From assembly GCF_000400465.1 (NCBI RefSeq), contig NW_008806289.1, forward strand, positions 30,001 through 62,000: a stretch of DNA of 32,000 nucleotides, given 5' to 3'. Shown here piece after piece: positions 1-32,000 of the stretch. The notes below the pieces were generated by a model. That model searched no databases. It was not told the DNA's origin and was given only the letters and a program-made list of their open reading frames with translations. Both the position numbers and the translations under genes were made by a program. The stretch comes from Wallemia ichthyophaga EXF-994 (lineage: Eukaryota; Fungi; Basidiomycota). Each line of letters starts with the position of its first letter. Position 1 is the first letter of the stretch.

Positions 1-2657
1 AGCAAAAAGTTGACCATCACCGCTATCAACATAAACACGCATAAAGCACTATAGATTTTTCCAGTTAGTATTGTCTTGTACACCCATACACAACTCACCT
101 TGGTCCAACCTTATCGTAGTAGCTGACTGCCTCTCTCTTTCTAATCTTGAGTGCGCGCCATACAAATGAAATGGCAGAATATGCTATCGAAGCGAGTGCA
201 GCAAATGTGAACAACGCCGCACTTATCACGCCTGTTCTATCAGCTGTTGATGTGAAATTAACCAGCGCAACTGCTATTGTCGAAATCAACACGGAGAACT
301 GCAACCATTTCAAAAATGTTCGCTCATTAGCAAAGTATACCTTTGGTTCTACTCTAACTGGTACGCATATCTTCTTTCCACTCTCTGCCCTAAACGTATC
401 AACATACTCCACATCATCACCTCGGTTCGCTGTTTCTTCGTCGAGCGCCTTGCCATCTTCATCATCACTGTCGTCGAAAGTGTAATCAATATGATCATTC
501 CTAAAGAACCACGATAAATACGACTTGAGAGTACGTGGTGTTGCTTTCTTCACTTGTGTTGGTATCGTGTGGTAATTTTCCCTATTATCATCCGTACCGC
601 CATACTTGGACGTCTGACGTCTTCCACTGATAAGACTGCTGCTTTCTCTCCCGTGCTCAACGTCATCATTCACTGGCTCTTGTTGATCGAATCGTGACAT
701 TGATCTTTGTCTGACTGCCTTCATTCTGCTCTTTTCTCGACGCACATTCTCGACTCTCGCCTTTTCTGCCTTAATTAGCTCTTCTTGGTAGCTTTGTGGT
801 ATTCTATATGCACTGTGGTGTCTGGCAGGCAGGTTCATTCTATCTCCACCATCGTCCATGTCATCCTCTGTGCCATTAAGTTTTGACTCTTTCCTCATTA
901 ATTCAATCCTCTTGAGCTTCTTGTGATGCTTGCTGTTGTCTTCATCATCTTCATGCTCACTGAGATTTGGTGGTGTTTCTGGTGGTGTTTCTGTTGGTGT
1001 GTGCGGTGTAGACGTCTGTGGTCTCTCAATCATCATGTGTCCAGTTGCTGGTTTGCGGATATCAACATCCATCTGTGGCAACCAGAATGGCAACAAATTC
1101 ACCCTGTTGCCGAGTAATTTAGCGCAACCATGGATGAATTTAGAGAATTTTGGCACCGCCTCGACTAAATGGCTATTAACAAGCTGTCTCACCCACTCAG
1201 GTGGCTCTTGACCCATCTGTGTCTGCAGTTTCACTTCAAGAACAGCGTAAGGAAATCTTTCTATATCTTCCGGTGGGAGTTGGTTGAATGGATAGTCAAT
1301 ACCAATATCCATTCTTCTCCAATTCTCACCCGAACGTTGTCTTCCATCCCAGTTATCTTCTCTGATGAGAGAAAGTTCAGTGTCTAGCGAGATACGCACT
1401 CTTGCGTCACCAGGTAATTGGAAAGCTGTGCGGTTGTAGAAACTTCTCATCACTGGCTGCATTTGTTTTGTTAAAACGGTGTATTGCACCTCCTCAGCCA
1501 GTTGCCTCATTGACTCGATTTCCTTGCCGGATTTCTTGCCCTTAGTCTTCATATCCTTCCAGACTTGATCCATTGTCATCTCACCAGACATGAATGCGTT
1601 AACGATGTCTTCTTTAACAGGAAAACGAGCTTTTACACTCTTCTCACCCGTCCAATCCTCTCTGTGAGTTTTACGTTCGACAAAGATTTGTTTGACATCC
1701 ATACCACCATACCATCTTAGTCTGATAGCTTCAGCGCCTTCGTTCTTCTCAAGCCTACCGAGATAGAATTCAAGGTCTTGGTTGTCATAGTAGATGGAGG
1801 TAATGGCTGAATCTTCTGGGGAGTACTCCTTATCTGGATCATAGACGAGAACCGGAAGGTGTTTGAGTACAAATAGCTTCAAAGGAACGATATTCTCCTC
1901 ATGGACCCAGTACTTTGTGGTCTGTCTAACGAAAGCAGATTGAGTGCCACCAGCAGCACTATCGCCTTGGAAAGGTCTACCACGAGTTCTAACCATTTCA
2001 AACAACCTAGACAGCTGTATAATGAGTGAATCGTAGTTTTCCTTGTAGAATGGCTTGTCATCGAGGAAAGTTTTAACGAAGTCTCTACGCAATTTAAATT
2101 CCGTCTGCTTATCGTGTTTCTTTACTATTTTAATGAAACCGGTGTAATTCAATTTGGTGTAGTTGGCCAAGTCGTGAACGTCTGCAACGAGGACTGCGAG
2201 ATCATCCTCGAGCTCCTTAAAGCGCTCTTCGAATCTACTCAAATCGTAACCACTGCTGTCATCGTCTGGGTGATCGTGGTCATTGTGCTCGCCGCGGCTG
2301 TCATCCGAATCATCAGAATTAGACGGTGGTCTTTCTGAATGCGGGGAAGCAGTTCTGATGTAATCGTTGATTATTTGTTCAGAGAAAGATATTCTATGGG
2401 CTAATTCTGACACCTGGTAGAATATCAGACACTTGCACGTAAAAGCCGCGTCTAAGCATATCTCAACCTACCTTAGCCTTCTGGAAGTCATATATCTTCT
2501 CCAGCTGCCTCTTGAGCTCAGATTTGAAGTCTTCTTCCTTCGATTGATCCCATTCTGCTGAATTGGCCTTTAAGAAATCCTTAAGCTCTGAATACGATAA
2601 ATAGTATTCCTGCCATTCCGCGTATAGATTCGATTTTATACGCTTCCCGAATTTCAT
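1..2657 (-). CDS. VTC4: Vacuolar transporter chaperone 4 (polyphosphate polymerase; SPX + VTC + 3-TM domain); 3' end runs off the window
   Basis: SPX start MKFGKRIK..EWQEYYLSYSELK at 2657, with LNYTGFIKIVKKHDK. Catalytic-domain motifs RQTTKYWVH, AIRLRWYG, ERKTHREDWTGEKSVKARF, YAVLEVKLQ, VPKFSKFIHG. TM region VRVEPKVYFANERTFLKW. GT-AG introns at 2414-2471 and 49-98 restore the frame (KAK|VSELAH; GP|SALCVFML). Confidence 0.96.
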
Positions 2658-2973
2658 TAATATCGTTCGTGTTCAAGGGATTTTACATTCGATGAGATCA
2701 GCGGCAGTTACGCAGATTGCGCACGTTGATGAATATTTTCTTTTCCTTTAATCTGGTTGCCTCACAAATACTCATCTTGAATTGCTTATATCTCCTTCCT
2801 AATTCAATTCCTCGTTGCTCCACGTTTTGCCAAAATTTGATTTTAATTTGCATGTCAATTAAATTACATATATTCTCAAACATGTACATATTCATCTTTC
2901 AAATTTAAATCCCCTTGATTTTATCCTTTCTTTCGAAAAATTCCGACCTCCACATACTTTGGCAAGTGGCTGG

Positions 2974-4494
2974 CTACACATCATCATAATCATAGTCCTC
3001 AATGTATCCAATGCCATCTGCTTTCCAACCATCGCAATCATCCTCCCAGTCTTCGTCTTCACCCTCACTCTCCTCCTCCTCTAGCGGCTTAATCTCGGTT
3101 CGATAGCTGCCGAAACCGTCGTCGTCATTACTTCGGCTGAGTAGGGAGCGAACCTTGTCATCAATTTGCTTGTTATACTCTTTGCTCCTCTTAATCGCGC
3201 CAGGTGAATCCAAAGACATGTCGCCGAGTTTTGATTTGACTGTCTCATTGTGATTATCTGGAGAGTGAGATTCCCGAGATAATTGTCGCTGATTCATTGG
3301 TATATAATCCTCTATATAATCCTCCATATCAGTTTCATCATCACTCAATTCTTCAGCTTTCTTGTTTTTGCGCTTTTGCATGTGCATGTGTGGTATAATG
3401 CTTATTTGCTGACCTGTACTCTCTAATTCAATTTGCGTTGGCTCATGATGTATATCCTGTCTATCAGCCAGCTTCTGACTTTGAGGTAATGTAATTTTAT
3501 TTGGATACTTGAACGTTGTCTTTGATTTCTTTTTGGATATCGTTGCTTTACTTTGGTTATCTGGTGACTTTGCACGCTTCTGTCCTCTTTGAGAGGGTTG
3601 AGAGGATTGTAACCCTTGCAAGGCTTGTGACTGAGACAGCGACGGCTGTGACTGAGCGATTGTCGATTGTGAACTAAACAATTCTTGTGTTTGTGGGTTA
3701 TCAATGTAAGTTGATATTGTATTGGCTGGGAGTGGAGGTAGAACGACAGCCTTGTTGTTACCATTGCTATTACCATTGCTATTGCTGCTGCCCCTAACGT
3801 TGCTACTTGAAGGTCTTGGTGATTCAAACAGCGGTTTAAAAGCCTTTTTCGCAGGTGTATTCATCATGTCTTCATCTTCATCTTCGTCTTTTTCAATTTG
3901 TCCAACTTGCTCGTTGGTTTCGTGGGTATTACCGTCATCTTCCTCGGCCTCTTCAATTTTAAGCATTTCACCGCGCTGTTTCTTTGGAGTGTTTGGTACG
4001 TTCTCACCACGCAATCTTTTTCTAGCCTTCGTACGCGGTGTCCAGCCTGCCGTTTGTGTACTTAGTGTATTCTTATTCGGGCTAATCGTGTTGAGACGCT
4101 GTTTAAATGTCATTGGTGACGCCTGTGAGTGGTCTAGTTTCTTTGGTGTAACTGATTTCGTTGGAGTTTTGAACACTGCAGGTGTCTTCTTCTTTGGAGT
4201 GCTAGTGCTAGTGCTAGTCGTGGTGCTAGTTATCTGTTCCTGCTGTTCCTTCTGTTCCTGTTTCTCCTGCCTCTCCTGCTTCTCCCGCCCCTCGAATCCC
4301 CCAGCCTTTTTTATTTTCCCGTAAGCCTTGTATTTGAGTGCTTATACTCGTATAAGCTCATGCCACCACCATATCAAACGAAACGCACCAATTTCAGGAA
4401 AATTCTTAATATCCTCCTTGCCTGGCTTTCTGTTGTATTCAGTGTGGAAATGCTTCTCCCAGTTCTTCAACTCGTTGCGCAGACCGACGTCCAT
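2974..4494 (-). CDS. SLD2: DNA replication initiation factor Sld2/Drc1-like protein
   Basis: Exon 1 (4494-4389, not in the ORF track) gives MDVGLRNELKNWEKHFHTEYNRKPGKEDIKNFPEI. After intron 4341-4388 (GTGCGT..TAAG) it continues ALKYKAY, matching the Sld2/RecQ4 N-terminal helical motif. The rest is a disordered region with 13 S/T-P candidate CDK sites and an acidic tail. Confidence 0.85.
4197..4286 (-). repeat. Low-complexity coding tandem repeats in SLD2 (EKQ/EQK-type 9-mers and a TS hexamer repeat)
   Basis: Plus strand shows gctagtgctagtgctagt and ctgttcc/ctcctg units. These encode EKQERQEKQEQKEQQEQ and TSTTTSTSTST. Confidence 0.8.
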
Positions 4495-4530
4495 CGTGTT
4501 AGCCGTTGACTGTCACGGAGGAAAAACGAA

Positions 4531-6039
4531 ATGAACATTGGAAGCTATTCAAAATCTGTAGCCTTATCGACAATACTAGCTGGCTCTATAAAAGTTTTTA
4601 ATTTCATTATAAACCAGTCTAGCCTTAGTTACGTCGATCCTGCAAGTCTCGGCAGCTATTCGTACAAATTGGAGTTGTCTTATACATCAATTCAACAGCT
4701 GTCAAAGGATTCTGTTGGATTAGCTTGCTTGAACGGTCATTTGACCTCTCAGCAGTCTCTTAACATCGCTTTTATTTCTATTCCACTCAACGTCATCACC
4801 ATTCTTATCACTCGATTATTTTTCATCGGCTATAATGGCGTTGAGAGTGATTTCAATACTGCTCTTAATCTTTACTCTCTTTCCTCCCTTCTTGAAGCCT
4901 TAATCGAGCCACTCAAGTTTCACTCAATTAGACGCGCAAATCTTAATAAAAAGTCTTTTATTGATTGTCTTGCTTTTGCTATCAAATCGATTGCCACTCT
5001 AGCTCTCCTCACGCGTCACAGCACACAACACCCACTCACTTGCTACGCTATAGCTCAACTATCCTACTCTTTCATTCAATTTGCCGGCTACATCACTGAA
5101 ATTTTCTCCTTCTACCCACAGCGACTACACACTGAACCTTTCCTCAGCCGCTCCTCCTTACTCTCCCTCCGGGCCCTCTCAACTCAAGCCCTCATAAAGC
5201 TAGCTCTCACACAAGGCGACAAATTCATTATTTCCTCACACCTCTCTCCCTCTGACCAAGGCGCTTTCGCTCTTGCAGACAACTATGGCAGTATCCTTGC
5301 GCGCATCGTCTTCCTCCCCATCGAAGAAACCTCCAGGGTGTACTTCTCTAACAACAAGGCGCCCCAATCTTTAGCTACAGTGTTGGGTGTTGTGCTGCAT
5401 GCTTACTCTCTCCTCCTCGTCATACTACCAGCATTTTTACCCAACTATGTCCAATCTATCCTCCAAATCCTTTTACCACGATACGCAAACTCAAACGCAT
5501 CTTCTATACTCCCTCATTATAGTCTTTATATCCCCTTGATGGCTTTCAATGGTATTCTTGAGTCGTTTCTGCATAGCACCGCCTCCTCAGCTCAGATTGA
5601 CAAACATTCGAAATTTTTAACACTCATTTCATTTTTGTTGATGCCTTCGATATACCTTGCACTCAGTTATACACCACCCTCAACACACTCACTCATTATT
5701 GTTTACTCCAACATAGCTAATCTAGGATTAAGGGGGGCATACGCGTACAAATATGCCTCTCGAACAATGCGTATGTCTAATATTTCCCCAAGCAAGTCTG
5801 TCGCTCTTGCATGTGTTGCTGCAGGGGTAATAACGCGTTTTACATTATTCAACTGCTCTCTCGTCAGTCACATGGTCACTGGAGGCGTATGTGCATTAAG
5901 TGTTCTTCTAATCATGTGGGTGTGGTTTTGGATTGCGGCTGACCAAAAAACAGACTAATAGTTCTACAGATATACAGCGGAACGTCAGTGGTTTGTTTCA
6001 ACCTTACACCAAATGAAAAAGGATGAAAAGTTGGAGTAA
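4531..6039 (+). CDS. RFT1: Rft1, ER lipid-linked oligosaccharide translocation protein
   Basis: Polytopic hydrophobic protein with LTQGDKF, DQGAFALADNYGSILARIVFLPIEETSRVYFS and YIPLMAFNGILESF. A probable terminal intron at 5916-5969 gives the C-terminus IYTAERQWFVSTLHQMKKDEKLE*. Confidence 0.92.
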
Positions 6040-6062
6040 TACATGCATGTCTAATATCAAGT

Positions 6063-7205
6063 CTATTGGGGTTTGTAGAATGGGTAACTTGGTTTGCCTT
6101 GTTAGCTTTGCTAGATTTCCAAATGAACAAAGAAGGACCTACTCTGTGTATCCTTTTTCGCCTCCGCTGTAGTAAGTCGTACTATCAGGCTCATTGAGTG
6201 GCCAACCGTTCCGCAACCGCTCTGGAAGATCTGGGTTACTGACAAAGTGTTTTCCAAACGCCACAATCTCGTCAAACTCCTCAGCTCTACGATTAGCCAC
6301 ATCGAGTGCATAACACAAGTTGGAAATGACGGGGATACCCGCCATCTTAATCTGTGACTTGAGTTCATCCCCCATTTTAATATCTTGGTCGCTGAACCCT
6401 TCCACAAAATGTATGTAGGCGAGGTTAGGTAAGTTTTGTACGAGGATTCGCACCAAAGGTTCGAAAGCAGAGTAAGGATCTTCGCCCGCTCTCATACCCT
6501 GGTATCTGGAGAAAGGGGAGATACGCACGCCAGTTCTGCGTTCACCCACCGCCATAGCCGTGCTTTCTACGACCTGGAATGGGAAAGCGAGGTTATTGAG
6601 ACCGCCGAAGCCGTCCGTGCGCGTATGTGAGAGCTGTATAGCCTGATCGAGCAGATATCCGTTACTAGAAGGAAATGTTACAACGTGTCTTACTACGCAC
6701 TACGCACCCACGCTGCATGTATTTCTACGCCATCGAAACGTGCGCCTGCGACGGCATTTACAGCCGCCTGACTGAAATGGCTAATGTATCTGCGCACATC
6801 CGTCTCTGAGAGCTGGGAGACGATGTTACCGTTGTAAACGTCGTGCGACATGCCAACCACGTTGACGAGTGCAGGGTCAGCGATGCGACCGAGTGCATAC
6901 AGCTGACAGAAGATATATCCACCAGCTTCGTGCACGCCGTCGACGACTTGGCGCCAGCGCTCTATCTGCCGCTGTGTGTATATGCCAGGGAGTCGGGGGA
7001 GGCCGCCTGCCTCGCGCGCTGGGAGAGTCGCCTCGCTCAGTATTAAGCCGCCCTCGCTTGCACGCTGGCGGTAGTAGAGGGGCGTGTGCGGTGATAGAAC
7101 ACCGTCATCGTCGACTCGCATTCGTGTCAGCGGAGCCATGGCTATGCGATGGCGCAGGGTGCATTCACCGAGCATTTTTGGGCTGAATAGGCCATGGAGA
7201 CGCAT
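6063..7205 (-). CDS. Old Yellow Enzyme family NADH:flavin oxidoreductase (ene-reductase)
   Basis: HRIAMAPLTRMR, YYRQRA, SEAT, GGYIFCQL. Intron 6665-6711 joins EIHAA|NGYLLDQ, giving the H-x-x-N-x-Y active site. Also GVRISPF and FGKHFVSNPDL. Intron 6088-6142 gives GYT|DYPFYKPQ*. Confidence 0.93.
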
Positions 7206-7291
7206 GGTTTAGTCGTGGCGGGTGTAAGCGGGTGTGAGCCAAGAGAGAAGACGGGTGGTTGATTAGACACCGTCATCACTCAAGGCACACA

Positions 7292-7964
7292 ATGGCCACT
7301 GTCATTCAGCTGAAAACCAGCCAGGGCGATATCGATTTGGAGCTCTACGTTAACCACGCACCTAAAGTGGGTGGATACTTACGACGCTTAGCACCCAGCT
7401 CACTCGCCAGACTTGCAACAACTTCAGCCAACTCGTGCAGCGCGGCTACTATAACGGCGTCGCATTCCATCGTATCGTGTGCGTGTGCCGTCCTGCGCGA
7501 TATCCCCTTCTAACACCCACTCCAGGCAGGATTTCATGATTCAGGTGCGCTAAGCTCGCCCCTTCAAACTAACTTGACTCACTTTCCTCCTTTACAGGGC
7601 GGTGATCCAACAGGAACTGGTCGAGGCGGTACATCGGTTTATGGGGGTAAATTGTGAGTCATTAGCCGGCCGGCAGATGCACAACTGAAAAAGCCCCAGC
7701 GAAGATGAAATTAACCCAGAATTGCGCTTCACAGGCGCTGGTATCCTTGCAATGGCCAACGCGGGCCCGAACACCAACGGCTCTCAATTCTTTATCACGC
7801 TCTCCCCCACTCCCTATCTAGACGGCAAGCACACCATCTTCGGCCGCGTTTTGCGCGGTATGCGCGTCGTACAGCGCATGGCAAATGTCGTCGTCGATAA
7901 GGCTGACAGACCAATCGAGGATGTCAAAATATACAACGCATCAATCCAGCAAATGATTGAATAG
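7292..7964 (+). CDS. PPIL1: Spliceosomal cyclophilin PPIL1-like peptidyl-prolyl isomerase (5 exons)
   Basis: Exons 7292-7366, 7411-7478, 7526-7544, 7598-7653 and 7700-7964 give [95 protein letters not shown]. Confidence 0.9.
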
Positions 7965-8022
7965 TAATTGTAGTTTAGATGTATTTTATTAATTATCTTA
8001 TGAAAATTTTAGCTCAATCTTT

Positions 8023-11000
8023 CTATCTACTCCGGTCCGTCTCACTCAGCCCACTAAGCATCGTTTCTCTGATGCGTCGGGATACAATTTGCAGGAATAC
8101 CTGCGTTGATCGAACATCCAACCCTTTAATCATCTCGCTACTTAACTCCAAGTTGTCTATCTTGGACAGTGTCGGTGTGACAAGGTGAGACATCTCTCTT
8201 GATATAGCATAGCTGTCGATATTCCCGTATGGCTTCATCGACGTTGACAACGACAGATTTGACTTCTGGTTGAGATTCATGTAAAATTCAGCATGACGCC
8301 AAATCAGCACCAGCATCATTTCTATTCTTACTAAACGGGACTTGAGAACTTTAGCAATAGACTGCTGCATTACTTCAATCTGCAATGACGGCGATTGCTG
8401 CATTTTAAACTGGTGCTCTTTAAAGTCGAACACTGTGCCATAGAACAGCGAAACTAACTCCTTTAGTCCCGTCACAGCTTGACCGAGGCTAGGTGACGAG
8501 GTCGATGCTTGGTGCAAGTCCTGTCCGTCTTTGAATTGAGGGAAAACTGGTAGCAGCAGTGGTCTGAATGACGTCGAATTCGACCGCCTAGAGATTGTAA
8601 GGTAATTCAGCAGCCACTCGTTCACCTTCTCCACTGCGACTGAAGCAATTATCGAGAACTTGGATGACTCGTTACCACCTTTTGAAACTATCTGTGCATC
8701 ATCCCGTTCTGTATCGGTAAACGGCACGACTCTGTCTATCCAGTTTGCACGTGTCATGTATTTCGTCGAAAGGTTGAGAATCGCCGTATGGAAAGCGCCG
8801 AACGCAGATGGGGAGATCTGTTGTACAGCTGTGTTAGTGTGTGTTATCACAAGATACCTCTCAACCCACAAGATCATCATCCGAAACTACAGCTTGAACT
8901 TGATTGAGTATGCAAACGATCAAATGATGCTCGCGTACGAGTGCGACGGAAGTCAATGATGGGTTATCACGTAAAATCTCCAAAAAGACTTCACGATGCG
9001 CATACACGAATCCAAGTGCCTGGTGTGATGAGTAAGTAAATGCTCAAGTACTGCGCATAGACACACCTCTTTAGCAGCCGCAGTAGAAGTTGAGCCAACG
9101 GACGATAGTACTGTCGAGGCGAGTTGTAGGGTGGGAAGGAGGAGCTGATGGTAACGCTCGGCAGCTGGTGGGAGGAAACTCTCGTAGTCTGTACCAGAGG
9201 TCAGATTACTCTTACGAGAAAAACGTACTCACCCATCAGAGTCTCTTCCCCGGAAGGACGACAAGAGATGAATTCGCACTGTGCGAGAACTGTAAACAGT
9301 TGAGCGTCAAGTAGCTTTTCGGCGCCTTTGTTGTCCTGCGCCATACGCAAAAGACTAGACATCTTGGCCTCAAACACGTAAAGTGGGTTGAGAGATTCTA
9401 GCGTACAATTTAATAAGATCCACACAACTGCAAGTGACTCACCTGGATCGTTTTGTATAATATTGATGAGCACATCCTCGCGATCCTTAACTGATTGAAT
9501 GAAGTTACGCAAAAAGCCATGTTTGACAATGATGTTGAGTGGTGCATGTGATCCACTCTTGCTCGAAAGTGCAACAAGACCATCAAGTACACTAAACGCC
9601 ACCGTTTTCCACACTTCACTACCATCAACGCAATCTCTACATATGATAGGGATCAACTGTTGGAAAGCACTTTCTAGGAGGTATTGACTTTCGCTTTCCA
9701 AATTGCCGTGTGATATGCTTTGTATGTTGACAATTTGCAGATAGTTATGCAAAACAGAGTAAAGATTTCCGCGCACTATCACAGTCGTGCCCGGTTTAAC
9801 GATAACTTCAATCACCTGACGCAATACACTACCAAGTCTGTCGCTAGGCATGGTGTACAACCTCTCATCGAGATCTGCTTCAGAAAGACTACTAAATGTA
9901 ACGCGCAATTTGGTGATTAACGAGAGAATAACGCTAGAAAGCAACTCGAGTGTAGCAGGTGAAACGTCGACGTTTGTCAATTTAGGAAGAATGGTGGAAA
10001 TGATATTGAGTAGAACATTCTCCCGTCTGTCACCTCCAATCACATCAAAGCATTTACTCAGTATTATGTCAAGAATACGACGCCAGCTCTCGAGATTGAA
10101 TTGACGGGCGTAATGTACTTGACGACGACGATTATCCGCTGACAAGAAACGCATTATCTCTCTAATCTCTCCTTTCACCTGCTCGTGCTGGGTGGGTGAT
10201 GCGATGACGCCGCTCTTTGACAAGTGGCGTCTGTAACCAGAGAGGAGAGTTAATAGTGACTTAAAGTCGTATATAATACTGCCATGCTCATCTGTCTTTA
10301 AGCATGTCGATAAATCAATTCCGTTGAAGAAGGTCACTGACAAGTCAGTACTTGTTTCATCATCCACATAATCGAGATCAAGAGATTGATAGATATCTAA
10401 AATCTTGATGAGCGACTGGTCGAATTGCTGGGTGTGCTCCATCATTTCTCCAAACTCATTCTCATTCTCTATGACTTGGAATTGCTGCGTATCTGAAAAC
10501 AGTACGTCTACTAATCTGCTCACACGCTGCATTTGTGATGCATTGCTTAGAGCGTGTAACTCGAGAGCCACAATATCGAGCAGCCATCCCCTGAATCTAA
10601 GGAAAGATGCTAGAGATGCCGCTGTAGTCTGAAGCACGCTCCCATCGCCATAGCTTACCAAACCTAACGGTTGGGATGCTGCATTGTGTGCGCTCTGCTT
10701 AATAGGCAGAGCCTGTAGCTGTCTATAGAAGAAGTCCTCGCGGTTTCTGAGATATCTAAGAGTAGCATTCGATGTCAATTCCGAGATGGTGAGTTGGTAA
10801 ATGAGGCGGTAGCACTTTTCAGCGAGGATAGGATGTCTAATGAACAGAGGTAAATCATCGTCTTCATCACTGATACCTTGACCCAAAAGTGAAAATATGA
10901 CGTGAAGGCAGGACACCTTGGTAGATTGATTCGAAGGATCTTCTATCTCTATTTCGGATGGCGATGCGGATTGGAGATTGAATCCAAGTAAGAAGTGCGC

Positions 11001-14000
11001 AATGTTTGGCGCTGGTGCTGATAACTTGGTGTTTTCAATAAGTAAATCCAACACTACACTCCTAGACGCCTGACTGAGCTGGATATCTTGTGCATCTTCA
11101 CTCAACAATCCTTCTATACCATCCTCATCTGTTTCACTCTCGGGTGTGTCAACTTCGAGTAACTTCACAAATCCAGACAGAATTCTTAAACTTTCATCAC
11201 TCGAGTCAATGATTCCTGTCAATCTATTCATGCGACGCTTATAGTGATTAGTGAATCCATCGGCGGTGTTGAAATGTGGAGATTTGGCAAGCGCGCTGAT
11301 GATCTTAACGGCGAGGAGCGCCGTTTCTTCATCCATGGCGTTGACGTAGAGGGCTAGTTGAATGATGGTGTCGTGAGCGAATAAGAGCTGCTGGTCAATG
11401 GTGTTTAAAGACGATGGGAGGTCTATTCTGCCTACTCCAGGGATGATGTTGTTGTGTTGGGAGAGTAGCGGCAAAAGTACTTCCAGATACATTGCCTGTA
11501 TTGAGATAACGCGGTAAATAATACGCAAGCAACGCTGGATGCACTTAGCGTAGAGAGGTGTCTTGAATCTGTTATCTAACAGCGCGTCGATACCTATCAT
11601 TGAGTTAGATTGATATGAAAGATACTATTAAATAAACCAACCTGTTCCCACCAAATTGAACACTTCGCCGAGGATAGCTCCGCCGCTCAAAAATTGTGTA
11701 AGGATATTGAAGCCAGGATGCAGGACCAATGCACATAAACTAACATCGGACGGATTGGCAATAACCTCATTTACGCTGCCGACATTAATTACATTCTCTA
11801 CGAACAACTGCGACAAGTCATAAGTACTCAGGCACTTCTCGACAAAACACAGCGACGTTTCTGTTAATTTCCAACGTTCACCCAAATACTTGAAGCCGCG
11901 TTGAGGCAGCTTAAGCAAAATGCCATCTATGACATAGTTGATAAATGGCTGTATGCCCGGTTGGCGATGACTGGCACCCAGTCCGAGTGGAATAGTCTGA
12001 CTATCAATCTCCATTCCCTTGCGCAGAGTGAGAGACTTCGCAGGAGTGTGTATAAGATTATTGAGGAAATTTATGAAAGCTGCACTGATAGGGTAAGTGC
12101 CAGCAGGTGATTCAATCTCTTCCAACTCAAACATTAAGCCCTGGAGAGTTGGTTGTTTGACTTTAAGAGTTGGTAAAATCTGTGACTGTTCGAGCATTGA
12201 CCAGATCTTGCGTGCGTTCTCAGATGCAAGTGAAGCATTACTTTGACTCATTACGCTGGTTGAAATTGGAGCAGCAAATGCAGATAAGGTGTCGAAAAGC
12301 GATCCTTTCAGGTCGACAGGAATAGGGCATGTGAGGAAAGTGAAGAGAGTCTGGATAGGTTTGTATGTAGCGTTGTCGATCAGTGATGCTCTCGCTATCG
12401 TAGAGTAACCGACGACTTGCTTGAGAACGAACAAAAACGCTTTGAGTAGATTAATTTCTTCAGGTGGTATCTCACCCCTTGTATCACCCTGTTGACGGAG
12501 ATTGGTGGCGTAGAACTCTAATGCACCAAATAAGCTGTTCCATGAACACAAGTTGTTTTCATTGATATCGGGGTTACCGGAGAGGAATTCATAAACATAA
12601 GTAGCACACTGAGTACCCGAGGCTAAAGAACCGATCATCTCAAATAGCGAGTGAACCATTGATGGAGTACGTGCTTCTGCGGACCATTTTAAGAAGGAAA
12701 ACAACCTATAATCGTCATTGTCAACGACCCAAAATTTCAGGGCTGCTTCAGGCTCAGTGTTTCTATAGAGGAGGGCTATGAGGAAGTAAAGTTGAGCCAG
12801 ATCCTGTCTTGAGCTTGGTGGCTGGTCGACGAAGGAGCGAGATCTAGACGAAGACAGAACTAAATCTTCCTCTCTATGTTTGAGTTTGCGGAGGATGGGT
12901 GAGAGGGTGGTAATAAATTGTGTGATAAAAGTGTCATACTGGTAGAGAAGGTGCGGTTTGAAATCATCGTTGAGTGGAGTGTCTGATTCAGTGGAATTAA
13001 GGAGAATATGCTGGAGGTGAAGGAAAGCGTCATCGTTTATAGCCCCCAGTACAGCCTTTTCGACGTCGTCTTCTGTGATGGAGGTAGTTGTTGTGAGTTT
13101 AGGATTGGATTGGAATGAATTAACAATGAAAAGTGAGTACCTGAGGAGAATGACAGCTTTAAGGGGGTTGCTCGACCACTTTCCAGATTGGAGTGACCTG
13201 AAAGTGTTACTTAAGAAATTTACATCTTGAGAAACGTCATTGAATGCAGCTAACAGGGATGATAGAGAGTATGGTGTAATTGGGTCATCATTGTCTATCG
13301 TGGAAGTGTAAGTGAGGATGGAAGTGATATCAGATTGGTTGAGTGGGTGTGTATGAGCGAACAAGTATAGCAGGTGAGCTAGCTCTTGTCTAATTAGGCG
13401 AATGAACTGGTTACACTGGATGATGACGTTTTGATCGACATTATCGAGCTGTAAAGTGAAACTTTTGAGCTTTTTTAGTTCGCTAATAGTTGTACTGATA
13501 AAATTGTTGTCTAACAATTGAATGGAGAAGTTATTAAGAATATCCATCAAACCGGATTCTTTGACAGCTAAATCATTTGATCCACTCAAAATGAGTTGCA
13601 ACGCTCTAATCAAGTCCAATCTTTCATTGAAAAAGAGAATAAAGGCAGTTTCTAAGGGAGTAGATTGGAATCTGCTGCATCTTTGAATAGCGTGTTGTAA
13701 GAGAGATGAAGCGAAGTGATGGGATATGTTCAGACTAGAAGATAGCTGTAGACACTGCTGAATGAAATCGTTGTTTACTTTGTGAGGAACGCCTTGAATG
13801 AGAGTGCTGCCTAGAAGTGAGAAAGTGAGAATGGGATCAATTTACGCGTAAAAACCAACTAACCACTCTGCAACTGAGCTTTATCTGATTCTGTTGGAAT
13901 TGGCAGTTGCAGAGGATTGCTCAGGTTAAACTTGTTCAACTCCAAGTAAAAATCTTTCAAATTCGAAGAAACTGGGTGTAGAAACGTGGACAATAATAAG

Positions 14001-14056
14001 TTAATTAATTTTGTATAATTATTTGGCTTGAATGTGGTGTTTGTTGGGGGACTCAT
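8023..14056 (-). CDS. NUP192: Nuclear pore inner-ring scaffold Nup192/Nup205
   Basis: About 1900-aa helical-repeat protein assembled from ORFs 13859-14056, 11628-13619, 9201-11600 and 8023-8880 plus two small exons. Motifs include EEIESPAGTYPISAAFINFLNNL, GASHRQPGIQPFINYV, ERWKLTETSLCFVEKCL and SFLPPAAERYHQLL. Introns include 13811-13863, 11594-11641, 9398-9442 and 9189-9232. Confidence 0.88.
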
Positions 14057-14157
14057 GGGCGTATGAGATCAAGGAGGAAGACACGCATATGATAAGGTGA
14101 AACGAGAGATGTGGAGAGTTGAACAAGATAAATATAAAATACACCAACTAATACACC

Positions 14158-14614
14158 TCAAACAACCCTCAAATCGTCTGGTTTCATTAAACCCAAATTT
14201 AGTCGATAATAGACTACAGAGCCGTCTGACGAGGAAATGGCTAAATATTGTGGGTCATTGGAGTGATCAGTGGACGACATGATCTTATTCAGCCAGTCTA
14301 GACATAAATTTGAGTTTAAATGTACTGGAATTATCACAGTGTCTTTGTGCTCAAGCGGGGTGAGCGATATTGCGAATAAAAAGCATAAAACAAACCTTAT
14401 TGGACTTTCTACCGATCAACAATACATAATCATTCACCTCCTTGAACTCCACCTTGAACCAATTTTGCGATAAAGTTAGATCGTGATAGGTTTGTAACAA
14501 TGGCTGTATTAGCTTTGGGTATCTATCCGTGTATTGAGTGATAAATTTGTACTATTGAGCCTGTTAATGCAATTTTACACTTGCACTCCACCTCACACTC
14601 GGATTTAGATCCAT
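14158..14614 (-). CDS. SEN15: tRNA-splicing endonuclease subunit Sen15 (121 aa, 3 exons; absent from the ORF track)
   Basis: Exons 14614-14597, 14551-14396 and 14349-14158 give MDLNPSYKFITQYTDRYPKLIQPLLQTYHDLTLSQNWFKVEF..IGRKSNKHKDTVIIPV..QYLAISSSDGSVVYYRLNLGLMKP. The C-terminus matches the Sen15 LAI-x-x-x-D-x-S-x-VYY motif. Introns are 45 and 46 nt; the second has a GAG acceptor. Confidence 0.82.
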
Positions 14615-14637
14615 TCTACTCGCTAGTGCAAATCAAT

Positions 14638-15287
14638 ATGAAGGAAATCTGTAAGCATGATTATAGGCAAAGGCTTCAAAATTTGAAAACAAATCAGCAT
14701 TTATAACTTCAAATAAGAACAAGCTGTTGGAAGTCTCACAGATCTTATGTAATAGCGTTCCATTAATCAATAAAGACTTGGATTTACCCGAGTATCAAGG
14801 TGCATCTGTTGAAGAAATAGCAACACAAAAGTGTATCACAGCTAGGAATCATGTACAAGGACCAGTTCTAATTGAAGATACAGCGTTATGCTTTGATGGT
14901 CTAAACAACCTGCCAGGACCCTACATAAAGTGGTTCTTGGGTAGTTTGGGTTTGACTGGTCTCAATACTCTTTTACATGGTTTCAATAACAACAAAGCAC
15001 ATGCTGTCTGTACCTTTGCATACTCGCCCGATTCAAACACCGATCCTGTCATATTCCAGGGTAAAACCTATGGAAACATCGTGCAACCACGCGGTGATAC
15101 GGCTTTTGGCTGGGATCCTATCTTCCAGCCTGATGAAGGTGGTGGAAAGACGTAAGCAGAATGTCTCACTGAATTACGCCACACTAAATAACTCGACAGA
15201 TACGCAGAAATGACAAAAGAAGACAAAAACAAGATTAGTCATAGATATAGGGCGCTTCTAAAGCTTAAAGAATATTTGTTGAATTGA
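14638..15287 (+). CDS. HAM1: Inosine triphosphate pyrophosphatase (Ham1/ITPA)
   Basis: Introns 14651-14697 and 15152-15199. Gives MKEISFITSNKNKLLEV, DLPEYQG, IEDTALCFDGLNNLPGPYIKWF, FGWDPIFQP and YAEM..KNKISHRYRAL. Confidence 0.95.
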
Positions 15288-15300
15288 ACTTGATTCTTTG

Positions 15301-16079
15301 ATGGCTACATTGATAATTGTAGACTTGCAGGTGTGTTTGAGTGGCGTGGGTGGATAAGATTCGTATTCAAAATCCACACAGTACGACTTTATTGATGGCT
15401 CATTGGCTGTCGAGAAGGCTAACGAGATAATACCGAGTGTGTTTACGAGTTTGAGGGATAATGTAAATACTCATACCTCACAGCTATTCAGAAACTAATA
15501 AAACGCGGTGATTGGAGGGCTGTAATAGTTAGTAGAGTTAGTGAGGTTGCTATAATGTTATAATATCTTATGCCCTCACAGGACTGTCATCCACCCAAGC
15601 ACATATCATTCGCATCCACACACAACAAGCAGCCATTCAGTACTATTGCGTTGAATGGAACCCAGCAAGATTTATGGCCAGACCATTGTATTGTTGGGAG
15701 TAGAGGGTGTTTACTGCACAGCGCAATACAAGACACGCTTAGCAGCTCACAACTCAACATACACTACGTAGACAAAGGATGTGAGGTTGACAGAGATGCT
15801 TACTCTGCGTTCCAAGCCTCATCGCACGATGTTAAAGGGTTGGTTGAAGCTAGCACCACGGAATCGATATACGTATGTGGCTTGGCTGGGGATTATTGCG
15901 TGAAAGCGACGGCGATATCCGCTGCGCAATTGACACAGTATCCAGTAACGGTGATTGAGGATGCGACAGCGTCAGTGGACAAGCATTCAGGATGGAAAAG
16001 AGAGCTGGAAATGGGAGGAGTGAAAATTCTCACATCAAACCAAATATCAAAGGAAATGGCAAAGGAATCAACCAAATAA
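15301..16079 (+). CDS. PNC1: Nicotinamidase/pyrazinamidase
   Basis: Introns 15331-15381, 15437-15483 and 15537-15581. Gives LIIVDLQYDFIDGSLAV, RDCHP..HISFAS, LWPDHC, VDKG..DAYSAF and GLAGDYCVKATA. The Asp/Lys/Cys triad and metal ligands appear intact. Confidence 0.93.
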
Positions 16080-16107
16080 GTATCATGCATACAACGTTAC
16101 ACCCATC

Positions 16108-16665
16108 TTAAGCCTTGACGGCGAACTTACGACGGCCAAAGTGGACATCGCGCTTGTGTTGACGGGTGGTCTTTGCAGACTTCTCCTTTGGAGTGAGTTG
16201 GCGTCTGATAGCGCGAGTCTTCTTGTGGCGCATGTCGAGAGGGATACGCTTACCCTTGTAAGCCTCAGCGACGTGTTGGCGTTGCTTTTGGTTGATGACG
16301 GTGAGGACGCGAGCGACAGACTTGCGGACAGAGTGGCTGTGGGTGTTTAGAGGGATATACGCTGTAATCCCGTAGACTCACATCTTGGTCAACTTGCTTG
16401 CTGAGCCACCAGCGACCTTTGCGACTCTAAGTTGAACGAGCTCGCCCTTCAACTCGTGGAGCTGGTTGAGGAGGTCGGTCTGGGATATGTGAGTTGGTTT
16501 TATACGCCTAAACACTATTACACACCTTGTTCTTGTTTTGAAGCTCGTGAGCCTATCAATCGAGTTAGAAAATCTGCTGAGCAGCACGAGCCACACGCAC
16601 TTTGACTTGGACCTGCGTGGCGATATCGTTAGCCTGGGATTTATTTTATTTCTTCTGCGTACCAT
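16108..16665 (-). CDS. RPL35: 60S ribosomal protein L35 (uL29), 122 aa, 5 exons
   Basis: Exons 16665-16663, 16612-16601, 16552-16526, 16479-16382 and 16336-16108 give [87 protein letters not shown]. Confidence 0.96.
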
Positions 16666-16781
16666 CCTTATATGTTAAGTGTACGCTAGAAACCCACAAT
16701 ATCAGCCGGCGCCTTCTTCCCAACTTCAAATTTTGAAGATTTGAAATTTATAAAAATATTTGTATTTCATCTGTAATACAT

Positions 16782-19700
16782 CTACTTGTGCTGTTGCTCC
16801 AGCCTCAGCTTATACGCCAGCTTCTGGTCCACGCTTCCCAGTCTCGCCCCGTGTGCACCTCTCTCCGTCTCCTCACCGAGAAGCCAAGATACTTTGCACA
16901 CCCTGCCATCCCCATACACTAACGCAGGCTCTGAGCCATCGAATGCCTTTTCCCGCGAGTCTGTGCACTGAGTGTTGGCTGTAGGGGAGTTTAGCAGCAC
17001 CCAGCTATTAAATACCCACTCACGTCCACCTAACATCCCCCTAGCCTGTCTCGATAGCAGCTCGTCTAGCCCACGCTTGCAATCCCCGTGGACCACACTT
17101 TGGCACCCTTCAAGAAGTGATATCTGATGTGTGCTTAGTGGGTTTCAGGCTAGTATCTCTCAGCTCACCTGCAATTGAAAATCCTGCAGTATCTTGATCA
17201 ACGCCTCCTTCAACCCTGGTATCGACAAGCCATTCTTGATCCGGCGTATCAACCTCACTGGATCAATCTCCGGACCCACATTCTCGAGCAGTGCGCGAAT
17301 AAACAATGGCCTGCTCTCCGAATACACCAACACATCTTCCCATAAATCGTTGTCATTCTGCTCCTTAGCGAATGCTATGGCCTGGTTGGTTTGTGGGTAA
17401 GATCAATATTCTCTCAATAACTCCGCCAACTCACCCTCTTCACATCACCCAGTCTCTCTATTATCAAACTCAGCGCTAGCTTATTCGATCCCATCCGGCC
17501 GAGTATGAATACCATCTCATGTACGTAATCTCTCTTTTCGCATACTTGATATGCCTATAGTGTGGGTTTTTTAGTCGATGAATGCGCCAAAAACCCAACC
17601 CAGCTCACCTTTTCTAGATTATATCGCACACTCGTGCGCAAATACCCCTCCAGCTTATCGAGGTTATGTTCCGCATACAGCTCAACCATCGTATCGGCGT
17701 AAGGTTCCACGAGTGTGCTATCGACTTGATGCAGTGCATCCAGATAGAGGTACAGATATCTGCTCTCATGCTTCAGCTGCTCGACAACCGTGTTGATCTG
17801 GTAGGCAAGGAGGGTTAGATCAAGTGACACCCCACACATCCATATCTACCTGTATAGAGTACGTGTGATCAACCAGCATCTTTATTATAGTTCCTCTACC
17901 ATCCCCGGTCCATTGTGACTGCGATTGTGACTGTGGGTGCGTCTTTGACTGCGACAACGCCAGCCCTTCGTCGAAGCGGACCAGCTCGAGCGCTTGGTAT
18001 TGCGCATCTGTCCACAGACTGTATTGCTTTATCAGTTCAAACACCTCGTATTTTTCTAGCGAAAGATAGATTGGCACCACTTTGCCAGGTTGGCGGTTGT
18101 GCAGGTATCTAAGTGTGGTATGGTGTTAGAAGGGGGTTTAACACCTCGAGTGATACTATTACCACACTCACAATTCTGCTAGCGACTCAAGTAATTTGAT
18201 TTTCACGTAATGCTCACGCTCATGCTCGTGCTCATGTAGATTGTCCAACTCATTCTGCACTACCGTTATCATGCTGCTTACGTCGTAGATTGATGCAGGC
18301 CATTCTTTTATAGCTGTGTAAAAACCCTACCGTAGTACGTATTAGGGTATGTGAAACCGATTATTCTGTCTCACCTGTGTATTGGAATGCAGAAGGTGAT
18401 GGAGTATTAAAGCATACACTTGCTCGTCTAATTGAGGCTCCTTTTTGGGTATAACTGGTATAATTTGCTGTCAAATAAACCAATCAGCCAATTTATCTCC
18501 AAACACCCTCCCACTCACATCAAGTTTTTCATCATTCGCATAAGCGTAGAAGAAATCCTGCCAAGCGGCGACATTCTGTTTGAAAATATCTGGTGCTTTA
18601 GACGCAGCCTCATCATAGCAACCGTCTACCAGCAAAGACTGTAAATAAGTTTGACCAAGTTGATCGAGATTGAAAGGATGCTCGATGGTAAGTTTCGACG
18701 CTGCTTCGAGCGCCTCACCATGTTTTTTACCGTCGATCAACCAATTCACGTGATCTATCTCATCTCTAGCCTCCACCCTGACGACATCGCGTGGTGACAT
18801 GAAATAGAAACCGCTTTTGAGACCGTTGCGGGTAGGGAAAAGGGATGGCACTAATTTGTAGTCGTTGCAACCATACAGATAGAAGTTGTGTATTGGAAGT
18901 CTATCCTCTTCATCTTCCTCGCCATCCAACGAGAGTACTCTCAGCTCGGGTCTCTTAGATGCTCGTTTCCGCTGTGCATGCTTATCCTGCACGCTTTCAT
19001 CGTTGAGTAAGGCGCCATCAGGCTCGAGCCACGCCAGCACCAGCAGAGCCTTATCGAAAGGGAGGACGGATGAGATCATGGCGTCCATTTCGAATGAGGA
19101 GTGAATCTCAGCCTGGAGTTGAGGATGTTCGTATGCGTGCAAAGGAAGTAAGCGTCTAGACCTAATTTTAACCAATCGTATAATACTCCCCCAACCAATA
19201 ACGAGTGTGTGTTTATCGATGAAACTGAGTGAGACCCTCGAAACATCTGGTCGCGGGGACATATCGAGTTTAGGAATGAAAGCAACGAGTTTCATGTGTT
19301 GTATATCGTACAACCGCACTCCAGAGTCATTAGACCAGACTAACAAGTTGGAGTGCCAGATACAGTTATACACCGGCCCATCATCTTTGTCGAGGGGCTG
19401 CAAATCAGTCTGGCGATGACCCAGCCAGCCTTTCTCGTTGAGCGTGAGTCGGCCATTCATTCCGCCTGCTATGAACGCGCGCGATGAGTTTGTAGCGAAA
19501 TGTGGATCGAGTGCGACACAACGCATTGGCCGCTTGTTGTCAAAATAGTACCGTTCTGTAGCGTAGATAGAGGAGATGAATACCTGACCATCAACGCTTG
19601 CAGTTGCGATAAACGAGTGTCGCGTATCGAGTGAAATGTCCATTATTGAGGCTGAGTGTGGTTTGAATGCCTTTATGCGATGACCCGAGTGAGATAGCAA

Positions 19701-19919
19701 ATGGAGGTATCCGGAGTGGGTGCCGAGTGCCTTATATAAACGTTAAATCGTGCCGCGTGTGTACCTCACTTAACCCACAATAAACTCTTCGCAGCAGCGC
19801 AGAACGGAGGCAGTGTCCTTAAGCGTTGAGCTGGCTACATCAGCGCCGATCTTTGTATATTTGAATGGCGGCTCCTCGTCCAAGTCTATTGATCCCGATG
19901 TGATGCTCGTCGTGCTCAT
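16782..19919 (-). CDS. VPS41: HOPS subunit Vps41 (WD40 + clathrin-repeat region, degenerate C-terminal RING)
   Basis: Start MSTTSITSGSIDLDEEPPFKY..FIALGTHSG (intron 19731-19778). Also HSASIMDISL, IATASVDG, RPMRCVALDP, LVWSNDSGVRLYD, SPRDVV..RDEIDHVNWL and IKEWP..IYD. The C-terminal exons give LIKILQDFQLQISLLEGC. Confidence 0.92.
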
Positions 19920-19940
19920 CACGGTTTCTCAGTGACAGCC

Positions 19941-21774
19941 ATGAACTCGGGAAAATCTCGGAAAAGGATAAGCGTGCGCTTCAGTGGTGTTGACCAAGAC
20001 GATTTCCTGTCCTTCACTGAGCCAGCAACCCCGAATATCACTGAACAAGCGGAGCAACTCAAGAAGACATTCTCATTCGATACGCTCTATAAACTCAGCA
20101 ATGATACAAAACACCGCGATTCCCTACAGCGCAACGTTCTCAGCAGCGTCTGGAGACCCAAGAACCAGAAAGTAAGTGACGTCATATGCCATCCCCACTG
20201 ACTTATCATCCCCAACCATTTCACTTCCCTTGTCAGCCGAGGAGACCCGAAGATTTCGAAAGACTTATCGTTTTCGCTACAAGAGGCGCTGCACGTACTT
20301 TTATGCTCACTTTCGGTATGCGCTCGATGCTTAACGTCGTCCTCGCTTTGGTTTCGCTGGTGAAAGCGAGGAAGGTCACTGGAGCTCTTCTCCGCAAATC
20401 TCTACTCACTCTGGAGCCTATTCGCTTTGGTCTTCAGTTCGGCATGTGAGTCACAGTCCAAGACCATCGCATTACATTCTAAGACATGAAAGTTTCGTCT
20501 GGTTGTGGCGCTTTACGCACCACGCACTCAGGATGAAGGATGGCGAGCATAAACGTTGGCATGCCTGGGTCGCTGGTGCTGTCTCCTCGCTCGGCTCATT
20601 AGCGGAGACCCGCGGCAACAGATTGGCGCTAGGCCAGCAGCTCACTGTTCGGTGGGTTGTCGATATAGCTAGTCGCAAACTACCCTCTCACACCACATTC
20701 TAAGTGGTCTTCAGGGTATGTATAGATCGTGCAAGGCTCGGAACTGGATCAGTATCCCCCATGGTGAGTTTCTCATCTTCGGACTGGCATGTGGACAGAT
20801 CATGTATGCGTGGATCATGTCACCGGATACTATACCGAAAGCATACAATGATTGGTGGGTCTTTTTACCGAGAGCACGTTCCCACTTCTCACCAATGTCT
20901 GTGTCTAGGATACAACACGCTTCAAAAGTCCCCCCAGAGGCTATCCCAATGCACAGGCAGCTCGTCAGAACGGGCAGGTACGATGCACAGACGCCCCTAA
21001 CATCTTTGTCGCAGAGGGTTTGTGAAATGGGTGAGGCATCGACGCGGCTCACGCACAGAGCAGAACCCAACTCCGAAAAACCGACTTAGGTTGTTAAAAA
21101 TGGTCCAAAACGCGCGCAGTGAAAATGGTGAAAGTTTCGGTAACTTTAGCAATGTCAGTAACGCGCTACTTCCCTACATTCCACCAGCAGTCCTCAATCC
21201 GTGGATCGAGGGAATTTTCTCCATGGCCATTGAGCGCTTCTACATGATTTTTCTCGACATTCTACCCGTATACGCCTCGTTGCATTTCATACCCGCTCTT
21301 ACGTTCAAACGCAACCAATTCAAACAAGATCCCGGCGAAGCCGTACTTCGGACGACCATGTCTAGTTTCAGATCGTCTGCATTCCTTGCGACTTTCGTCG
21401 TTATCTACCATACCTGGTTCAGTGGTAAGCATGCAGTATACCGTAAACACAGAGAAAGACTTCCGGAGTGGCTGGCCAAGTTTCTTATCTCAAAGCAGTC
21501 GCTATGGTTTGGAGGTTTTCTCACATGCGCCTCGTTGGGTGTAGAAGAAAGCAAACGTCGCTCAGAACTCGCTATGTATGTTCTCCCTAAAGCTATGGAA
21601 AGCGCCTGGATGACTATGAGACGCAAGAAGTGGGTTCCGCATTTCCCTTTTGGTCCTGAATTGCTAGTCGCTTTCGGTACTGCTTCTCTCATGCAGGCTT
21701 ACACTCATGAATCGCCTCAAGTCATGTCTGGGCTGGTACACACACTAATCTATCAATTTATTGGGAATGTGTAA
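19941..21774 (+). CDS. TMEM135-family (peroxisomal-type) multi-pass membrane protein
   Basis: Multi-exon gene with RWHAWVAGAVS, GQQLTVR, PHGEFLIFGLACGQIMYAWIMSPDTIP, PVYASLHFIP, SFRSSAFLATFV and EESKRRSELAMYVLPKAMES. Intron 21018-21063 reconciles the two large ORFs. Confidence 0.75.
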
Positions 21775-21958
21775 TTCTAACGCTGTCCATTCAAGTCAAT
21801 TTACAGACGAACACGTGAAAGGCCTACGATTTTTCTTCCTTTTTGTACATATTTGTATATGTTGTAGAGTTACGATTACAAAACAGCATCTTAGTGGGGT
21901 TAGAGTGTGGTATTGGTAGATTCATTTGTCAGTTTGGATTGGATTGGGTTGAAGTGGT

Positions 21959-23508
21959 TTATTCTTGACTATCACTAGCACTATCATCACCATCACCATT
22001 GCGCTCATGCTCATACTCCCCCTCATTCAAATCAATCTCCTCACCATATCCATAATCAGTCAAACCTTCAGCCAAAACCTGCTCCTGGCCATCTTCGTTG
22101 ATGATACGAATGTCTGGTGGAGTGGATGACGGTCTCATCTCGTTCTCAGGCACGGCTGTGACGCGCGGGAAACTAAATGTTCGCATATCATCTCTTCCTT
22201 CCCTTCCGGCGACATCTTCATCTTCGTGTCCATAAGCGGCATCAGTGGCCTGTTTTTCAGCATCCTCTATCTCCTTCCTAACTGCGTTTTTTGTTTTTGT
22301 GTCTTGATCATCTTCATTCGATGTCGGTATACCCTCAACGGCACCGCCTTCTGGTTCAGTTGGTGAAATTTGGGTTTGGCGTGGTGGAGTGGTGTAACGA
22401 GCATCTTCTACCGTTTCTTCCGCTTGCTTTGTGTGTTCTGCATCTTGTTCTTGTATTTCTTGTGATTGGGGTTGTTCAAAATTATCAACCTGGTCACTAG
22501 TTCCAGCCTCTGCTGCTCTATCTTGGTGATCGGGGTTTCCAGACTGAGATAGATTGTAAGATGACCTGCTTTCGAACTTGATATTTGGCATAGGACCGCC
22601 CAGGTAAAATGAGCTAATGTTGACCATTCTGGGGAGTATGTTAGGTAGATTGCGTGGGTAGGAGTTGGCTTACTTCTTTTCCCTATGACAAGCTAGGAGC
22701 CATTGTGGTTGAACAATAGGTATAGACAACTGGACAGCTTTCTGGTATTCAGGTAGGTTGTAAGGGCCAGGTTTTGAGCAGACAAAGTGAGTTGTGTCAA
22801 CGGTGACTTTATCGTCAGATTCAGCGCCCATTTCATCGATTGCGGATTTGGAGGACTCGAGGAGCTTCTCGTCGGATATAGCGCCAATAGCGACTCTAAT
22901 ACCAGTAGTGTCGGTTATAGAGTGTGTCTTAACTTTAACCAGTTCGGAAGGATAGACACCTGCGGAAGTTCTCATGATGAGTTGGAACGAGTATTCAGAG
23001 TTGAGTGATAAGCCAGAAATCTTGTAAGTCTTGTTGTTAGGGTTGGAAATAGCGCACAGTCTTTGGCCATTCCTAAGCAAGTCTAGGGACCTGAGGGATG
23101 ACGTAGCCAGATCCAAATCATCCCATTCGAGCGTAACTGAAGTTTGAGTTGTATTTCTAACGCGTAAAACTGGAGATTTTGGAGAGTCTATGCCGTAAGT
23201 GTTGAGTATTTTCTTTTGTAAGTCCCAAAATGCTTCAGCGTGCTCCTTCTCTGCGAGTTGGTTTCTGTTAACGGCGATATTAACAATTGACCCAGTGGTA
23301 ACGCCAGCTGGGAGTAGAATCGATGGAAATTCTATCAAAGAGGCTCTCTCCCCGATGAGAATTGCCTGGTGAGCTGGTTAGACGGGTGGGAGCGGGGTTA
23401 GACTACAAACCATTCCAGCGTCTGTAATACATTATCAGCTAAGCCCTTTATTATACTCAAACACCCACCAAGCTTCCCCACTGTGAAAGAATTCGTTGAT
23501 AGCATCAT
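21959..23508 (-). CDS. CHS5: Exomer/chitin synthase export chaperone Chs5 (FN3 + BRCT + acidic tail)
   Basis: Small 5' exons give SFTVGKL|DAGM|AILIGERASLIEFPSILLPAGVTTGSIVNI. FN3 region PVLRVRNTTQTSVTLEWD; BRCT region VTVDTTHFVC..IPIVQPQWLLAC; acidic C-terminus. Confidence 0.93.
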
Positions 23509-23541
23509 GATCGCAGCGAACAAGCCTTTCATTTCAACCAA

Positions 23542-24614
23542 ATGGTACAAATATAATAAATAACCTTATATTTCCTAACAGACAGCTACAGTCCACTCAA
23601 TTCCTCTCGTGCGCTGATTCCTCAAATTCACCCAATCAACACCGTGAGTTGGCTGATTTTAATGACTTTTGCTCAAATTTTATAACTTATATAGTGGACG
23701 CTGTTTGGCACACTCGCTGGACTGCCAATGCCGTTTTATCCGCTTCAAATGACGGCTTTTTGAACCTCTGGGATGGATCTACTGCCGAGCATAAAGCGCG
23801 TCTTGATATTTCTCATCTCTCTATTTCCTCTTTGTCTACCACTCCCCACCCGGAATGCCCTCAACGCGCTTTGGTTTCCTCCATTGACGGCACAACCTCT
23901 GTGGTCTCACTCGCCGATGCTCATCTTTCTGCTTCCACTAGCCATCCAGGTATTTGGAAGTCCGCTATCCACCCAATAACCCTCGATCACTACACTACTT
24001 CCCCCGCTAAACTTGACTCCAAGCTATCGATACACAGTGCAAATATTCACCCACAATCCTCCGAAGATCCCGATTTCGGTACCTTTTTGGGCACATACGA
24101 CATGGGCAAACCTGCTTTCATCTTATCCTTGGAATACAGCCCCAACGGTGCCTGGTGTGTAGCTGGCGCTCAATCCGGCCAAACATACGTCTTTGATACT
24201 AAATCTGGCTCACTCGTTAGGGTACTCACTACACACTCTAAACCTGTACGCTCTATTTCTTTCTCTCCTGACTCCTCCATCCTCTACACCTCAAGTGACG
24301 ATAGACTCATCTCTGCAGTTGATCTCCGCGCTTCGACTGGTTCTGGTGCTGTCTTTTCCTTCTCAAATGCACACGAGAGCTCAGTGACTGCCGTATCAGC
24401 TGCACCGGACTCAAGGCTACTCGCATCAGCTTCAACAGATCACTCTATTCGTCTGTTTGACATTGGTCAGCGAGCATCAGTCGCAAAGATGGCGCAAGAG
24501 GATGAGGTGTGGTCGTTGAGCTGGAGACCTTTGGGTGTTAGTGGACTGTCAGGCTCTGCCTTTGCCAGCGGTGGTGATTCTGGCGTTGTCAAGTGGTGGA
24601 AATCTGCGGGATGA
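23542..24614 (+). CDS. SKI8: WD40 protein, Ski8/Rec14/WDR61-like
   Basis: An ATG-only first exon (23542-23544) and a second small exon give MLQSTQFLSC..QH|LDAVWHTRW. Also HSKPVRSISFSPDS, LYTSSDD, HESSVTAV, LASASTDHSIRLFD and GGDSGVVKWW. The WD fold is certain; orthology to Ski8 is by recall. Confidence 0.7.
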
Positions 24615-24663
24615 AGCTGTGTCTAATTATACATGCATGCAATTACGAAGATCAACATCAACG

Positions 24664-25254
24664 TCAACATCCAATAGCTGGTACAAAGTCATTAACAGCT
24701 TTTCTGTTGATGTGCGACAATTTGTGCTCTTTGGCGATGGGATCAATCACCTTATCCCAGACTTTCTGCTGGTGAAACCGTGAGGAAGTGTACATTATAA
24801 AACACTCCACGCCAGTCACGCTCTCGTCGTAAATGCGTATTTTGGGTAGCTGTGATTGGCGGAACAAGCCCGATTGTGCACCGTCAACAACCTCAGCAGC
24901 TACAAGACTGGGTGTGTCTGAACTTCTGAATTTGTTGCCTAGAAGCGAAATTCTTGGTCCTTTCTCTCTACGCATTTCTATTGGAGAAAATTGAACAATT
25001 CTGTACTCATCTAAGTGTACATGTAAACTACGCCAAATAAGCTCGTCTCTGTAATCAATTGTTCTCATTTTCTCGTCATCTACCAGTCCTACAGTCACTG
25101 AGGCTATTTCACGTCCTTTTTGCTTAAATCGAAGGCACCAGCTGTATGCGTGGATTTCAACGTACTCCGTATCGATATCCAACTCGACACACTTTGCGTG
25201 GATTGAATTGAATGGCGCTTTATCGCCAATGGTTATCTCTCGTAATGCTGTCAT
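24664..25254 (-). CDS. Orphan protein of unknown function (~196 aa from ATG 25254)
   Basis: Uninterrupted ORF with globular mixed alpha/beta composition. The frame stays open upstream to 25350, so the true start is uncertain. No family motif recognised. Confidence 0.6.
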   Translation of the reverse strand: MTALREITIGDKAPFNSIHAKCVELDIDTEYVEIHAYSWCLRFKQKGREIASVTVGLVDDEKMRTIDYRDELIWRSLHVHLDEYRIVQFSPIEMRREKGPRISLLGNKFRSSDTPSLVAAEVVDGAQSGLFRQSQLPKIRIYDESVTGVECFIMYTSSRFHQQKVWDKVIDPIAKEHKLSHINRKAVNDFVPAIGC

Positions 25255-25272
25255 TTTACTTGACGGTATCAA

Positions 25273-26133
25273 TTCAACGACGCCCGATTGCCGATTGGTA
25301 ACCGAATCGTAGTCGGCTCGTAATCCCGCAATGGCCTTTTGGTGACCTAATTATGTAACTCATATTCGCTCCGGCATCTCTCCCACTTCTAACGCCACTT
25401 GAAAATTAAGTTCAAGTGGAGGTTTTAATAACACTTACCTATTTGGGATTTAGGCAGCAATCTAATCTAGCCGAATATGGCAGCAGAATTGATATTAAAT
25501 GGGGTAATCGATTATATCGGCGAGTGTATTAATGTTAAAGATTGCGGCAGAGCCTATCAGATAGCACACACACAATCACAACAAGCTATGAATGTTGCTC
25601 TAGGAATGTAAATGGAATTTTCAGCATGATATGCCACACTTATGGAACAAGAATGTCATTAAATATTGAATACATTACTCATATGCATTCAAGTACTATT
25701 TATATTTTGACATGCCCACTAGAAATGTGATTGAGGACGGCTTTGGCAGGCGAGATGAAGATAATTACAAATTAATCACCGTCTTACAATCATCTAGGCT
25801 ATCCCTGAATGTTGTCTGGAATCCTCGATTGTTCATCACACAGGCTACTTTATTGAAATGCCGATAGTGAAAATCTTAATGAAATGCCCTAACAAAGGCT
25901 ATATAAATCGGCTGCTATTAAGGGGTACGTTATGAATATAATGACGCTGACAATCTTCATTCCCGGCGATAAATTACCTTAATTGGCAATTTACATTCCC
26001 GTGCTCGATACATTCCATATGTTTAAGACTCGTTGACGGTGAACACGCCGAGAATAACTCATTCCGCAAAAATATATATTTAAGTCGTCGATCCCAGCTT
26101 GTTTCTTCCTTACAATCAACTTACATTTCTAAT
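25273..26133. promoter_or_regulatory. Long AT-rich divergent intergenic region between the orphan gene and the NRPS-like gene
   Basis: At 860 bp it is the longest complete intergenic gap in the window. It has TATA-like TATATAAA near 25900, AT-rich AAATATATATTTAA near 26069, a pyrimidine tract before ATG 26134, and seven CCGAWW copies. Confidence 0.55.
25395..25419. repeat. Perfect 9-bp inverted repeat CCACTTGAA-N7-TTCAAGTGG
   Basis: Read directly from the sequence. It lies inside a predicted minus-strand intron at 25389-25438. Confidence 0.85.
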
Positions 26134-29086
26134 ATGTCAAGCATCATTAATCTCCTCAAGTCCCAATCAGACAACCACACCCGTGGACTGTACTTTTACC
26201 CAGGTGCTGCAAAGACTAAGCCTAGCTTTACATCCTACGCCAGCCTCTACACTCAAGCCTTAAATATCGCTGCCGGTTACAAGAGCGCCGGCTTCAAGTA
26301 TAATGACATTGTTCTACTCTATGTGAGTGATTCATTCATTCGGTGGCAATATTAATACTGATAACAAAATTAGATGTCCTCACACGAAGCTTATGCTTTA
26401 CACTATTGGGCTGCTGTACTCGTCGGATTAGTACCAACCATCCTCACTCCGCTCACCAATGATCCTAAGCAAGTCGAAGCTCACTTGAGCCATTTGAAGA
26501 ACCTTCTTGACCCACGCATAATTGCATCTTCAGAGCTTCACGCTCATTTGGATTCCATTAAGGATACCTCTGAGATCTACTCACCAGAAGACATACTTGC
26601 AAGAGCCAACGGAAAGGTTTTGCAAGACTCAGACATTAATTCAACAAAGGATTTGGCTTGTTTGATGCTGACTTCCGGATCTACTGGTAACGCTAAAGCT
26701 GTCGAAATGCGCCACGAAGCTATCCAAGCTGCTGTCAGGGGAAAATCTCAAGCACTTGGTCTCACATCTGAGACAAAGTTTCTTAACGTGAGTGGGATGT
26801 TGAATAGAACAAAAGCATACTAATATCTATCAGTGGATCAACTTTGATCACGTAGCCAACTTGACCGAGTGTCACCTCACTTCAATGTACCTCGGTGCTG
26901 ACCAGTACCATGTTCCTGGCGCAGCTCTCCTCACCAACCCACTCGACTTCCTCCAAATTATTAACGATCAACGCATCAACTTCAACTTCTCACCAAACTT
27001 CTTTTTATCTGCCCTGCTCGACTCATTCAACAGAGAGCTCAAACACAATGCTGATCTGCGCTCCAAGTACGACCTTTCATCGCTCAAGAAGATTACATCT
27101 GGTGGTGAGGCCTCGTCTACTAAGATGTGTGCTACTCTTATCGAGCAAGTACTCGCTCCAATGGGTGCACCAAAGGACCTGATCGTCCCAGGGTTTGGAC
27201 AGACTGAAACATGTGCCGGGTCTATTTTCAACAAGACGTTCCCATCACAGGAGATCCGCGACTCAAGAGCTTATGCTGCAGTTGGATTACCAATGAACGG
27301 CATCGAGATGAGAATCGTTGACCCAGAGACCTCAAAGGCAGTAGCTGATGGTCAAACAGGTGAGCTGCAGATCGCCGGCCCAGTCGTCTTCCGCAAGTAT
27401 TACCGCAATGAGAAAGCGACAAGAGAGAACTTCACTCCTGACGGTTGGTCCAGAACTGGAGACAGAGCATACATGTCATCATCTGGCTGTGTCTTGGCTG
27501 GTCGTGACAAGGACTCTATCATCACCAACGGCGTCAAGTACTTCAGTTCAGAGATTGAATACATGCTCGAAAACGCTGGTATCGAAGGTATGCTCCCATC
27601 ATGGATCGCCGCAGTGCCATACCGTCCAGAAGGTCACGCTACGGAAGACATTCTTATCTTCTTCGCTCCATCATTTGACGTGAGCAAGGATGTCAATGGT
27701 TTGAAGGATGTTGTCGAGGCGATCGCCGACAGAGTCGTCATGTACTGCGCTCACCGCCCATACCGTATTCTCGCATTACCTACTGAAGCATTCGGCGGCA
27801 AGTCTTCTCTCGGTAAGATCTCGCGCAACAAGGTATTGAAGGCTTACGATGCTGGTGCATTTGTCAAGTATGAAGCTGAACAAAAGTTAGCTCTTGAGGA
27901 ACTCCGCCGCACTCAACTCGTTCCACCTGAAACAGACTTTGAGCGCAAGGCTGCAGCTGCTATGGCTGAGACTCTCGGCCTCGACTACAAGTTCATTGGT
28001 CGTCACGACAACTTCTTCACTTTCGGTGGCTCATCGCTTGAATTGGTTAGATACAAAAACATACTTGAGAAGTACCTCGGATTGACAGAGGAGCTTCCTC
28101 TCATCACTGTCCTTCGCAACCCAACTCCTGCTACACTTGCGCCATACTTGGACAGATACTTGCGCACTCAATTCGGTGAAGTTCCTGACAATGCTGATGA
28201 TATCTACGATCCAATTGTTCCACTCCAGCTTAAGGGTTCCAAGCCTCCTCTTTTCCTTATCCACCCAGGTGTTGGTGAAGTATTGGTCTTCTTGAACCTC
28301 GCCAAGTACATTACCGACAGACCGGTGTACGCTCTTCGCGCTAGAGGTTTCAACCCAGGTGAAACGCCATTCACGGACATGAACACCCTCACGGATGCTT
28401 ACATGGCTGGTATTGAGAGAACAAACCCAGATGGACCATACTGTATCGCTGGATACTCATACGGTGCATGTCTCGGATTCGAGATCTGCAAGAAGCTTGA
28501 AGCAAAGAACAAGGAGATTGGTTGGTTTGGATGTTTCAACCTTCCTCCACACATCAAGGAACGTATGCAGCAGCTCGACAGAGTTGAGGTGAGTGGAAAG
28601 AAGAAAGTCATCTACACCTACTAACTATTTTCTCAGGTCGTTCTCAACCTGTCCTACTTCCTCGGCTTGATGACAGAGGACTACGCTCATGAGATTTCAC
28701 CAGAGATGCACAAGTACACTCCGGAGCAAGTCGTAGAGCACATAGTGGCTATTGCACCACCAGCTCGTCTGCAAGAGTTGGAGTTGACAGCTTCTAAGCT
28801 GCTCAACTGGGGTTCTATTGCTGAAAATCTTCAAGCTCTGGCTAGAGGATATGAGCCAACAGGAACAGTGTCGAACATTAACGTCTTCATTGCGGATCCA
28901 CTGGCCGCTGTTGCCAAGACGCGTCAAGAGTGGTACGAGAAGAAGTTGACCCCATGGAAGGATTTCACTAGAACTGAGCCTGTTTTCATCGATGCTAAGG
29001 GCGCACACTACACCATCCTTGCACCAGAGAACGTCGTCGATTTCCAATCCAAGATGAGAAAGTCTCTCGAAGCACGTGGTATGTAA
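26134..29086 (+). CDS. Stand-alone NRPS-like enzyme, A-T-TE (alpha-keto acid dimerising quinone/furanone synthetase family), ~935 aa
   Basis: Exons 26134-26322, 26374-26787, 26834-28588 and 28637-29086. A domain: LTSGSTGNAKAV, NWINFDHVANLTE, FSPNFF, SGGEA, GFGQTETCAG, RTGD, GRDKD..NGVKY, LGKISR. T domain: DNFFTFGGSSL. TE domain: HPGVGEVLVF, GYSYG, FNLPPHIK, GAHYT. No condensation or reductase domain. Confidence 0.92.
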
Positions 29087-29232
29087 ACCAACCCCGTCTT
29101 ATTTCCCCCATCACGCTCAACTATTTCCCTTTTTGTCTTATCTTTCCACTTTTAGTTCTCTTCTTATAATTTGGATTCATGGATACTTTTTAAACTATAT
29201 AATCTTGTCTCAGCCACATCCATGATTTGAGG

Positions 29233-29262
29233 CACACTAGCCACACTATCCACACTAGCCAC
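29233..29262 (+). repeat. Short tandem repeat (CACACTAGC-like 9-mer x3)
   Basis: cacactagc-cacactatc-cacactagc-cac in the gap between the NRPS-like and Gfd2-like genes. Confidence 0.7.
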
Positions 29263-29492
29263 CAATCCCAGCCAATCTATCTAAATCCGGTAATGGGTTT
29301 TAAATACCAAAAGTGAAAGGAGCGGAGTATTCAGAATTACATGTGCTAGTAAGATTTGTCACTCTAAATTTGAAATCAGTGACAGTTTCAAGTCATGCAC
29401 TGCCCCCGACGTACCTCTTCACTTTTACGGAATCGGCTGTTGAAGGGGCTGAAGTGGAGGCAATTTGGCTATCAAAGTCTTACAAAAGAACG

Positions 29493-31031
29493 ATGAGCAT
29501 GATAGATTTGAAAGACTTATACACGACAACGCTATTAAGCTACGAAGAAGAAGAAGAATCTAGTCTTCTCGATAAAGGGTATGGGCAGCATTTCAGGTCA
29601 CTCGATGCATTTCTACAAAGCTTTAAGCAGTTACAGCCAAAGCAGTCACTCGCTAATCCTGTTCCAAGCGCTGGTTGGCAGGCTTTTGTCATTATTGATA
29701 ACAAACTGCAAGGGCACATATGCGTTGAAGAAAAAGTTGTACAGAACTACTTCAAATGCCTTTCAAAGCGTTACAATAGCGATAGAATAAGACCACCAAA
29801 ACATGTAACTCAAGTTGTTCCACATAAAGATTTCAAACCAGGCAATATAAAGTATATATCCGATTACGCGACCTATCGGTGGGTTTTTGTATGTTTATTG
29901 TTTTACACCACACTCACACTCCTACACAGCCTATTGTATCGCTCATTTGACAGCCACATTACTCAAATCATTCGCAATCGCATCCGCAAGCATTCACCAA
30001 AAGAGTCAACTTCGCTGTGGTTGAGTAAGAAGCATACCTTTCTTGCTCTAGATGTTGAATGGTGGGAGAACGTTCCCGTAAATATTCTTGAATTCGGCTA
30101 TGCTATCTGCAGAGCTTCCTTTTTAGCAGGCAGAGAAGACGTTCACTGGCCGCCGATACCTGAGGACAACTATCGACGCGCACACTACAAAGTCCGCAAC
30201 CCAGGCGGAGTGACTGATAATCACAAGCCTTTCATCTTTGGAAAAACTAAATCAATTTACAAAGACAGCGTGAGGAACTTGTTGGAGTCCGTTATTAGCA
30301 GCTTGTCTTCGCCTGAGACCTCGACTGAATTGAACAATCTCGTCATTGTTGGTCATGGTATACAGGAAGCATTCAAGAAATGGAAGTTGAATGTGCCTTC
30401 AAATGTCGTCATGATAGACGTCGGCCAGCTGCACCAGATGATATATACAACAATGGGTGTATACCCACTCAGATCAATACTCGACACACTCAAAGTACCA
30501 TACCAAGCGCCAAGTCTAGGAAACACGGGCAACGATGCCATGTGGATTATGGAAGCTTATGCGACGTTGTGCGAGCAGTACGGAGCAGGTAGAGGAAAAA
30601 ACCAATCGTCATCGGGTGGTAAAGTGACTTCCTCCGAGAATTTTTCCAGCGGTACATCCTCAACGAATGAATCATCTTCAGCTGAAGCCAGCAAGTTGAA
30701 GAAGAGGGTTTCTTTCAGTGGAGATGCTACGTTGGGAGGTGAAGAGGCAACTGCTACATCCACACCAGGCGTCTTTGCACCATACAATCCCATGATGGGT
30801 TATCCGCAAGTGCCAGGAAATCATCCAATGGTGACCCCAATGATGGGTCCGATGATGAGTCCAATGAGTTCAATACCCCTCGCATCGCCACCATCAATGC
30901 ACAATCCAAACGTTGTTGATTTCAGGAAGTCTGCGGCGTTTAGACAATCTAATCTATCGCTTAGGCCTGAGTTGAAGAAGGGGGATTACTATCAGTCATT
31001 TGAAAAGCGTAAATCTTCATCGCATTTGTGA
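29493..31031 (+). CDS. Gfd2/YDR514C/QIP-like DEDD-family exonuclease-fold protein with a low-complexity C-terminus
   Basis: ExoI-like FLALDVEWWE..ILEFG, ExoII-like LVIVGHG, then MIDV and ExoIII-like GNTGNDA. Probable start is ATG 29493 or 29499. Probable in-frame intron at 29879-29929. S-rich and P/M-rich tail. Confidence 0.7.
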   Translation: MSMIDLKDLYTTTLLSYEEEEESSLLDKGYGQHFRSLDAFLQSFKQLQPKQSLANPVPSAGWQAFVIIDNKLQGHICVEEKVVQNYFKCLSKRYNSDRIRPPKHVTQVVPHKDFKPGNIKYISDYATYRWVFVCLLFYTTLTLLHSLLYRSFDSHITQIIRNRIRKHSPKESTSLWLSKKHTFLALDVEWWENVPVNILEFGYAICRASFLAGREDVHWPPIPEDNYRRAHYKVRNPGGVTDNHKPFIFGKTKSIYKDSVRNLLESVISSLSSPETSTELNNLVIVGHGIQEAFKKWKLNVPSNVVMIDVGQLHQMIYTTMGVYPLRSILDTLKVPYQAPSLGNTGNDAMWIMEAYATLCEQYGAGRGKNQSSSGGKVTSSENFSSGTSSTNESSSAEASKLKKRVSFSGDATLGGEEATATSTPGVFAPYNPMMGYPQVPGNHPMVTPMMGPMMSPMSSIPLASPPSMHNPNVVDFRKSAAFRQSNLSLRPELKKGDYYQSFEKRKSSSHL

Positions 31032-31305
31032 TCAGTGGCGTGAGCAGAGTGATGAGCAATAGCTAAGACATAATAGAGACATCCGCAACGAGCATTCAAG
31101 TGGGCATTTAAACATTCACAAGGACATTTAACATATTTAACTGAGATTTATTTAAGTTGACAGCAGGGTGTATTATAGATATTATGTAATTCCAATAGAG
31201 TATAATATATCCGTTTATTCCGCTGAGATGTATGTCAGATGAGCAGTTACATGCCTGACATGGCGAACAAACTTACGTGGTTAAATGATATCATCCAACA
31301 ATTTC

Positions 31306-31539
31306 TTACAAACCAGCTGCGTCTAATGCAGCATTCTTTGCTTCACATCCGTATGCGTCATCCCAGTGTCTTTGAGCGATGGCTTGTTGTTCTGGGGTAA
31401 AGTTCTTTTGGTTGCTGTTGAAGAGGGTGTATTCGGTAGGGAAACCTTCTGGACCGCACTTAAGTTGAGATCTATCCCAAGCGAGGACAGTTGAAGTGAG
31501 TGCGAGAATGGCTACAGAGATTGTGCTGATGAACTTCAT
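31306..31539 (-). CDS. Small secreted protein, 77 aa, orphan
   Basis: Classical signal peptide MKFISTISVAILALTSTVLA|W and a good start context (AAAATG). The mature peptide is ~57 aa with two Cys. Confidence 0.75.
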   Translation of the reverse strand: MKFISTISVAILALTSTVLAWDRSQLKCGPEGFPTEYTLFNSNQKNFTPEQQAIAQRHWDDAYGCEAKNAALDAAGL

Positions 31540-32000
31540 TTTACTTGGTATTGTTTTCCTGCCTTGTGAGTGTCGCGGTTAACGTATGAAGGAAATGCAC
31601 GTACTTCTTTTTATAGTATGGCAGCTGTCTCCGAAATTTTCAATGTCCGCTCCGAATTCGGTATGTGATATTAAAACGCGTGTTAGATGGCCGAATTTGG
31701 TAGATCACTAAGAATAGTGTGATGTTTTTGTAAAAGTTATTGTAATTGCTACTGATATCCATTTAAGTATGTGTAGCATGTGTCAATTACATTTTTCACA
31801 AATTCCAAACATCCACGAAGCTGTCATGGACATAGAAATAGCACACAGCACAAAACACACAGAAAGAAGCACAGAGAAATAACAAAAAAAGTAAATAATC
31901 GCATTAGTTTATTATTACATCCTTTGTTTTGCTTATATGCGTATATGCGTACATGTCTCACTGGCTATTCAGCATCGAAAGCAACGCTTGAACTGATTGT

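Follow-up and report, generated by a model that had tools for sequence, protein, structure and literature searches.

A predicted stand-alone A-T-TE synthetase of the aryl-alpha-keto-acid dimerising family in Wallemia ichthyophaga

Results

The genome of Wallemia ichthyophaga EXF-994 contains a gene (locus tag J056_001507) that is predicted to encode a functional, non-reducing NRPS-like synthetase comprised of an adenylation (A), a thiolation (T), and a thioesterase (TE) domain. We assign it, with a probability of about 60%, to the family of quinone synthetases that dimerise aryl-alpha-keto acids. The gene lies in a 32-kb window, the whole stretch of DNA that we analysed (NW_008806289.1, positions 30,001-62,000, assembly GCF_000400465.1), and all coordinates given here refer to the forward strand of this window. 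It runs from ATG to TAA at 26134..29086, where a sequence-only reading had proposed a complete A-T-TE gene of ~935 aa, and we find there a coding sequence of four exons for a protein of exactly 935 aa. Exon 1 (26134..26322) encodes aa 1-63, exon 2 (26374..26787) encodes aa 64-201 including the A3 motif TSGSTGNAK, exon 3 (26834..28588) encodes aa 202-786, in which the A domain ends and the T domain and the first half of the TE domain follow, and exon 4 (28637..29086) encodes aa 787-935 followed by TAA. The three introns, all GT..AG and all in phase 0, are 51 nt (26323..26373, GTGAGT..TAG), 46 nt (26788..26833, GTGAGT..CAG), and 48 nt long (28589..28636, GTGAGT..CAG, within the TE domain). Introns 2 and 3 are conserved, and W. 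mellicola and W. hederae share the position of intron 1. These introns must be spliced out to give a continuous reading frame, and the exon junctions, including the one that closes exon 1, are free of gaps in an alignment with AcyN, the polyporic acid synthetase of Ascocoryne sarcoides. The product is 100% identical to a protein annotated as 'hypothetical protein E3P77_01030 [Wallemia ichthyophaga]' (P0001).

The reference annotation instead contains a model of 1466 aa (XP_009269410, 'Polyketide synthase PksJ') in which the stop codon is removed through a GTATGT at 29079 and a 301-nt 'intron' (29079..29379) joins our gene to the next one downstream. This intron is probably an annotation artefact. 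We rejected the fused model because it requires a 301-nt intron compared to the 46-51 nt of the verified ones, because the C-terminus of the 935-aa product (...LEARGM) already aligns with the family-wide ending ...LE(E/S)RGL, and because two genes are annotated at this place in W. mellicola, W. hederae, and most strains of W. ichthyophaga. XP_009269410 is thus a mis-named fusion of two genes, which is a practical by-product for the reference annotation.

Searches against Pfam returned AMP-binding, PP-binding, and Thioesterase matches only. Matches in the PDB covered A-PCP over aa 10-641 (McyG A-PCP, 1e-82; the keto-acid A domain 6ulw, 4e-57) and TE over aa 653-921 (NRPS and FAS TE domains, ~1e-15). 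No condensation domain was found in these Pfam and PDB domain searches, so the A-T-TE architecture proposed from the letters was borne out. The E-values against the Wallemia protein (E = 0), more than 100 A-T-TE homologs (~1e-246 to 1e-200), and the McyG structure exclude a chance match.

The A domain (~aa 1-545, 26134..27865, with introns 1 and 2 inside) has intact A3, A5, A7, A8, and A10 core motifs (TSGSTGNAK, GFGQTE, SRTGD, GRDKD, and GKISR). Only positions 1, 5, and 10 of the specificity code are given with confidence. Position 1, which corresponds to Asp235 of GrsA, is Val208 (26852..26854) in the motif FDHVA (aa 205-209, from nt 26843), as had been noticed earlier, and this Val is invariant among 121 of 121 relatives. 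A Val in place of Asp here has been published as the hallmark of enzymes that activate alpha-keto acids (PMC10316625). The catalytic A10 lysine of GKISR, Lys529 (27815..27817), is likewise invariant (121/121). Downstream, at aa 326, the sequence ETCAGS had been regarded as a departure from a usual ETCAGC; Ser is in fact the majority residue (92 of 121) and also occurs in the phenylpyruvate-specific AcyN. In the T domain (~aa 566-642, 27926..28156) the phosphopantetheine site GGSSL (aa 599-603, nt 28025-28039) is present as claimed. The attachment serine is Ser602 (28034..28036), the second Ser of FGGSSL, which is constant in all 121 homologs, whereas Ser601 is variable.

The TE domain (~aa 653-935, 28187..29083, with intron 3 inside) contains the motifs GYSYG (from aa 741, nt 28451-28465), FNLPPH (aa 769), and GAHYT (aa 908). 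The Ser/Asn/His set named in the sequence-only reading is found here, and in solved TE domains the catalytic Ser/Asp/His stand at the three aligned positions. Ser743 (28457..28459), the nucleophile, aligns with the Ser of PDB 7crn that is replaced by Ala in 7dxo. Asn770 (28538..28540) takes the canonical Asp position of the triad, aligning with the Asp of AB3403/4zxh and 7crn, and Asn is found there in 119 of 121 close relatives. His910 (29006..29008), the catalytic His, lines up with the His in 4zxh and 7crn, and 78 of 79 sequences carry it. The predicted A-T-TE synthetase is therefore intact in all the catalytic residues cited. The NPS3 motif as published includes a second His (..FDH..), which we considered as a required member of the triad and rejected; this His is missing from the Wallemia enzyme and also from the functional AcyN and from BtyA.

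Public annotations would make the gene something other than a secondary-metabolite synthetase, with the names 'Polyketide synthase PksJ', 'acetyl-CoA synthetase-like', and K01897, and its NCBIfam matches are to generic fatty-acid ligases only. We consider an acyl-CoA synthetase, a polyketide synthase, or a decaying relic extremely improbable. The fatty-acid ligase matches all fall far below the curated cut-offs, ketosynthase (KS), AT, and other polyketide synthase (PKS) domains are absent, the A domain is followed by carrier and TE domains, and the 'PksJ' name belongs to the fusion with the neighbouring gene. Decay is excluded by a dN/dS of ~0.03 together with the intact catalytic residues.

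The gene stands alone, as the sequence-only reading had it. The genes around it, out to 10 kb on each side and in the rest of the window, have housekeeping or unknown functions. A search of the 10-kb flanks in three Wallemia species, and of the entire window, revealed no linked aminotransferase, phosphopantetheinyl transferase (PPTase), tyrosinase, oxidoreductase, methyltransferase, or transporter gene. An OYE-like fragment ~19 kb upstream is separated from the gene by several housekeeping genes and was not counted. W. ichthyophaga, W. hederae, and W. mellicola all carry the gene in a syntenic position. Across these species the synthetase is 92-96% identical at the protein level, compared to 46-88% for neighbouring genes, and dN/dS is 0.02-0.04 with saturated dS. 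It is conserved more tightly than the adjoining Vps41 and Chs5, and is under very strong purifying selection. The genome that retains it is compact (9.6 Mb, 4884 genes), in line with its earlier description as minimal.

The gene is also transcribed. The absence of a transcript would have counted against it, and public RNA-seq data show more expression at 10% than at 30% NaCl (RPKM 441.5 and 101.5, log2 -2.12; Zajc 2013 Table S6). We located the gene in this table by its model length of 4401 nt, and these RPKM values were computed on that fused model, which includes the downstream gene. No spliced transcript contig with the exact 935-aa product is on record.

We compared the enzyme with characterised members of the family, to which it is 35-41% identical over ~100% of its length (AcyN 41%, HapA 36%, BtyA 36%, CorA 35%; E < 1e-150). 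The closest is AcyN (homolog AlfA), which has the same A-T-TE architecture (930 vs 935 aa), Val at code position 1, identical ETCAGS, GYSYG, FNLPPHI, and GAHYT motifs, and a matching C-terminus, ...LE-RG(L/M). Neither gene has an adjoining tailoring enzyme. However, AcyN is an ascomycete enzyme whose expression goes together with that of a DAHP synthase and a transcription factor, whereas the Wallemia gene has housekeeping neighbours only; AcyN, which is strictly specific for phenylpyruvate, carries Ile at position 5 where the Wallemia enzyme carries Thr; and the two fall on opposite sides of the main split in A-domain and full-length trees.

The polyporic acid synthetases of clade I (CorA, HapA1/2, and PpaA1; Seibold et al. 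2023) are basidiomycete proteins like the Wallemia enzyme, with an A-T-TE core, Val at position 1, and an Asn-type TE, and Psilocybe PpaA has the A4 context NWINFDHVAN-TE in common with it. They are only 34-38% identical to the Wallemia enzyme, which has no C-terminal dioxygenase domain, and they carry Ile or Val at position 5, a mark of phenylpyruvate, in contrast to Thr289. The atromentin synthetases of clade II (AtrA, GreA, InvA1/2/5, and NPS3), represented in our comparison by Suillus homologs that are 37-39% identical to the Wallemia enzyme, also have A-T-TE, Val at position 1, and an Asn-type TE, and the context of their position 5, (K/R)(K/R)I-x-SGGE, is very similar. By contrast, their position 5 is Asn, for 4-hydroxyphenylpyruvate (4-HPP), their TE motif is LINIPPHI rather than FNLPPHI, and their genes are clustered with an AtrD-type aminotransferase and an alcohol dehydrogenase (PMC10218983), a cluster that Wallemia does not have.

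We constructed neighbor-joining trees with Kimura distances for the A domain, the TE domain, and the full-length protein. In the A-domain (97% bootstrap) and full-length trees (80%), the main split puts the Wallemia enzyme with the basidiomycete, chytrid, and bacterial sequences, on the same side as clade I. It forms the earliest branch there, as the sister of the combined clade I, Suillus, chytrid, and bacterial enzymes rather than nested among CorA, HapA, and PpaA. The Wallemia enzyme is a deep, separate branch of the family that belongs to neither basidiomycete clade, as judged from these trees. Its position outside the two clades described in 2023 bears on how many times quinone synthetases arose.

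These trees also bear on whether the gene was acquired recently from an ascomycete, for example from a lichen-forming or halophilic black yeast lineage. The top 120 matches outside Wallemia are ascomycete wherever they are named, at 39-46% identity, and the TE domain by itself groups weakly with the TE domains of lichens and AcyN (42% bootstrap). Yet the best identity is only ~45%, and the A-domain and full-length trees point to the other side of the split. Synteny at the locus holds across three Wallemia species despite saturated synonymous divergence, the three introns of the gene are of the Wallemia type (~50 nt), and its GC content is native. The greater identity to ascomycetes is explained by the short Wallemia branch. 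Recent horizontal transfer is not supported and appears very unlikely; the synthetase is probably an old, vertically inherited Wallemia lineage.

Every characterised non-reducing NRPS-like enzyme takes aromatic alpha-keto acids (PMC12105029; PMC9047271), leading us to expect such a substrate for the Wallemia enzyme as well. Which one it would be depends on code position 5, which corresponds to Ile299 of GrsA. The specificity comparison presented in PMC10316625 gives Ile or Val for phenylpyruvate enzymes and Asn or Phe/Ala/Leu for 4-HPP enzymes, and the legend of its Fig. S1 gives Asp for those that use indolepyruvate. In Wallemia this residue is Thr289 (27095..27097), which is the same in all three species and rare in the family (7 of 121). 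Thr is absent from this position in all characterised enzymes, so phenylpyruvate and 4-HPP cannot be distinguished and the substrate is not predictable.

An indolylquinone had also been offered as a product, and the gene was previously placed with TdiA by BLAST and phylogeny (Jancic et al.). A bis-indolylquinone synthetase of the TdiA/AtqA type, as this 2016 label implies, would use indole-3-pyruvate, which should be at hand since Wallemia makes tryptophol, and the Asn-type TE is shared by a representative with Asp at position 5 (P0178). Nevertheless, we regard this option as very unlikely. Thr289 differs from the Asp of TdiA, AtqA, and other indolepyruvate enzymes, the A4 context is LNWINFDH in Wallemia but LSWVHMDH in TdiA and AtqA, the closest characterised relative is AcyN and not TdiA, and the Asp-position-5 representative lies across the main split in our trees.

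The substrate, product, and pigment role that we infer for the synthetase follow a mechanism carried over from characterised family members. The A domain would adenylate an aromatic alpha-keto acid from primary metabolism, either phenylpyruvate or 4-HPP, and the keto acid would be loaded as a thioester onto the phosphopantetheine arm of Ser602. Once Ser743 of the TE domain has taken over this first unit, a second one would be loaded. The TE domain, through Ser743, Asn770, and His910, would couple the two units via Claisen/Dieckmann-type C-C condensations and release a symmetric dimer, although for this family the TE mechanism is known only in outline (PMC9047271). The most likely product would be a 2,5-diaryl-3,6-dihydroxy-1,4-benzoquinone, that is, polyporic acid from phenylpyruvate or atromentin from 4-HPP, because the TE domain is of the Asn type and closest in likeness to AcyN-type TE domains. 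An aspulvinone-type furanone is the main alternative.

The sequence-only reading had put forward a rule by which quinone formers carry Asn, and furanone formers Asp, as the acid residue of the TE triad, and this rule held in part. Our alignments show an Asn-type TE in AcyN, HapA, and CorA, and the motif printed for NPS3 (bioRxiv 10.1101/2020.03.25.008516) is also of this type. BtyA, the butyrolactone IIa synthetase of Aspergillus terreus, is an A-T-TE enzyme too but has an Asp-type TE (LDLPPFH), as does a MicA-like representative (IDYPPHI), in contrast to Asn770; the code of BtyA, with Ile at position 1 and Leu at position 5, also differs from that of Wallemia at both residues. MelA, however, forms the furanone aspulvinone E and is reported with quinone-type TE residues (bioRxiv 10.1101/2020.03.25.008516), and this documented exception makes the rule unreliable in the Asn direction. 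Asn at this position is necessary but not sufficient for quinone formation. We found no explicit primary statement of the rule that includes RalA in the literature searched, and RalA was considered through published descriptions only.

Discussion

The Wallemia synthetase is a new and biochemically uncharacterised member of a known family. The earlier proposal of an uncharacterised quinone-pigment pathway is partly supported. The gene itself had already been listed as TdiA-like and as antiSMASH cluster 'Other 3' (Jancic et al. 2016; PMC5201246). Wallemia species form red and yellow pigments that are induced by NaCl and whose structures are not known (PMC5201246). These had been attributed to polyketides, yet antiSMASH detected no PKS cluster, and the reported 'PKS homologues' are carnitine acyltransferases and a quinone oxidoreductase (PMC5201246). 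The only Wallemia pigments of known structure are pyrrolylpolyenes, and in the literature searched we found no paper that ties Wallemia to terphenylquinones, atromentin, polyporic acid, or aspulvinones. The secondary metabolome is very small, with eight antiSMASH clusters and no genuine polyketide synthase reported, and the synthetase is the one visible candidate in it for making a quinone-type pigment core. Its dN/dS of ~0.03 is far tighter than is usual for secondary-metabolite genes, and we therefore argue that the product matters to the biology of the organism. Thr289 occupies the one position that has been experimentally shown to steer the choice between phenylpyruvate and 4-HPP, and characterisation of the enzyme would extend the alpha-keto-acid specificity code.

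Pigment numbers rise from 0 to 15% NaCl (Jancic et al.). The drop in synthetase expression at high salinity neither supports nor contradicts a pigment role because the salinity ranges and media of the two studies differ. Two of the three tyrosinase-like genes of the genome shift by nearly the same factor between 10% and 30% NaCl (Zajc 2013 Table S6): GME2612_g (RPKM 2612 to 570, log2 -2.20) and GME2587_g (RPKM 93 to 22, log2 -2.10). By eye, both encode proteins with a hydrophobic N-terminus that resembles a signal peptide. About 26 of the 4884 genes fall within the same 0.2-unit log2 band, and by a post hoc estimate two of three tyrosinases would do so by chance with a probability of ~1e-4.

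This expression pattern is relevant to a non-canonical melanin of the kind made with MelA. MelA and ApvA, the aspulvinone E synthetases of A. terreus, resemble the Wallemia enzyme in their A-T-TE architecture and reported quinone-type TE residues, and are paired with the tyrosinase TyrP in the formation of Asp-melanin; in Wallemia the link to the two tyrosinase genes is correlative only. By analogy, the Wallemia enzyme could convert 4-HPP to aspulvinone E or atromentin, which the secreted tyrosinases would hydroxylate and polymerise to a brown, cell-wall-associated pigment. Aspulvinone E is an accepted melanin monomer, as PMC12139152 states in citing Geib 2016. MelA shows that a furanone can come from an enzyme with quinone-type TE residues, the synthetase (log2 -2.12) sits between the two tyrosinase-like genes, and no PKS for DHN-melanin has been reported. 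Thr289 is polar, akin to the Asn of 4-HPP enzymes, and its context (R/K)(R/K)I-T-SGGE closely resembles the RRI-N-SGGE of Suillus and chytrid enzymes. This link from Thr to 4-HPP is analogy only, though, and ascomycete enzymes that use 4-HPP carry Phe, Ala, or Leu at position 5. Furthermore, the expression data come from two conditions only, with hundreds of genes dropping at 30% NaCl, the tyrosinase genes are unlinked to the synthetase gene, MelA was compared by description rather than by sequence, and melanin has never been reported from Wallemia according to Zajc et al. We regard a MelA-like melanin as rather unlikely.

More tentatively still, the deep placement of the enzyme and the expression data may be read together. 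Wallemia could represent a third, early-branching lineage of basidiomycete synthetases, with Thr at position 5 as a new specificity signature, whose monomer two co-regulated secreted tyrosinases convert to a non-polyketide cell-wall pigment. We consider this combined reading unlikely as a whole. The pigment, which would be either Asp-melanin-like or derived from a terphenylquinone, would then be the origin of the structurally unsolved, salt-responsive pigments of Wallemia. If true, this would account for a conservation tighter than that of the neighbouring housekeeping genes in the most halophilic fungus known.

A synthetase gene with A, T and TE domains in Wallemia ichthyophaga

W. ichthyophaga is a halophilic basidiomycete with a 9.6 Mb genome and 4884 genes. 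[quoted passage not shown] Four exons (26134-26322, 26374-26787, 26834-28588 and 28637-29086, all on the forward strand) form a single frame once three short GT..AG introns of 51, 46 and 48 nt, each in phase 0, are spliced out. Alignment with characterised relatives shows no gap at the exon junctions, and the product is 100% identical to a database protein (P0001, 'hypothetical protein E3P77_01030 [Wallemia ichthyophaga]'). The sequence-only reading had described a complete A-T-TE synthetase here. Our analysis confirmed this gene, and every motif lies where that reading had located it.

In the EXF-994 reference annotation, the synthetase is fused to the next gene downstream to give a 1466-aa protein (XP_009269410, 'Polyketide synthase PksJ'). 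This fusion relies on a putative 301-nt intron (29079-29379, forward strand) that begins with GTATGT overlapping the synthetase stop codon, which is thereby removed. The evidence favours two genes over one because the end of the 935-aa product matches the conserved C-terminus of the family, the verified introns of the synthetase are all approximately 50 nt long, and two separate genes are annotated in W. mellicola, W. hederae, and most W. ichthyophaga strains. The label of polyketide synthase is also rejected since the gene contains no PKS domain. The downstream open reading frame (29313-31031, forward strand; 572 aa as listed) has a DEDDh_C exonuclease-like domain (PF21762, found in the W. 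mellicola ortholog) followed by a low-complexity tail rich in Ser, Pro, and Met. It is evolving fast, with 51-58% identity among Wallemia species versus 92-96% for the adjoining synthetase.

Precomputed Pfam domains of the synthetase are AMP-binding, PP-binding, and Thioesterase. The top match among solved structures was the A-PCP didomain of McyG (1e-82); a keto-acid-selecting A domain (6ulw) matched at 4e-57 and NRPS/FAS thioesterase structures matched the TE domain at about 1e-15. In the structure-match alignments, Ser743 aligns with the serine of 7crn that was changed to Ala in 7dxo, Asn770 with the triad Asp of AB3403 (4zxh) and 7crn, and His910 with the catalytic His of 4zxh and 7crn. 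Across 121 full-length relatives, Val208 (position 1 of the A-domain specificity code), Lys529 (A10), Ser602, Ser743, and His910 are invariant or nearly so, and position 770 is Asn in 119. Of the two Ser residues in the middle of GGSSL, the same comparison showed the first to be variable and the second to be the phosphopantetheine Ser. The published NPS3 motif has a second His that the Wallemia synthetase lacks, as do the functional AcyN, the polyporic acid synthetase of Ascocoryne sarcoides, and BtyA. This residue is therefore dispensable.

Predicted substrate and product

Activation of alpha-keto acids by this family is marked by Val at code position 1, and the substrate correlates with code position 5 and, as mutagenesis showed, is partly controlled by it (Seibold et al. 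2023, PMC10316625). According to that study, Ile or Val at position 5 goes with phenylpyruvate, Asn in basidiomycetes and Phe, Ala, or Leu in ascomycetes with 4-hydroxyphenylpyruvate, and Asp with indolepyruvate. Our alignments fit this scheme, with Ile in AcyN, HapA, and CorA, Asn in the Suillus proteins, and Leu in BtyA. In all three Wallemia species this position is Thr (Thr289), a residue shared by seven of the 121 relatives, all uncharacterised. This residue is isosteric with Val and polar like Asn, and the sequence context around Thr289 resembles that of the Asn-type enzymes. On these grounds phenylpyruvate and 4-hydroxyphenylpyruvate appear about equally likely as substrates, and indolepyruvate would be an unlikely one. 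The ETCAGS motif, previously read as a departure from the norm that might shift substrate choice, has the majority residue at its Ser (92 of 121 relatives, and also AcyN), so that reading was wrong.

Both Asn-type and Asp-type TE domains occur in the family. The quinone formers AcyN, HapA, and CorA align as Asn-type, as does NPS3 by the motif printed in a preprint (bioRxiv 10.1101/2020.03.25.008516), and the butyrolactone former BtyA and MicA-like representatives are Asp-type. These enzymes follow the earlier proposal that Asn marks quinone formers and Asp marks furanone formers. MelA is an exception, since it makes the furanone aspulvinone E and is reported in the same preprint to have quinone-type TE residues. 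Given the Asn-type TE domain, the most likely product of the Wallemia enzyme would be a benzoquinone, either polyporic acid or atromentin; because of MelA, an aspulvinone-type furanone is a real alternative. Atromentin synthetases are reported to give cross-chemistry that depends on the expression host (Geib et al. 2019). Thus, the sequence-only reading was largely right about the family, but over-confident about the product.

Expression and a possible link to pigments

The synthetase corresponds to GME3742_g in the transcriptome of Zajc 2013, with RPKM values of 441.5 at 10% NaCl and 101.5 at 30% NaCl, and is therefore transcribed. The change from 10% to 30% NaCl is log2 -2.12 (FDR 0), with counts made on the fused 4401-nt model.

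Jancic et al. 2016 (PMC5201246) placed J056_001507 in the antiSMASH cluster 'Other 3' and entered XP_009269410 and XP_006957811 as TdiA-like in their Table 3. They described red and yellow pigments that are induced by NaCl, have no solved structure, and occur in all Wallemia species. These were ascribed to polyketides, but antiSMASH found no PKS cluster, and the 'PKS homologues' of that study were carnitine acyltransferases and a quinone oxidoreductase. The synthetase is therefore left as the sole enzyme in view that could form the core of a quinone-type pigment.

Of the three tyrosinase-like genes in W. ichthyophaga, two, both located outside the window, change with salinity by a factor almost identical to that of the synthetase (GME2612_g, log2 -2.20; GME2587_g, log2 -2.10; Zajc 2013 Table S6). 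Both encode proteins with a hydrophobic N-terminus that, judged by eye, resembles a signal peptide, and one of the two is very highly expressed (RPKM 2612). This co-variation, which is correlative and covers two conditions only, is reminiscent of the MelA/TyrP pathway to Asp-melanin (PMC12139152, citing Geib 2016). By analogy with that pathway, the synthetase product might have a melanin-like role, although we consider this rather unlikely.

Conservation of the locus

The neighbours of the synthetase are housekeeping genes for Vps41, Chs5, a WD40 protein, an Arf GTPase, MT-A70, and PRMT. Farther left in the window are genes for a VTC/SPX protein, an Rft1-like protein, a large nucleoporin, and an isochorismatase, together with an Old-Yellow-Enzyme-like (NADH:flavin oxidoreductase) fragment. 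No aminotransferase, PPTase, or tailoring gene was found beside the synthetase or across the whole window. The Old-Yellow-Enzyme-like fragment (6693-7205, reverse strand) lies in a stretch of raised G+C (6000-8000; 0.50-0.53 versus about 0.44 nearby); about 19 kb, including housekeeping genes, separates it from the synthetase. A divergent open reading frame of about 200 aa (24664-25272, reverse strand) and the synthetase gene have an 860-bp upstream region in common. This reading frame lacks a Pfam domain, its W. hederae counterpart is 69% identical, and tblastn found no match within the W. mellicola locus. Evidently the synthetase does not require it as a partner.

Synteny at this locus extends to W. 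hederae and W. mellicola, and intron positions of the synthetase are identical in the three species. Protein identity among them is 92-96% versus 46-88% for neighbouring genes, with dN/dS of 0.02-0.04 at saturated dS (1.3-1.8). The TE domain (exon 4 segment) is the best-conserved portion at 98-99% identity. The GC content of the coding sequence is 0.484 versus 0.43-0.48 in neighbouring open reading frames. Fragments of 573 aa that are 90% identical to exon 3 (the P0002 cluster, from Logan/ENA contigs) turn up repeatedly in assemblies of environmental samples and sequencing runs. Their probable source is other Wallemia species present in food or indoor samples; if so, the gene occurs genus-wide.

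Family placement and ancestry

Reference sequences came from scanning 1.8 billion cluster representatives, from cluster look-ups, and from a search that started with a Trametes homolog. The set included HapA, CorA, Psilocybe PpaA, annotated atromentin synthetases from Suillus, BtyA, and MicA-like, Streptomyces, and chytrid proteins. In bootstrapped neighbour-joining trees, which are distance-based and give a provisional deep order, the three Wallemia proteins formed their own branch within neither basidiomycete clade. This branch was sister to basidiomycete clade I, the Suillus atromentin clade, and chytrid and actinobacterial enzymes, all on the same side of the main split (97% support with the A domain, 80% at full length). 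AcyN is 41% identical to the Wallemia synthetase. The nearest proteins outside Wallemia are 44-46% identical, the named ones being mostly from lichen-forming ascomycetes, and the TE domain alone grouped weakly (42%) with the Asn-type TE domains of lichens and AcyN. The trees, synteny, introns, and base composition together speak against a recent transfer from an ascomycete and favour an old, vertically inherited lineage. The synthetase belongs to a known enzyme family, of which it is a new and uncharacterised member that stands phylogenetically apart, and earlier literature had already labelled it TdiA-like. What makes it interesting is how exceptionally well it is conserved, its new code residue, and a possible link to the unexplained pigments of an extremophile.

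The trees also contained an A-T-TE subfamily (100% bootstrap; P0199, P0206, P0210, P0231, P0244, P0252, and P0272) in which Cys replaces the nucleophilic Ser of the TE domain and code position 1 is Ser rather than Val (..FDHS..); this suggests another substrate class or other chemistry. An A-T-TE protein from the chytrid Geranomyces (P0149 / P0290) has Asn at code position 5 and the TE motif LVNIPPHI, a signature in common with the Suillus atromentin synthetases. Thus, the atromentin-type signature is not limited to Boletales, nor even to Dikarya.
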